Assembly: GCA_965248755.1 (NCBI GenBank)
Contig: OZ252149.1
Coordinates: forward strand, 2,752,001 to 2,816,000
DNA from: Candidatus Latescibacterota bacterium
GTDB taxonomy: Bacteria > Latescibacterota > CBDEFO01
DNA length: 64,000 nt
Direction of reading: 5' to 3'
This document shows positions 1 to 64,000 of the stretch, in pieces. Each line of letters opens with the position of its first letter. Position 1 is the stretch's first letter. The position numbers and the translations under genes were made by a program. Below the pieces are notes generated by a model. It saw only the letters and a program-made list of their open reading frames with translations, was not told the DNA's origin and made no database searches.

Positions 1-433
<433 letters not shown>

Positions 434-533
434 CTACCTCCGCATTTTAAAATAACGCCGCCAAGCTCACAAAGGTCAATATCCTATCTGACCCGAACTC
501 ACCGCTCATTGCTTGCTTAACCCAAGAATTTGG

Positions 534-562
534 TTGACACTTATCGGCTTATGTTCTATATT
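534..562 (+). promoter_or_regulatory. Sigma70-type promoter for the membrane protein gene at 636
   Basis: TTGACA-17 bp-TATATT. Confidence 0.65.
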
Positions 563-635
563 TCAAATCCCTCAACGTTTTTCAAAGCAGAATATCCGCT
601 GCAAATAGACTATCTGATTGACAGGAGAACCACAA

Positions 636-1472
636 ATGAGTAGCAGTGTCTTTTTCCTCGTATTTAGCCAGCTTTCCATAGGTGGGGCGGTGGTACTTAC
701 GATCGTTCCCGCCTATGTGTGGAGAGGGTTTTTCAGAGCTGTAGGCTTTTTGCTTTTGATAGTATCGACATTAAGCCTATTGACCGCCCAATCGCCATTT
801 GAAGAAAGCGGAATAACTTTCTCGTCAATGACCAAACTTGTATCAGATTGGAGCGGGCGGCAATATCTTTTCTTTCTCCTGTTCTCTATTCTTTTTCTAG
901 TGTATAATGTGGCCTTACAGCTCCAAAAAGAGCAATTGATGAGATATTCTATACGGCTCTGTGCTCTGACGGGCAGCTGTGCGCTATTTAGCAAAGCCAT
1001 GTCGTATCTAATGCCTTCAACGCTCTTGTGGGAAAGCATTGTCATTCCGGCTAACTTTTTCCTCTCCTCTCTGTCTTTAGGTTTAGTTCTGGATGCCATG
1101 ATACTGGGACACTGGTACTTGGTCGAGCCTAAATTCACACTTGTTCCTTTAAGACGCTTAAGCAGGCTTCTCCTTATCTGTCTTGGGATACAGAGTATTT
1201 TGTTTATATCCAATCTTATCCTTCGGCCTGAGGCAGCCGAAAGCATGCTTTCTCCATTAAGTTTCTCGGGAATATGTTTTTGGGGCAGGATAGGCGTCGG
1301 GATAGTCGGAACTCTGCTGATAATGGCCGCCACACTTTACACGCTAAGAGATCCTGCCCATCGCTCTGCTACGCAGGCTGCCACAGGGCTGCTCTACGTT
1401 GCAGTTCTCTTTGTTCTTGTGGGCGAGCTCTTTTCGAAATTCTTCTTCCTTACCACCTCCGTTGCACTTTAG
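636..1472 (+). CDS. Polytopic membrane protein of unknown function (about 8 hydrophobic segments)
   Basis: ATG at 636 after AGGAG; alternating hydrophobic helices; AMILGHWYL and ATGLLY motifs. Confidence 0.75.
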   Translation: MSSSVFFLVFSQLSIGGAVVLTIVPAYVWRGFFRAVGFLLLIVSTLSLLTAQSPFEESGITFSSMTKLVSDWSGRQYLFFLLFSILFLVYNVALQLQKEQLMRYSIRLCALTGSCALFSKAMSYLMPSTLLWESIVIPANFFLSSLSLGLVLDAMILGHWYLVEPKFTLVPLRRLSRLLLICLGIQSILFISNLILRPEAAESMLSPLSFSGICFWGRIGVGIVGTLLIMAATLYTLRDPAHRSATQAATGLLYVAVLFVLVGELFSKFFFLTTSVAL

Positions 1473-2899
1473 ACTGCAGCGGGAGGTCTTAGAGATTGGA
1501 GTTCCATTCCGCACGTTTTAGAGGTCGGAAATACCTTGCCGGGATTGCACAGGCCATCGGGGTTGAAGGCGGCCTTTAACTCCTTCATAACCTCCATGTC
1601 CGCATCGCTGAAGATCAGTGGCATATAGCTTACTTTTTCTATTCCGATGCCGTGCTCACCTGTGATCGTCCCTCCGACATCTACGCACACCTTTAGAATC
1701 TCGCCACCTGCCTTCAGAACTCTTTGTACCTCCTCTTCATCCCTCTCGTCAAAGAGGATAATAGGATGCAGATTGCCGTCTCCTGCGTGGAACACGTTAG
1801 CGATTCTCAAAGAGTACTTTTGGGCTATCCTTGCTACCTCTTGAAGGACCTCTGGAAGTTTTGTCCTTGGGACTACTCCGTCCTGGGTGCAGTAGCTGGG
1901 GCTTAGGCGACCCACAGCGCCGAACGCTCCCTTTCTGCTCTTCCACAGTAGCTGCCTTTCCGCTTCGTCCTTTGCCACCTGTATCTTGGAGGCGTTGTTC
2001 TCCTTGAAGACCTCGACGACTCTGTCTCTAAGCTCCTCTATGCCCGTCTCCAGACCGTCAAGCTCCACTATTAAGGCCGCCTTTGCGCCTTCGGGAAAGC
2101 CGAAGTGATACGCGGCCTCCACAGCTTCGATGATAAGTTCATCCATCATCTCTAAAGCCGCAGGTAGGATGCCTCTGCCTATAATCCCCGACACAGCGTT
2201 GCTTGCGTCGTCTACACTGTCGAAGATCGCCAGCAGAGTGCTGAAAGCTTCGGGGCTTCTTAAAAGCCGTACGATTGCCTCAGTCACGATGCCGAACGTC
2301 CCCTCAGACCCTACAATCACGCCTGTAAGATCGTATCCCGGACTGTCGGTTGTCCTCCCGCCTAAACGGACTATCTTTCCATCTGGCAGGACCATTTCAA
2401 CTCCTAACACGTGATTTGTGGTCACGCCGTACTTTAGAGTGTGTGGTCCTCCCGAATTTTCAGCTATGTTACCTCCGATGGTGCACGCCTGCTGACTGGA
2501 GGGGTCGGGAGCATAAAGATAACCCCTATCTTGCACCTCTTCTGTAACCCATAGATTCACAACCCCTGCCTCGACAACCGCGATCTTATTTTCCAGGTCC
2601 ACCTCTAAAATTCTATCCATCCTGTTAAGGGCTATCATGATCCCGCCATCTACGGGGAGGCATCCTCCGCTTAGGCCTGTCCCTGCACCTCTTGGGATAA
2701 ACGGGACTTGCTCTTTGTTTGCATACTTTACAATCTTTGATACCTGTTCTGTGTTCTGAGGAAAGACCACGACGTCCGGCAACGACTTCTCTATAGTGTA
2801 TCCGTCGCACTCATAGACGGCCAGTTCGTCCTCCTGGTGGACCAGGTTCCCTGCTCCTACTATCTTTTCAAGTTCCTTTACAAGCTTCTGTTTATCCAA
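1469..2899 (-). CDS. glcD: FAD-linked oxidase, glycolate oxidase subunit GlcD-like
   Basis: PRGAGTGLSGG, APDPSSQQACTIGGN, GSEGTFG, HAGDGNLHP, GEHGIG, NPGK. Confidence 0.88.
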   Translation of the reverse strand: MDKQKLVKELEKIVGAGNLVHQEDELAVYECDGYTIEKSLPDVVVFPQNTEQVSKIVKYANKEQVPFIPRGAGTGLSGGCLPVDGGIMIALNRMDRILEVDLENKIAVVEAGVVNLWVTEEVQDRGYLYAPDPSSQQACTIGGNIAENSGGPHTLKYGVTTNHVLGVEMVLPDGKIVRLGGRTTDSPGYDLTGVIVGSEGTFGIVTEAIVRLLRSPEAFSTLLAIFDSVDDASNAVSGIIGRGILPAALEMMDELIIEAVEAAYHFGFPEGAKAALIVELDGLETGIEELRDRVVEVFKENNASKIQVAKDEAERQLLWKSRKGAFGAVGRLSPSYCTQDGVVPRTKLPEVLQEVARIAQKYSLRIANVFHAGDGNLHPIILFDERDEEEVQRVLKAGGEILKVCVDVGGTITGEHGIGIEKVSYMPLIFSDADMEVMKELKAAFNPDGLCNPGKVFPTSKTCGMELQSLRPPAAV

Positions 2900-3117
2900 A
2901 AAAGATCATCCGATTGGCACAGCGGTGCAGGTCATGCCTGCCATATTTCCTTTTGCGTTGATGTTGAATGCAGTTTTCTCCACTGCAACAGGGCCCTCGT
3001 TACTATAGATCGGCCCGATGCGAAGAAGGAGGGTAAGGGCTGCGACTGAAAATATGTCTATCAAGTTCATCTGCATCATCTGCTTACGAGGAAGTATGTT
3101 TCTGACCTTTATCCGGG

Positions 3118-4098
3118 TTATCTCCTTACAGATGGGAGATCTTTGAAGGAGAAGCGAGTCTCCACCCACTTATGCGCACGACCGTCTATCTCTACACAGG
3201 GATAGATAAAGTAGTTGATCGGTTCTCCTTCCTGTGGAGGGGTGAGCACGATATCGCGGCCCACCGAAAGCTGCACCCGATTCTCGTCGTGTGCTCCGAA
3301 ATAGTAGTCGAATAACTCCGGGTGCTTGCTGGCCTCCGAACTATCCACCGGCCACCAACCGAGCCCCGTCAGGTGGAGCGCGGCCCAGCAGTGGTAGCCT
3401 GAGATCGCCCCGCTGCCCCGCGCATGAGGTAGTGGGAAACCGATCTCGAACTGGGCAGGGATGCCCACAGCGCGGGCCATACCGATCAACAGGGCATGAA
3501 AGTCAGTGCAATTCCCCCGGCGCACCGTGCACGCGTAGAGGGCGTCACCCTGTCCCCATCCCTCTCCACTCTTATCGTAAGTGACATTCCGACTCACAAA
3601 GTCGTAGATCGCCCGGGCATTCTGAAGGTCGGTCGTCGCCTCAACGGTCACGCCAGCAGCCAGTCGGGCCACCACACCGTCGATCGGCACCAGCCGGTTT
3701 GGAGAGAGAAACTGCTCCAGGTGGGCTGTTGCCACGCCGTCCGACCCTTCTGGGCGGCGTTCCTTTCGAAGAACCGTAAACTGCATCCGGACCGAAACTT
3801 TCTGCTGCCGGGGAGGCTGGGCGCTCAGGTAGAGGATAGCGTTGTCGTACTCCAGATCGCGGGTTACCCGAGTCGCGTAATCGGTCTCTACCTTCACCTC
3901 TCCGATGTTCTGATATGGGTCGGACTCCGGATAGGGCAGCCAGACCTCTACCCGCCTTGCGCCCTCCGGGATGTTCCGCACTTCTGCCTCGTACGTGAAC
4001 TCAAAAAAGCGTTGCCGCGGCTCTTCCATGGCGGCAGATGCCGACGCCGCAGCGGCCAGGAGGCCGCAGAAGATCAGGCTCTTTTTCGTCGAACTCAC
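3118..4098 (-). CDS. Exported transglutaminase-like domain protein
   Basis: Likely GTG start at 4098 followed by a signal peptide; catalytic triad motifs GNCTDFH, YHCWA, WWPVD; GC-richer than the flanking core genes. Confidence 0.85.
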   Translation of the reverse strand: MSSTKKSLIFCGLLAAAASASAAMEEPRQRFFEFTYEAEVRNIPEGARRVEVWLPYPESDPYQNIGEVKVETDYATRVTRDLEYDNAILYLSAQPPRQQKVSVRMQFTVLRKERRPEGSDGVATAHLEQFLSPNRLVPIDGVVARLAAGVTVEATTDLQNARAIYDFVSRNVTYDKSGEGWGQGDALYACTVRRGNCTDFHALLIGMARAVGIPAQFEIGFPLPHARGSGAISGYHCWAALHLTGLGWWPVDSSEASKHPELFDYYFGAHDENRVQLSVGRDIVLTPPQEGEPINYFIYPCVEIDGRAHKWVETRFSFKDLPSVRR

Positions 4099-4292
4099 AT
4101 TAATGCTCTCCGGAGTTTCCTTGAGGAAACGTGTGGAAATCGACTCACCCCGCGCGGGATTAGGTTGGCTGACCCTCACAAGTTACAACGGCTTTGAAGT
4201 CCCACGAGGCCACCAGCAAGAAGAAGCACTCGCAGACACGGAGCATAAACAGATCGGCGCAAAGCAGAGCCCACGTTTTACCGCTCTCCGCT

Positions 4293-4790
4293 TTACTGGC
4301 GTTTCCAGACACCCTGCTCTTCTTTCCACGTGTAACGGGCGATTCCACCCACTTTGTGGATCATGATCTCGTTCACCTGCAGGCCGGATTCGGACTTGCG
4401 CATAAAGAAATCCAGATCGTAAAGACGATTGTCAGGTGTCTTGAAATCTGCGCAGGCAAAATAGCGATCCTTGCCCACCTTGGCAAGGCGGTCATCGTGA
4501 ACGCGGTCCAGAGTCAGCGTGAGGGCCTTCCGCACCTGTCGGTCATAGATTAAAAAAAACCCCCCCTTCAGCGCGGCGTCCCCTTTAAGGTAGTCTGAAA
4601 TGTCCCGGGCCAGGGTCTCTCTTGTCACTTTGGTCTCGTGTCCTTCAGGGTGTTCCTGGGTATGCTCTTCAGCGTGTTCTTGGGGATGTTCCTCAGGGTG
4701 TTCCCCCGCCATCAGAGCGGAACCCGTAACCAGAACTGCTATTGTCACCAGGACAATGCACATGGACCGTAACTGTGTCAACCTAGTCAT
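4293..4790 (-). CDS. Exported protein with His/Glu-rich (EHP) N-terminal repeats
   Basis: Signal peptide, then EHPEEHPQEHAEEHTQEHPEGH and a globular C-terminal domain; GGAGG RBS; start overlaps the PHP gene stop. Confidence 0.75.
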   Translation of the reverse strand: MTRLTQLRSMCIVLVTIAVLVTGSALMAGEHPEEHPQEHAEEHTQEHPEGHETKVTRETLARDISDYLKGDAALKGGFFLIYDRQVRKALTLTLDRVHDDRLAKVGKDRYFACADFKTPDNRLYDLDFFMRKSESGLQVNEIMIHKVGGIARYTWKEEQGVWKRQ

Positions 4791-5646
4791 CGTTACCTCC
4801 CTTTATATTGTCTTGCCGTATCTTTTCTGCTTTTCCCTTCATTTTTCCCACCAGGTCTTGGGACACTCCGAAGCTCCCCATCGGCGGAGCGCCATTCTTG
4901 GCGTGAAAGTCGGATCCCGCTGTTTCCAATAGATCGTGTTTGCAGGCGATCTTTCTATATCTTTGAACCTGCCTCTGGTCATGCTTGGGATGCGCTACCT
5001 CGATGCCATCTATACCAAAGGATATAAGTTCCACCACAGTACCATCGGAAAGGGCGATCCCAGGATGAGCTAAGACTGCCAATCCTCCTGCAGAATGTAT
5101 AAGGTTGATAGCATCTTTCGGAGAGATCCTGAACTTATCCGCGTAAGCTGTTCCGTTGTAGCCTATGTAGCTATCGAACGCTTCCTGAGTAGTCCTGACA
5201 AATCCCCCTTCGACCATGACTTCTGCGATGTGAGGTCTGCCCACAGAGCCATATCCCGACTTTTTGAGGACCTCTTCTATAGTAATGCCGACGCCCAAGC
5301 TATTCAATATCTCCACCATCTTTTCTGCTCTTCTTACTCGTGCATCTCTAAATTTACCGATGTAGCTCACGAGTCCCTCATTTTTGTGGTCGATAAGATA
5401 GGCTAAGATATGGATGTCCCTGCTGCTGTACTCTGAGCTTAACTCCAATCCTGGGACTATCTGGACGTCGGATTGCTCTCCCAATCTTAACGCTTCATCG
5501 ATCCCGTCTACGGTATCGTGATCGACAATGCTTATAGCCCTTAAGCTCGCTTTCACGGCAGTTTGGACTAGTTCATCTACACCGCAGTTACCATCCGAAT
5601 ATGTCGAGTGGACATGCAGATCCGCCCATATAGATATATCCGCCAC
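4783..5646 (-). CDS. PHP-family metallophosphoesterase (TrpH/YciV-like)
   Basis: DLHVHSTYSDG, IVDHDT, GLELS, IHILAY, GRPHIA, LAHP, GSDFH; start chosen at GTG 5646 (ORF extends to 5679). Confidence 0.9.
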   Translation of the reverse strand: MADISIWADLHVHSTYSDGNCGVDELVQTAVKASLRAISIVDHDTVDGIDEALRLGEQSDVQIVPGLELSSEYSSRDIHILAYLIDHKNEGLVSYIGKFRDARVRRAEKMVEILNSLGVGITIEEVLKKSGYGSVGRPHIAEVMVEGGFVRTTQEAFDSYIGYNGTAYADKFRISPKDAINLIHSAGGLAVLAHPGIALSDGTVVELISFGIDGIEVAHPKHDQRQVQRYRKIACKHDLLETAGSDFHAKNGAPPMGSFGVSQDLVGKMKGKAEKIRQDNIKGGNDD

Positions 5647-5690
5647 ATATTGCCCCTTCCCATCAGGATTTTTCAGCAAAGATTATTGTG

Positions 5691-6752
5691 CTAATATTGT
5701 ATGCACTCAGAATCTACGACGTTCGGGTAGCTGTACTCCTTCCCTTCGTAGTTTCTCAGTATTATCTCATCCCCGTTGGATTTCACTACGTAATTGGGAA
5801 GAATCGGAATCTTGCCGCCACCTCCGGGGGCGTCTATTACGTAATGGGGTATGGCCATCCCGGAGGTGAAGCCCTGAAGCGACTTCATGATTTCCAGGCC
5901 TTTCTCCACGGATGTTCTGAAGTGCTCTGTCCCTGTGACGAGGTCCGCCTGATAAAGATAATACGGTTTGACTCTAATTGCAAGGAGCTTTTGCATGAGC
6001 TCCTTCATAATCTGGGCATCGTCATTTACGCCCTTTAGGAGCACTGCCTGATTCCCCAGAGGGATTCCTGCATCCGCTAACATCTCACACGCCTTTGTAG
6101 CCTCCGCTGTTACCTCATCCGGATGGTTAAAGTGCGTGTTGATGTAGAGCGGGTGGTATTTTTTCAATACCTTGCACAGATCGGGGGTTATGCGCTGAGG
6201 GAGGGCGCAGGGGACCTTGGAGCCTATCCTTAAGATCTCCAGATGAGGTATGCTCCTTAAAGATCTCAGGATATAATCGAGCCTGTCGTCAGAGAGCATG
6301 AGTGGATCGCCGCCCGAAAGGATCACGTCTCTTATCTCAGAATGATTTCGTATATATTCGATTCCCTGGTTTACGTGTTCCTTCGAGAAGAACTCAGGCT
6401 GACCGACCTTTCTTTTTCTTGTGCAGAATCTGCAATATATGGGACACTGATAGTTTACGTAGAAAAGCACCCTGTCCGGGTATCTATGAGTCAAGTTCGG
6501 AACGGGACTGTCGTCCTCTTCACCTAATGGATCATCTACTCCTATGGGATCTAAAGTCTCCTCGATTACAGGGACAGTCTGTTTCCAGAACGCATCTCCC
6601 TTCTCCTTTATCAGATCGAGCCAGTACTTATTTATCCTTATCGGGAACTCTTGGCTGACTATTTCTGCGGTCTGTTTGTCTACATCGAAATGCCTATCCA
6701 ATTGCTCGGCGGTGTGGACGCCTTCCTTCATCAGGCGTTTCCATTCTTCCAT
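5691..6752 (-). CDS. kamA: KamA-family radical SAM/PLP enzyme (lysine 2,3-aminomutase-like)
   Basis: HRYPDRVL, CPIYCRFC, SGGDPL, HFNHP, NQAVLLKGVND, YQAD, IDAPGGGGK. Confidence 0.9.
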   Translation of the reverse strand: MEEWKRLMKEGVHTAEQLDRHFDVDKQTAEIVSQEFPIRINKYWLDLIKEKGDAFWKQTVPVIEETLDPIGVDDPLGEEDDSPVPNLTHRYPDRVLFYVNYQCPIYCRFCTRKRKVGQPEFFSKEHVNQGIEYIRNHSEIRDVILSGGDPLMLSDDRLDYILRSLRSIPHLEILRIGSKVPCALPQRITPDLCKVLKKYHPLYINTHFNHPDEVTAEATKACEMLADAGIPLGNQAVLLKGVNDDAQIMKELMQKLLAIRVKPYYLYQADLVTGTEHFRTSVEKGLEIMKSLQGFTSGMAIPHYVIDAPGGGGKIPILPNYVVKSNGDEIILRNYEGKEYSYPNVVDSECIQY

Positions 6753-6806
6753 GTCTTTATATATCCTCTTTTTTTAAAGTTTAACCTACAATTTACCTTT
6801 GGGCGC

Positions 6807-7376
6807 TTAATTCGGTCTGTTGAGAAGGTCCAAAAACTCCTCTCTTACAGGTTTATCCAGAAAGCATCCCCTTATAGCTGAAGTGGTCGTCAATGCCTCC
6901 GGTTTTTCCACCCCTCTCATCTCCATGCAAAGATGTCTTGCCTCTACCACCACCATAGCCCCCAGAGGAGAGAGTTTCTCCTCCACAAATGTTATTATCT
7001 GCTCAGTCATCCTCTCTTGAACCTGTGGTCTCCTGGCATAAAACTCAACTATTCTAGCTAACTTGCTTATGCCCAGGATGTGATCTGTTGGGATATAAGC
7101 CATGTGGGCCTTTCCGAAAAAAGGAACCAGATGGTGAGCGCACATAGAATAAAACGTGATGTCTTTCACCATCACCATGTTGTTGTAGCCTTCATCGTTG
7201 GGAAAGCAGGTTATCTTCGGCTCGTTCCCGTTATCCAGTCCACTGAACATCTCCAGATACATCTTTGCTACTCTTGTGTGAGTATCTTTAAGATTTGGAT
7301 CCGATATATCCAATCCTAATGTCTTGATGACCTCTCTTATGTGAAAACTTATCTTTTCAACCTTTTCTCTTTCCAT
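6807..7376 (-). CDS. folE: GTP cyclohydrolase I
   Basis: [34 protein letters not shown] at 7376 after GGGGAGGG. Confidence 0.93.
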
Positions 7377-7414
7377 TTGTTTCCCTCCCCGTTTACGGAT
7401 ATTCACCATTGTGC

Positions 7415-7460
7415 AAACAGAAAATGCCGGTCTACTTTAGAAAAGAGAAAGAGCCGGCAT
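7415..7460 (-). terminator. Terminator-like hairpin between iscA and folE
   Basis: Minus strand ATGCCGG...CCGGCAT followed by TTTCTGTTT; loop is large. Confidence 0.45.
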
Positions 7461-7731
7461 CTGACTTCTTCACAGGACTGTAAAGTGCGTTGACTCGAAC
7501 CGAATAACCTTTATTGCCTGAGCAATATCTTGGAGTGTAGAAAGCCTAGGGAGTCTTTCTGTCTTGCAGCTTCCTACTTGAGGTCAGCATTTGACCCGTA
7601 TCCACAAGTTAAGTTCGCCTTAGTATCTACAATGAACGACTGCCAGAAGAAAGGGCGCTTTGTTAGTTCTCACGCCAGAATAAAGGAGACCGGCTGCTCT
7701 TTTCCGATTCTGTCTCTGTCCGTGAGGGTTC

Positions 7732-8055
7732 TTACGCGCTGAAGGATTCGCCACAGCCGCAGGTTGACTTGGCATTAGGATTTTCTATCTTGAAGCCTGC
7801 CCCCATCAATCCATCTGTATAATCCAGCTGTGAACCAGCAAGATATAACGAACTCTTCATGTCCATAAAGACCTTGACATCTTTGCAATCTATTACCCTG
7901 TCGGACTCTTTGGGAGCTTCATCAAACGCAAGGCTATGCTGAAATCCCGAGCATCCTCCTCCCACTACCATCATCCTTAAACCGTACTCGGGTTGTCCGT
8001 GCTCCTCAGGCATCGTTTTGATCTTCTCATCTGCCGTATCTGTGACCGTTATCAT
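7732..8055 (-). CDS. iscA: A-type Fe-S carrier (IscA/ErpA/HesB family)
   Basis: GGGCSG and NPNAKSTCGCGESF. Confidence 0.9.
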   Translation of the reverse strand: MITVTDTADEKIKTMPEEHGQPEYGLRMMVVGGGCSGFQHSLAFDEAPKESDRVIDCKDVKVFMDMKSSLYLAGSQLDYTDGLMGAGFKIENPNAKSTCGCGESFSA

Positions 8056-8092
8056 TTTCCAAGCCTCCTGTTCTACTCAGAATCGCCGAACT

Positions 8093-8344
8093 TCAAAGGT
8101 CAAAATCCTGCTGTTCCACGATTAGTTCCTCAAGTTCGGGAACTTGGTTTTTTATATATCTTTCAACACCCGACTGCACCGTCATCTGAAGACCGGGGGA
8201 TTGTAAGAGACCTTCAAATCTTACTTTGGCTGAATTTCCAATTATCTCAATCAGTTCGATGTCGACACAGTCGTCTTTCAAAGCGGGTCTGATTTGGTTT
8301 AGGACCTCTTCTATCTTCTCTTTGATGCCAACATTTCCAGACAT
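8093..8344 (-). CDS. NifU C-terminal (Nfu)-like domain protein lacking the CxxC motif
   Basis: IEEVLNQIRPAL..D..DIELIEI...KVRFEG...MTVQSGVE..IK..VPE matches the Nfu fold; located between iscS and iscA. Confidence 0.75.
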   Translation of the reverse strand: MSGNVGIKEKIEEVLNQIRPALKDDCVDIELIEIIGNSAKVRFEGLLQSPGLQMTVQSGVERYIKNQVPELEELIVEQQDFDL

Positions 8345-8360
8345 ATTCTTCCTCTGCCTT

Positions 8361-9587
8361 TCAGACTTCTACAAATCCTGATGGGTCGTCTACCTTATTT
8401 AATTCTATCCCCTGAACTTTCATCCTGTACAGAGGGGACATCTCCCTCAACTTGTGGACATTTTCTATCACCGATTCTGTCACGAAATCCACCTCTTCCT
8501 CGGTGTTGTACCTGCCGAGTCCGAACCTGATGGACGTGTAGGCTAATGATGGGTCTATCCCCATCGCTGTCAGCACATAGGACGGCTCCGGATCCTTCGA
8601 TGTGCACGCCGATCCAGAGGATATAGCTATGTCCTTCAGGCTTAAAAGCAACGACTCTCCTTCTATGAACTCAAAGCTCAAGTTCAAATTACCGGGGAGT
8701 CTCTCCCTAAGATGTCCGTTCAGGTACACATATTCCACACCTTCGGTGATCCCTCTGTAAAGCTTATCTCTGAGGTACGTCAGTCTCGTTGCCTCCTCTT
8801 CCATCTTCTGTCCGCATATGTTGCAAGCTGCGCCGAGACCGACTATGCCAGACACGTTTAGTGTTCCGCTCCTGAGATTCTTCTCGTGTCCTCCGCCGTC
8901 AATTAGGGGTTTCAGTCTGATCCTCGGTCGCCGCTTTCTGATATACAGAGCCCCCACACCTTTGGGACCGTATATCTTATGCCCGGATATGGACATCATA
9001 TCGAGGCACAATTCGTCCACGTTACAGGGTATCTTACCCACAGCCTGAACGGCGTCACAGTGAAACAGGATGCCCCTCTCCTGGGCGATTCTGCCTATCT
9101 CGGGGACAGGATGCTTCGTGCCTATCTCGCTGTTGATATACATGATAGTGATAAGGATCGTGTCGTTCTTTATCGCTTGGGACACGTCGTCGGGATCGAC
9201 CATTCCGTACTTATCTACAGGCAAATATGTCACTTCGAATCCGTCTTTTTCCAAAGCCTTGCACGTATCCAGAACGGCTTTATGCTCGGTCTTACAGGTT
9301 ACGATGTGATTTCCCTTATGGCTGTAGCTGTAGGCAACCCCCTTTATCGCCATATTGTCTGATTCGGTCGCTCCGCTTGTAAAGATTATGTCCTCCGGAA
9401 AAGCCCCGATCAGGTTTGCCACCTGTTCTCTTGACTTTTGGACAGCGGCCTCAGCTATCTGCCCGAAGATATGACTACTGCTGGCAGCGTTCCCGAAGCT
9501 GTCCGTAAAATAGGGCATCATAACGTCCAGCACCCTGCGGTCTACAGGTGTTGTAGCGTTGTGATCCATGTATATAGGTTTTTTCAA
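8361..9587 (-). CDS. iscS: Cysteine desulfurase IscS
   Basis: YMDHNATTP, FTSGATESDN, SGHKIYGPKGVG, RSGTLNV, SSGSACTS; likely TTG start at 9587 after AAGGA. Confidence 0.93.
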   Translation of the reverse strand: MKKPIYMDHNATTPVDRRVLDVMMPYFTDSFGNAASSSHIFGQIAEAAVQKSREQVANLIGAFPEDIIFTSGATESDNMAIKGVAYSYSHKGNHIVTCKTEHKAVLDTCKALEKDGFEVTYLPVDKYGMVDPDDVSQAIKNDTILITIMYINSEIGTKHPVPEIGRIAQERGILFHCDAVQAVGKIPCNVDELCLDMMSISGHKIYGPKGVGALYIRKRRPRIRLKPLIDGGGHEKNLRSGTLNVSGIVGLGAACNICGQKMEEEATRLTYLRDKLYRGITEGVEYVYLNGHLRERLPGNLNLSFEFIEGESLLLSLKDIAISSGSACTSKDPEPSYVLTAMGIDPSLAYTSIRFGLGRYNTEEEVDFVTESVIENVHKLREMSPLYRMKVQGIELNKVDDPSGFVEV

Positions 9588-9913
9588 CGTAGAGAGTCCT
9601 TTGCGATCCCTGTATGCCGAGATATTTGCGAATTGACCCATAGACAGACTTGTATAGAATATAGGAGACTTTGACGTAAACGGCAAGTTCTTTTTTCAGT
9701 GCTCTCCAAGGGATGTTTACTACACTTTCTGGGAACAACGGCCCCGATTGAGGATTGCGCTTTTTTACGTGTACATCGAATGTCTTGCTCACATCGTCCG
9801 ATAGGCCGGGGATGGCAGGGCGCCGCGAGTTAACAGACTGGAAGACGTGATAATTGTGTTCCAGCTTAGAAGTTACATAGAAAGATAGCAAGCTTTTGAC
9901 AACAAATCAATAG

Positions 9914-10001
9914 TTTTAACGTATCCGGACTGGACGTAGCAACATTCTTACACGTCCGGTGTAGGTCAACGGGCAGATACGTACGCACAGCTCTGTTAGG
10001 G
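9914..10001 (-). mobile_element. attC-like site
   Basis: Minus strand (G)CCCTAAC...GTTAAAA, 88 bp, with internal inverted repeats (GTATC/GATAC, GGACGT/ACGTCC); a GTTAGGC core lies 12 nt upstream. Confidence 0.5.
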
Positions 10002-10051
10002 CAACAGCTTTGGGCCTAACCCGATTACGCTTTGCGCGTTTACTATACCTC

Positions 10052-10372
10052 TCATTCTTCCTGGATCACGTCGGGGTGCGACTGAATTGACGGCGTCGCC
10101 ATGATTCGCCTCTGCTGCTCTTTAAGCTTGCCATACTCACCAAGATAGTAGTACACCTTCGCCCACGTCGAATGCTCAGGACTATACTTGTAGAGAAGTG
10201 TTTTCCGGTCGTGTTTCGCCCGCTAGGGTGTCGTCCCTCGTATGAGTAGCTCTATGAAGTACAACGCGTCGCCCGCTTCCACAGCCGGTTGGACGAGATA
10301 GTGCAGGCCCCACTTAAAACGCCTTGGGTCCACATGAAAAGTGGCCCAGATGTGAGCAGCAGGCTCAAGAAA
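10052..10372 (-). pseudogene. 3' remnant of a phytanoyl-CoA dioxygenase (PhyH)-like gene
   Basis: Manual translation VQPAVEAGDALYFIELLIRGTTP*RAKHDRKTLLYKYSPEHSTW...LKEQQRRIM; in-frame TAG at 10223-10225; no 5' half. Confidence 0.55.
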
Positions 10373-10377
10373 TGTGA

Positions 10378-11073
10378 CTATATAGCTAACTCTACCAGAC
10401 CATCGCGCATCCGAACAATGCGCTCTGCCTGGCCGGCGATATAGCTTTCGTGGGTCACCATGATGATGGTATTTCCCTGATCTTTAAGGATCTTGAAGAG
10501 CTGTATGATCTCCTCTCCGGTCTTGGTATCCAGATTTCCTGTGGGCTCGTCTGCAAGGATAATAGAGGGGTTGTTCACCAATGCTCGGGCGATGGCCACA
10601 CGCTGTCTTTCTCCCCCCGAAAGCTCGTTAGGCTGATGCTGTAGGCGATCTTTAAGACCTACTTTCTCCAGGGCTTCTTGAGCGCGGCGCTTGCGTTCAT
10701 CTTTGAGGGTACCATCGTAGACCAGCGGCAATTCCACGTTGCGCAGGGCCGTAGCTCGGGGAAGAAGGTTGAACGTTTGAAAGACAAACCCTATCTTGCG
10801 ATTCCGTACATAGGCAAGCTGGTCGTCGTCCAGATCGCTGACTTTTTCTCCCTCTAAACGGTACACGCCCAAGGTAGGTGTGTCAAGACAGCCTATAATG
10901 TTCATCAAGGTGGACTTGCCGGAACCCGACGGCCCCATAATGGCCACATACTCATTGGCATTGATCTGGACGTTGATGCCTCGCAAGGCATGGACCTCCT
11001 GCGTTCCCAACTGGTAAATCTTCACGATATCTTGTAGATCGATCAGGATCTCAGAAGGCACTTCTTTCTCCAT
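10378..11073 (-). CDS. ABC transporter ATP-binding subunit (MacB/LolD type)
   Basis: [43 protein letters not shown]; likely ATG at 11073. Confidence 0.93.
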
Positions 11074-11191
11074 TTTCCTATCTTTCAAAATTACTGTAGG
11101 ATCAGACCCACCTGTCCGACTTGAAAATATCCATAGACTTCCAATGACAAAGGTCGGCTTAGGATCTGTGTGATATCTATCACATGGTATT

Positions 11192-12724
11192 TCATCTAAC
11201 TCTTTCCACGAGACTCCGATCTCTCTCAAAGTCGTACAGGGTCTGGCGCTTCAGATCGGCCACCGCAAGTTGATACTTGATGTAGGCGTTAAGGTAGTCC
11301 GAGCGAGCCCCGGTAAGGGCGTCGAGGGCATCGGCGAGGACTTGGCTTGTAATGTCGCCATTTTCGAAGCGGGCAAGGCTGATATCATAGCTTTTTTGAG
11401 CCACTTCCTCACTCTTTTTGAGGACATCGAGGCTGTTGCGCGAGGACTTAAGTTGCGTGATTACTCTTCGTATCTGCAGCTCTACGCTACGCTGCTTCTC
11501 CATTACATCTAACTCTCTCTGTTTGAGCCTCCCTCGTGCGACCTCCACTTCAGCTCGGTTTACCCCGGAGTCCCAGAGCGGAACGGTAACGATGAACTGG
11601 ACGCCACGATTGCGAGGTCGGCGACGCAAGTCATCTATGCTCGATTCAAAGAGGTCGGAGGTGCCAGTGTCAAACGATAGAGACGGGTCACTGATCCCAG
11701 TGAGCTCGTAGGACGCTCTTATATCTGCCTTGATAGCGGTTAAGGCGTCGGTCTCACGAACGGTGATTTCGGCCAGCCGCCGGTTGATCTCATTCTCACG
11801 AATTTCGGCTCGATGGCGCAGGCCATGTTCGATGGCTTTGGCTTCATCCACTTCGAACAGGTTCAGCGCAAAATCGGTTTCCACTGTTACTTCCTCCTCG
11901 AGCGGCAGACCCACCGTCATCTTGAACTGGTCCGCCACCCGTGACTGGCCGCTCTCGGCATCCAATAGATCGTTTTTGCTCTGTGCCAGCTTGACCTCCA
12001 TCTGCAAGGCCTCCACTTCCGGGATCAAGCCGGCCTCGAACTTCTTCTGGGCTAATTCGTAGGACTGCTCCTGCTGTTTCACCTCTTCCCGTGCGATCTC
12101 CCGGCGTCGTGTGGCGTTGTAAAACTCGTAAAACGCCTCTGTGACATCGTAAATAATATCCAGTTGGGTGCGAGTGTACTGTCGCTGCTCCTGCTCGAGC
12201 TGCAGATTGGCCCGCTCTAGGCCTAATTTTAGAGTGTTAGGCACAAATAGCGGCTGTCGAAACTCAATCCTGAACGAGGTAAAAAAACGCTTGGTTCGTT
12301 GGGTCTCATCAAGCTGGTCGATTACCGATTTGCGGCTCTGATAAAGATCTGAATTCAGGATAACAATGCCGTTAGTGGGCAGAGGCTGTCTGATTTGCAG
12401 CCGACTTTGCCACTGCAGTGACCCAGTCGTATTATAAGTTGGAAGTTTATTGGGTGCAAAGATAGGCTGCACCTGTTCACTAAAGTTCGGCGCGTTCAGA
12501 ATTAAATCCGCTTTAGTCTTGAAACTCCCTTTGGCGGCTATCATGTTTTGCTCGGCTTGATGAAGTCGCAAGTCGCGGATGCGGGCGGCGTAGCTCTCTT
12601 CTGAGGCCAGCGCGATGGCATCATCGAGTGTGAGAACAACGGCTCTATCCTGAGCCAACGCTGAGGTCATTAGGACTATCCACGCGATCAGAAAGACCAG
12701 ACGGCCAATAAGACCACTCATCAT
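11192..12724 (-). CDS. TolC-family outer membrane efflux protein
   Basis: Signal peptide, [10 protein letters not shown], two helical repeats, KFEAGLI and RFENGDI motifs. Confidence 0.88.
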
Positions 12725-12799
12725 TATATCTCCTTAATAAATCTTCCGCTAGATAGTAGATAGGCATGGGCGGCGGCGCCCTGACTATTGTCTACGTAT

Positions 12800-14038
12800 C
12801 TACTCATACCGCAGAGCTTCAATCGGGTTGATGTTGGCTGCGCGACGCGCCGGGAAGGTGCCCGAAACGATGCCTACCGCACCGGCCACGGCAAAGGCCA
12901 CGAACACATATAGGGGCGACACGACGGTTTTGAACTCGGCGATGGAGTCGATTATCAAAGACATACCGATGCCCAGCGTGACTCCGATGACCCCACCCAC
13001 AAGACTCAGCCCCACCGCCTCAATCAGAAACTGAGCCATAATATCCTTCCGTCTGGCGCCAAGGGCGCGGCGAACGCCGATCTCGCGGGTGCGCTCAAGG
13101 ACTGTGGCCAACATGATGTTCATAATGCCAATGCCGCCGACTAACAGGGAGATGGCGGCAATTGAGCCGAGCACCATATTGTAAATACGCCTTTCTTTTT
13201 CCTCCTGCTTCAAGAGTTCATAAGGAATCACAATGTCGAAGTCGTCGTTGTCGTGATGACGCCTATTCAAAATTCGTCGGATAATCGCTGCACTTTCCAC
13301 CAGTTGGCTCGAATCCCGTATTCTAATGGTCAACTGATCGATCTGACTTTCTAAGAGTTCGGATTTGTCGAATCGCCGCAGGAAGGAAGAGAGGGGAATA
13401 TAGATGTCTTGATTCAGATTGCGCGCCGCCAACTCACCCACCGTTTCGGTGAACAGCGACTTGCTGCCCATCGTTCCTATAGCCTCGAACCACTGGTCTT
13501 CCACTTTGACGAGCTTTCCCAGGGGATCTTCTATGGGGAAGAGGGTCTTGGCCACGTCAGCGCCCAGCACGCAGACCCGCTGTTCTTTCTTGTAATGGTC
13601 GTCGGTCAAGAAAGTACCGCTGTTGGGCTCGTAGTTGAGAAGGTGGCGGAAGGCGGGGGCAACGCCCACAAGGGTTGCTTTGGTGGATTTGTCTTCGTGC
13701 TTGGCTTCTACCTCTAATTCGGCCTGCGGAGCCAGCTTTTCGACAGTTGGGACAATGGCTAATATGGCCTCAGCGTCCTTTAGAGAGAGACCCTGGGAGA
13801 ATTTAGCCCGGGTTTCTTCTAATTCCTCTTTGCTTAAGTCTTTGTCTCTGACGATGATATTGTTCACACCCAGGGTTTTGAATTTCTCCAATGCCTCCCG
13901 TTTAGCCCCTTCGCCGATAGCGAGCATAGAGATCACGGCTGCGACGCCGAAGATGACGCCGAGCATCGTCAAGATGGAGCGCAGCTTGTGATCCATCAGG
14001 CTTTCCAGGCCGATGCGTAGCTGTTCGCGGGTCTGCAT
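12800..14038 (-). CDS. MacB/FtsX-type ABC permease
   Basis: KLRSILTMLGVIFGV, ISLLVGGIGIMNIM, ERTREIGVRRALGA, PIEALRYE. Confidence 0.93.
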   Translation of the reverse strand: MQTREQLRIGLESLMDHKLRSILTMLGVIFGVAAVISMLAIGEGAKREALEKFKTLGVNNIIVRDKDLSKEELEETRAKFSQGLSLKDAEAILAIVPTVEKLAPQAELEVEAKHEDKSTKATLVGVAPAFRHLLNYEPNSGTFLTDDHYKKEQRVCVLGADVAKTLFPIEDPLGKLVKVEDQWFEAIGTMGSKSLFTETVGELAARNLNQDIYIPLSSFLRRFDKSELLESQIDQLTIRIRDSSQLVESAAIIRRILNRRHHDNDDFDIVIPYELLKQEEKERRIYNMVLGSIAAISLLVGGIGIMNIMLATVLERTREIGVRRALGARRKDIMAQFLIEAVGLSLVGGVIGVTLGIGMSLIIDSIAEFKTVVSPLYVFVAFAVAGAVGIVSGTFPARRAANINPIEALRYE

Positions 14039-15238
14039 TTAAACCTCTTTCCGTCGTGGCACGACTGCTACGCGGTCACCGGGATGTAACTTTCCGTGCA
14101 CCACCACAGAACTGGTATTGCGCGGGCCAAGCGTTACCGGGATCCGGCGCAACTTGGAGCCGTCTTTGACATAGACAATGGATTCTCCGTCCTCCCGATG
14201 GATGCCGGCGTGGTCTACAAACAGGGCACCATCTAATTCTGCCAATATAAATTCGCAACTGACGGTCATACCCGGACGCAGGATAGGGTCCGACTTGTCC
14301 AATAGCACTTCCACGTCGAAGATCTTGATCTTGCTTTTTCTTTCTTTTCTACGAGTGATTTTGCTGATCTTGGTAACAGCCCCATCAAAGGCGATTCGTG
14401 GAAAGGCGTCGAGTCGCACAGATGTTTTCTGTCCAACGTGAACCTTGCTGATGTCCGTCTCGTTTACCGAAGTTATGACTTTCATCTGGCTCAGGTCGGG
14501 CAGGCCAATCAACGGTCGAAACCACCATAATTGGTCGCCAACGGCAATCTTTTTTCCGGTTCTCCGATTCCTGAGATATTCGATCATTCCATCGGAAGGT
14601 GCGCGCACGGTAAATCTTTCAACGGTCCTTTCTGCAGCCTCGATAGCTGAAAGGGTCTGAGCAATCTTCCTTTGCTTAATCTTCAACTCCTCGGCATGTA
14701 TTCTGCTCTTAGACTCGCTCTTCCTCCGGATCTTGTTAGAGGAGATTTCAGCTTTTCGGAGTCCAAGTTCGGCTATCTCCCGCCTGGAGGGCGATTGGAA
14801 TCTAATCCGCTCGGTCTCGATCTGAGCCGATCTCAGGGCGGCTTCAGACGAACGCCGGTCAGCCTCTAACTGTTTTATTTCGGTCTCTTGTCCGGCCTTC
14901 AGTACGGCAAGGTCGGCATAGGCGATCTCCAACTCCGCCTCTTGTTGTACCAATTCCCGGAGAACGCGCGAGGTTCCAATCTGCCCGATGACCTCTCCTT
15001 TGCGAACCTTGGTGCCCTCCTTTGCCAGTTGGGTGATTTCCTGCCTGCGATACCTCCAAGGAAAGAATGGCATAAAAACGGTTACATAATTGACAGCCTG
15101 AAGTTCACCCGTCTCGGCGATGGTAGAGCGAAACTTGCCCCGTTCTACTCTGACAAACCTTTTATCATCCCTGTAGTCGCCGCAGGCGACGAGCAGGGCA
15201 ACCGCCGCGACGATCACCGATGCACCGATTTTCCTCAC
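14039..15238 (-). CDS. Periplasmic adaptor (MacA/HlyD family) lipoprotein 3
   Basis: LVAC lipobox, ETGEL, RAPSDG, LPDLSQM, VNETDI, RPGMTV. Confidence 0.85.
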   Translation of the reverse strand: MRKIGASVIVAAVALLVACGDYRDDKRFVRVERGKFRSTIAETGELQAVNYVTVFMPFFPWRYRRQEITQLAKEGTKVRKGEVIGQIGTSRVLRELVQQEAELEIAYADLAVLKAGQETEIKQLEADRRSSEAALRSAQIETERIRFQSPSRREIAELGLRKAEISSNKIRRKSESKSRIHAEELKIKQRKIAQTLSAIEAAERTVERFTVRAPSDGMIEYLRNRRTGKKIAVGDQLWWFRPLIGLPDLSQMKVITSVNETDISKVHVGQKTSVRLDAFPRIAFDGAVTKISKITRRKERKSKIKIFDVEVLLDKSDPILRPGMTVSCEFILAELDGALFVDHAGIHREDGESIVYVKDGSKLRRIPVTLGPRNTSSVVVHGKLHPGDRVAVVPRRKEV

Positions 15239-16500
15239 TGCGCGTCCTCCTTTTTTATGTCCGAAGCTCCTTTCATCCGATCAACTCTGGGGTCGGTCAA
15301 AGCCACCTGATCACCCTCTTTTAACCCTTCCGTGATGATCACGTAGTTATCGTTCTCGGTGCTCACGGCAACATGCCGCGGCTTAAAATCTCCGCCCTTT
15401 TTGAGGTAAACTATATTCTTGCCGTCCTCTCTGAAGAGAGCCTCCAGAGGTATGAAAAGCGTATCTGGTATCTGCTCCACGATGATCTCGCAACTGACAG
15501 TCATTCCGGGCATGAGCTGTTTGTTGTTTTCATCCAGCAGGATTGTGGCGTCGAAGACCTTTACCTTCGATTCCCTGTCTTTATTCCTTCCCATGACTGC
15601 GACCTCAGACACATGGCCGTGAAAGCTGGTGTCGGGATAGGCGTCGAGCTTTATGATGGCGGACTGACCGGTGCCTATTTTGGCGATGTCCACTTCGTTG
15701 ATCTGAACTTCCGCTTTCATCGAACTCAGGTCGGGCAAGCCGATAATGGACTCGGCTCTCCAAGTCTGGTCGTCAACCTGAAACTTGGCGCCCGTCCTCC
15801 GGCTTTTGCGGATGATGGCGATTCCGGGAGCAGGCGCGGTAACGGTCAGTTTGTCAACCGTCTCTCTGGCTTCGTCTAACCTCGTCTGCACCTGCTGAAC
15901 CTTCAGCTCCAGTTTGCTGATCTTTTGGCGATTGACGATCTTCTTGTTTTCGATCTCCTGCTGGGCCTTCTCCAGAGCGATAGCCGCTTTCTCAAGATTA
16001 AGCTCAATCTCCCTGAGCTTGATTTCGGCCTCGAACGACGCCTGCTCCAATTTCAACTGGGAGATTCTATGATTCAACTTGGCGATCTCAAGATTGGCCA
16101 GCGACTCCTCCATCTCGGACTGGTGGCTAACTTGGGCCTTCCTCAGTTCCGACTGGGCGATCTCCAACTCGGTCTGGGCGTCCACGATGCCCTTTTCAAT
16201 TTCGCTCTTATCGAATTCGATCAGCAGGTCTCCTTCTTCCACCTCTTTGCCGTCTTCGACAAGTTGAGTTATTTTAAGCTCGCCCAAGCGCCAGGGCATC
16301 CACGGAGCAGAGATTATTTTGGAGTTGACTGCCTCCAGTTCTCCGGTCTCTGTTACGCTGTTGACGAATTCCCCTCGTTTGACGGTGTACGTCTCCACAA
16401 ACGATCCTGAACCCGAACCACAGGCAATCAAGAGCATCAAGGCGATAGTTAAGCCCGATAGATTCAATCGGGGTAGAAATAGGTAATGTTTTCTGAGCAT
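15235..16500 (-). CDS. Periplasmic adaptor (MacA/HlyD family) lipoprotein 2
   Basis: ATG at 16500 after AGAGGT; LIAC lipobox; ETGEL, APAPG, LPDLSSM, INEVDI, MPGMTV. Confidence 0.87.
   Translation of the reverse strand: MLRKHYLFLPRLNLSGLTIALMLLIACGSGSGSFVETYTVKRGEFVNSVTETGELEAVNSKIISAPWMPWRLGELKITQLVEDGKEVEEGDLLIEFDKSEIEKGIVDAQTELEIAQSELRKAQVSHQSEMEESLANLEIAKLNHRISQLKLEQASFEAEIKLREIELNLEKAAIALEKAQQEIENKKIVNRQKISKLELKVQQVQTRLDEARETVDKLTVTAPAPGIAIIRKSRRTGAKFQVDDQTWRAESIIGLPDLSSMKAEVQINEVDIAKIGTGQSAIIKLDAYPDTSFHGHVSEVAVMGRNKDRESKVKVFDATILLDENNKQLMPGMTVSCEIIVEQIPDTLFIPLEALFREDGKNIVYLKKGGDFKPRHVAVSTENDNYVIITEGLKEGDQVALTDPRVDRMKGASDIKKEDAQ
16453..16473. repeat. 21-bp palindromic mini-element inside a coding sequence
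   Basis: GCCCGATAGATTCAATCGGGG; near-identical copies at 55799, 56890, 57286 and 30717. Confidence 0.8.
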
Positions 16501-16519
16501 ACACAACCTCTTGGACAAA

Positions 16520-16635
16520 TAAGTAGGTAGGGCACCGCCTCTTCAGCCACCAAGGCACAAACATATTAAAACTAGTGTCTTCGTGGCTAAGCTTCGCCAT
16601 TCCCTGTATGCTGTCTACTGTTTGCTGTCTACTGA
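16520..16635. repeat. GTAGACAG/GGGCACCGCC-type intergenic repeat (REP-like)
   Basis: GTAGGGCACCGCCT and CCCTGTATGCTGTCTACTG; related copies near 12750, 20875, 21345, 31712, 31920, 47700, 55790, 56940, 57275. Confidence 0.6.
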
Positions 16636-17871
16636 AGTGATGAGGGAAGGACTCGGTTCTCTTAAGGCCAACTCCTCCCCAACGGTCAGGCCAGTATCTA
16701 TGACAGCGAAGTCGTTGCTCCGTTTAGCAAGAGTCACTTCCTTAGGCACGAACGCCGACACTCTGCGAACGTAAGCTACCTTCAGGCTGTCCTTTTCAAA
16801 TATGCACTCAAGAGGAATGGCCAAAGCATCCGGTATCTCTTCGACGACAATTTCGCACCGCGCCGTCAATCCCGGAACGAGATCTACGTCTGTGCTGTCT
16901 ATCTCCACAATAACCTCCACTTTCTTGACTTTTGAGTTTCTCCGAATGGGTTTTGCCATATTTTCTACTTTGGTAACTTTTCCAGAAAGGTGAAAGTCGC
17001 CTAGCGATGATACAGTGACTGTGGCCATTTGTTCCGTTTTCAGTTTCTGCGCTTCGGTCTCACCAATCTGTAGCTTGACCTGCATAACAGATAGGTCCGG
17101 GATTTTTACGACCGGACTGTAGTGCAGCATGTCCCCCTCCTGAACTTTCCTGCCGGTTGCCGGGTTCTTTTCGTGGACTACAATGCCCGCAACGGGAGTC
17201 CTTAGCACCAACTTATCTAAGGAGAGCTGGGCACGCTCGACTTTGTTTTCCTCCTGCTTGACCTTCAATTGCAAACTGGTGAGTTCCTCTTTCTCGATAG
17301 CCTCCAGAGATTGCAATTTCTTGCGATTCTTCTCCACTTCCATCTCAGACTTTGCCATTTTCAGCCTTTCGATCTCACGAACTCTGGGAGCCATAAATTC
17401 CAGTTTCGGCAGTTGCAGTCTGGAAATGGCCACAGCAGCCTCGGAGCTTCTCATCTGGGATTCGAGGAGAAACCGTTGCAGTTTCAGGTCGGCTTCCTTC
17501 GTTTTGACTTCGGCTCGGGCGATTTCGAGCTCGTCCTGAGCGTTTTTGTAGTCCTTTTCGATCTGCTCAGATTTAAAGGTCACCACCACATCGTCCACCT
17601 CGACTACTGAAGCCTCCGGTGCCAGGTAGGAGATTTCTGGCGCGGGATGGACGTGCGGCGCGCTTAGAACGTGGGCGGTTTTGGCTTCAAGCTCGCCCTC
17701 GGCATCGACAGTGATAGTGAAGTTGCCGCGAGAGGTAGTAAAGGTTATTTGCGAATTTAACGAATCGGAGGACTTGCAGCTAAAACAGGATATTAATAGA
17801 ACAAGGAGCAGGGCGGCGCGCCCATTCCGTCTCACCTGCACCAAACTGCGGGTTCTGACAAGCTTTGCCAC
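16615..17871 (-). CDS. Periplasmic adaptor (MacA/HlyD family) lipoprotein 1
   Basis: Lipobox-like LISCFSC, AEGEL, RTPVAG, IPDLSVM, VPGLTA. Confidence 0.85.
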   Translation of the reverse strand: MAKLVRTRSLVQVRRNGRAALLLVLLISCFSCKSSDSLNSQITFTTSRGNFTITVDAEGELEAKTAHVLSAPHVHPAPEISYLAPEASVVEVDDVVVTFKSEQIEKDYKNAQDELEIARAEVKTKEADLKLQRFLLESQMRSSEAAVAISRLQLPKLEFMAPRVREIERLKMAKSEMEVEKNRKKLQSLEAIEKEELTSLQLKVKQEENKVERAQLSLDKLVLRTPVAGIVVHEKNPATGRKVQEGDMLHYSPVVKIPDLSVMQVKLQIGETEAQKLKTEQMATVTVSSLGDFHLSGKVTKVENMAKPIRRNSKVKKVEVIVEIDSTDVDLVPGLTARCEIVVEEIPDALAIPLECIFEKDSLKVAYVRRVSAFVPKEVTLAKRSNDFAVIDTGLTVGEELALREPSPSLITSVDSKQ

Positions 17872-18503
17872 GGGAAAGTCCTTGCTATTGAGTTGACGAG
17901 ATTGGGGAAAATAGCGTCTCTTGGAAAGCCTCAGAGGATAACGGTATCGTCATACCAAAAATATCGTCCAGCTATCGATAAGTCAAGCGGAAACTGCTTA
18001 ATACCACTTCGAAGATCGGAGTTCGGACACAGAAAAAGAATGCACGGACTTCAGGAAGCATTAGAACCATCTGTGCTTCAGCAGTACTCTGTAGAAGGTA
18101 GGAGGATCTCTTGAAGCTTGTAGGTGGATATGTGAGGGAGACAATGGGAAGGAATGTAGTGCCTGGGCACCCTTAGCTATACCTCCTGAAAACTTCACTT
18201 CAGATGAGCTAGTGTTGGAATCTCTTGTCGGGCGCCTTGGGGAAGTTATAAGCTGTCCTTGCGGTAGAAAGCGGTCTTAGCCAAAGACGTGAAAGGATTA
18301 GGTGAGGAATTACGAAGGTTACGGTAGAAAGGGTTTAAAACTGGCAGGTACTCAAGGGAATTTTAGGTCTCTACTGGATACTTACGGCAGGAGGCAATCC
18401 TCATTAAGATATTAATTATATAGGATTTATTGATAAGAAAGGGGCAAAACTATCCTCAGAGTATCGCATTTGAGCATCTATCATCTCCATCTGGTCGTAA
18501 CGC

Positions 18504-18615
18504 ATCTAACGGCAATTAGCGCCAAAGCCGAATCGCTGAAGACACCGACTCGTCTGATCGAACCCCCCGTGCCTCAGAATCCTTGACGTGGAGTTCTATC
18601 TCGTCGAGTTTAAGT
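18504..18615 (-). mobile_element. attC-like site downstream of the dihaem cytochrome gene
   Basis: Minus strand ACTTAAC...GTTAGAT about 110 bp apart, with a central stem GAACTCCACG...CACGGGGGGTTC. Confidence 0.45.
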
Positions 18616-18638
18616 TTCATGGCTGGCCTGGTTTGTTC

Positions 18639-18881
18639 TTATTCTGCATGACAAAAACTACAATTCCCCAAGTCACGGTGGGGCATGATAGGAGTGCCCT
18701 TATCTCCCCTTATATGGCACCCCAAACACTCAGCAGATTCAGCCTCGGGCCAATGATCGAGGTCCACGGGCATAGTTGGGGCCGCTTTGAAGAAAGCCAC
18801 TGAGACTATAACCGCGAATATTCCGCCCAATATCCATACGACCATCCACACTTTTTTAGCGTCAGAACCTTCTCTTGGCAT
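18639..18881 (-). CDS. Small membrane-anchored dihaem c-type cytochrome
   Basis: N-terminal hydrophobic helix, CLGCH and CSFCH, additional His before each motif; starts 9 nt after the upstream stop. Confidence 0.75.
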   Translation of the reverse strand: MPREGSDAKKVWMVVWILGGIFAVIVSVAFFKAAPTMPVDLDHWPEAESAECLGCHIRGDKGTPIMPHRDLGNCSFCHAE

Positions 18882-18890
18882 ATCCCAATT

Positions 18891-19418
18891 TCAACGGACG
18901 GCCGCTATCTCAGCAAGCAGTGCAACTCCAAGCGCAGATAATAGGGTGATCCTTGTTAGGTTTACGTATTCTCTATGCATTCTGTTGAACTGTTCCCCCT
19001 CTTCTCCCAACATTTCCCCTGTATCAGGCGAGATCGAAGCCCTTTCTCTTACCTCATCCATCCTTGAGCTTAATCCCATCCCTAAATATAGAGCCACACT
19101 GATCATCACTAAGATCAGAACGAATCTTGTGGACGTTAATAGAGACCATATCCTGTCTCCGTCACCCCAGAAGCTGTGTTCCCTGTTCAAGACTACTTGA
19201 ATAATGCTCGTCAGGACCAGGACAACCCCGCAGACGTACACTATGTAATTGAACCTCTTGAAGCTATCCCCTACGATTGCTCCGGCAGCGGCAGCCGATT
19301 CCAAAGATCTGAAGGCTACAGGAGCGACTACGGCGCCTATTGCAATAGTCCCGCCTACCCAGAGAGCTAATGCTATAAAATAGAACCAGTTGGAGACCAC
19401 AAGGATGATGGAATTCAT
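18891..19418 (-). CDS. DUF4149/TMEM205-like membrane protein
   Basis: ATG at 19418; ALWVGG...VVAPVAF, AGAIVG..F, FNRMH motif; 4 hydrophobic helices. Confidence 0.75.
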   Translation of the reverse strand: MNSIILVVSNWFYFIALALWVGGTIAIGAVVAPVAFRSLESAAAAGAIVGDSFKRFNYIVYVCGVVLVLTSIIQVVLNREHSFWGDGDRIWSLLTSTRFVLILVMISVALYLGMGLSSRMDEVRERASISPDTGEMLGEEGEQFNRMHREYVNLTRITLLSALGVALLAEIAAVR

Positions 19419-19425
19419 TTTCGAA

Positions 19426-20631
19426 TTAGAGGAGCGTGACCTCCACTTTTTCGTTCTTTTCGATAAGATCCACGTTCGGCGGGATAAGCATATAGCCGTC
19501 GGCCTGGGACATACTCGTAATTGCCCCGGAGTCCTTAAACGCCGGCATGGCAACGCCATCTACGAACTTCACAGTATAAAACTGATCTTTCCCTAAGTCC
19601 GACGTAATGCCCTGTCCCAGGGGCATCTCTATGGCTTTTTCTACTTTTGGATAGAGCCGCGCCATCTTCCTCAACATAGGAATCAAAAGCAGATACGAGT
19701 TTGAAAGGCACGAGGTCGGGAAGCCCGGCATGCCCAAGAATAGTGCCTTTCCTATCTTCCCGAAGAGCGTCGGCTTGCCCGGCCTTACTGCAATCCCATG
19801 GAATAGTATCTCTCCTACTTCCTGCATAATATCCAGAATAATGTCTCTTTCCCCCACAGAACTCCCCGCGGAGGTCAGAATTATATCGTATTTGCTGCAT
19901 TCTTCTACCTTAGCTCTTACGTCCTCCAACCTGTCCTTAACGATCCCCTTCAGATCCGCAATTCCTCCGTTATCCTCTACAACAGCTCTCATAGTGTATG
20001 AGTTAGTATTGTAGACTTGCCCCGGTTTTAAGCTTCCTCCCAGATCTACTACTTCATCCCCGGTAGATATGATGGCGACTTTGGGCTTTTTATACACAAC
20101 TAAACTATCCAGGCCCAGAGACGTAGCCGCCCCTATCCTGCCCGGGTTAAGTATCTCCCTCTCCTCTAAGACTTTGCTCCCGTCCTCAATATCTGTGCCT
20201 CTTTTCGACACATTTTCTTTTGGATAGACTGGCTCGTAGACAAGGACGCCCTCTTCGTTTTTATCGGTATTTTCCACCATAACCACAGCGTCTGCACCCT
20301 GGGGGATCATAGTTCCTGTGGCTATCTGTACACATTCTCCCGGCTCTATCTGGCTTTGGGGAACCTGTCCTGCATAGACTCTTTCAACGATCTTGAATGT
20401 ATTAGGGTCGAACTTTCCCGCTCCGAACGTATCCTCAGCCCTTACGGCGTATCCATCTTTAGCTGACCTGTCAAAATCGGGCACGCATATCTTTGAGACC
20501 ACATCCTCGGCCACGACTCTACCGTTGGCCTGTGTAATATTAACGCGGTCTGTCCTTTCAATCGGAACGACAGAGTCCAGGCATATTCTTTTCGCCTCGT
20601 CCAGAGGTATCAACGATTTTAAAGGTCGCAT
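19426..20631 (-). CDS. moeA: Molybdopterin molybdenumtransferase MoeA
   Basis: PDFDRSAKDGYAV, ISTGDEV, GSSVGERD, RPGKPT, GMPGFPTS, DSGAITSMSQADG. Confidence 0.92.
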   Translation of the reverse strand: MRPLKSLIPLDEAKRICLDSVVPIERTDRVNITQANGRVVAEDVVSKICVPDFDRSAKDGYAVRAEDTFGAGKFDPNTFKIVERVYAGQVPQSQIEPGECVQIATGTMIPQGADAVVMVENTDKNEEGVLVYEPVYPKENVSKRGTDIEDGSKVLEEREILNPGRIGAATSLGLDSLVVYKKPKVAIISTGDEVVDLGGSLKPGQVYNTNSYTMRAVVEDNGGIADLKGIVKDRLEDVRAKVEECSKYDIILTSAGSSVGERDIILDIMQEVGEILFHGIAVRPGKPTLFGKIGKALFLGMPGFPTSCLSNSYLLLIPMLRKMARLYPKVEKAIEMPLGQGITSDLGKDQFYTVKFVDGVAMPAFKDSGAITSMSQADGYMLIPPNVDLIEKNEKVEVTLL

Positions 20632-20731
20632 CAGCGTAATGAAAATTCGGATTAACTCTAAACTATTCTAAGTATCAGGTCAAAGTAGTTCGGAGAAATT
20701 ATAGAGATCCAGAATAGTAAACAGCATATTC

Positions 20732-20893
20732 GTAGGGGCAAGGGCACTTCACCACTTTGTGGTTTGCTGGCACTTTGTGCCCCCTGTAAAAAGGGGTGGC
20801 AGCAGCGCGCACGGTGTCCCACGGCGCCTCGTCGCAAGGGCTGGGAAACGAAAGCCCCTACCTTTTGGGGTGGGAGGCGGTGCCCTGTCTACT
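20732..20893. repeat. GTAG-type REP cluster
   Basis: GTAGGGGCAAGGGCAC...GTGCCCCTG and a facing GCCCCTAC, followed by GGCGGTGCCCTGTCTAC; related to the element at 63112. Confidence 0.55.
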
Positions 20894-20896
20894 TAC

Positions 20897-21163
20897 TTAA
20901 TATCTTCCGTAATCTCTCCTTTCTTTGTTTTTTGGTGGACGAGCTTCGTCCACTTTCAAAGCACGTCCTTGTAAATCGGTGCCGTCCAATGCTTCTTTTG
21001 CTTTTTCAGCTTCCGATGAGTTAGACATTTCAACAAATCCAAAACCTCTACCTTCAATTATGTTGACCTGCTTAACTTCACCATAGTTGGAAAACAATTC
21101 TTCCAACGCCTCACTAGTTACAGAGTAACTAAGATTTCCCACATACAGTTTGCTACCTTGCAT
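20897..21163 (-). CDS. RRM RNA-binding protein
   Basis: ATG at 21163 after AAGGAG; KLYVGNL (RNP2), RGFGFVEM (RNP1), LKVDEARP. Confidence 0.92.
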   Translation of the reverse strand: MQGSKLYVGNLSYSVTSEALEELFSNYGEVKQVNIIEGRGFGFVEMSNSSEAEKAKEALDGTDLQGRALKVDEARPPKNKERRDYGRY

Positions 21164-21378
21164 TCTTTCCTCCTTTTCTCTGTTGTCCAATAATGTTTCT
21201 TTTGGAGGTAGAAGCAAGATCGTTATTCTAACCTCTCTAATGCTAACACTATTAAACACAGGAGAACCCTCGTTAAAAACCTGTTTCAGAGGATTTAATT
21301 GAGTATTCTTACTACCCTCCTTCAGTATTTATCAAAGTAGTAAAAAGTAGGTAGGGCATCCCTCTCCCCATCTACTAC

Positions 21379-22458
21379 CTACTTTTGGGGATAGTGCTCC
21401 TTGCAGTAGTCCTTTACCGCAATCGGGATCTCCTTGAGGTTCTCTATCGTCGTCCTCAGGGGAATTGCGCACTCAGGGGCTATAATGTCGACCCCTGCGT
21501 CCATTGCTCTGTAGACCTCCTTTCGCACCTCCTCGGGACCCTTTGTATATAGCGTTACGGGGTTATTTACGTTTCCTACAAGAGCGAGATTTTCTCCTGC
21601 TGCTTCCATAGCCTCTTTGGGATCGTTGAGAGAATCAAAATGGAAGCACTTAAACCCCGTCTCGGCGATGTAAGGTATGCGATCCACAGTTTTTCCGCAG
21701 ATGTGAAGTATAAGAGGACAATTGATCCTTTCTTTAAACTCTATGTGAAGGTCCTTCAAAAACTCCCTGTAGTAATCCGCGCTCACCAGGTCTCCTGTAG
21801 CGTGATCGGGCAGGGTCAAAGCGTCTGCGCCTGCATCTATCTGCGCCTGACCGAACATGACTGTGGATTCTTTCAAAATGTCCAGGATCTTTTTTACCTT
21901 ATCGGGGTTGTCCACTGTCATCAACAAGAACTCTGTGATCCCGAAAAGGTGATAAGCCAAAGACCAGGGACCCATGGTCTTGCCTATGACAACCACTTCG
22001 TCCCCGTAATCACGGTTTAGGATCGTCAAGGTGTCAAGCACGGTTTTAGTGTCGTTATGAGTCAGAAGATCATCTGAGATTTTGATGTCCTCCGGCCCCT
22101 TGCAGATAGGTTTGTGCATCCTGACTGTCGCCCAGTTATCCTTCACCTCCCACTGAATCTCGCAACCCAAGGCCGAAGATTCCTGGATAATGGTAAAGAC
22201 CGGCATAACGCTGTCGAAGCCCAACTCGGTATAGCCTGTAGCCGCCAGCCGAGCCATCTTCTCAGCGTTTCTGTGAGCTTCGGGGAAGGGAGCGTCCACC
22301 AGATCCATCAAATCCACGGTTGCAACCGACGTCGGATTGGACACAGGTGGCCTGTCGACCTCCTCCCTGTTGAGTGCGGCAAGAACCCTTTCCCTCGGCT
22401 TCATGTACTCGACAAATCCTTCTCCATTGCCGCCTTCCTGATTTTTTCCAGAAGACAT
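21379..22458 (-). CDS. MtaA/CmuA-family methylcobamide methyltransferase (URO-D fold)
   Basis: MKPRERVLAAL, GPWSLA, LHICG and APEC zinc-ligand motifs. Confidence 0.82.
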   Translation of the reverse strand: MSSGKNQEGGNGEGFVEYMKPRERVLAALNREEVDRPPVSNPTSVATVDLMDLVDAPFPEAHRNAEKMARLAATGYTELGFDSVMPVFTIIQESSALGCEIQWEVKDNWATVRMHKPICKGPEDIKISDDLLTHNDTKTVLDTLTILNRDYGDEVVVIGKTMGPWSLAYHLFGITEFLLMTVDNPDKVKKILDILKESTVMFGQAQIDAGADALTLPDHATGDLVSADYYREFLKDLHIEFKERINCPLILHICGKTVDRIPYIAETGFKCFHFDSLNDPKEAMEAAGENLALVGNVNNPVTLYTKGPEEVRKEVYRAMDAGVDIIAPECAIPLRTTIENLKEIPIAVKDYCKEHYPQK

Positions 22459-22659
22459 ATCCTTCCTCCAATCTATCGATGGAGACTTAAAGCTCCTATA
22501 TTCATGATGGCAATTCTTGAACTGTCACTTAGATATGCCTGTCATATCTCTGTCAAACGTAATCCCGCCTCCATAACAAATATACCAAATAGGCATTCCA
22601 AAAACAAGGGATTGATCATAATGAAAAACGTTACTGATAAAATATCTTGATGGTATGTT

Positions 22660-23328
22660 CTATAGCATGTTAAGTTCATGCTTGGCCTGGGAGGATAGTT
22701 CAGAGTCTGGATACGAATCCACTATGCGTTCCAGAGAGCTCTGGGCTTCGTTCTTCATATCGGCCAGTACAAAACACCTTGCGGAATCTATAAGGGCTCT
22801 TGGGGCAAACGCTGAGTCCTTGTTCTCATCTGCAAAACTTTCGTACTTCTTTGCTGCCTTCTGGTATTTTCCCTGCTGCTCCATAGAGGCCGCAATCCCG
22901 CTTGCGCAATTATAGACCATGGTATCGTCGTCTCGATACTCATCTAAATAAGTCTGAAAATACTTTATTGCTTGCTTATACTCACCCCTGTCAAAGTAGA
23001 GATTTCCCAGATCTACCGTCGCCTCAGCCGCAGACGGTGTACCTTCAAAGCCCTCCATTACAGTCATGTACAAGCCGATGTCCTCATCAGGCCCCCCCTG
23101 GCGCATGGCTATTCTGGCTTCTGCTAAAGCGTTTGCGGAGTCCTCCTCGCTTTGTCTTTGCTTATTGACAGAAACTGCTATTATCACGGCCAGCACGACC
23201 GCTAAAATCCCGCCAAGAATGATCCTATTTAGGTTATCCCTTATAAACGTCGCCGCATTTGCTGTAAACGTTACGAATTTATCCTCTTTGATCTGTCTTT
23301 TCGTCAACCTCTGTCTCGGTTTAAGCAT
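22660..23328 (-). CDS. Membrane-anchored TPR protein (YfgM-like)
   Basis: Basic N-terminus with KEDKF, single TM helix, TPR helices ending in YPDS. Confidence 0.8.
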   Translation of the reverse strand: MLKPRQRLTKRQIKEDKFVTFTANAATFIRDNLNRIILGGILAVVLAVIIAVSVNKQRQSEEDSANALAEARIAMRQGGPDEDIGLYMTVMEGFEGTPSAAEATVDLGNLYFDRGEYKQAIKYFQTYLDEYRDDDTMVYNCASGIAASMEQQGKYQKAAKKYESFADENKDSAFAPRALIDSARCFVLADMKNEAQSSLERIVDSYPDSELSSQAKHELNML

Positions 23329-23366
23329 CTGTTTGAAATTCTCCTTCTTAAGTAGTCACAGCTGTA

Positions 23367-24593
23367 TCAGAACTTAACACTCTTGTATTCTAGTGCCATC
23401 TTTATTCTTTCCATAACTGGCGGGTGGGTGTACAAAAGCCATTTGATGAACCGTCCGGGCTCTACATCCGAAAGGTTCTTGATCGAAAGGTTCTTCTCGA
23501 CATCTATAAATATATCTGGTTTGTCGGTTAAAGTCAACGATTCCCAGTCGGCCTGACGTTCAAAATATCTCGAAATCGCGTTTTGCACCGGCATTCCCAC
23601 AAGTCCCAAGATTCCAACTATCAAGAATATCAGAGCCAACACGCCTACCTCGTCTATCGTTTCGATTCCGAATATGCCTTCCGACCAGTTTATAGTCCGG
23701 TTGACGATGAAAAGGATCAAAAAGCTACCTATTAGAGCCAGACTTATCCCCTTCCATATGTGATTGTGCTTCCAGTGTCCTATTTCGTGTGCCAGCACAA
23801 GTTCTACTTCATCGTCCTTTGAACCCTCCACCAGCGTGTCGTACAGGACAATTCTCTTGGTAGTTGCCAGCCCTGTAAAATAGGCGTTTACCTTCTTTGT
23901 CCTTTTGCTTGCGTCCATTACAAGGACGTCCTCCACCTCCAACTTTGCCTCTTCAGCCAGACCTAACACGCGATCTTTCAATTCGCCTTCTTCCAGCGGT
24001 TTGAAAGAATGAAAGAGGGGAGCTATCACCACAGGAGCAAGAAAAACCAGCACTACAGATAGAATACCCGAACAGATCGCCCCGTAGATCCACCATCTTT
24101 CGGGCTGCCACTTTATCAGGGCTAAGAGTCCCATCCCGACCGGAGCCATAATAACCAGACTAACTAGCCTCCCTTTGGCATAGTTCCACAGCCATCCTCC
24201 GATGCTTTCGTTGGACAACTCATACTGATGCTCGTGAAAATACCCGCTGTACAGAGACAGGGGAAAAGTAACGAACCAGACTAACAGCAAAAGACATCCT
24301 GAAAACAACATCGCTCCGAGCCACCATCTTCCCGTTATCCCGATTAAGCGATTTCCGAAGGTTGCAGCGACTCCGCTGAAGATAAAGAGGCACAAAATTG
24401 TGACTTCAATTGCCTCTCTCAGGAAGAATAACCTGTATTTTGTTTCTCTGTATTCTTTTCCCTTCTTTATCTGTTCGTCGGTAAAATAATCTGAGGCCCT
24501 GATCGCTTTTCCCCCATCAGCCTCAGCACTTGCTGCCACAGCCAACAGAATTACGAAGGATGTTATTAATGGAATTATATTTTTCAGTGCCAA
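23367..24593 (-). CDS. M48 (Ste24-like) zinc metallopeptidase
   Basis: NAYFTG, KRIVLYDTL, AHEIGH, ERQAD, THPP. Confidence 0.92.
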   Translation of the reverse strand: MALKNIIPLITSFVILLAVAASAEADGGKAIRASDYFTDEQIKKGKEYRETKYRLFFLREAIEVTILCLFIFSGVAATFGNRLIGITGRWWLGAMLFSGCLLLLVWFVTFPLSLYSGYFHEHQYELSNESIGGWLWNYAKGRLVSLVIMAPVGMGLLALIKWQPERWWIYGAICSGILSVVLVFLAPVVIAPLFHSFKPLEEGELKDRVLGLAEEAKLEVEDVLVMDASKRTKKVNAYFTGLATTKRIVLYDTLVEGSKDDEVELVLAHEIGHWKHNHIWKGISLALIGSFLILFIVNRTINWSEGIFGIETIDEVGVLALIFLIVGILGLVGMPVQNAISRYFERQADWESLTLTDKPDIFIDVEKNLSIKNLSDVEPGRFIKWLLYTHPPVMERIKMALEYKSVKF

Positions 24594-24702
24594 TTCCCAG
24601 TCTCAACCTTACAGATTTCGTAGATTACGCGAAACAGTTGCAAGGGTACTATTATGCCAACTGCACTACGTTAATCATCCCGATTCCACAAGCCAGATTT
24701 CC

Positions 24703-25776
24703 TTACATATGATCTGACTGCCACCAGTAAAAGCCTAAAGGAAACAGATCGCTTCCGAAGTCCGATATTTTCTCAGGTCCAAATATAAGCTTTATCAACT
24801 CCCTCCTTCCGAAATCCTCTTCTCTCCCGTTCCATCTTAATCTTACTCTATCTTCATGTTCACCTGCAAACATATCGGGAACTCCAAACTTGTCGAGCAG
24901 GCTTTCGGCGTTTATGACCCTCAACATCCCCGCGTAATATACCTCTTTGGGGAATTCCAAATCGTTCAAAGCACTGGGAATATCCTCATCCGCATAAGGT
25001 GTCAGAAAATTGATGAATTTTGGTTGCATCTCTTCGAAGAAATGCCTCACAAGACCCAGTACAATATCCACATCGCCCCCATACTCGTTGACGGAGCAGC
25101 TATCTTCTTCTCCTTTGTATCTCCCTATGACTATGTAGCCTTCGACTCTGTCATCCTTGATAGCCAAGTACACATCGTACTTTGGAAGCCCCATAATTGT
25201 CCCCGTCAACTCCCCGTTCCTTATCACACCGAGTTGGTCTCTATCGTGCAGAACCTTGATCTGTTCTACAAACTTTCTATCCTTTGCACCCTTTGCCACA
25301 TCACAGGCGCTTAAGCTCGGAAGGAGACCTAAGTTGCCCCGGTCCAAATAATATCTGCACTCCCTGCCTCCGTTCTCCCAACCGAACTTCCTGTAATAGT
25401 CATCTATCCCTGTCCACAGGATCGAAAGATCGTAAGCTTCCCCCTTCATCTTCCTTATACAGTCCTCTAACAGCATCCCCGCATATCCTTTCCTCTGATA
25501 GTGGGGATCTGTCGCAACGCTCCCTATACCTCCGACCTTCAAAACTGCATTCCCAACTCTCACATCCACAGGATATATACCCACGTGGCTTATCACCTTA
25601 CGATCTATCTTGATGAGCCTGAGATTATCGGCGTTCGACTCGTTCAAAAATTGGGGATAGTCACCTCCCATGCTCGGACGTCTATCCTGAAGCGATCTGA
25701 ACACGTAGTTTACAAGATCTACCGTCTCGCCGAACTCGTCAGGTCTGCAGCCTCTCGGTCCTTCGATATATTCCAT
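24703..25776 (-). CDS. GNAT acetyltransferase (Eis-like)
   Basis: IGSVATDPHYQRKGYA, YYRKFGWE. Confidence 0.82.
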   Translation of the reverse strand: MEYIEGPRGCRPDEFGETVDLVNYVFRSLQDRRPSMGGDYPQFLNESNADNLRLIKIDRKVISHVGIYPVDVRVGNAVLKVGGIGSVATDPHYQRKGYAGMLLEDCIRKMKGEAYDLSILWTGIDDYYRKFGWENGGRECRYYLDRGNLGLLPSLSACDVAKGAKDRKFVEQIKVLHDRDQLGVIRNGELTGTIMGLPKYDVYLAIKDDRVEGYIVIGRYKGEEDSCSVNEYGGDVDIVLGLVRHFFEEMQPKFINFLTPYADEDIPSALNDLEFPKEVYYAGMLRVINAESLLDKFGVPDMFAGEHEDRVRLRWNGREEDFGRRELIKLIFGPEKISDFGSDLFPLGFYWWQSDHM

Positions 25777-25801
25777 AACGCAACTCCTTAGTTACGCGTG
25801 G

Positions 25802-27460
25802 TCACTTTTCATCAAGTAATTTCAACTTATCTATCATATTCCTTGCGCGCCGCGAATACCTCTGACGCAGATCCAGCCTCAACGATTCTTGCAGTTGGTA
25901 GAGCGCTTCATCTCTCATACCCTCTTTATAGTAAATCTGACCCAAGTTAAAATGAGGCACATAGTTTTGGGGATTAGCCCTCAACGCCTCCTTGTAGTTC
26001 GTTACAGCGCCTGCTATATCTCCACTCTTTACTTGGCTATTTCCCAGAAGTATGTGGGCTATGTCGTGTCTATCGTTTACGTAGATGTCCACGGTGCTGT
26101 TGCTGATAATCCATGTCCAGCAGTGGGCACCGGAAATGGCTATGATAACCAGCGCCGCACGCATCATCCTTCCTTTGTCCTTCACGTATTTTATCATCAA
26201 ATATCCTCCCAAAGACACATATCCCAGACCTACAACAGCAAAGAGGTCCCAGTCCTCGAACGCCCCTATATCGGGATTCCACACTATGGCGAATACCTGA
26301 AAAAAGAGGGCGACCAATAAGAGAAAACGAAGATACTGATCTTTGAAATCTATATGCTTAAAATAGAAGAGGAGCACAAAGCATATAGCCGCGGCGCCCG
26401 GAAGTCCGGTCAAGATAATCTGATTTAACACAGCTGTTATGTGATCTGTCGAAAACGCAGGATATTGATATAGACTGTAGGATCTATCTCGTAAGAATAT
26501 GAAATTTAGTCTGGAAAGATGCGTATGCGTCAGATGCTCGGGACCGTAGCCTATAATGGCGTACAGGCCGATAGTCGCTCCTATCGGTACAAGAACCGAT
26601 AAAGCCATTATCCCGAATTGGAGTGTTCTATCCTTTAGACGTAACCCCTTTGTGCCAGCCAGATAAAGATACAATAGTGAAGGCAGCAGCCAGCCTGCTA
26701 GAACATGCATACATATGCTTAAGGACAGAACCAGAGACGGCAGTGCGATTTTGCATCTTCCCTCAAGATAGTACCAGCTTATTAGAAGATAAGACACAAT
26801 CCCCAAAGCTGCAATAGTGTAATTCTCAACGCTCCCAAAAAAGAGCTCAACAGCCCCCATTGAGAAGAACAGGCCAAAACACAGAGCCCTATCTGTCCAC
26901 CCGTCCGAAAACGCTCGGCACATATAAAGCACGACCAGAACAAATCCCAAGCCGCAGAGACAGCTTGTAAGAGCGTACGACTCGGCCGCTCCCCAATCTA
27001 ACACCCGGTGAAGCCAACTGTAGGTTAGAGAATGAATCAGAAGCTCTAAAGGCTCGTCGAACCACAGATGATAGCCCTTAAGATGAACGTCTAGAGTCAG
27101 AAATTCTATCAGATGAATGCTGTCGCCCAGTTTATAGTTTCTCATCCGCAGAAGCCAGAAAATGGGAAAGAAAGCGGAGCCGATCAAGACATATAGAATC
27201 CCTGTCTTTAAGCTAATTACCCTTTTTCCGATCCAGCCTGCTGCAAACAAAAACCCGATCCATACTTTGTCGTTTATCCACTTGAAGCAGACTAAAAGCC
27301 CTATCAGAGATAGAACTACACGTAGAGGTAGAGGTAAGTCCCCAAAGTGATAGAAGGACCAGAGATCCTTTCTGAACAGATCGGAGGGCAGATAGGGAAG
27401 CAGGACCATCGCCGCTCCGAAGATGGCTGCGCATACGAACAAGTATATATTTTGAAACAT
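25802..27460 (-). CDS. Polytopic membrane protein with a C-terminal TPR (GT-C glycosyltransferase-like architecture)
   Basis: About 12 hydrophobic segments, VENY and DWDLF motifs, C-terminal TPR (HFNLGQIY). Confidence 0.65.
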   Translation of the reverse strand: MFQNIYLFVCAAIFGAAMVLLPYLPSDLFRKDLWSFYHFGDLPLPLRVVLSLIGLLVCFKWINDKVWIGFLFAAGWIGKRVISLKTGILYVLIGSAFFPIFWLLRMRNYKLGDSIHLIEFLTLDVHLKGYHLWFDEPLELLIHSLTYSWLHRVLDWGAAESYALTSCLCGLGFVLVVLYMCRAFSDGWTDRALCFGLFFSMGAVELFFGSVENYTIAALGIVSYLLISWYYLEGRCKIALPSLVLSLSICMHVLAGWLLPSLLYLYLAGTKGLRLKDRTLQFGIMALSVLVPIGATIGLYAIIGYGPEHLTHTHLSRLNFIFLRDRSYSLYQYPAFSTDHITAVLNQIILTGLPGAAAICFVLLFYFKHIDFKDQYLRFLLLVALFFQVFAIVWNPDIGAFEDWDLFAVVGLGYVSLGGYLMIKYVKDKGRMMRAALVIIAISGAHCWTWIISNSTVDIYVNDRHDIAHILLGNSQVKSGDIAGAVTNYKEALRANPQNYVPHFNLGQIYYKEGMRDEALYQLQESLRLDLRQRYSRRARNMIDKLKLLDEK

Positions 27461-27607
27461 TGGAGATTAATTAAGTAGATGCTGTGTAGGGGCGATATGC
27501 CAGGGCGCTTTGTTGGGGAGGATGAAGTGATGGCAGCAATCCACGAAGTGGTCGCCCGGACTGCTGGGTGACAGAGGCACTACATTCAAGGTAAGTAGTG
27601 CAGTTCC

Positions 27608-28705
27608 TCAAATCCTCCCGTCTTTCAGGAATAGGCTCAACTCCTCTTTTGCCATGCCCCGAATTCCCAGATCTTCCACGGTTCTGCCTGACTTCCAACA
27701 GTCTTCGTGCACTATGATCGAAGCGATCTCCACCAGGGATCTCATAATAGGTGTGGAGACACCGAACTGCTCCGCGATGGAGATCCAGGTGACCAGTCCG
27801 TAGGGGACATCCTCCGTCAGCCAGCGGTTCTGCAGGTTCACCGGAGCCCTCAACTGGGTCAACATCCTGCTCCCGTTGATTACCTCCCAGATTGTGCCTT
27901 TGGGTCCGAACCCCGCGCGGTGGAAGCCTTCCTCTACAGAAAAGAGGTCTATTCCAAAGGCCGAACCTATCGCCCGGCGTTCATCGTCCACTTTCTTGAT
28001 GACGTCCGCTACAGCGGGTGATACGCCTTCTTCGTAAAAGTAGAACTCCCCCTTTGAGTACTCTATGCGGCCTGCGTTCATCAGCACTCCTGCAGGATGA
28101 ACTACAGGGTTCATGCTGCCTAGCCCGCACTCCATCGCGCTGGAGTGGGGAGCAATCCCGGGGAATAAATCCTTGAGCATTTCCGCCACATACTCTGTCT
28201 TTGAGGAAGGCAAAACGCCCAGTCCAAGACTTGTCACTATGCCCCAGATGTGCGCCTCGTTCGGAGCGACCTTGCGGCAGACGTAGGGTGAAGTATCCGT
28301 CTCCCCAAGGATCACACCTTCGCCTTTCCCCGAATCTCGTAATATCTTGGAAAACTCCAGCGTTCCTAACGTTCCGGGCAGAAGGACGACTACCTGTCCC
28401 TCTTTAAGGTGCGGCGCACACACCTGGACGAACGGTCTATGGGCGTAAGCGGGGACGCTGATGAGTATAAGTGCTTTGCCCTCAAGGGCTTCTTCGATAT
28501 CCGTCGAAACCTTATGTATTCTGGCAGTTCCTGCTTCTGCGACTCCTGCAAGGTGTATCTCTTTGGTCTGTCGAAGAACTTCTATGTTATTTTCAAACCC
28601 AGGAATCTCGTACAGAGTAATCTCGTAGCCCCTCAAGGTCAGATTCGCTGCGATGGAAAAGGCCGTGTTGCCGCCGCCCAGGACTGAAATAGATTTTGGG
28701 TTCAT
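27608..28705 (-). CDS. NAD/NADP-dependent opine (octopine/nopaline) dehydrogenase family
   Basis: VLGGGN, NPVVHP, FYFYEEG, DDERRAI, RWLTEDVPYGL. Confidence 0.87.
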   Translation of the reverse strand: MNPKSISVLGGGNTAFSIAANLTLRGYEITLYEIPGFENNIEVLRQTKEIHLAGVAEAGTARIHKVSTDIEEALEGKALILISVPAYAHRPFVQVCAPHLKEGQVVVLLPGTLGTLEFSKILRDSGKGEGVILGETDTSPYVCRKVAPNEAHIWGIVTSLGLGVLPSSKTEYVAEMLKDLFPGIAPHSSAMECGLGSMNPVVHPAGVLMNAGRIEYSKGEFYFYEEGVSPAVADVIKKVDDERRAIGSAFGIDLFSVEEGFHRAGFGPKGTIWEVINGSRMLTQLRAPVNLQNRWLTEDVPYGLVTWISIAEQFGVSTPIMRSLVEIASIIVHEDCWKSGRTVEDLGIRGMAKEELSLFLKDGRI

Positions 28706-29076
28706 ATCAGCCTCCTTTATGAGATCATAATCTAATCCAAAAGTTAGTTATGTGCAACTGCAATATTCTCAAAAGGGCGTAACGTGACGCTTGAATATAA
28801 CACAGCTTGAGCTTAGACACAATATTTTAGTAGACAGAACAACCCTCTCTATGCCTGGTTGACTTAGACCGCTTGGAGAAGCGCTTTGGTATTGACGTGG
28901 AAGGAAGGTTCAGACAGTCTTAGGAAGGAGGCATTGGGGATGTAAGCTTATAATGACAGTTTGCTTGCTCTTGACTTTTGTCATTTGAAGGGATACAACT
29001 GATGGGTCAGACATTTCTCTATCAATTTTACTGTGCGGTGAGGGCAGGAGGAGTGTAATTAGGAGGTTTAGACACA

Positions 29077-29116
29077 GAACACTAAGGGCGATCGCACAGG
29101 ATCGCCCTTAGTGTTC
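29077..29116. terminator. Perfect 17-bp stem-loop after purA
   Basis: GAACACTAAGGGCGATC-GCACAG-GATCGCCCTTAGTGTTC, 20 nt after the purA stop; U tract is weak. Confidence 0.7.
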
Positions 29117-29136
29117 CGATCAGAGGTGAAAGACTT

Positions 29137-30414
29137 CTACATTACAACGGTCTGCTCCCTTTCAAATCCTACCGAGACCAGGAATATAGGTGTCCCGACA
29201 ACCTGGTGCATTCTATCCAGGTAGCGTTTTGCGGCGTCGGGGAGCTCGTCGAAGTATCTGATGTCGTTGGTTGGCGTCATCCAGCCGTCCAATTCCTCGT
29301 ATATAGGCTCGCAGCCTTCGAGGATTCGGGGATCGCTCGGGAATTCTGTTATCGTCTTTCCTTCATATCTGTACGCTGTGCAGATATTGATCTTGGGGAA
29401 AGAATCCAGCACATCCATCTTGGTTATGGCCAGACTGTCCAATCCGTTGACTCTGGCGGACATCCTGACCGGAACTGCGTCGAACCATCCGCACCTTCTG
29501 GGTCTGCCCGTGGTGGTGCCGTACTCGCCGCGTCCGACCTGGCGCATCATCTCTCCAGTGCTGTCCGAAAGTTCTGTGGGAAACGGCCCCGTCCCGACTC
29601 TCGTAGTGTAGGCTTTAGCTACTCCTATAACCTCATCTATCATCTTGGGGCCTATGCCTGTGCCTGTGCACGCAGCGCCAGCTACGGTGTTAGAAGATGT
29701 CACGAAGGGATATGTCCCGTGATCCATGTCCAACAGTGTGGCTTGGGCGCCTTCAAAGAGAATATGTTTGCCTTCATCTATAGCCTCATTCAAGAAGATA
29801 GAAATATCTCTGACATAGGGTGTTATTCTGTCCTTTAACTCCAGGTATGCCGTTAGCAGCTTCTGCTCATCGATGGGATCTTTTTTGTATATCTGCCTTA
29901 AAACCAGGTTTTTTTCCCTTACGTTGAAGGCGAGCTTCTCTTTGAGGGTCTCCTCATTTAAGAGATCTCCCACTCTTATTCCTATTCTAGCCACCTTGTC
30001 GGTGTAGCATGGACCTATGCCTCTGATAGTCGTCCCGAGTTTGTCTTTACCTTTCCTCTCCTCTTCGGCCTGATCTAGCAGTTTGTGATATGGCATCACC
30101 AAATGAGCGTTTTGGCTTATAAAGAGTCTTCCTTCTACTGAAATCCCTTTGTTTTCGAGTTCATCTATCTCCTCCAAGAGCGTCTCAAGGGCTATCACGA
30201 CTCCGTTTCCTATTACGCATATTTTGTTTGGGTGTATTATCCCGGCGGGAACGAGGTGGAAGATGTACTCCTTGCCGTCAACTATCACAGTATGTCCCGC
30301 ATTGGCTCCGCCCTGGAATCTGACGACTATATCGGCGTCCTTGGTCAGATAATCGACGACCTTAGCTTTTCCTTCGTCGCCCCATTGGGTTCCTACGATC
30401 ACCTTGGTTGGCAT
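29137..30414 (-). CDS. purA: Adenylosuccinate synthetase
   Basis: QWGDEGK, GGANAGHT, GTYPFVTSS, KAYTTRVG, GTTTGRPRRCGW. Confidence 0.97.
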   Translation of the reverse strand: MPTKVIVGTQWGDEGKAKVVDYLTKDADIVVRFQGGANAGHTVIVDGKEYIFHLVPAGIIHPNKICVIGNGVVIALETLLEEIDELENKGISVEGRLFISQNAHLVMPYHKLLDQAEEERKGKDKLGTTIRGIGPCYTDKVARIGIRVGDLLNEETLKEKLAFNVREKNLVLRQIYKKDPIDEQKLLTAYLELKDRITPYVRDISIFLNEAIDEGKHILFEGAQATLLDMDHGTYPFVTSSNTVAGAACTGTGIGPKMIDEVIGVAKAYTTRVGTGPFPTELSDSTGEMMRQVGRGEYGTTTGRPRRCGWFDAVPVRMSARVNGLDSLAITKMDVLDSFPKINICTAYRYEGKTITEFPSDPRILEGCEPIYEELDGWMTPTNDIRYFDELPDAAKRYLDRMHQVVGTPIFLVSVGFEREQTVVM

Positions 30415-30496
30415 AGATCACACCCCAATCTTTATGAGTTCTTACCTTTTTTGCACAAAAAAACTCCGAACAACGATGCGGTTCGAAGTCCTGATT

Positions 30497-30525
30497 ATCA
30501 TAACACATCTTCAGACGATTGTCAA
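30497..30525 (-). promoter_or_regulatory. Sigma70-type promoter of purA
   Basis: Minus strand TTGACA-17 bp-TATGAT. Confidence 0.75.
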
Positions 30526-30633
30526 GAGAAAAATTCATCTGGCGGCAATCCCTTTGATCTTTAGAAGTGCGGTTGTCCAATCGCTCAGCGATTCATAGTG
30601 ATCATGAGACTATCTATCGGATTAGATTGAGAC

Positions 30634-30662
30634 TTGACAGGCCAATACAAATATCGTATAAT
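30634..30662 (+). promoter_or_regulatory. Consensus sigma70 promoter of the UDP-glucuronate decarboxylase gene
   Basis: TTGACA-17 bp-TATAAT. Confidence 0.85.
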
Positions 30663-30716
30663 CTTATTGCTCGCCGCATGGGCAGGATTTAGTGTAGAAA
30701 GGCAGGGTTTTTCAAA

Positions 30717-30764
30717 CCCCGATAGATTCATCCCCGATAGAGGCAATCGGGGACTCTATCAGGG
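30717..30764. repeat. Nested pair of palindromic mini-elements in the 5' UTR
   Basis: CCCCGATAGATTCA[TCCCCGATAGAGGCAATCGGGGA]CTCTATCAGGG. Confidence 0.7.
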
Positions 30765-30787
30765 TGTCTCTAAGGAGAGATAAGATT

Positions 30788-31720
30788 TTGAAGATTCTCA
30801 TCACAGGCGGAGCGGGATTTATCGGATCACACCTCTGTGACTTTCTGCTGGACAAGGGACACCAGGTGATATGCATGGACAACCTCTTGACCGGCAGCCC
30901 CGATAACGTCAGCCATCTTTTCGGGAGAGAGGGATTCCAGTTTATAGACTACAACGTCACCGATTACATACATGTATCTGGGAAATTGGACTTTATCCTT
31001 CACTTTGCAAGCCCAGCAAGTCCGAAGGATTATCTGCAGTTCCCGATTCAGACCCTGAAGGTAGGCGCGCTCGGAACGCATAAGACACTGGGACTTGCAA
31101 GAGCCAAAGCGGCAAAGTATCTTCTGGCCTCCACATCTGAGTGCTACGGAGATCCGCTGGTGCACCCTCAAAGCGAGGACTACTGGGGGAATGTGAATCC
31201 CATAGGTGTTAGGGGTGTCTATGACGAGGCCAAGAGGTTCGCTGAGGCTATGACTATGGCATACCGCAGGACGCACGGTGTGGATACAAGGATTGTGAGG
31301 ATATTCAACACGCACGGACCCAGGATGCGAAGGGACGACGGGAGAGCTATACCCACGTTTGTCGCTCAAGCGCTTGCCGACGAGGACGTCACGGTGTTCG
31401 GAGACGGGTGGCAGACGAGGAGTATATGCTATATTTCAGACCTTGCGGACGGAATCTACAGACTTATGCTCTCGGACGTGACTACCCCCGTCAATATCGG
31501 AAATCCCTCGGAAATTACGATATTGGATTTGGCCGAAAAGATAATAGAGATAACCAAAAGTAAGAGCAGGATAGTCTTCAAGACCCTTCCTGAAGACGAC
31601 CCCAAGGTGAGACAGCCTGATATTTCAAAGGCGAAGAAGCTTTTAGAGTGGGAGCCGAAGGTATCCTTGGAGGAGGGATTAAAGAATACTATCGAATGGT
31701 TCAAAACTAGTAGACAGTAG
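30788..31720 (+). CDS. UDP-glucuronate decarboxylase (UDP-xylose synthase) family
   Basis: [50 protein letters not shown]; likely TTG at 30788 after AAGGAG. Confidence 0.9.
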
Positions 31721-31750
31721 ACAGGGCACCACCTCTCACCCCTTGAGATT

Positions 31751-31810
31751 GGTTCTGCTGCGCAACTCCTGACGGGGTCGGGGTTGCAGCCCTTGTAACG
31801 ACCAAGAACC
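31751..31810. terminator. Strong hairpin between the convergent uxs-like and selA genes
   Basis: GCAACTCCTGAC-GGG-GTCGGGGTTGC inside an outer GGTTCT/AGAACC stem. Confidence 0.45.
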
Positions 31811-31932
31811 TCAGGAGATGTCATTGAGAGGTTGAGTGGCTGCTTTCTTGGGTGGCAGCAATACACGAAGTAAATGAAGCAATCTTGTGGACAGTGGATA
31901 GGTAGGAGAAGGTAGAGTTGCCTGTACGCCCT

Positions 31933-33486
31933 CTACTGTTTGCTGTGTAGCGCTTTTATCGCCTCCGCTATAAGTTTGACCTCATTGTCGTGAACGGCCC
32001 TCATGTCTAAAAATACCCTGTCATTCCTCACATAACCTACTATCGGAGGATTATTCGCTCTCAAAAGAGCCGAGATCTTCGAAGCGGAGGTGGTGCAACC
32101 TGCACTCTGTGTGCGATCACTCTGTGTGCGATCACTCTGTGTGCGATCACTCTGTGTGCGATCACTCTGTGTGCGATCACTCTGTGTGCGATCACTCTGT
32201 GTGCGATCACTGCTTGCCGAAATCTCCTTGGGACTTATCGAAACTGAAGCGCTCTGGATCGGCTCCAAAGGGAGTGCTCCGCTTCCCGTCTGAGCCTCAG
32301 TCTCCTCCAATTTTAAATCCAGGTTGTCTTTTACATCGTCTAACATTCCGAGCAACCTCCTTCCCCTATCCTTAACAGTATCCAACCCCTCCGTCATCAT
32401 CCTTAAGACCGGATGGGTCTTTGCTAGTTCCCCTTCCTGTAGATAGAGCTTCAAAGTCGCCTCCAGCGCCCCGTATATCAGTTTATCGCACCTTAAAGTC
32501 CTCATAAGCGGATTCTGCTTGATCATATCTATATATTCTCTCTTTCCTATAATTAGCCCCGCCTGAGGTCCGCCCAGCACCTTATCTCCGCTGAACGTTA
32601 CTACATCCGCGCCCCTTTCTATGCTCTCTTTTGCGACCGGTTCATAGGGCAGTCCATATCTCGTCAGATCTATCAGCGCCCCGCTGCCCAGGTCGTTGAC
32701 AACGGGAATTCCACACTCAGTCCCTAACTTTATTAATTCATCCAGACCGACTTGGGCCGTAAAACCCGTAATCTTATAGTTGCTCTGATGAACCCGGAGG
32801 ATGAGGCCGGTCTTTTCACATATCGCGCTCTGATAATCCTTAAGGTGAGTCCTGTTCGTCGTTCCGACCTCAATCATCTTGGCCCCGCTCTTGTCCATAA
32901 CGTCGGGGATCCTGAACGAGCCCCCGATCTCGATCAACTCCCCTCTGGATACTATAGTTTCCTTACTGAAGGACAGTGTGTTCAAAACCAAAAAGACCGC
33001 AGCTGCATTGTTATTGACCACTGCCGCGGCCTCTGCACCCGTCAACTGTCTCAACAGTTGCTCAACGTGATCTGTTCTGTGCCCTCTTTCGCCCGATTCT
33101 AAGTCTATCTCTAAGTTGCAGTACCCCTTCGAAATCTCCATCATCCTCTCCCCTGCTGTCTCTGAAAGGGGAGCGCGCCCCAAGTTGGTATGAAGGATAA
33201 TGCCCGTCGCGTTTACCACTCTTTTCAGGTTCGGCTGAAGCATCTCCTCTGTCTTCTCTCCCACAGACCTGGCTATTTCTCCGACAATCTCATCTCTGCC
33301 AATATCACTTTGATTTTCGTCTGAAATGAGTAGGACCTTGTACTCCTCCAGACCCTCCCTTACGAGGTCCACGATCATCTTTCTGGAATACGTCGAACAG
33401 AGCTTATCCACCTCAGGCAGGGATAGAACGCTGTCCACAGAAGGTAGCTTTGAAAGCAAAGTATGATTTGCTCTGCTGTTTGACAT
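31933..33486 (-). CDS. selA: L-seryl-tRNA(Sec) selenium transferase with a repeat insertion
   Basis: VNATGIILHTNLGRAPL, VNNNAAAV, SRGELIEIGGSFRIP, EVGTTNRTH, DLGSG, FSGDKVLGGPQAG; start 33486 or 33522. Confidence 0.95.
   Translation of the reverse strand: MSNSRANHTLLSKLPSVDSVLSLPEVDKLCSTYSRKMIVDLVREGLEEYKVLLISDENQSDIGRDEIVGEIARSVGEKTEEMLQPNLKRVVNATGIILHTNLGRAPLSETAGERMMEISKGYCNLEIDLESGERGHRTDHVEQLLRQLTGAEAAAVVNNNAAAVFLVLNTLSFSKETIVSRGELIEIGGSFRIPDVMDKSGAKMIEVGTTNRTHLKDYQSAICEKTGLILRVHQSNYKITGFTAQVGLDELIKLGTECGIPVVNDLGSGALIDLTRYGLPYEPVAKESIERGADVVTFSGDKVLGGPQAGLIIGKREYIDMIKQNPLMRTLRCDKLIYGALEATLKLYLQEGELAKTHPVLRMMTEGLDTVKDRGRRLLGMLDDVKDNLDLKLEETEAQTGSGALPLEPIQSASVSISPKEISASSDRTQSDRTQSDRTQSDRTQSDRTQSDRTQSDRTQSAGCTTSASKISALLRANNPPIVGYVRNDRVFLDMRAVHDNEVKLIAEAIKALHSKQ
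32107..32211. repeat. Perfect 15-bp tandem repeat x7 (SDRTQ) inside selA
   Basis: CTGTGTGCGATCACT seven times (105 bp), in frame. Confidence 0.97.
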
Positions 33487-33535
33487 CTTTAGTGTCTTTC
33501 TCACAGTAGCTGTAATATCCAACTATCGAGTCTGT

Positions 33536-34567
33536 TTATATCTCCTCCAGAAGGTCGTCCACATTCACGACGCAGTTCCCCTCAATCGAACGATACGCGG
33601 CCTCGATGATCGCCACGGTCTTCAGATTATCCTCTGCCTCGCACAGAAAGGGCTTACCTTTGTCCAGTGCCTCAATGTAATGCCTCATGCCGTTTCCGAA
33701 CGCATCGGGGGACCAACTGCCCTTAATTTCGGGATATATCCTTGTGCCTTCTGACGTGGTTATGCATATCTCCTCAGGTGTCCCCCTTATACAACCTCTA
33801 TCGCCCTGGATGACGATCTCCTCGAGCGAATGTGGCCGGCGCCCATCTTTTCCCCTGAAGCACCAGTTGTTGATAACGACGCACACAACGCCGTTCTTGA
33901 ACTTAATATTTAGCACGCCTAAACTCTCAGCCAGAACCCCCTTCTGAGATGCGTCAGCGGCGGCCACAGCGTAGACAGTATCCGCATCTCCGAACCAATG
34001 TCTGACCAAGGCAAGGTGATGCACCGCCACGTCGCTTATGATCCATCTTTTTCCCTTGGCGAACCAGTGATCCTTTGAGACATCTACCCAGGACCTATTC
34101 TCTATCTGGCAGTAGTAGGGAGTTCCTATATAGAGCTCGTCCCGCACGTATGGTTCTATCGCCTGAAACCCCGGTACAAATACCGAATTCTGGTTCACCA
34201 TCATCGGAGCTCCGTAGGACTTGGCTATATCCACTAACTCTTTGGCCTCGGAAAGATACGACATAAGAGGCTTCTGTATAAAGATCGCCCTGCCCTTTTT
34301 TGCCGCATATTCCACAATCGGCGCCCTGATCTCGAGCTTGTGGGGCACAGTTATGTCTACTATCCTCACGTCGTCTCTGTCTATTAACTCTCGAAAATCG
34401 GTGTAGAGGTCTTCGATCCCGAACTCTTCTCTTGCAAATTTGAAGCGCTCTTCGTCTATATCTGCGCCAGCCACTACTTTCAACCCATAAAGCTTGTAGC
34501 CTTCAAGGTGCCAGCGCGAGATACCTCCCAAGCCTACAATGCCTATGCCCCAGGTTGATGTGTCCAC
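33536..34567 (-). CDS. Gfo/Idh/MocA-family oxidoreductase
   Basis: GIVGLGGI, IFIQKP, AIIEAAYRS. Confidence 0.87.
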   Translation of the reverse strand: MDTSTWGIGIVGLGGISRWHLEGYKLYGLKVVAGADIDEERFKFAREEFGIEDLYTDFRELIDRDDVRIVDITVPHKLEIRAPIVEYAAKKGRAIFIQKPLMSYLSEAKELVDIAKSYGAPMMVNQNSVFVPGFQAIEPYVRDELYIGTPYYCQIENRSWVDVSKDHWFAKGKRWIISDVAVHHLALVRHWFGDADTVYAVAAADASQKGVLAESLGVLNIKFKNGVVCVVINNWCFRGKDGRRPHSLEEIVIQGDRGCIRGTPEEICITTSEGTRIYPEIKGSWSPDAFGNGMRHYIEALDKGKPFLCEAEDNLKTVAIIEAAYRSIEGNCVVNVDDLLEEI

Positions 34568-34582
34568 TTTTATTGTTCCTTT

Positions 34583-36754
34583 TTATGTACGTACTTGTCT
34601 TTGCAGGACTATTGGATGACCTCCTAATAGCTTAGCCTTCAACGGATCGCACGTGAAGATTAGGATCTGTTTTTCGCTGGCGAATTCTCTTATAACTTCT
34701 GATGCTTTCTTTTGTATGTCAGGATCCAGGTTAGCCAGTGGGTCATCCATGATCAGAAACCCGTCTGTCTCTTTCAGAAAGTGGTTAGCCATTGACAAGC
34801 GCAGAGCTAACGCAAGCACATCTTTTTCACCACCGGAAAGCAATTCATTAGATAATAGTTCTCCGTCCCCGCGGACAAATCCTTCTGGAAGACTCTTTTC
34901 CATCTCAACGTGAGGGAATCGGCTCTCGATCATTACGGATACATAGTGTTCTACGTCTTCCTTTAACTCCTCATAAGTGCCTGTATCCATTTCTCCTAAT
35001 AGTTCTGTCGTCAAACCTTTAATCCGAGTGATAGCTTCAGCCCTTCGCAACTCAGATTCAAATTCTTCTTCGGCACCCATCAGTTGTTTTTCCAACTCTT
35101 CCGCCGATTCATCAGGCTCCCCTTTTTCCAATTCCTTCCGGTTAAGGATAAGTTCAGTCCTGTTTTTCTCTTCTGATTCCAATTCTTCCTTTTTTTCATC
35201 GTATTCCTGGATAAACAATTCTACATCGTCTACACCCTCAGGCAAAGGGGTGAGGTTATTTATTTGCTCCTGAATGTCCTTTTCATTTTTTACCACTTCT
35301 GCGAGATACAGTCGGAGTTGATGATAGCTTTCATATTCATCTTCAAGTTCGGCAATCCTCTTATGATGTCGGTCAAGCTCTTCCTCTATACTTTTAATAT
35401 CTTTCTGAATATTAGCGAGGTCTACTGCAATATCTGTCAATGACCTGGTTTCTTTTTCCTGCCCCATCTTTTCAATGCTCAATTCCAGTTCTTCATAAGA
35501 ATATTCCCCTACTTCATTTTTATAATTCTTCCGCGCTTTTTCCACCTCTTGATATTTAAATTTAAATTTGGTCCAGGCAGTAAATATAACAAAGACTGCA
35601 AATAATATAGGGATAACAATAATCCAAAGGGGAAAACTTGGCTTCCATAGCCAAATAAGAGAACACCCGATCATTATTCCACAGGCAGCTATCGTTAATT
35701 TCTTAACTTGCTTTTTCTCTTTTACTCTTTCAAAGCTCTCTCTCAGTTTTTTATTCTTTTCCTCTTTCTCCGCCTCTTTTTGCTCCTGCTCCAATGCGCT
35801 TTTTTTCTCTTCGAATTCGGATGACTGCTTTTTTATCTCGTCAATGTTGCTCTCAACAACTGGCCAATCTGTCTTGTCTTCTTCGTAATTGTTGATTTTT
35901 ACTTGTATGGCTTCTAATTCTGCGTTTAATGGCCGGCGTTGTCTCGCATCCTCCACAGCCTTTGCGTTTTCTTCGATATAATTCTCTTTTTCTTCTATTT
36001 GCTCGTCATATTTCGCAATCTGTTGGTTAATCCTATCAAGCGCCTCCTCATATTCTTGAGCTTTCGCAATATCCTTTTTTATTGTCTCCTTCTTATAAAA
36101 GGCACTGAGAACAATACCCGGAAACTTGAAAGGATTCTCAATACCTCGCCTATCCTTGGGGAATTCTTGTTCCCGGTCCCAATACTTGAAATAATCATCA
36201 TATTGACTTTGGAGCTGCTCTCTGAATTTATCTATTGAAACACCATCTGTTGCCTGGACTGCTTTCCGAAGAATATCTCCCAAAGTTTGCACAGTTTCGC
36301 GATCATTTGTTAATTCGTCAAGAGTTTTGGAAAGCCCCGATTGAGAGGTCATTAGCACCGATTTATAGGTTCCCTCTTTCGCGTATAGAAACGATTCTAA
36401 CTGTTGCGATATGGCAGTTTCATCCGTTACAACTGAACCATCCGGAAGCTCTAATGTCGCAGACTGAGTAGCCCCCCATATTCGGTTCAGAATGTAGGTT
36501 CCCCTATTATGGTCAAAGTGTAATTCTACAGAAACGGTATCTCCAACACCAATTGGGAGAAATCTTGCTATTTCACTCTTAAATTTAGTGTCGGTGAGTA
36601 TTGCTGGCGTGAAAAGGACTTTTTGGATCGCATTGAAAACCGTAGATTTACCTGCCCCAGTGTCTCCCCAAATGGTGTTGAGTCCGGGCTCAAAACTGAG
36701 ATTCCTATTGCTTAATGCACCAAACGGATTGAGCTTAACCTTTGTAATAATCAT
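34583..36754 (-). CDS. SMC/Rad50-like ATPase (YhaN/SbcC-like) with an internal transmembrane hairpin
   Basis: Walker A GDTGAGKST, long coiled coils, LSGGEK signature, IMDD Walker B, IFTC; two hydrophobic helices mid-protein. Confidence 0.85.
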   Translation of the reverse strand: MIITKVKLNPFGALSNRNLSFEPGLNTIWGDTGAGKSTVFNAIQKVLFTPAILTDTKFKSEIARFLPIGVGDTVSVELHFDHNRGTYILNRIWGATQSATLELPDGSVVTDETAISQQLESFLYAKEGTYKSVLMTSQSGLSKTLDELTNDRETVQTLGDILRKAVQATDGVSIDKFREQLQSQYDDYFKYWDREQEFPKDRRGIENPFKFPGIVLSAFYKKETIKKDIAKAQEYEEALDRINQQIAKYDEQIEEKENYIEENAKAVEDARQRRPLNAELEAIQVKINNYEEDKTDWPVVESNIDEIKKQSSEFEEKKSALEQEQKEAEKEEKNKKLRESFERVKEKKQVKKLTIAACGIMIGCSLIWLWKPSFPLWIIVIPILFAVFVIFTAWTKFKFKYQEVEKARKNYKNEVGEYSYEELELSIEKMGQEKETRSLTDIAVDLANIQKDIKSIEEELDRHHKRIAELEDEYESYHQLRLYLAEVVKNEKDIQEQINNLTPLPEGVDDVELFIQEYDEKKEELESEEKNRTELILNRKELEKGEPDESAEELEKQLMGAEEEFESELRRAEAITRIKGLTTELLGEMDTGTYEELKEDVEHYVSVMIESRFPHVEMEKSLPEGFVRGDGELLSNELLSGGEKDVLALALRLSMANHFLKETDGFLIMDDPLANLDPDIQKKASEVIREFASEKQILIFTCDPLKAKLLGGHPIVLQRQVRT

Positions 36755-37875
36755 TCTCTAACCTTCTGGATCAGGTCATAAGCGATTTGCAAGGACTCAA
36801 AGTCCTCCTCCTCGGCAAGTTTACTTAATAACTTGTGTGGGAAGGATTCTTGAGTGAACTCACTGTCGATCGCATCTAGTGTGATCTCTTCTGTAACTTC
36901 GCTGTCATCCCACTCTTGCAGGTGGAAGAGTTGATTTTCAATCTCTTCTTTCAATTCACGTAGGCTGTTGTACTCGTCTCTTGGGAGTCGCCCCTTCAAT
37001 TTCAACTTTAACAAAGTCTTGGTATGCGTTGGTTCGGAATATTTGGTCTTCAACATAGCCAGGTCTGTACCACTCTTGACTTCAACTTCATCGTGGAAAA
37101 ACCGATACTGTCCCGTAGAGATAGAAGTAGGTTGTATCTTCTTATCCTCGTCCAATTCTATGATCCAGGCTTTCCCTTCGTGCTTGCAATCGAAACCATT
37201 CGGCTCAGGCGTGCTAGGATAAAAGATTAGGTCATAGTCTCCGGGACCCGGAAGTTGAATACGGTCCGTGTGTCCCATTAGCCACAGGTCAACTTCGCAA
37301 TCCAGAAGATCAGTCCGCGTCATAGGATAATAGCTTTTCTCAAAGTCTGGAGAGACTCCTTCCAGACTACCATGGGCGATACCAATGTGATATTTAACCC
37401 CCTTATCCTTCAGTGTTTCTTTTATCCAACCTACATAATTTTCACTTGAATTTTTGGCATCACATGGGGCAGGATACAGATTGACATCCAAATCGTAGTG
37501 CTCCAGGGGATAAATCTTTTTTTCTTCGAGCACCAGCACATTATCATTATCACCAATGTTTCCTTTGAAAGTTGTCCATAACTCACTTTGCCCACTCGAT
37601 ATATAATCATGATTACCGGGAAGAACGGAAACCAAACGTCCTTGGAATTGACTCAGTATTTGTGCTGCTTTAAGCACATCGGGTTTGGCAATTGAAATGC
37701 GGTCAAAGAGATCGCCAGCTACAACAAACAGATCGCACTGTTCTGAGCTTGCCCGTTCTACCAGATTCTCTAAGGTCGTAAACCGCGCTTCGCTTAGTTC
37801 CGTTTGCACCTCGGGGTATCCTGCAAACTTCATCCCCAAGTGAACATCGGCCGTATGGAAGATTTTCAATGACAT
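36751..37875 (-). CDS. Mre11/SbcD-like (YhaO-like) metallophosphoesterase nuclease
   Basis: HTADVHLG, AGDLFD, PGNHD, AHGS, LMGH; ATGA overlap with the ATPase gene. Confidence 0.88.
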   Translation of the reverse strand: MSLKIFHTADVHLGMKFAGYPEVQTELSEARFTTLENLVERASSEQCDLFVVAGDLFDRISIAKPDVLKAAQILSQFQGRLVSVLPGNHDYISSGQSELWTTFKGNIGDNDNVLVLEEKKIYPLEHYDLDVNLYPAPCDAKNSSENYVGWIKETLKDKGVKYHIGIAHGSLEGVSPDFEKSYYPMTRTDLLDCEVDLWLMGHTDRIQLPGPGDYDLIFYPSTPEPNGFDCKHEGKAWIIELDEDKKIQPTSISTGQYRFFHDEVEVKSGTDLAMLKTKYSEPTHTKTLLKLKLKGRLPRDEYNSLRELKEEIENQLFHLQEWDDSEVTEEITLDAIDSEFTQESFPHKLLSKLAEEEDFESLQIAYDLIQKVRE

Positions 37876-37936
37876 TTCAAGGAGCCTCCCGACTTAATTT
37901 TAATTACACATCTGTGCCCCTTTAGAACCAGTACGC

Positions 37937-39208
37937 CTAAAATACTCCTAAATTGCCATCAGAGTCAAACGCCATCTCCTTTGCGTCTGTTACCATCTGT
38001 AAGTCGTCCCTTCCTTCCATCTGATCTAGGTATGCCTCAGATGCATCTACTTCTTTCAACATCAGTGTGTTCTTTACTCTTAGGACCTTAGCATCTTCTG
38101 GCTCGATCAGACCGATAGTCGAAAGTGCGGCGTCCAAGACCTCCCTGTCCGTATCCATGGCAATAGGAACATAGCCCGCCTTGGGATTTACCGCTGTTAT
38201 GCAGTTTATGTATGTATCCTTGAACTTTATCTTGTCCGTCAAACTGTGGGTCGTAAAATCTGCAAAGCCTATCCCTGAGGCGTTCCCTTTGGCCTCGTTT
38301 GTCAGGTCTCTTACAAATATCCTTGTAACTTTCGGTCCACCTACGTCCTCCAGGGTTAGATTCATAGCCACGTGTTTTCTCCCAATAACGTTGGTGTCCA
38401 TCCCTGTTCCGCTTATGTTCTTTCCCATCTCATCCACGATCAAGAGATCGACTGGATCAAAGGGGAGTTTGGCAAGCCACTCTTTAGCTTGCTTCAGGAG
38501 GGCCTTTTCTTCTTCCTCTATATTCTCCGGTTCGACAGCCCTAATGACGGCAGTCTGATCGTATCCATTTTCAAGCGTCGCCATCCCGCAGAGTATTGGG
38601 CAGTTTGAAAGCATAAACCTCCCCACAGTCCTTACGATCCTGTCGAAGGAGAAGTTTACGATCGCTCTATGATAGATCTTTGCTCCTTCGTGCTTCCCCA
38701 TTCCGATCATCATCATCTTCATCATTCCGCTTTCTATCTCGCCCACGAAATCGGTGTGCGGCTTCACCCTGTTGGCGACCACGATGTGGTCGGCTTCCGA
38801 CGCATATTTGTCCAGATAGATGGGTATGGATAGATAGTCCTCCTCCACCGTCCCGACCTTAATCACCTCCATAGACGATTTTAGGGGACATCCCATCGTC
38901 TCCTCTGAGATCCCGTAGCTCCTTAGGATCTCACTTTGTCCCTCCGCGGTCCCGCCTCCGTGGCTCCCCATAGCGGGGACGATGAACGGTTCTGCTCCTA
39001 AGGACTTAAAGACGTCCACCATAGTCCTTATGATTACGTCTATATTTGCAATTCCTCGACTTCCCGCAGTGATTGCCACGCTCTGCCCCCCCTTCACCTG
39101 TGACCCCACGTTTATGGCCTCCATCTGATTCTTCACCTCTCCTGCCACATCCTTCACCACAGGAGCGTCAAATCTCTGATTCAATCTGAACATCCTCGGA
39201 TAGTCCAT
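37937..39208 (-). CDS. LarA/DUF2088-like (lactate racemase domain) protein
   Basis: AITAGSRGIANI, PAMGSHGGGT, NRVKPHT, GKNISGTGMDTN; likely ATG at 39208. Confidence 0.8.
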   Translation of the reverse strand: MDYPRMFRLNQRFDAPVVKDVAGEVKNQMEAINVGSQVKGGQSVAITAGSRGIANIDVIIRTMVDVFKSLGAEPFIVPAMGSHGGGTAEGQSEILRSYGISEETMGCPLKSSMEVIKVGTVEEDYLSIPIYLDKYASEADHIVVANRVKPHTDFVGEIESGMMKMMMIGMGKHEGAKIYHRAIVNFSFDRIVRTVGRFMLSNCPILCGMATLENGYDQTAVIRAVEPENIEEEEKALLKQAKEWLAKLPFDPVDLLIVDEMGKNISGTGMDTNVIGRKHVAMNLTLEDVGGPKVTRIFVRDLTNEAKGNASGIGFADFTTHSLTDKIKFKDTYINCITAVNPKAGYVPIAMDTDREVLDAALSTIGLIEPEDAKVLRVKNTLMLKEVDASEAYLDQMEGRDDLQMVTDAKEMAFDSDGNLGVF

Positions 39209-39284
39209 GATTATCCTCCGGTTTCTTTTCCCCGAAAGTGCTTCGATACTTATCGAGTGTCTAAATAAAATAAACGTTGACAAT

Positions 39285-40049
39285 CTATCCTGCCGTCCAG
39301 CCTCCGTCCACGTAGATTATCTGACCTGTTACAAAATCCGACGCCTCCGACGCTAAAAACGCAAACGTCCCCTTCAGATCTTCAGGGGTTCCCCATCTTC
39401 CCATAGGAGTTCTGGACAGGATATGCTCGTTCCTTTGTCTATCCTCCATTATAGGTTTTGTTAAATCGGTGGCGATAAATCCCGGCGCTATGGCGTTCAC
39501 ATTGATGTTGTATTTCGCCCATTCTACAGCCAAGGTCTTGGTCAAAATCACCAGGCCGCCCTTGCTGGATCCGTATGCCAGGGTGGTGCGAATTCCGATT
39601 GTGGACGTCAGGGACGCCGTATTTATGATCTTGCCCTTTTTCCTTTTGATCATCTCCCTTCCGGCAAGCTGACAGCATAGAAAGACCCCCTTTAGGTTCA
39701 CATCCAGCACCCTGTCCCACTCATCCTCCGGGAAGTCCTCAGCTGCAATTCGATAGGTTGTACCCGCATTGTTGACCAGAATATCTATCTTCCCAAACTC
39801 ATCGAGCGCGGTCTCTATCAATCTCTCTATGTCCTCTTTTACTCCCATATCCCCCGGAACTGCGACTACCTTTCTTCCCAGTTTCCTTATCTCATCAGCT
39901 GTACTTTCCAGCCTGTCTGTGTTCCTGCTATTTAGGACTATATCCGCTCCCGCCTCGGCCAGAGCCATCGCGGCTCCCCTGCCTATTCCCCGGCTCCCGC
40001 CCGTAACAACCCCGACATTCCCCGCCAGGCTCATCTTGTCAAGTATCAT
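39285..40049 (-). CDS. Classical SDR (KduD/gluconate 5-dehydrogenase-like)
   Basis: TGGSRGIG, NNAG, YGSSK, NAIAPG, VDGG; ATG at 40049 after GGAGG. Confidence 0.88.
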   Translation of the reverse strand: MILDKMSLAGNVGVVTGGSRGIGRGAAMALAEAGADIVLNSRNTDRLESTADEIRKLGRKVVAVPGDMGVKEDIERLIETALDEFGKIDILVNNAGTTYRIAAEDFPEDEWDRVLDVNLKGVFLCCQLAGREMIKRKKGKIINTASLTSTIGIRTTLAYGSSKGGLVILTKTLAVEWAKYNINVNAIAPGFIATDLTKPIMEDRQRNEHILSRTPMGRWGTPEDLKGTFAFLASEASDFVTGQIIYVDGGWTAG

Positions 40050-40069
40050 AAAGTATCCTCCATCTCTGT

Positions 40070-41191
40070 CTACGTTGACGCTCTTACACAATCAGCCCAT
40101 GTTCTCATATATTTAATCCCCGCAATGATGTCATTTTGACTCACTTTATCCGTCACAATCACTTTTCCAATCCTTTCGGGGAGCACAAATCTTATCACAC
40201 CTTCTTTTACCTTTTTATCGGATTTCATCCTATCCAAAATATCGCTCGTAGATATATTCTCAATTCCCTTCGGGACCTCTACTCTTGACAATAGGCTGTT
40301 TTGACGCTCAAGGTCATCTTTCTTGAACAGACCCAATCTTTCTGCTATACTTCCCGCTGCGACCATGCCCAAAATCACTGCCTCGCCGTGCCTGTACACG
40401 CTGTAATTTCCCGCAGCCTCGATAGCGTGCCCGACCGTATGCCCGTAGTTCAAAGTTGCCCTCAAATCTCCCTCTTCTTTTTCATCTCCACTCACAATAT
40501 GCGCTTTTATGCGGCAGTTCCTGGCAATTAGGTCGTCCATCTGATCTGCTGAGACCTTCAGTTCCAGTATATCCTCTAAATTATCCTCCAAAAATGAAAA
40601 GAGTTCCTCGTCGGCGATCAAGCCGTGCTTTATGACCTCCGCTATGCCTGATCTTATCTCCTCTTGGGGGAGCGACCTTAAAAGATCGGTGTCCACAAGC
40701 ACAAACCTCGGCTGGTGAAACGCTCCGATCAGATTCTTTCCTAACTTATGGTCTACAGCAACCTTGCCCCCTATGCTGGCATCCACCTGGGCCACGATAG
40801 AGGTCGGGACCTGAACCAAGTCTATGCCCCTCAGGAACGTAGCTGCCACAAATCCCGCTGTATCTCCTATGACGCCTCCTCCTAACGCCACTATCGCCGA
40901 ACTTCTGTCGAGCCTGCTTTCTATCAGCTTTTCGTAGATCACATCCGCCGTCTCCAGATTTTTGTGCTCCTCGCCGTCCGGTATCACCACATCCACAACC
41001 TCTAAGTCCACCTTCTTGAGGCTGTGAGATGCGATATCCAAGTACGAATCGGCGACAGACATGCTGGATATTACCGCTGCCTTTCTGCCAAGTTCGTGCC
41101 TTTTATAGTACTCGCCCAACTGTGCCAGTACCCCATGTCCCACGTATATAGGATAGCTCCTGTCACCCAAATTTACAACTATCTTTTCCAC
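40070..41191 (-). CDS. aroB: 3-dehydroquinate synthase
   Basis: DGEEHK, GGGVIGD, DASIGGK, KNLIGAFHQP, LNYGHTVGHA, HGEAV, DKK. Confidence 0.96.
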   Translation of the reverse strand: MEKIVVNLGDRSYPIYVGHGVLAQLGEYYKRHELGRKAAVISSMSVADSYLDIASHSLKKVDLEVVDVVIPDGEEHKNLETADVIYEKLIESRLDRSSAIVALGGGVIGDTAGFVAATFLRGIDLVQVPTSIVAQVDASIGGKVAVDHKLGKNLIGAFHQPRFVLVDTDLLRSLPQEEIRSGIAEVIKHGLIADEELFSFLEDNLEDILELKVSADQMDDLIARNCRIKAHIVSGDEKEEGDLRATLNYGHTVGHAIEAAGNYSVYRHGEAVILGMVAAGSIAERLGLFKKDDLERQNSLLSRVEVPKGIENISTSDILDRMKSDKKVKEGVIRFVLPERIGKVIVTDKVSQNDIIAGIKYMRTWADCVRAST

Positions 41192-41225
41192 CCTGTCTCT
41201 TAGTTCCTTTCTACAACCTATGTTC

Positions 41226-42188
41226 TCACTTATCTCTCAACAGCGCGCGCTCCACAAAGTGAGAGACAAGCGCCTCAAAGGAGATACCGACGGCTCGAGC
41301 TGCATCTGGATAAAGGCTGGTCGGCGTCATTCCCGGCAACGTGTTGATCTCGATGACTACGGGCTCTCCTTCTTCTGGAACGATGAAATCCACCCTCGAT
41401 AGATCCCTGCAGCAGAGCGCTTCATGTGCCAGTGTGGCGATTTCCTGAGTGAGGCGATACTGCACCTCTGGAAGCGGAGCAGGGATGATGTGTTCGCTCA
41501 GGCCCGGTGCGTAGCGATGTTCATAGTCATACCACGAACCTGGAGGTGTTAGAATCTCAATTACCGGCAACGCTTCTATCCCATCTCGTTCGAGAATTCC
41601 CACAGTTATCTCACGACCCTCGATGCGTTTCTCAACAAGGACCCTCTCGTCGTAGGAAAAAGCAGCATCTATCGCCCCTTCAAGATCTGTCAAGTCCTCT
41701 CCAAATAGAATTCCGAGAGCAGAACCCTGACTGGAGGGTTTGACCACCACATCAGATCCCAGCACATCAAGAACGCGCTCTGCTGCACACGAAGCACCCT
41801 CGCTCCGGTGGATGACAATATCCTTTGCCACGGGCAGTCCATTGGCTCGAAAGATCTGTTTGGAAACTATCTTGTCCATTCCGCAGGCGCTGGCCAGTAC
41901 ACCGCTGCCGACGTACGGGATGCCTAAAATTTCAAGAAGTCCTTGAAATGTGCCATCCTCACCCGGGGGGCCATGGAAAGCAGGAAACACGATATCTACT
42001 TGTGTATCTCTAAGGGCTTCTACAATTTTGTCATCGTGCTCAAGGATAGTCACATTTTTATAAGTGGCACGAAGGGCGTCGGCGATGCATCTCCCTGAGA
42101 CTCGGGAAACCTCCGCTTCAGGCGAAGGTCCGCCGCATACGACAGCGATAGATGGCTTCTCCTTTTGAGACATAGCATAACCTTTCAT
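41226..42188 (-). CDS. ddl: D-alanine--D-alanine ligase
   Basis: GGPSPEAEVS, HGPPGEDG, MDK, KPSSQGS, YDYEHRY, RVDF, EINTLPG; alternative start 42173. Confidence 0.92.
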   Translation of the reverse strand: MKGYAMSQKEKPSIAVVCGGPSPEAEVSRVSGRCIADALRATYKNVTILEHDDKIVEALRDTQVDIVFPAFHGPPGEDGTFQGLLEILGIPYVGSGVLASACGMDKIVSKQIFRANGLPVAKDIVIHRSEGASCAAERVLDVLGSDVVVKPSSQGSALGILFGEDLTDLEGAIDAAFSYDERVLVEKRIEGREITVGILERDGIEALPVIEILTPPGSWYDYEHRYAPGLSEHIIPAPLPEVQYRLTQEIATLAHEALCCRDLSRVDFIVPEEGEPVVIEINTLPGMTPTSLYPDAARAVGISFEALVSHFVERALLRDK

Positions 42189-42227
42189 TTATGGACGAAA
42201 GGAAAGGTTCTGTTGGTTTTTAATTTC

Positions 42228-42317
42228 GGCTAACGTTCCCGTGTTTGTGAAGTGGTCGAAGGCGGGTTGCCGAAGGCCAAGGCGCATATGCACCAATGCG
42301 TGAGCCAGCTGTTAAGC
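42228..42317 (-). mobile_element. attC site closing the HEPN-motif cassette
   Basis: Minus strand GCTTAAC (RYYYAAC)...GTTAGCC, 90 bp, GC-rich imperfect palindrome. Confidence 0.75.
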
Positions 42318-42437
42318 GTTGTGTTGCTTTTTGTAATCAGAAAAGCAAAAGGAAGTGGACATAACCTTCTCTGTTTTTTAGCCGATGTGCTAAGTCTTAT
42401 CAGGGTTGTCAGGCTCTTTGTTAAGGGAGACTGTATG

Positions 42438-43169
42438 TCATACGAATTGGACGACATCATCCAAGAAAGGGATCACCTGGTGAATGTGCATGAATCCACC
42501 AATCACTTTCTGCCCGTTCATATTGGCATCAGATGACATGACATAATTGCTCCAACGTGGCGGATTCTGTGGATCGATCTGGGGCTGACCTTTTCTTGGA
42601 CTCGACGGTATTGGAGTAATATTGAATTTGTTCGAATGAAAGCATCCATTTCTCAGGTGTCTGAAGAACTGAAGCATTGGATCCCAGTTGCGAGAATCCC
42701 TACCATGCTTCGAAATGAAAAGACTCTTATTTTGTTCAAATGCACCGCCTACGAGATAAGCTGTTAGTGTCTTGAAACGATCAGTTGGATCAGAGCTAGT
42801 CCAGGTGGTTCGTCCCGGAGCAGTGCCGTCTGCGCTCACTGCATCATCAGAGACCAGTTCATAATGAATACTCGTTAGTACAGACGTTTCTTGACCAGTT
42901 ATGAACAGGTGAATCTTGTTTGCTTCATGCAATTCAAGAACCTCCGTCGAGCTAGCAGAGCTTAGCCCAATTATGGGCGTCATGCTATGGTCGTTGACGC
43001 AGCCTTTAATGTTTGTGCTGCTTGACTCCACCATTTTATTGACGACATTTACGAGGTCGCGAATGGTACGGTTGGCGGCTGCAAGCATTAGCGAACCCAT
43101 ATTCGCAACGACCATCTGAGCAAATTGGTTAATCTCATCAAAGTATGGATGATCATCGTTAACAGTCAT
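42438..43169 (-). CDS. Hypothetical cassette protein with an RxxxxH (HEPN-like) motif
   Basis: 243-aa ORF lying between GTTAGGT (43259-43265) and an attC; FFRHLRNGCFH. Confidence 0.65.
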   Translation of the reverse strand: MTVNDDHPYFDEINQFAQMVVANMGSLMLAAANRTIRDLVNVVNKMVESSSTNIKGCVNDHSMTPIIGLSSASSTEVLELHEANKIHLFITGQETSVLTSIHYELVSDDAVSADGTAPGRTTWTSSDPTDRFKTLTAYLVGGAFEQNKSLFISKHGRDSRNWDPMLQFFRHLRNGCFHSNKFNITPIPSSPRKGQPQIDPQNPPRWSNYVMSSDANMNGQKVIGGFMHIHQVIPFLDDVVQFV

Positions 43170-43258
43170 AATTTGGCCCTTCGTAGTACTTAGGGCACAG
43201 AGGTATTCTGAGGATTTGCTCCTTTATACTGTTTCCATCGCACAAAAAGCAACATTGC

Positions 43259-43325
43259 ACCTAACGTATTATATCCAAACTATTTCGTATATCTTTCCAT
43301 TTCAGCGCGCTATCCGAAGATCCCT
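43259..43325 (-). mobile_element. attI-like element, copy 2
   Basis: Core 43278-43303 is 24/26 identical to 45799-45824; ends in GTTAGGT; follows the aroK fragment. Confidence 0.55.
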
Positions 43326-43353
43326 CTGTGCCAAAGACCGACTTACTTTGTTT

Positions 43354-43578
43354 TTATAACCTACCAATAATCTCGTCCGCTATCCTGTCCGGTGGAGTTT
43401 GGTTATTCGATTCTACGATAATATCCGCCGTTCTGTAGAACTTCTCCCTTTCTTGGAGCATCCGCCTTATTTTATCTAATTTTCCACTTTCATCCAATCC
43501 AGATAGCAAGGGCCGGGTATCATCATCTTTTACCCTATCCAGGATCGTCTCAGGTGAAGAAGAGATGTAGGCGCACAC
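43354..43578 (-). pseudogene. aroK: Diverged 3' fragment of shikimate kinase
   Basis: 54/72 aa identical (manual count) to the C-terminus of aroK at 45893; Walker A region missing. Confidence 0.88.
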
Positions 43579-43602
43579 GGTCGTGTTAGCCCGTTAATCT
43601 GT

Positions 43603-44058
43603 CTATAACCTTCCCTCTTCAAGGTCATATACGTCAAACCAGACGTAAACCGGTCGGTGTTTGGGAACTTGCTCCTGGATGTATGTCTCCAAATATTCCT
43701 GGGACTTGTCGGACATCTCACCGAGCCGCATATCCCGCATCTTATTGTTCCAGCGGATAATTTTCATCCTGTCTTTGACTTTCGATTTGGCGTTGACCCA
43801 TTCGGCAACTTCTTCATCTGTGGCTCCCGTAGCCACGAATTCTTTCAATTCCTCATGATCTATCCCTGTAAAAGGCTCAAACTGGCTGCACAGTGAGCAG
43901 GGCCAGAAATTATACTCGCCATTGATCCCCAGAAGGAACGCCCGGCACTTATCCAGACAACGTGCCAAAATCACATAGCCTCCCAACATATCGCGGGGGC
44001 TCCTCGGATATCCCTTCCTCAAATCCCTGGCCAGAAGTTTCAGTTTGTCCATACTCAT
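43603..44058 (-). CDS. DUF5069-like protein (cassette)
   Basis: DL...YPRSPR..LGGYV.LAR..DKCRA...G..GEY and C-terminal DLEEGR; followed by a GGCTAAC core at 43585-43591. Confidence 0.75.
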   Translation of the reverse strand: MSMDKLKLLARDLRKGYPRSPRDMLGGYVILARCLDKCRAFLLGINGEYNFWPCSLCSQFEPFTGIDHEELKEFVATGATDEEVAEWVNAKSKVKDRMKIIRWNNKMRDMRLGEMSDKSQEYLETYIQEQVPKHRPVYVWFDVYDLEEGRL

Positions 44059-44103
44059 ATACTTATTATTCCTTCCAGAAAGCGTTGGTTGAGAAGGAAA
44101 CTA

Positions 44104-44206
44104 TTCTAACTATAAATCTCACCTGCCATAGGCGGCAGCTACTTCAAGGTACAGTACACAAACCCAAACGACAAGCCGTGCAGGATAGTTGCGCCCGTGG
44201 TTAGAT
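44104..44206 (-). mobile_element. attC-like site after the SDR cassette
   Basis: Minus strand ATCTAAC...GTTAGAA, 103 bp, partial stem (CCTGC/GCAGG, CGGC/GCCG). Confidence 0.55.
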
Positions 44207-44255
44207 ACAGCACAGAGCAGGCAGTTTCTATTGCTGATATTCGATTAAATGCAGA

Positions 44256-44855
44256 TTATTCTGCATTCCAGACCGTGAGCACCTGACCTGTCGCATCACC
44301 TTCCACACTTTCAACGTATGCTGCCCCTGCTTGCTCCAGAGTCACCTTACGGCTTCCTTTGGTTACGGGTCCGTCAACAATAAGTGCAGGGCTGACTGAA
44401 TTGATTCGTATCCCTCGGGGCATCACAGTGGACGCACTAAATACGAAGGAATTGATCGCTCCGTTAACCGTCCCCGTCACACAACTTTCAGGGGTTGGGA
44501 ATTGGGTCAGGAAGCCTGTGGTTAATGTGAACGAACCACCGTCATTGATGTAGTCCTTGCCTATGAGAACCAGATTTACTTGCCCCATCAGCTTCCGTCT
44601 GATACCGATATAAAACTTTTCTTCACTCAACTTCTCAAACGGGCCAAAGTGGCTGTCGTGTCCTCCAACTGTCGCTACAACCGCGTCAAACGAACCGACA
44701 GACTCATACATGTCCCGGATGGATTGATTATCCGTGTAGTCGAGGGTCAGATCACCTCTGGTGTGTCCGACTTTAATCACCTCATGTCGCGGTAACAGCA
44801 GTTCTACAACTTTGCTACCGATGTAACCTGAAGCTCCTACAGCAACGATTTTCAT
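44256..44855 (-). CDS. Short atypical SDR oxidoreductase (cassette)
   Basis: MKIVAVGASGYIG, KLMGQVNLV, GGSFTLTTG, RINSVSP, AYVESVEG..TGQ. Confidence 0.85.
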   Translation of the reverse strand: MKIVAVGASGYIGSKVVELLLPRHEVIKVGHTRGDLTLDYTDNQSIRDMYESVGSFDAVVATVGGHDSHFGPFEKLSEEKFYIGIRRKLMGQVNLVLIGKDYINDGGSFTLTTGFLTQFPTPESCVTGTVNGAINSFVFSASTVMPRGIRINSVSPALIVDGPVTKGSRKVTLEQAGAAYVESVEGDATGQVLTVWNAE

Positions 44856-44988
44856 AAGTTTCCTCCCGAATTGTTAAAGTAACATACCTTCGCCTAATCG
44901 CGATAAAAAAGCCAAGTCACATACCTATCGCACCACTCAAGGTCACAGGGTGTAGAGCCTCTCTCTTTGGGAGAATGGCCACGGTTGC

Positions 44989-45069
44989 TTATAACTTATT
45001 ATCGGTCACGAACCCACGTAGTGTGCTTGCGAAGGATGAACGGACAGAGCCGTGACCCAGGTGTTAGGG
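44989..45069 (-). mobile_element. attC-like site after the HAD cassette
   Basis: Minus strand CCCTAAC...GTTATAA, 81 bp, inner GGTCACG/CGTGACC stem; begins 14 nt after the HAD stop. Confidence 0.65.
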
Positions 45070-45083
45070 GCTTTTGCTCCTCT

Positions 45084-45755
45084 TTATGGCACTGTTAGAG
45101 ACTCGATCTGCGCTATTAAATCATGCAAAGGTAGATCGGCCAGAGAGCTCAATTGAAGATCAGCTTCTTCTATAGAAAGGTGCTTGGTTATAGAATTAGG
45201 CACGGACACGCAAAAGATTCCAGCGCTTTTAGCGGCTCGTATACCGTTCGGGGAATCCTCAAACACTATCGCTTCGTCAGCAGCGACAGCCAACGCCCCA
45301 AGGGCAAGCGTATAGAGCGCGGGATGTGGTTTCGTTTCGGTTACATCATCCCGGGTCTTTATGTCATCAAAGTAGTGCAGAAGATCTAAACGGGCTAAAT
45401 GAGGAATAACCCAATTTCTGGGAGAACTGGAAGCTAATCCAATCTTCAGGTTCAGTCGTCTGGCATCTTGCAGATAGCCTTCCACACCGGGTAATGTATG
45501 CTGATCCTGGAGTAGCTCTTGATTGCGCAATCGGAGTTTTGCTTTAATATCTTCCCGATCAATGGACGTACCTAACTGATCTTCTAAATGTTGGTAAGGA
45601 TCGAACGATGATGATGCTGTTCCAATACAAACAGACCAAGTAGATAATGAAAGCTTACAATCGAATTCTTGATATATCTCCTGCCACGATTGGAATATTG
45701 GAAGCTCGGTATCTAAAATAAGACCATCGAAATCGAATATCAGTGCTCTGATCAT
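45084..45755 (-). CDS. HAD-superfamily phosphatase (subfamily IA, cassette)
   Basis: IFDFDGLILDTE, LASSS, KPHP, FEDSPNG. Confidence 0.9.
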   Translation of the reverse strand: MIRALIFDFDGLILDTELPIFQSWQEIYQEFDCKLSLSTWSVCIGTASSSFDPYQHLEDQLGTSIDREDIKAKLRLRNQELLQDQHTLPGVEGYLQDARRLNLKIGLASSSPRNWVIPHLARLDLLHYFDDIKTRDDVTETKPHPALYTLALGALAVAADEAIVFEDSPNGIRAAKSAGIFCVSVPNSITKHLSIEEADLQLSSLADLPLHDLIAQIESLTVP

Positions 45756-45778
45756 TTCGTTATCTCTTACTAAATGGC

Positions 45779-45845
45779 TGCTAATTCGTTTACACGTGAA
45801 CTATTTCTCATATCTTTCCATTTCGGTCTGATATTCGAAGTTCGG
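45779..45845 (-). mobile_element. attI-like element, copy 1
   Basis: Non-coding element directly after aroK that shares AACTATTTCnnATATCTTTCCATTTC with 43278-43303; terminal core is a degenerate ATTAGCA. Confidence 0.5.
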
Positions 45846-45892
45846 ATATATATCTTTGTGGCTGAAAAAGTAACATCGCTCTGTTCTCCCCC

Positions 45893-46435
45893 TCATCTTT
45901 GACCCTTCTGCTTTTTCGATAACCTATCAATGATCTGGTCAGCTTTCCTGCCAGGGGAAGTCTCGTCGTTAGATTCTACTATAATGTCCGCCATCCTGTA
46001 GAACTTCTCTCTCTGTTCCAGCATCCGTCTTATCTTGTCCAGCTTTCCCTTTTCATCCAGTCCAGATAGCAGAGGTCGGTGATCGTGATCCCTTACTCTC
46101 TCTACAATAGTCTCCGGTGAAGAAGACAGATAGACGCTTATCCCTGACTTTGAGATCGCTGCTCTATTCCTCTGGTGAACAATAGCTCCACCGCCCAGAG
46201 AGACGATAGCTCCCGAAAGGGAACACGCCTTCTTCACACAATCGTGCTCCACATCTCTGAAGTAGCCCTCGCCGTCCTCTTCAAAGATCTCGGGAATTGT
46301 CCTTTTCTCCATCTCCTCGATCATATCGTCTGTGTCCAGGAATTTTATCCCCAGTTTCTTGGAAAGAGCCAGGCCGACCTTTGTCTTACCCGCACCCATA
46401 AACCCCGTTAGAAATATATTCTGCCCTTTACACAT
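45893..46435 (-). CDS. aroK: Shikimate kinase
   Basis: [26 protein letters not shown]; likely ATG at 46435 overlapping the aroC end. Confidence 0.95.
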
Positions 46436-47603
46436 TGTAGCTCTGGACATAAGCTTCGTAGTTGTGTCGGACCTCCTGCATGCTGTCCCCACCGAACTTC
46501 TCCAGAAAGGCGTCCGCAAGTACAAAGGCGACTACTGCCTCGCCGATAACGGACGCCGCCGGGACGGCGCATACGTCGCTCCTTTCTACGTGAGCTAAGA
46601 CTTTCTCCTTGGTCTCCATGTTCACGGACTCAAGCGGCCTCATTAAGGTGGAAATCGGCTTCTTAGCCACTCTGACGATCAGCGGCTCTCCGTTTGTCAT
46701 TCCGCCCTCCAGGCCCCCTGCGTTGTTCGACTTTCTGTAGTAGCCCTTCGCAGTGGTCGTACCACCGTCGCCGTAGGCTATCTCATCGTGAACCTGTGAA
46801 CCCTTTCTGCGGGCGCAGTCGAAGCCCAAGCCTATCTCCACTCCCTTCATAGCCTGAATACTCATCAGCGCCTGAGCCAGTCTTCCATCCAGTTTCCTGT
46901 CCCAGTGAACGTGACTTCCCAGTCCTACAGGGAGTCCTGTTACAACCACCTCGAAAATTCCCCCTGCGGAATCCCCCGCATTTTTAGCTTCATCTATCTT
47001 TTCTATCATCTTCTTTTCAATCTCGGGGTCTACGCATCTGACCGGAGACTTATCTATCTTTTCGTTGGAAAGCTCTTTTAAAGCTTCAATGCTGAGTCTA
47101 TCTCCCTCCACACCTCCGATACAGGTCACGTGGCTCTTGATCTCTATGCCGAACTCCTCCAACAGCTTCCTTGCGACAGTCCCTATGGATACCCTCGTGG
47201 CCGTCTCCCTTGCGCTAGACCTTTCCAGCACATTCCTAATATCCACATGTCCGTATTTGATCGAACCTGCAAGGTCGGCGTGGCCTGGCCTCGGTATCTG
47301 CACGGGCGTTACGTTTTCTCCACTTCCCTCAACGCTCATCCTTTCTGTCCAGTTTTCCCAATCCTTATTCTCTATCAAAAGGGCGATAGGCCCTCCCAAG
47401 GTCTTCCCGAATCTCACACCCGAAAGTATCTTTGCCCTGTCGGATTCTATCTTCATCCTCCGGCCGCGTCCGTAGCCCTGTTGTCTCCTCCAGAGTTGAT
47501 GCGCAATATAATCCTCACTTATCTCCAGCCCTGAGGGCATGCCCTCCAGGATGCCTATCAGACCCTGACCGTGAGATTCTCCTGCTGTAAGGTGGCGAAG
47601 CAT
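46428..47603 (-). CDS. aroC: Chorismate synthase
   Basis: [42 protein letters not shown]. Confidence 0.97.
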
Positions 47604-47659
47604 GTACTGCTCCTTCCTGATAAACAAGCAGACAGCATGGAGGCAAAGGCAGTCTGAAT

Positions 47660-47688
47660 GAGATTGCTGCGCTCCGCTCGCAATGACG
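47660..47688. repeat. GTCATTGCGAG...GCAATCTC-type palindromic element
   Basis: Minus strand CGTCATTGCGAGCGGAGCGCAGCAATCTC; degenerate relative near 31819-31885. Confidence 0.55.
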
Positions 47689-47717
47689 GTTTGGGGGGAA
47701 CCACCCTGTCTACTTTT

Positions 47718-49418
47718 TCACATTCTCTCCGGTTTCTTCATCCCCAAGAGCCCTAAGGCGCTCCCTATGACGACCTTTGCAGAATACACAAGAGCGATTC
47801 TGGCCTTTGTCAACTCTGCATCGTCGCCTAAAACTCTGCAATTGTTGTAAAACTTATTCGCTGCCGTAGCCACATCTGTGAGGTGTCCGGCGACTATAGA
47901 CGGCTCATACGCCTCGGCGGCGGCCATCACGATCTGAGGGAATCTTTCCAGAAGCTTGATAAGGTCTGCTTCGGTCTCATGCGTCAGAAGCCCTGCCTCA
48001 AGCTCCTTTTCCATCTCTTTGCCGTACTTCGTCAGGACACTGCACAGCCTTGCGTGGGTGTACTGCATGTACGGCCCTGTCTCGCCGTCAAAGTTGAGCG
48101 CTCTGTCCCAGTCAAAAACCACGTTTTTTGTCCGCCTGCTGGACAGATCTGCAAATATCACAGCCCCGATCCCCACGTCCCTTGCTACACCCTCCTTGTC
48201 CTCAAGATCAGGGTTCTTCTCCTCTATTATCTCCCCTGTGAACTCCACAGCGCCATTCAGCACATCCTCCAAGAATACTACGTTCCCCTGCCGAGTGGCG
48301 ATCTTTCCCTCCTTAAAGCTCATAATTCCGAACGGAACGTGGACGCACCTTTCTACCCAATCCATTCCCATCAACTCCAGGGCCTTGAACAGTTGCCTGA
48401 AGTGGAGACTCTGGCCTACATCTGTCGTATAGATCAGCTTATCGAAATTGTACTCCTTAAATCTGTACAATGCAGCGGCCAAGTCCCTGCTGTGATATAT
48501 GCTCGTCCCGTCGCTCTTCCTCAGAATAAGTGGAGGCATGTCATATTCGCTCAAATCCACTATCAGAGCTCCCTCGCTTTCGGTCGCAATGCCCACGTCC
48601 AGGGCCTTCTGGACTGTCTCATCTATCATTTCTACGTAGAAACTTTCTCCCGCGTACGAGTCGAAGTCCACGTCCAGAGCCTGGTAAATCCTCTTAAACT
48701 CCTTTAGACTCTCATCCCTGAACCATCTCCACAATTCTACTGCCTCATTGTCCCCCTGCTCGAGCCTTTGAGACCATTCATTAGCTTCTTTACCCAGAGA
48801 ATCGTCCTTCTTTGCCTCCTCCTGATATTTCACATAGAGCTTGAAAAGCTCTGCCATGGTCTCTACTTCAACCTTTTCTCTATCGCCCCATCTTTTATAC
48901 GCAGCGATAATCTGGGTAAAATTAGTCCCCCAGTCCCCCAGATGATTCACTCCAATACAATTATAGCCCAAGAATTCGTAAATCTTCTTTATGGAATTCC
49001 CTATGGCTGTGGATCTCAGGTGTGCTATATGAAAGGGTTTCGCTATGTTGGGCGAGGAATAGTCTATCACTACAGTCTTGCCGAGACCCTCACCGCTCCT
49101 GCCGTAATCTTCTCCCTCGTTTAAGATCCTGTTTAAGACATACCGGGTAAGCTCCGTCTTGTCGACGAAAAAATTCAGATATGGCCCGGCGCTCCTGATC
49201 TGGGTTACATATCTGATCCCCTTGATCTTGCCCGATAGCCCGTTAGCTATTTCTACCGGATTCTTCTTAAACTCTTTTGCCAGTAAAAAACACGGGAAAG
49301 CGTAATCGCCCATCTTCCCGTCCGGAGGAATTTCCAATGCTCCTTGAACCTTACGTCTGTCGATATTTGCTTCTTTACTTATAACATCAGCTATTTCGTC
49401 TATGAACGGATTTATCAA
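47718..49418 (-). CDS. argS: Arginyl-tRNA synthetase
   Basis: DYSSPNIAKPFHIAHLRS, NHLGDWG, GETGPYMQYTHAR, C-terminal PERM. Confidence 0.96.
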   Translation of the reverse strand: MINPFIDEIADVISKEANIDRRKVQGALEIPPDGKMGDYAFPCFLLAKEFKKNPVEIANGLSGKIKGIRYVTQIRSAGPYLNFFVDKTELTRYVLNRILNEGEDYGRSGEGLGKTVVIDYSSPNIAKPFHIAHLRSTAIGNSIKKIYEFLGYNCIGVNHLGDWGTNFTQIIAAYKRWGDREKVEVETMAELFKLYVKYQEEAKKDDSLGKEANEWSQRLEQGDNEAVELWRWFRDESLKEFKRIYQALDVDFDSYAGESFYVEMIDETVQKALDVGIATESEGALIVDLSEYDMPPLILRKSDGTSIYHSRDLAAALYRFKEYNFDKLIYTTDVGQSLHFRQLFKALELMGMDWVERCVHVPFGIMSFKEGKIATRQGNVVFLEDVLNGAVEFTGEIIEEKNPDLEDKEGVARDVGIGAVIFADLSSRRTKNVVFDWDRALNFDGETGPYMQYTHARLCSVLTKYGKEMEKELEAGLLTHETEADLIKLLERFPQIVMAAAEAYEPSIVAGHLTDVATAANKFYNNCRVLGDDAELTKARIALVYSAKVVIGSALGLLGMKKPERM

Positions 49419-49425
49419 GAACGTC

Positions 49426-50031
49426 TCACCTTTTCAAGTATTCAACCAGATCGTTTATCGAGATAACTCTGATATCATACCTGCCTGCAAATTGAACTAA
49501 TTCGTCTAATGTAGCCATACCTCCATCTTCATCCAGGATCTCGCATATTACGGCTGCAGGATATAAACCGGCCCCAATAGATAGATCGACTGCCGCTTCG
49601 GTATGACCCGGTCTTTTTAGTACGCCACCCTCTTCATACCTTAAAGGAAACATGTGACCCGGTCTTAGCAGGTCTTCCGGGGTCGTATCTGGATCTAAAA
49701 CGGCCTTAATTGTCCTTGCTCTATCGTAAGCTGATACCCCTGTCGTTGTGCCCTTTTTTGCATCGATTGACACCGTAAATGCACATCTTGTTATCTCGGT
49801 ATTCTCCTTGACCATTTGAGGAATCTTTAATTCATGAAGTCGTTTCCCCGTTATGGCCAGACAAAGGAGACCGCGGGCATATCTGAGCATGAAATTTATC
49901 TTTTCCGGAGTGGCCTTCTCTGCCGCTATTACCAAGTCACCTTCATTTTCTCGCTTTTCATCATCTACTACTATGACGAATTTCCCCGCTTTGATGTATT
50001 CTATTGCTTCGTTGATAGTCCAAAATGACAT
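49426..50031 (-). CDS. ribB: 3,4-dihydroxy-2-butanone-4-phosphate synthase
   Basis: DDEKRENEGD, FTVSID, RPGHMFPL, GHTEAAVD, ICEI. Confidence 0.95.
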   Translation of the reverse strand: MSFWTINEAIEYIKAGKFVIVVDDEKRENEGDLVIAAEKATPEKINFMLRYARGLLCLAITGKRLHELKIPQMVKENTEITRCAFTVSIDAKKGTTTGVSAYDRARTIKAVLDPDTTPEDLLRPGHMFPLRYEEGGVLKRPGHTEAAVDLSIGAGLYPAAVICEILDEDGGMATLDELVQFAGRYDIRVISINDLVEYLKR

Positions 50032-50109
50032 TTGTTACCTTTAACTGAATCCTGGATATGCGGTATTTGCGCAGCAGTGTGCTTTCAGATAAGGCATTAC
50101 ACAGACTCC

Positions 50110-50817
50110 TTACTCCTCCTTTACGCCGCAGTATAGGCTCACAATCCCGAACGTAAGGCGCTTTTCCTCCAAATCTTTGAATCCCGCCTGCTCCATATAA
50201 CGCAAGAATTCGTCTCCCTGGGCAAATTGCGTCGTGGAATCGTAGAGGTAGCGATAGGCCTGCGGATCTCCTGAAACGAGGCCCCCTATAGTGGTAAGAA
50301 CGTACTTAAAATACAAAAAATACGCTGCCTTGAGAATTGGTATCGTCGGTCTTGAGAACTCTAACACCACAGATCTCCCGCTCGACCTTAAGACTCTGTA
50401 GATCTCCCCCAAACTCCTGTCTAGATCCACAACGTTCCTAACACCGAACCCCACTATCATCCCGTCGAAAGTGTCATTTCCAAAGGGCAGTTGCCCTGCG
50501 TCTGCGCAAACCAAAGAGAGTGTTTTTTCATATCCCTTTGTATGAAATTTCTCGGCGCACAGCTTCAGCATTTCTTGTGCGGCGTCCACGCCTACTATAT
50601 TCGTCAAAGTTCCCTTTCTTACGACTGCTAACCCCATATCTCCCGTCCCGACGCACAGATCTAGAATTCTCTCTTTCTCTTTTATCTCTAAGAGCTTTGC
50701 GGCAGAATTTCTCCAGTAAAGATCGAGGCCGAAGCTCAGCAATCTATTTAAAAGATCGTAGGTCTTCGATATCCTCTTGAACATACCTGTGATGGAGTTC
50801 TGATCTTCCCTTTTCAC
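50110..50817 (-). CDS. ubiE: UbiE/MenG quinone C-methyltransferase
   Basis: YDLLNRLLSFG, LDLCVGTGD, FGVRNV, LEFS, AYRYL. Confidence 0.9.
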   Translation of the reverse strand: MKREDQNSITGMFKRISKTYDLLNRLLSFGLDLYWRNSAAKLLEIKEKERILDLCVGTGDMGLAVVRKGTLTNIVGVDAAQEMLKLCAEKFHTKGYEKTLSLVCADAGQLPFGNDTFDGMIVGFGVRNVVDLDRSLGEIYRVLRSSGRSVVLEFSRPTIPILKAAYFLYFKYVLTTIGGLVSGDPQAYRYLYDSTTQFAQGDEFLRYMEQAGFKDLEEKRLTFGIVSLYCGVKEE

Positions 50818-51674
50818 TTAAATCGCTCTATAAGGCTTCTCTTCATCACGTCAGTCGGAGGTTCTATGCCCGTCCATATCTGGAAAGACCTTGCCCCCTG
50901 AAGAACCAGCATGTCCAGCCCGCCTATGACCTTGGCTCCTCGTGATTTGGCCTCGGACATCAGTTTCGTCTCCGCTGGGTTCGGCACAGAATCAAAGACC
51001 ACCAGGCGGCTGTGGAAGCCTGAACCGTCGCAGAGGGGAGAGGCATCCACATTAGGATGCATGCCCACAGAGGTCACATTGATTAACAACTCACAGTCTT
51101 TCAGTTCATCCTTTAGAACCTGGCTCTGTAGCACGTTGCTCCTTATCCCCTTTCCCCGATTGGAGAACTCATCTTTTAACTTTTCGGCCTTTTCGGCCGT
51201 TCGATTTAGTATCAGAATCTCTTCGACCTCGTCCACTGTCGTCAGTCCATAGATGACAGCCCTTGCGGCTCCACCTGCACCTAATACTACGACTTTAGGC
51301 GCAAAACAGCCTTTGCCCCCCTCTCTCCTCAAAGATTCAAGGAATCCGTAGACATCGGTATTATGGCCTGTAAGCTTCCCATCCGTGTTAGCTATAGTAT
51401 TAACCGCGCCTACAGCTTGGGCTTCCTGTGAAATCTCGTCCAGAAACTCCATAACTGCCATCTTATGTGGTATCGTTACATTGGTTCCGCCCATACCAAG
51501 GCCTCTTATTCCTCGTACAGTATCCTCAACGTTCTCTGGCAATACATCAAATGCGACGTAGCACCAGTCAATCCCCAAAGCCTCAATAGCCGCATTGTGC
51601 ATAGCTGGAGAGAGCGAATGACTTATAGGGTGTCCGATGACGGCAAGGAGCTTGGTGTTGCTCGTAATCTTCAA
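50814..51674 (-). CDS. aroE: Shikimate dehydrogenase
   Basis: HSLSPAMHN, NVTIPHK, GAVNT, NTD, GAGGAARA, NRT, GLDML..Q. Confidence 0.95.
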   Translation of the reverse strand: MKITSNTKLLAVIGHPISHSLSPAMHNAAIEALGIDWCYVAFDVLPENVEDTVRGIRGLGMGGTNVTIPHKMAVMEFLDEISQEAQAVGAVNTIANTDGKLTGHNTDVYGFLESLRREGGKGCFAPKVVVLGAGGAARAVIYGLTTVDEVEEILILNRTAEKAEKLKDEFSNRGKGIRSNVLQSQVLKDELKDCELLINVTSVGMHPNVDASPLCDGSGFHSRLVVFDSVPNPAETKLMSEAKSRGAKVIGGLDMLVLQGARSFQIWTGIEPPTDVMKRSLIERFK

Positions 51675-51679
51675 GAGCT

Positions 51680-51826
51680 TTACTGCCCTCCCAGGAGATC
51701 GGCTATGAATTGATCTGCAATCTCAAAGCTCTCCCGCCATGAACACTTATAGGCGTACTTGATCAGCACTATTCCGCCCAGGAGGATAAACGCTATGAAA
51801 ATTAGAAACTGAAAAAGAGCTCTCAT
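51680..51826 (-). CDS. Small single-pass membrane protein (48 aa), absent from the ORF track
   Basis: MRALFQFLIFIAFILLGGIVLIKYAYKCSWRESFEIADQFIADLLGGQ; AAGGAG RBS within the aroA end; fills the aroA-aroE gap. Confidence 0.7.
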   Translation of the reverse strand: MRALFQFLIFIAFILLGGIVLIKYAYKCSWRESFEIADQFIADLLGGQ

Positions 51827-51828
51827 CG

Positions 51829-53130
51829 TCAGTTCTCCTTCAAAGAGTCCAAAATGTCAAAAAACCCCGGAAAAGATATGTCCACCCACTCTGTTCCCTG
51901 AATTATCGTCTCACCTTCGGATACCAATCCTGCAACAGCGAACGCCATGGCCGTTCTGTGATCTTTGAAGCTATCTATCCTTGTCCCCTGAAGCCTTCTG
52001 CCTCCCTCAATTATAAAGCCGTCCTGAAGTTCCCCCACCTTTGCCTCCATTCTCCTCAAATTATCGACCAGGGCCGTTATCCGGTCTGTTTCCTTCTTCC
52101 TCAGCTCTTCGGCGTCTCTGACCAAGAATTCGCCCGTTGCCTGCGTTGCAGCCACAGCCAATATGGGGATCTCATCGATCAGCGTCGGAACAATATCTCC
52201 ACCTATTTTTGTCCTTTTCAACTCCGAACCTCTCACCACGATGTCTCCTACGAGTTCGCCTCCACTTTGGTACTCATTTTCAACGGATATGCTCGCCCCC
52301 ATTCTCCTTAAGATGTCCAATATGCCTCGCCTTGTGGGATTCAGTCCCACGTCTTTGATCACAACCTCGGAATTGGGCACAATTGCCGCTGCTACTATGA
52401 AAAACGCCGCCGCCGAAATATCACCCGGAACGATAATGTCTATCGCATCCAACTCGACGCCTCCCTCAACAGACACCTCGTATTCCTTTCTATCCTTCAG
52501 CCTTACTGTCTTAACGCTTGCTCCTGCAGATTTCAACATCCTTTCGGTGTGATCTCTAGTTTTTGTCGTCTCTATGATTGAGGTCGTGCCATCTGCGTAT
52601 AGTCCTGCCAAGAGGATGCACGACTTGACCTGCGCGCTTAAAACCGGCAGCTCGTAGCATATAGACTCAAGGTCCCCCCCCGCGATCTTCAAGGGCGGAT
52701 ACTCGTCATCCAGGCCCGAAATCTGGGCACCCATCAACCTCAAGGGCTTCATAATCCTCCCCATCGGACGCTTATTTAATGACTCATCGCCTTTCAGACA
52801 GCACTCAAAGCCCTGACCGGCTAATATCCCGGACAGAAGCCGCATCGTTGTCCCCGAGTTTTCGGCGTTCAGTGCGCCATCGGATCTCTTAAGCCCCCTA
52901 AGACCTGTGCCCTGAACGACTATCCCGTTATCGCTCCTGTCTATCTTTACACCCAGGTCTCTCAGGCAGTTGACTGTGCTCTGGCAATCCTTGCCTGAAG
53001 GGAAATTCTCTATCCTGCTTTTCCCCCTTGCGATGCCTCCCATCATCACAGCCCGATGCGAGATAGATTTATCCCCCGGAACTGTAACTTCTCCTTTTAG
53101 GACTTTAGCCGGAGTTATCGTCCTTTCCAT
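51829..53130 (-). CDS. aroA: EPSP synthase (class II)
   Basis: PGDKSISHR, NSGTTMRL, SAQVKS, RDHTE, RKKETDR, DHR. Confidence 0.96.
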   Translation of the reverse strand: MERTITPAKVLKGEVTVPGDKSISHRAVMMGGIARGKSRIENFPSGKDCQSTVNCLRDLGVKIDRSDNGIVVQGTGLRGLKRSDGALNAENSGTTMRLLSGILAGQGFECCLKGDESLNKRPMGRIMKPLRLMGAQISGLDDEYPPLKIAGGDLESICYELPVLSAQVKSCILLAGLYADGTTSIIETTKTRDHTERMLKSAGASVKTVRLKDRKEYEVSVEGGVELDAIDIIVPGDISAAAFFIVAAAIVPNSEVVIKDVGLNPTRRGILDILRRMGASISVENEYQSGGELVGDIVVRGSELKRTKIGGDIVPTLIDEIPILAVAATQATGEFLVRDAEELRKKETDRITALVDNLRRMEAKVGELQDGFIIEGGRRLQGTRIDSFKDHRTAMAFAVAGLVSEGETIIQGTEWVDISFPGFFDILDSLKEN

Positions 53131-53527
53131 AGATGTCCTTTTCTCTCAAATAGCGTTCCATTCGACTCAAAAACTCTTCAGCCTCTGCTATTCTTGTCTC
53201 TGCTGTTTCTACCGACACCTCCTGACTTACCCTATAGTCTGATATATTCCTGTCGTCGAAGGCAGTGCTCAACATTCTCCCGTACTTGGCATCTATCGAG
53301 CCTTTCTTAACTAATTCCAAGCCGAACAAAGATATAACACCCGAATGTTTTGAAGGGTTCTTTCCTATTGAAATGAGAACAGAGGTAGCGGCGTAGAAGA
53401 CGGCGTAATACACCTTGGATACGGAATCTCTAATCAGTCCATTATAGAGGAGCAACCTTGCAGCCTGCAGAGCTTCATCAGCTCTATCCAGATACGCCCG
53501 AATTGCCTCTAATTGTTCCTCTTCCAT
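53105..53527 (-). CDS. HEPN-domain protein (toxin side of an MNT-HEPN pair)
   Basis: YYAVFYAA, SKHSGV, DRNISDY; overlaps both the MNT gene and aroA. Confidence 0.85.
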   Translation of the reverse strand: MEEEQLEAIRAYLDRADEALQAARLLLYNGLIRDSVSKVYYAVFYAATSVLISIGKNPSKHSGVISLFGLELVKKGSIDAKYGRMLSTAFDDRNISDYRVSQEVSVETAETRIAEAEEFLSRMERYLREKDIYGKDDNSG

Positions 53528-53895
53528 ATCCTTTTTCCCTCTACCTGAACGTTATGTATGAAAGGATAGAAGCTCAACTTGTCCTCAGGAATATGTGAAG
53601 AGGGCATGGTTTGAACGGATATAATGAATCTGAAGTCATGCTTATCCTGGAGGTCGTACGCTATGTCTCTTAGACTCTCCAGCAACTCCCGATCCTCAGC
53701 GGGAACAGCTACCAGAATATCAATATCCGATTCGGCAGTGGAATCTCCTCTCGCCTTGGAGCCATAGAGCCATATAGAGTCGATCCTATCTTCAAATTCC
53801 CCTACAACTTTCCCCACATATGTATCTATAATTTCCCTTTCCTCATTCGACAGGCTCGTTATTGTCTCTAAACTATCTTTGCGATCTTCTATCAT
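53509..53895 (-). CDS. Minimal nucleotidyltransferase (MNT antitoxin)
   Basis: LYGSKARGD...SDIDI, C-terminal EGKRIW; likely ATG at 53895. Confidence 0.88.
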   Translation of the reverse strand: MIEDRKDSLETITSLSNEEREIIDTYVGKVVGEFEDRIDSIWLYGSKARGDSTAESDIDILVAVPAEDRELLESLRDIAYDLQDKHDFRFIISVQTMPSSHIPEDKLSFYPFIHNVQVEGKRIWKRNN

Positions 53896-53915
53896 CTTCT
53901 CCACGCCTCGTAGCC
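53824..53915. repeat. 92-bp direct repeat, copy 1
   Basis: 86/92 identical (manual count) to 54588-54679. Confidence 0.9.
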
Positions 53916-53971
53916 ATAATTGAGGGGTAGCCATAAACGGAAGGGTCCCTTATGTAGAAATGGGGACAGAA

Positions 53972-54589
53972 TCATTCCTTTTGAGCTAGAATCCATAAAT
54001 GATGTTCTAAATAAGGGTGTTCTTCTTCCACATGAAGGAGTCTAAATCCAGCTTCTTGAATTAATTTCTTATTTTCTTCAATTGAATAAGAACTCCATGC
54101 CATCTCTGAACCAATCCACTCTTCAACAGCCATAAGCATTCCGTTCGTTCCCATGGTAACAAGAATAGGCCCTTTTTCTTTGAGAATAGTGTAAATTTTT
54201 TCAAAAAGATGTTTATGCTCTTCTCTCGGAATATGAAAAATTGCGTATAATGAAACAACAGCATCAAACGATCCTGATTCAAAATCAATATTAGACAAAT
54301 CTCCTTTTATGTATTTTGCCTGAGGGACATTCTTCCTTGCAATGTTGATATGTTTTTGTGAAATGTCTATGCCTGTAATCTCGCAGCCAGATTTAACGAG
54401 ATATTTATCGTAGGGTATTCCAATACCTGAACCAAGATCAAGGACTTTTGCATTTTTAGGGATTAAGTGTAGTAATTTATCAAAAAATCTTTGTTCCATT
54501 TCATTCAGATTTTTATTTAATCTAAAGAATTTTTGGTAATCTCCCTCATCATATCCTTTTTCAACAATTTTCCGTATATCTTTTACCAT
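53972..54589 (-). CDS. Class I SAM-dependent methyltransferase (AT-rich, inserted)
   Basis: VLDLGSGIG, GIDIS, FDAVVSLYAIFH; visibly AT-richer than its neighbours. Confidence 0.88.
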   Translation of the reverse strand: MVKDIRKIVEKGYDEGDYQKFFRLNKNLNEMEQRFFDKLLHLIPKNAKVLDLGSGIGIPYDKYLVKSGCEITGIDISQKHINIARKNVPQAKYIKGDLSNIDFESGSFDAVVSLYAIFHIPREEHKHLFEKIYTILKEKGPILVTMGTNGMLMAVEEWIGSEMAWSSYSIEENKKLIQEAGFRLLHVEEEHPYLEHHLWILAQKE

Positions 54590-54679
54590 CTACAATTTCC
54601 CTTTCCTCATTCGACAAGCCCGTTATTGTCTCTAAACTATCGTTGCAATCTTCTATCATCTTCTCCTCGCCTCGTAGCC
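54588..54679. repeat. 92-bp direct repeat, copy 2 (tyrA 3' end plus MNT 5' end)
   Basis: Encodes the tyrA C-terminus and MIEDCNDSLETITGLSNEEREIVD, a copy of the MNT N-terminus. Confidence 0.9.
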
Positions 54680-55759
54680 TTCTCTTGTCAATAGTTCCAC
54701 GGCCTTATCCGCCTCTCTATTTCCCTCGAAGGCCAACCTTAAAGTTCCTCCCTCGCCCTCCCTTACCTTGAGGACCTCTATGTCGCTGATATTGATGTTC
54801 TCATCTGCCAATATTCCTGAAATTTTGGCGATCGCGCCGGGTCTGTCCTCAGCTACCGCTAAGATCTCAGGGTGAGGTCTCAAGAATCCCTTGGAGTCTT
54901 TCGGTATGCTGTCGCGTGTTCTGTTTGCCGCTCGGAATGCCTCTTCAAGGCCCTTCTGTTTGAGCTTTGTTTTTGTATCCTCAAGATAAGATATATAGCA
55001 GTCTATCGTACCCAAGATACGATCTGTGTTCGTGGCGCAGATGTCCTCCCACATCGTGTAGGGACTCGAGGCTATCCTGGTCATATCTCTGAATCCCCCT
55101 GCGGCTAATTGAAGGAAGAGGCCGTTCTCCTCATTCAAGTTTCCCACCATCTGAACCAGAGCCACAGCCATCATCTGAGGCAGATGGCTGATAGCTGCTG
55201 CTATCGTGTCGTGATCAGAAGGGGACATCTTTATAATCTTGGCTCCTGTAGATTTCAGCAGATCTTCAAGACTGTTCGACACTTCATCTGGAACATTCTT
55301 CCCCGGAGTCAAGACGTATATCGCATTTTGGAACAGGAATGGATCGGAAGCGCCTACGCCTCTGCTTTCGGACCCCGCCATAGGGTGACCGCCTACGAAA
55401 TACGCTCCGCTTTTTAGGACACTTTCCGCCGTCGCCGTGATCTCTTCCTTTGTGCTTCCCACGTCTGTTATTACCGCTCCATCTTTTACGTATCTCGAGA
55501 TTTCTCGCAAAAGTTCCTGAATTCTGAGTATAGGTGTGCACAAAAAGACAAGGTCGGCTTCGGCTATGTGTCCTTTCATCTCCTCATAGGCGCACCCATC
55601 GTCTATCGCGCCTAATTGCAGAGCCTTACGGATCGTAGACTTTCTGCTTATGCCAAAAACCCTCCTTTCTGATCCTGTCCTCTTCAAAGCCAGCCCTAAA
55701 GAACCGCCGATCAATCCTACACCCACAATCGCTATATTCTTAAAGTCCGATTTATCCAT
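54656..55759 (-). CDS. tyrA: Prephenate/arogenate dehydrogenase with C-terminal ACT domain
   Basis: GVGLIGGS, DVGSTK, GHPMAGSE, SHLPQ, GFRDMTRIA, DRPG ACT motif. Confidence 0.93.
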   Translation of the reverse strand: MDKSDFKNIAIVGVGLIGGSLGLALKRTGSERRVFGISRKSTIRKALQLGAIDDGCAYEEMKGHIAEADLVFLCTPILRIQELLREISRYVKDGAVITDVGSTKEEITATAESVLKSGAYFVGGHPMAGSESRGVGASDPFLFQNAIYVLTPGKNVPDEVSNSLEDLLKSTGAKIIKMSPSDHDTIAAAISHLPQMMAVALVQMVGNLNEENGLFLQLAAGGFRDMTRIASSPYTMWEDICATNTDRILGTIDCYISYLEDTKTKLKQKGLEEAFRAANRTRDSIPKDSKGFLRPHPEILAVAEDRPGAIAKISGILADENINISDIEVLKVREGEGGTLRLAFEGNREADKAVELLTREGYEARRR

Positions 55760-55798
55760 GCTAACGCTCCAGATACAGCTCTTGTCTTTTCCTGTCTA

Positions 55799-55821
55799 CC
55801 CCCCGTTGAATCTATCGGGGG
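55799..55821. repeat. Palindromic mini-element copy
   Basis: CCCCCCGTTGAATCTATCGGGGG. Confidence 0.75.
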
Positions 55822-55835
55822 TGCTGTTTACTATC

Positions 55836-56852
55836 TTACTGCATTTTTTTCTCCACGACTGCTCCTATAGCCCTTATCTCCTTCATCATCACCTCGAACT
55901 GATCGGGGAAGAGGGACTGAGCACCGTCGGACAGGGCGTGATCGGGATCGTGGTGAACCTCGATCATCAGGCCGTCTGCTCCAGCGGCTATCGAGGCCCT
56001 TGCCATAGGTGCCACCTTGTTCCTTATTCCCGTTCCCTGACTGGGATCGGATATGATCGGAAGGTGGGAGAGCTTCTTGACCACAGGGATCGCGCTGATA
56101 TCCAGTGTGTTTCTGGTATATTTTTCAAATGTCCTTATTCCGCGCTCGCAGAGGATCACTCTGTGATTTCCTCCCGAACAGATGTACTCCGCGGACATGA
56201 GCCACTCCTCAATCGTCGCGCACATCCCCCGCTTTAAGAGGACAGGCTTGGAGGTCTTCCCCAACTCCCTCAGCAAAGTAAAGTTAGCCATGTTGCGGGT
56301 CCCCACCTGGAAGATGTCGGCGTATTCCTCAATTAGTGCGATCTGGCTTGCATCCATAACCTCAGTCACTACGGGCATCGAGAATCTATCTCCAGCTTCA
56401 CGAAGGAGCTTTAAGCCCTCCTCGCCCAGGCCCTGGAAGCTGTAGGGAGATGTCCGCGGTTTGAACGCTCCACCTCTTAGGATGTTTGCCCCGGAGCTTT
56501 TGATCCTTTCGGATATGATCCTAAGCTGATCTCTGCTCTCCACAGAACACGGACCAGCCATTACGGCTATCTTGTCTCCGCCGATCTCCACGCCGTTCAC
56601 GTCTATGATAGTGTCCTCCGATCTGAAGCCTCTGCTGACCAGCTTGTAGGGTTCACTTATCCTGTGAACCTCGTGCACTCCCGGAAGAACCTCAAGGTCT
56701 CTTTCGTCCAAATCTGTATTTGTGCCAATAACCCCTATTACTGTCCTTTCTACTCCCTTAGAAATGTGAGTGTCAAATCCCAACTCCGAGAGCTTTTCGA
56801 CAAGATTCTGGACATTTTCCTCTGACGCTGTACCATCCATAACAATAACCAT
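55836..56852 (-). CDS. aroF: DAHP synthase type I-beta with N-terminal regulatory domain
   Basis: AGPCSVE, RGGAFKPRTSPYSFQG, LLKRG, CERGIRTF, DGLMIEVH. Confidence 0.95.
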   Translation of the reverse strand: MVIVMDGTASEENVQNLVEKLSELGFDTHISKGVERTVIGVIGTNTDLDERDLEVLPGVHEVHRISEPYKLVSRGFRSEDTIIDVNGVEIGGDKIAVMAGPCSVESRDQLRIISERIKSSGANILRGGAFKPRTSPYSFQGLGEEGLKLLREAGDRFSMPVVTEVMDASQIALIEEYADIFQVGTRNMANFTLLRELGKTSKPVLLKRGMCATIEEWLMSAEYICSGGNHRVILCERGIRTFEKYTRNTLDISAIPVVKKLSHLPIISDPSQGTGIRNKVAPMARASIAAGADGLMIEVHHDPDHALSDGAQSLFPDQFEVMMKEIRAIGAVVEKKMQ

Positions 56853-56889
56853 TCGTTCCTTTGACCTCCTTGAAATTAGTGGACAGCAA

Positions 56890-56928
56890 CCCCCGATTGA
56901 ATCTATCCCCGATTGAACCTGTCGGGGA
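56890..56928. repeat. Nested or tandem palindromic mini-elements
   Basis: CCCCCGATTGAATCTA[TCCCCGATTGAACCTGTCGGGGA]. Confidence 0.75.
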
Positions 56929-56995
56929 CTTTGGGAGGTAGTCAGGGCACCGCCTCGTTTCCCTGTATGCTGTCTACTGCTTGCCGTATGCTTGT

Positions 56996-57256
56996 TTAAG
57001 CTCCCCTTTGTAGTTTCCTGGACTCCTCGATAATCCTTTCAAATATCCTCCTAATCGCCTCGTCGCAGAGAGGTCCGTTGTTCAATTTTTGAACCCCATT
57101 CAAAATTGCAGTCTCTCTCTCGGGAGAATGGACATCTTGTCCCTTTTCCCCCTTTATTCTCCCTATCTCTAAAGCGCACTTGGCCCGGCGATTTATAAGC
57201 TCTGCCAAACGGGCGTCTATAGAGTCTATCTCCTCACGCCAGTCTGATATATCCAT
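56996..57256 (-). CDS. Monofunctional chorismate mutase (AroQ type)
   Basis: ATG at 57256 after GGGGAG; WREEIDSID, RAKCALEIGRIK, PERE, IIEESRKLQ. Confidence 0.9.
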   Translation of the reverse strand: MDISDWREEIDSIDARLAELINRRAKCALEIGRIKGEKGQDVHSPERETAILNGVQKLNNGPLCDEAIRRIFERIIEESRKLQRGA

Positions 57257-57285
57257 AGGCAACTCCCCTTGTAAGTAGACAGTAG

Positions 57286-57308
57286 TCCCCGATAGATTCA
57301 ATCGGGGA
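57286..57308. repeat. Palindromic mini-element copy flanked by TAG on both sides
   Basis: TAG-TCCCCGATAGATTCAATCGGGGA-TAG. Confidence 0.8.
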
Positions 57309-57344
57309 TAGACAGGGTACATCCTCCCATCCCGTTTAAACTGC

Positions 57345-58151
57345 TCAAAAACGGGCGGACTTCAAAAGACCTGTTAACGTCTCTGTGTAATCACCTATCT
57401 TCGATACTAAAGATTCATCATTCGTCCACTGGCCTATTCTCCTGACGATCGCGCTGCCCACGACCACAGCATCTGCACAACTTGCCACCTGGACTACCTG
57501 CTCGGGTTTGGAGATTCCGAAGCCTACTGCTACAGGAATGTCCGTATGATCCCTTATCTTACTTACCATCGCCCCTATTGAATCTTCAAGTTTATCTCTT
57601 TCTCCTGTCACTCCCGTTCTGGAAACGTAATACACAAACCCGGATGCCATCTTTGAGATCAGTGCTATCCTCTCCTCTGTGCTCGTCGGGGAAAGCAGGA
57701 ACACGGTCTTGACTCCTCTTTCGTCCATCAACGCCTTGTACTCATTCCCTTCTTCAGGCGGAAGGTCTAACAAGAGCACTCCGTCAATGTCCGCCTCGGC
57801 ACACCTTTTCACGAACCTATTCACGCCGTATCTATGCACAGGATTAAAGTAAGTAAAGAGTACAATCGGAATCTGCGAGCTTTCCCTTAATTCCTCCGCC
57901 ACATCCAGCACATCTTTCAGCGAGACCTTATTTTTCAGCGCCCTTTGGGAGGCTTCCTGAATCACAGGTCCATCTGCCAGTGGGTCTGAAAACGGAACTC
58001 CCAACTCGATAATATCCACACCTCTTTTTTCCAGCTCGATTACCAGCTCTTTGGTAACCTTCAGAGTCGGATCTCCCGCCGTAATATATGCCACAAACCC
58101 TTTCTGATTTGCACTTTTCAACTTCTCAAACTTTCTGTCTATCCTGTTCAT
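57345..58151 (-). CDS. trpA: Tryptophan synthase alpha
   Basis: [33 protein letters not shown]. Confidence 0.97.
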
Positions 58152-59341
58152 ACTTTCTGTCCTATATACTTAGCCGCCTCCTGAACGTCTTTGTCCCCTC
58201 GACCTGAAAGGTTAATTATGATAATATCGTCTTTATCACCAGCTTTTGCAGCTTTAACCGTGTAGGCTACAGCGTGGGCGCTTTCAAGGGCGGGAATGAT
58301 CCCCTCCAGCTCACTTAGCATAGAGAAGGCCTCGATGGCTTCATCGTCCGTAGCATAAGTGTACTCGACCCTGCCTTGATCTCTCAGGAAGCTGTGTTCG
58401 GGTCCCACGCTCGCATAGTCCAGCCCGGCTGACACAGAATGCGTGGTGCTGATTTGACCGTCATCGTCCTGGAGCACGAAGCTCTTTGTCCCTTGCAGAA
58501 CTCCCAAGCCTCCGGTCTGAAACCTGGATGCGTGCTTTCCCGTCTCTATTCCCATCCCGCCGGCCTCGACGCCCACCATCCGTACAGATTTATCTTTCAA
58601 AAACTCGTAGAAGAGACCTATCGAGTTGCTTCCGCCTCCTACACAGGCACAGAGAAGATCCGGCAGCCTGCCCTCCTTTTCCAGAATCTGCTCTCTTGCT
58701 TCCAAACCTATAATCTTCTGAAAATTTCTCACGATCAGGGGATAGGGATGGGGACCTAACACCGAGCCTATGATATAGTGCGTGGTCTCCACATTCGTCA
58801 CCCAGTCTCTGATCGCTTCATTTATGGCATCCTTCAGGGTCCTGCTCCCCGAGGCTACAGGCGTCACCTTTGCCCCCAAGAGCCTCATCCTGAACACGTT
58901 TAAGGCCTGCCTTTCCATGTCCTCTGTCCCCATGTAGATCTCGCACTCCATCCCGAAGACTGCCGCCACAGTCGCCGTTGCCACTCCGTGCTGTCCCGCT
59001 CCTGTCTCGGCTATGATCCTCTCCTTGCCCATCCTCCTTGCAAGTAGGATCTGACCCAAGGTATTGTTAATCTTATGTGCTCCAGTATGGCATAGGTCCT
59101 CCCTTTTTAGGTATATCTTGGCCCCTTTCAGCTCCTCTGTCAGTCTCTCGGCAAAATAGAGCAGGGTTGGCCTCCCAGCGTACTGGCTTAAATAGTATCC
59201 CAATTCCTCCTGAAACCGTGTGTCACCTTTTGCGGTCTCATACTCATTTTCCAACTCCTCTAAAGCCGACATTAGCGTCTCAGGCACGAACTTCCCACCG
59301 TAGATCCCGAAGTGACCTGTCTTGTCAGGTGCAGTCTGCAT
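58148..59341 (-). CDS. trpB: Tryptophan synthase beta
   Basis: [43 protein letters not shown]. Confidence 0.98.
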
Positions 59342-59353
59342 AGTTTCCTTCCT

Positions 59354-59986
59354 CTATTTACGGGTCACGTTGAATATGAACCTCTTCAGCTTCTCCCTGT
59401 CCTTTTTCCCGGGCTCCTTCTCAACTCCGCTTCCCACATCGACAGCATAGGGGTTTACTATCTCTACAGCCTCATTTACATTTTCGGGATTTAGTCCCCC
59501 CGACAGGATTATCCTGCCGAAGTTTTTGGCCTCTATGGCTATATTCCAGTCGAACGTCCTGCCCGTGCCGCCGTATAGACCCTTATCGTACGTATCCAGC
59601 AGAAATCCATCTACGTCGTAATCCCTCAAAGACGCCGCCTCGAAATCTTTATCTATTCTTATAGCCTTAATGACACCTCTTATAGCCTTAATCACACCTT
59701 TGTCAAACGAGGCGCAGAATTCCGGCGATTCATCACCATGGAGCTGAAGCAGTGTAATACCGGCCTTATCTACGATCTCCTCAATTTTCTCCTTCTCCTC
59801 GTTCACAAAGACCCCTACGGTAGTCACAAAGGGCGGCAGTCTATCGGTGATCTCCTTTACGGCAGCCGTAAGCACGTAGCGCGGGCTTTTCGGGTAGAAG
59901 ATAAATCCCAAAGCGTCCGCTCCCAGTTCGGCGGCATAAAGCGCGTCGTCTATGTTCGTAATTCCGCAGACCTTTATCCTTGTCAT
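59354..59986 (-). CDS. trpF: Phosphoribosylanthranilate isomerase
   Basis: KVCGIT, QLHGDE, GGTG, LSGGL, DVGSGVE. Confidence 0.95.
59657..59698. repeat. 21-bp in-frame tandem duplication in trpF
   Basis: GVIKAIR twice; the copies differ by one synonymous base. Confidence 0.92.
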
Positions 59987-60510
59987 TCTTCCAATTTAAA
60001 TGAGAAAAGCTGTACCACCGGGCGAAATTCCACAACGCCTATCTCTACAATTTGTCCCCGCATCGGCAGAGAAGCTCGTTGAGAGATCTCCACAGCTTTG
60101 GGAACCAGATTTGGATCCAGATCCATAGCGAGCGTACAGTGAGGGACCCAGCGCCCCGGAAGATAATTCTCCCACCAGGGTTCGCTGACGTCCCGGACGA
60201 AACGATGAAAGTAAGAGTGGATGTCCAAAAGCTTATGTGTGACCGTCGGCGCGAGGAACACTACTCCCCTTGGAAAGATACCGACATTTGACAGGGTTAC
60301 AGCAAAGGGGGATAGCTCCTTTGCAAACGATCTCAGTCTTGCCTTAAATTCGGCGATATTAAGCTCGTTACAGATAGCGAGCGTTGCATGAGGGGGATCG
60401 CCAGAATCGAGCATATAGGAACTAACCCCTGCCTCTGCGAGATCCTTCCATATATCTCGTATAGCAGTTTCACTATCCGAATCCAGATACATTACAATCG
60501 CAAGTGGCAT
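59983..60510 (-). CDS. 2H phosphoesterase (2'-5' RNA ligase family)
   Basis: Two HxT motifs (PHATL, PHCTL); likely ATG at 60510; ATGA overlap with trpF. Confidence 0.85.
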
Positions 60511-60587
60511 AACAAAAGACTTCTTTATGTTTTGACTCATATTTTGGGCAGGCGCTTCAGAGCCAGTGTGATCTTGGTGATTACCAT

Positions 60588-60625
60588 TTATAGTCTGCCA
60601 ACCTAATTATAGTCTGCTAACCTAA
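60588..60625. repeat. 19-bp tandem direct repeat
   Basis: TTATAGTCTGCCAACCTAA then TTATAGTCTGCTAACCTAA. Confidence 0.85.
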
Positions 60626-61452
60626 ACTCGTTTCCTGCACACAGCGATTAGATGTGTGCCCATATCCAGACAACCCGGCTCACGACAGGCCTCTATTTCC
60701 ATTTCCAAGAGGTGTTGCCAGATATCTCTGTCCTCTCGTAGAGTGCCCAGATGCTCTTCCCACGTGGCGGACAGGCAGTCGCTGGCTGAGAGTACCTCAA
60801 TGATAACCCCTGCCTTCTCGAGGAAGGCTCTAAACTCGTCAGCGCGATACATATGGCAGAAATGCTTTAAGACCGCGGACTTGTCTGGACCCAGATCTCC
60901 TGAGACTACGATCTTTCTGTTCACCTCGGGATCCACTTCGAGAACCCCGGGGAGAAAATGATGAACTGACCCCCATAGGCTCATCACCCCCAGGAAAAGC
61001 AATCCGCCCGGTCTGGTGACATGCAGAAGTTCCCGAATGGCTTTCTCTCGTTCATTAAACACGTAACTCAAAGGCCCTCCATAGCAGACCAGAGCGTCAA
61101 ATTCCCCTTCGTGGAAATGAGGTCGCAGGTCGCACATATCGCACTCGACCCAGTGTTCTATGGAGTCGGAGAATCCCAACGTCAGCGCGTTTTCCCGATT
61201 GAGTTGAAGCTGAATCGGCGAGATGTCTGCAACCACAATCTTCTCTGATATCCTGGCGAGCTCCTGTGTGAATCTCCCGGGGCCTGCCCCGATCTCCAAA
61301 ATACGGTGATGTGCCTGAAGATACTTCTGTAGATAGTACAGATGCACCTCGAACTTAATCTGCTGGACAGGGCTTTCGTCCCATCGCTCCCATTCTTTGT
61401 CGCCGTATTCGTTGTAATACGATCTCACCCAATCGGGATCATATCTTGTCAT
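60622..61452 (-). CDS. Class I SAM-dependent methyltransferase
   Basis: ILEIGAGPG, ADIS, GGPLSY, PGG; likely ATG at 61452. Confidence 0.87.
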   Translation of the reverse strand: MTRYDPDWVRSYYNEYGDKEWERWDESPVQQIKFEVHLYYLQKYLQAHHRILEIGAGPGRFTQELARISEKIVVADISPIQLQLNRENALTLGFSDSIEHWVECDMCDLRPHFHEGEFDALVCYGGPLSYVFNEREKAIRELLHVTRPGGLLFLGVMSLWGSVHHFLPGVLEVDPEVNRKIVVSGDLGPDKSAVLKHFCHMYRADEFRAFLEKAGVIIEVLSASDCLSATWEEHLGTLREDRDIWQHLLEMEIEACREPGCLDMGTHLIAVCRKRV

Positions 61453-61463
61453 GCGCAATTTGC

Positions 61464-62282
61464 TTAGTTGCCCGCCGATGAGCCTGATGGCTTCACAGCG
61501 CGGACATATAGATACTCTGCCGCGTGATCGCGCCACCTTTTCAGCCAGGGGTGCTCTTTACACACCTCCTCGGATGGGCGCGGTTCTTCGACTTCCTTCA
61601 AGGCGAATCCCGCCCCGATCAAAGCGTTGAGATATTCGGAGAGCGTCTTGGGAAACCTCGGCACAATAAACGGTGTAACATCCTCATTAACGGGAGCCTT
61701 TGAGAATCTCCAATGCAACACTACTGGCTTGTCGTTGAAATAATCGGAGACTGTAAATTTGATGCAATTGCCCTGCTCGTCACGTATCCACCCGTGACCT
61801 TTGGTAGAGAAACATGGATGAGTTATGCTGAAGATCAACTCGCCACCCAGTCGGAGCACTCTGCAGATCTCTTTGACAGCAGCTTCAAAGTCAGGGCTAT
61901 CCATCAGCGCCATGAATGAAACTACGACGTCGAAGGATGCATCGTCGAAGGTAGAAAGATCGCAGAAGAACGCCACCTCGTAGCGAATCCCAAGAGGTTC
62001 CCTTTTCTCTTCCTGAAGAGCAAATTCGATCATCTTCGGGGAAATATCCACGGCGACCATTCGCGCACCGCTTCTGGCCAAAAGCCGCGTGTTGTAACCC
62101 TCCCCACAGCCGGCGTCCAGGACCCTCATTCCATTAAGGTCGCCGATGAACCTAAAGAAGGCGGGATTGTTAAAGTGCTCGCGGTAGGCGTCCCAGCCTC
62201 TGCGGACATGGTCTGCCCATAAGTCCGCATTACGATCCCCATATCGGGCGACTTCCTCTTCGGATAATTCCGAACGCTTCAT
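61464..62282 (-). CDS. Class I SAM-dependent methyltransferase
   Basis: VLDAGCGEG, VDIS, FDVVVS, SITHPCF. Confidence 0.88.
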   Translation of the reverse strand: MKRSELSEEEVARYGDRNADLWADHVRRGWDAYREHFNNPAFFRFIGDLNGMRVLDAGCGEGYNTRLLARSGARMVAVDISPKMIEFALQEEKREPLGIRYEVAFFCDLSTFDDASFDVVVSFMALMDSPDFEAAVKEICRVLRLGGELIFSITHPCFSTKGHGWIRDEQGNCIKFTVSDYFNDKPVVLHWRFSKAPVNEDVTPFIVPRFPKTLSEYLNALIGAGFALKEVEEPRPSEEVCKEHPWLKRWRDHAAEYLYVRAVKPSGSSAGN

Positions 62283-62293
62283 CTCTTTAGCTC

Positions 62294-63085
62294 CTATCGA
62301 GCATTCTTACCTAATAATTCCCTTACTTTCTTACCGATGTCCCTCTCCCTTATCAATGCCTCGCCCACTAAAATCGCATCGGCGCCGGCGTCCTTGAGCC
62401 TTAAAACGTCCTCTCTCGTGTTGATTCCACTTTCGCTCACTACAGTTCTATCTTCAGGGATCTTATCTATTAAATCAAATGTGATCTTCAAATCCGTCGT
62501 AAATACTCTCAAGTCCCTGTTATTTATGCCTATGATCCTAGCGCCGGCATCTAATGCCCTGTTCAACTCCTCCTCGGTGTGCACCTCCACAAGAGCGGAC
62601 ATCTCCAACCTCTCGGCCAAGCCTGAGTAATTCCTCAACTGAGGGTCGCTCAAGATCGCCGCGATGAGCAAAATTGCATCCGCCTCCAATATCCTGGCTT
62701 CGTATATCTGGTATTCATCTACAATAAAGTCCTTTCTCAAAGCCGGAAGGTTTGAGACGCTTTTGATCATACCGATGTGCTCAGGTCTGCCACCAAAGTA
62801 CTTCTCATCCGTCAAAACCGAGATCGCAGTTGCTCCGTTCTCCTCGTAAATTCGCGCTATCTCTTCGGGATCGAAATCCTCTCTGAAGACGCCTTTGGAG
62901 GGGGACGCCCTTTTCACTTCTGCGATCAGTGAGATGTCCTTGTCCTTGATCAGGGCCCCGCCAAAATCCCTCGCCGGAGGGACGTCAGCTGCAGTGAGCT
63001 TTATCTCCTCTATGGGCTGCAGGGCTTTTGCATCCTCCACACAGCCTCTCTTGTAGTCTGCTATTTCGTCTAATATACCGGGCAT
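62294..63085 (-). CDS. trpC: Indole-3-glycerol phosphate synthase
   Basis: IAEVKRASPSKG, SVLTD, LRKDF, GINNRDL, SESGI, VGEAL. Confidence 0.97.
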   Translation of the reverse strand: MPGILDEIADYKRGCVEDAKALQPIEEIKLTAADVPPARDFGGALIKDKDISLIAEVKRASPSKGVFREDFDPEEIARIYEENGATAISVLTDEKYFGGRPEHIGMIKSVSNLPALRKDFIVDEYQIYEARILEADAILLIAAILSDPQLRNYSGLAERLEMSALVEVHTEEELNRALDAGARIIGINNRDLRVFTTDLKITFDLIDKIPEDRTVVSESGINTREDVLRLKDAGADAILVGEALIRERDIGKKVRELLGKNAR

Positions 63086-63111
63086 CCAGCTATCATCATC
63101 GATGTGTTTTG

Positions 63112-63162
63112 TTTAGGGGCGAGGTTACCTCGCCCGGTGGGCAGCGAAACCCTGACCCTAAA
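63112..63162. repeat. GTAG-type REP doublet
   Basis: TAGGGGCGAGGTTACCTCGCCC...GGGCAGCGAAACCCTGACCCTA. Confidence 0.6.
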
Positions 63163-63177
63163 TTTTTGTTTTAACGG

Positions 63178-64000
63178 TTAAGAATTACTGACGCTCTTTA
63201 GCTCTTCTAACTTCTCCATCGCCTTTCCAGAATCTATAGCTTCGGCCGCCAGTCTCATGCCCTCACCCAGACTATCTGTCAATCCACCTACCAGGATAGC
63301 AGCCCCGGCGTTCATTAACACGATGTCTCTTGTCGGACCCTTTGTCCCGCTCAAAACGTCCGTAACTATACGGGCATTTTCCTCTACCTCACCGCCCAGA
63401 AGGTCTTCCGTCTTAGCCCTCGAAAACCCGAAATCCTCGGGTGCGATCTCGTAGCTTTCCAATGCGCCATCTCTAAACTCGCTCACTTTCGTCCTGTCCG
63501 TTATCGTTATCTCATCGAGGCCGTCCATACCGTGAACCACAAGCGCATGCTCCGCGCCTAAATTTCCCAGAACCTGTGCAATTATGTCAGTCAAATTGCT
63601 ATCGTAAACACCCACTACCTGCCTTGTCGCCCCAGCAGGATTGGTCAGAGGACCCAGGATGTTAAAGATGGTCCTTACGCCTATCTCCCTCCTTGGACCT
63701 ATTGTGTATTTCATAGCTTTGTGCAAGGCGGGGGCAAATAGAAATCCAATGCCCACTTCATCAAGGCACTCCTCGACCTTCTCTGGCGGAGCCTCTACAT
63801 TCACTCCCAATTCCTTCAGCACATCTGCGCTGCCGCACTTGGACGACGCTGCCCTGTTTCCGTGCTTTGCCACACAGAGTCCAGCTCCCGCAGTCACAAA
63901 AGCAGCGGCGGTGGATATATTAAATGTCCCCGAACCGTCGCCGCCAGTTCCACAGGTATCCACGACGATTGCGTGCTCAGTCGCTATCTTGATCGCCTTC
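63178..64000 (-). CDS. trpD: Anthranilate phosphoribosyltransferase (5' end beyond the window)
   Basis: DTCGTGGDG, FNIST, KHGNR, GPLTNP, DGLDE; frame stays open to the right edge. Confidence 0.96.
   Translation of the reverse strand, partial: KAIKIATEHAIVVDTCGTGGDGSGTFNISTAAAFVTAGAGLCVAKHGNRAASSKCGSADVLKELGVNVEAPPEKVEECLDEVGIGFLFAPALHKAMKYTIGPRREIGVRTIFNILGPLTNPAGATRQVVGVYDSNLTDIIAQVLGNLGAEHALVVHGMDGLDEITITDRTKVSEFRDGALESYEIAPEDFGFSRAKTEDLLGGEVEENARIVTDVLSGTKGPTRDIVLMNAGAAILVGGLTDSLGEGMRLAAEAIDSGKAMEKLEELKSVSNS

Follow-up and report, generated by a model that had tools for sequence, protein, structure and literature searches.

A putative orphaned attI-like dock and its cassette row between aroK and aroB in a Latescibacterota genome

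Introduction

Co-oriented ("inverted" or "reverse") IntI integrons and CALINs, the attC arrays without an integrase, have been described in detail (Cury et al. 2016, PMC4889954; Neron et al. 2022, PMC9024848). In the former study, enzymes that lack the IntI-specific domain were judged not to be IntI even when near attC sites, and 95% of CALINs were reported to lie far from any intI pseudogene. The recombinase family closest to the one discussed here is the integron-like subgroup of tyrosine recombinases (Smyshlyaev et al. 2021, PMC8138268; NCBIfam NF040815, Pfam PF13495 and PF00589). The main text of that study gives no sites or cassette arrays for members without the IntI insertion, and the term "attC" is absent from it. 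A literature search covering main texts and a few subscription papers found no description of insertion-less recombinases with cassette sites of their own, nor of an essential ddl within such a cassette row.

Here, we analyze a row of cassette-like genes embedded in the aro operon of a Latescibacterota bacterium. The host genome is closed and 98% complete, and it was compared with one sister genome and with contigs from a few related runs.

Results

On the minus strand of the window (the whole 64-kb stretch of DNA analyzed), the genes follow the order aroC, aroK, X, HAD, SDR, DUF5069, a 3' copy of aroK, X, GTTAGGT, a 243-aa ORF, ddl and aroB, and all features given below lie on this strand. 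Gene calls and domain matches confirm this order, which had been proposed in a preliminary description. The shikimate kinase gene aroK (45893..46435; PF01202, 153 bits) is 92% identical to that of the sister genome. It is followed by the first copy of element X (X1, 45781..45885), which now serves as the leader of a HAD-family hydrolase gene (45084..45755; PF13419; dN/dS 0.17) common to the sister genome. Like this gene, the short-chain dehydrogenase gene (SDR, 44256..44855; PF13561; dN/dS 0.21) and the DUF5069 gene (43603..44058; PF16798, 148 bits) are fixed cassette genes. An Rfam search of positions 41000-47000 returned nothing meaningful.

X is not a local duplicate. A profile search reveals a genome-wide family, with about 14 copies scattered over this genome; since the profile was seeded with X1, the E value of 3.5e-21 for X1 is a self-including match. 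X1 is identical to its sister counterpart at 99/106 columns and has lost its GTT core. Within the window, only the second copy (X2, 43262..43352, located by profile and alignment) retains an intact core, with the G|TT junction at 43265|43264; read by eye, six of 15 X copies keep one. Between X2 and the matching element of the sister genome, 16/84 columns differ; the two may therefore be separate alleles and not a single site that was loaded twice. Among 168 genomes of the phylum, X DNA matches only the two sister genomes, the other 166 yielding chance-level matches of 20-40 nt in three genomes, and no X was found outside the two genomes in viral contigs, plasmids or a metagenome pattern scan. 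A promoter scan for Pc gave six promoter-like sites where 7.9 would be expected; inside X, the coding strand has none.

Cassette units begin at G|TT behind X, and content varies between the sister genomes at two X loci, in agreement with the attI-like behavior suggested for X. Its fixed position inside a biosynthetic operon, between aroK and aroB, also stands. Behind X2, the variable cassette (42234..43264) holds the 243-aa ORF (42438-43169), whereas the sister genome carries DUF4268 and aadS-like genes behind X, which is the variation among relatives that had been predicted. The cassette ends are complementary at 19/24 positions, and the ends of the sister's aadS-like cassette match over 9 nt. 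At a second orthologous X, the two genomes differ by a precise G|TT indel of a 1.07-kb methyltransferase cassette whose ends are complementary R boxes. Three traits of canonical integrons are thus seen here: cassette insertion at the G|TT of an attI-like site, R''/R' ends that are complementary, and variable content. The HEPN motif described for the 243-aa ORF, RxxxxH, is invariant in 26/26 aligned homologues, but there is no match in Pfam, NCBIfam or PADLOC, and the Atlas lead to a HEPN family (0.88) falls below the 0.9 mark.

Contigs from one related run repeat the sister layout; in two runs the aadS-like gene is present and the IS is missing. In one run, a contig joins the DUF5069 site to the start of ddl, with little coverage over the DUF4268 gene; this is a hint only, the short side of the joint being 29-30 letters with unknown letters between. 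The repeats of aroK and X account for two contig joints that run backward.

Hairpins of the form xxxTAAC...GTTA had been reported behind the genes. Three TAAC...GTTA stretches do exist (44989..45069, 44104..44206 and 42228..42317), but they are not stable hairpins: bottom-strand folding is no better than that of shuffled sequences (z of -0.05, +0.55 and -0.48, respectively, versus -6.36 for an intact relative). Nor does such a site follow every gene, since ddl has none behind it. The truncated site, previously given as a 7-nt core (GGCTAAC), is present and longer than described. Its remnant is a 20-nt 5' arm (43572..43591; weak profile match, E 9.5) that begins at the same arm start as intact sites and meets the aroK copy at a TGCG microhomology.

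A covariance model, R1, was built from 26 sites, all in other genomes; 93% of the cells in its alignment are paired, with two-sided changes at 15/22 pairs. Its top two matches in the window are 42228..42317 (34.8 bits, E 9e-7), whose R' box (GTTAGCC) opens the ddl unit, and 44989..45069 (28.6 bits, E 4e-5). The stretch behind SDR (44104..44206), a putative attC-like site with core motifs only, is unmatched and scores 0.5 on canonical and -2 on non-canonical geometry. R1 also matches two further sites in the sister genome, and a genome-wide search gave at least nine sites with 150 of 841 candidates scored. An R1 site lies at most 1.5 kb downstream of four of the 15 X copies, where 0.02 would be expected. 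Two of the three window sites belong, by homology to R1, to a class with R boxes, a one-sided bulge and a long stem. This non-canonical geometry fits 38/44 sites, a figure that is inflated because the sites were picked by a folding filter. All three window sites are decayed, as they have no canonical attC geometry and fold no better than shuffles.

These results bear on whether the row could be a plain CALIN, or could consist of canonical cassettes that IntI placed into chromosomal attG sites. Precedents exist for CALINs, SALINs and insertion at attG (PMC4889954, 10.1101/2022.09.11.507474), IntI above cut-off occurs in 17/168 phylum genomes, and this genome holds IntI fragments with a different attI-like site. 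The window also contains two non-canonical attC-like sites 2.7 kb apart with no integrase nearby, a CALIN being defined by at least two attC within 4 kb and no intI. However, by rule-based L-box geometry the window sites score 0-1 of 7, compared with 7 for sites near IntI, and they do not display the canonical combination of R boxes, unpaired spacer and L box with an extrahelical base. In addition, R1 separates the two site classes, finding no match in 15 canonical-IntI loci, and the insertion point is a conserved 100-nt element rather than a bare GWT. We therefore regard this explanation as very improbable. A rule-based scan of the genome for canonical attC gave 33 matches, versus 49 in one shuffle, and is powerless here.

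As previously noted, the window contains no tyrosine recombinase; a profile search returned no match in it. No IntI above the TIGR02249 family cut-off is present in this genome or its sister, and no intact insertion-less cognate recombinase was found in either. A genome-wide check of intI location, which had been proposed earlier, yields only the IntI fragments already mentioned. The intact tyrosine recombinases of the genome resemble XerC, XerD and phage or ICE integrases; they were classified by sequence motifs and neighbors, a tree with long-branch warnings being left out of the placement.

Remnants of a recombinase are nevertheless associated with X. At C1:738.9 kb, X lies directly 3' of the C-terminal remnant of an NF040815/TIGR02249-like recombinase. 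The same order is seen at two loci of the sister genome, one of them the orthologue of C1:738.9 kb. Since the C1:738.9 kb remnant is disrupted in both genomes, the loss of the recombinase likely predates their split. Judging from the remnants, the recombinase tied to X is of a type without the IntI-specific insertion and is co-oriented, with X 3' of the gene. Longer remnants precede X elsewhere in both genomes. At the aroK locus, the trace is confined to a 12-codon tail: the last 12 codons and stop of aroK (45893..45930) align with the C-terminal tail of the lost enzyme (local score 97; maximum of 74 in 1000 shuffles). X thus does not appear to have been born integrase-less; it is, as judged from these alignments, the 3' flank of a since-lost insertion-less relative of IntI.

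Intact relatives of this enzyme lack the insertion and match TIGR02249 in two stretches at 210-214 bits, below the cut-off of 265. Their genes occur only elsewhere in the Latescibacterota, where the site sequences are different, and co-oriented sites are present at 13 of 19 loci with intact insertion-less recombinases. The remnant protein is matched in 43/168 phylum genomes; no longer homologue was found at E 1e-10, and in a representative search the nearest proteins were at most 59% identical, with no close full-length relative. The proposed pairing of enzyme and X comes from the remnants, these searches having found no intact recombinase gene that is followed by X itself.

Loading in trans by a host IntI, as the preliminary description envisaged, is not supported, given the absence of IntI above cut-off, the Xer-, phage- and ICE-like nature of the resident enzymes and the non-canonical sites. 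More broadly, X2 could still be loaded in place by a recombinase acting in trans, either a host enzyme or an insertion-less type briefly present on mobile DNA. The precise methyltransferase cassette indel, the GTT cores kept in several X copies, the complementary ends of the HEPN-motif cassette and the spread of the remnant protein through the phylum would fit such activity. It is nonetheless unlikely: neither genome encodes an intact IntI or insertion-less recombinase, the loss probably predates their split, and the sites downstream of X2 and of its counterpart in the sister genome fold no better than shuffles, which argues against recent mobility. Moreover, where the cassettes differ, so do the aroK' pads.

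The aroK 3' copy (43354..43578) is about 224 nt long and 76% identical to resident aroK. Over 69 codons, the two differ by 30 synonymous and 18 non-synonymous changes (dS 1.48, dN/dS 0.08), far exceeding the orthologue distance (dS 0.06-0.19). The resident half and three copies, one here and two in the sister genome, represent four different alleles with a synonymous excess. Such a pattern is possible only if each copy long served as a working aroK end, and the extra halves would hence be diverged, once-functional alleles. Both novel joints lie at microhomologies, that between the arm on the DUF5069 side and aroK being the 4-nt TGCG.

In-place tandem duplication of an aroK-3'-X-cassette-ddl-5' segment followed by decay, with no outside DNA, would account for some of these observations. 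Slippage or unequal crossover could yield the microhomology joints as well as the fusion of ddl-5' to aroK-3' seen in the sister genome, and an 11-nt deletion is common to X2 and the sister's third X. A dead duplicate is expected to drift neutrally, yet the low dN/dS at high dS indicates otherwise, and two copies sharing one joint differ by 15 synonymous and six non-synonymous codons of 38. We thus consider duplication improbable. Diverged, once-functional alleles joined at microhomologies point instead to the arrival of whole aroK'-X-cassette units from relatives.

The row ends with ddl (41226..42188), and aroB (40070..41191; PF01761, PF24621) follows 34 nt behind it as the downstream anchor. 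D-Ala-D-Ala ligase genes are essential in most bacteria. This ddl is the only one in the genome and is foreign-looking, and the slot usually occupied by ddl in the phylum holds other genes. An origin of ddl as a cassette finds no support: among 80 loci with close ddl relatives, the 56 scanned contain no R1 site, and the GTTAGC[CG]GAAA start is not enriched (five genome-wide versus 1-5 in shuffles).

Discussion

Taken together, these observations make it probable that the locus consists of an orphaned dock (X) and the cassette row of an integron-like system whose recombinase, an insertion-less IntI relative, is gone except for a tail likely ending aroK. New aroK'-X-cassette units probably came from related species through the aroK and ddl-aroB anchors. 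The locus would then represent a variant integron-like system fossilized inside an operon, with recombination and expression putative. A recombinase-X element may first have landed behind aroK, its body being deleted at a short shared sequence so that its last codons became the aroK end. Judging from the junctions, cassettes would have inserted at G|TT while the recombinase was present. With the recombinase gone and the hairpins decayed, the cassettes now in the row are likely locked in place. The one-anchor model of homology-facilitated illegitimate recombination is said to have come from de Vries and Wackernagel in 2002. By this route, DNA from relatives with the aroK-X-cassette-ddl layout could integrate through one homologous anchor and one microhomology joint; alternatively, once an aroK' pad exists, units could be swapped by double crossover, and thereby stacked or replaced. 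With the sole ddl at its end and none in the usual slot, the downstream end of the row would be pinned, and the cassettes are likely expressed by transcription that reads through to ddl and aroB.

We advance a more far-reaching version only tentatively, as possible but open to considerable doubt: that the dock of a second, insertion-less integron class was domesticated, with the recombinase tail as the aroK end, a captured foreign ddl that took the place of the native essential gene and now pins the row, and integrase-free turnover of cassettes between species via aroK halves and ddl-aroB anchors.

The locus would illustrate one fate of integron-like platforms, in which dock and cargo are built into a core operon after recombinase loss, the platform supplying the end of a housekeeping gene and carrying a cell-wall gene in its sole copy. 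With X as a concrete site, and with a covarying model of the sites of an insertion-less class, the long-standing assumption that cassette recombination requires the IntI insertion becomes testable. Orphaned docks of this class may also explain some of the CALINs that lie far from intI pseudogenes.

With co-oriented IntI integrons and CALINs, the locus shares co-oriented single-gene cassettes, RYYYAAC/GTTRRRY boxes, G|TT insertion behind a site 3' of the recombinase gene and arrays without an integrase (PMC4889954, PMC9024848). It differs in that the recombinase tied to X lacks the IntI-specific domain and that the dock adjoins, and is fused to, a housekeeping gene; sites of the insertion-less class have a long stem with a bulge of 4 nt on one side in place of spacer and L box. 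The delta-attI-type cassettes of mobile integrons (PMC12901181) likewise have attI-type sites repeated within an array, each heading its own gene, but those are recombined by IntI1, whereas here the unit includes half of aroK and there is no recombinase. The ddl6 and ddl7 cassettes of Treponema reverse integrons (10.1101/2020.05.09.085589) also place ddl in cassette position in a co-oriented integron. Those are first-position resistance cassettes, and here ddl comes last, is the sole ddl and has no attC-like site. Finally, homology-facilitated illegitimate recombination (PMC6382021), known from transformation experiments in other bacteria, would resemble the proposed route in its RecA-dependent uptake of divergent DNA by way of one anchor and a microhomology joint.

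Layout of the aroK-aroB interval

The 64-kb window (C1:2752001-2816000) belongs to a closed genome of 4.54 Mb that is 98% complete, and the closest relative of its aroK (92%) is found in a Latescibacterota MAG, the same-genus genome G001 (locus L030). The gene order claimed for the minus-strand aroK-aroB interval (~40070-46435) is present in the sequence: aroK is followed by X, an attI-like element of ~100 nt, then by HAD, SDR, DUF5069 and a half site, a 3' copy of aroK (aroK'; 224 nt, 76% identity), a likewise repeated X, a HEPN-motif ORF, ddl and aroB. The reported absence of a tyrosine recombinase was also borne out, with no match within 64 kb. As for the TAAC...GTTA hairpins of the preliminary description, the three stretches exist, but stable folding (z -0.05, +0.55 and -0.48, no better than shuffled sequence) and canonical attC geometry did not hold up, and the canonical L-box rule gives them scores of 0-1 out of 7. 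Within the window, the GTT core is kept by the second X only.

Among other Latescibacterota loci, taken from the aroK relatives, aroK and aroB are adjacent in one of three, and in four phylum genomes aroK sits in frames of 554-573 aa, which we take to be likely aroK-aroB fusions. Further accessory genes interrupt the trp-aro gene row on the minus strand (window 53105-54589 and 59983-62282): tyrA and aroA are separated by an MNT-HEPN pair and a methyltransferase gene of 33% GC, and the trp genes are interspersed with two methyltransferases and a 2'-5' RNA-ligase-like gene. Neither X nor a site of the R1 type (see below) was found beside the accessory genes of these two stretches.

X and its parent recombinase

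An iterated profile identified 14 copies of X in the genome at E <1e-8, and a second profile returned 12 copies at E <=7e-13, two at E <=1.1e-4 and three weaker ones, with no matches in the reversed genome; the scores are inflated because both profiles were seeded with these copies. The consensus combines an inverted repeat with recurring TTCGGATAT-like words and has the 3' end AAACAAG|TT. GTT is kept in 6 of the 15 copies inspected by eye. Several copies that have lost it lie immediately upstream of ordinary metabolic genes, and at C1:1623036, 3598879 and 2286308 the coreless X leads directly into the ribosome-binding site and start codon of a metabolic gene, DHDPS-like or other. X may have been domesticated here as a leader or promoter.

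Directly 5' of X, a C-terminal tyrosine recombinase remnant, with NF040815 as its best family, was observed at C1:738.9 kb, at the G001 orthologue of this locus and at a second G001 locus. The longest remnants are those at C1:738648-739056 (L010) and in G001 locus L059; in the latter, the unit behind X contains no gene and has GAT/ATC boxes instead of GTT/AAC. The last 12 codons of aroK and its stop also align with the recombinase tail, scoring 97 against a maximum of 74 in 1000 shuffles. Of 168 phylum genomes, 43 contain a protein match to the remnant. In two full-length relatives the TIGR02249 match is split into two stretches and scores 210-214 bits, below the cut-off of 265, and the IntI-specific insertion is absent from all 20 aligned relatives. 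In about half of the 30 recombinase loci listed, judged by eye, a GTT site with upstream repeats lies ~200 nt or less 3' of the recombinase stop. As far as sequence can tell, X represents the 3' flank of an IntI relative without the insertion.

A site class of the insertion-less family

Putative attachment sites of this family were modeled by covariance (R1), using 26 hairpins chosen by a folding filter from 19 insertion-less recombinase loci. The structure comprises an R box, one wobble pair, a one-sided bulge of 4 nt and a stem of ~11 bp. Pairing is seen in 93% of cells (33-41% in slid controls), with two-sided changes in 15 of 22 pairs, figures that rest on a structure derived from the same sequences. 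Across the 19 loci there are 47 matches, with co-oriented ones in 13 loci; training sites aside, 21 matches remain, of which 20 have the orientation of the recombinase. No R1 match was found in 15 canonical-IntI loci, though canonical sites scoring 7/7 are present there. The best two matches in the window are at 42228-42317 and 44989-45069, and the SDR TAAC...GTTA stretch gave none. R1 sites lie less than 1.5 kb downstream of at least 4 of the 15 X copies, where 0.02 would be expected (the R1 site list is incomplete).

The preliminary description had cassettes loaded in trans by a host IntI. Neither IntI nor NF040815 was detected over cut-off in this genome or in G001, and the seven long recombinase frames listed resemble XerC (beside hslV), XerD, or phage, ICE or archaeal-type integrases and are devoid of the motifs of the insertion-less family. 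With no cognate enzyme in either genome, loading by a host IntI is therefore unsupported. True IntI C-terminal fragments, with an attI-like element of a second, different type behind them, were found at C1:212904-213300 (L001) and C1:15465-15800 (L024); two site families coexist in the genome.

Variable content and probable foreign aroK alleles

Comparison of the aroK-aroB interval with that of G001 showed, as anticipated, that content behind X differs. The two genomes have aroK-X-HAD-SDR-DUF5069-half site-aroK' in common. Beyond this, G001 carries a DUF4268/PDC-S11-like gene with its own site, a ddl 5' piece fused in frame to a second aroK half (93-codon ORF, L030:12131-12412), a third X, an aadS-like cassette with its own site, ddl and aroB. 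The aadS-like cassette is split by an IS with a 466-aa transposase (L030:12832-14360), of which both genomes hold many copies. The ends of the aadS unit (start GTTAGCGGA, end TCCGCTAAC) are complementary as in a circular cassette, and in the HEPN-motif unit of the window 19 of 24 terminal positions are complementary. At C1:2575906, a second X with an orthologue in G001, that genome carries an additional methyltransferase-like unit of 1.07 kb, which sits exactly at G|TT and has 9-nt complementary ends. Among the remaining G001 X loci in the comparison, three show no difference beside X; the segments holding four others are missing from this genome or break synteny. Missing segments with X and/or an attC-like site are L127:15748-17831, L120:6992-10941 and L132:5262-7248; by sequence appearance only, their cassette-type genes are phosphotransferase-like or ImmA/IrrE-like plus PIN-like pairs.

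The aroK copy of the window differs from the resident aroK by a dS of 1.48 (dN/dS 0.08), and the G001 copies are again different alleles (dS 0.65 and 2.46), while dS between orthologous genes of the two genomes is 0.06-0.19. Two copies with the same joint differ by 15 synonymous and 6 non-synonymous changes in 38 codons. These divergences suggest that the copies are foreign alleles. The half site/aroK joint has the microhomology TGCG, and Ser-Pro-Glu codons are common to both genes at the ddl/aroK joint. The two genomes lead us to infer that relatives are the source of entire aroK'-X-cassette-ddl segments; entry would take a single homologous anchor plus one illegitimate joint (cf. PMC6382021), and later swaps of segments could occur on the aroK' pad.

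The ddl gene at the end of the row

By tblastn and PF07478, each of the two genomes has a single ddl, in this genome the window copy; the remaining PF07478 matches are weak and lie in frames of 426-524 aa. At six other Latescibacterota loci ddl neighbors ispD-ispF (five) or a dedA-like gene (one), and cysS too in two. Here these usual neighbors sit together at C1:2.087-2.093 Mb without ddl, and the slot from ispF to the dedA-like gene (C1:2089586-2091750, L026) is occupied by a Gfo/Idh/MocA gene with a frameshift and by a DUF417-like gene. The window ddl shares 36-48% identity with the phylum ddl genes listed from outside the genus and 75-79% with ddl genes that stand alone on metagenome contigs; its start coincides with the last site's R'. 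Its capture as a cassette is possible and unproven, because no attC-like site was found behind it, and no R1 site at any of 56 loci of its relatives.

Comparison with known integrons

The first reading of the locus rested on a partly confirmed observation and was right in part, with host-IntI loading unsupported. We consider it reasonably probable that the locus is an orphaned X dock and cassette row of an insertion-less integron-like system, with the recombinase lost and units likely arriving from relatives. The literature searched yielded no description of the insertion-less class or of the present arrangement. New here is the apparent domesticated state, with a recombinase tail inside aroK and stacked foreign aroK halves, together with ~14 orphan docks and a sole ddl at the row end. 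ddl cassettes occur in Treponema reverse integrons (10.1101/2020.05.09.085589), and archaeal integrons possess the IntI-specific domain (PMC9668308). Judged by its sequence, the locus works like an integron but stands apart from integrons in two of the features tested, IntI and canonical attC.
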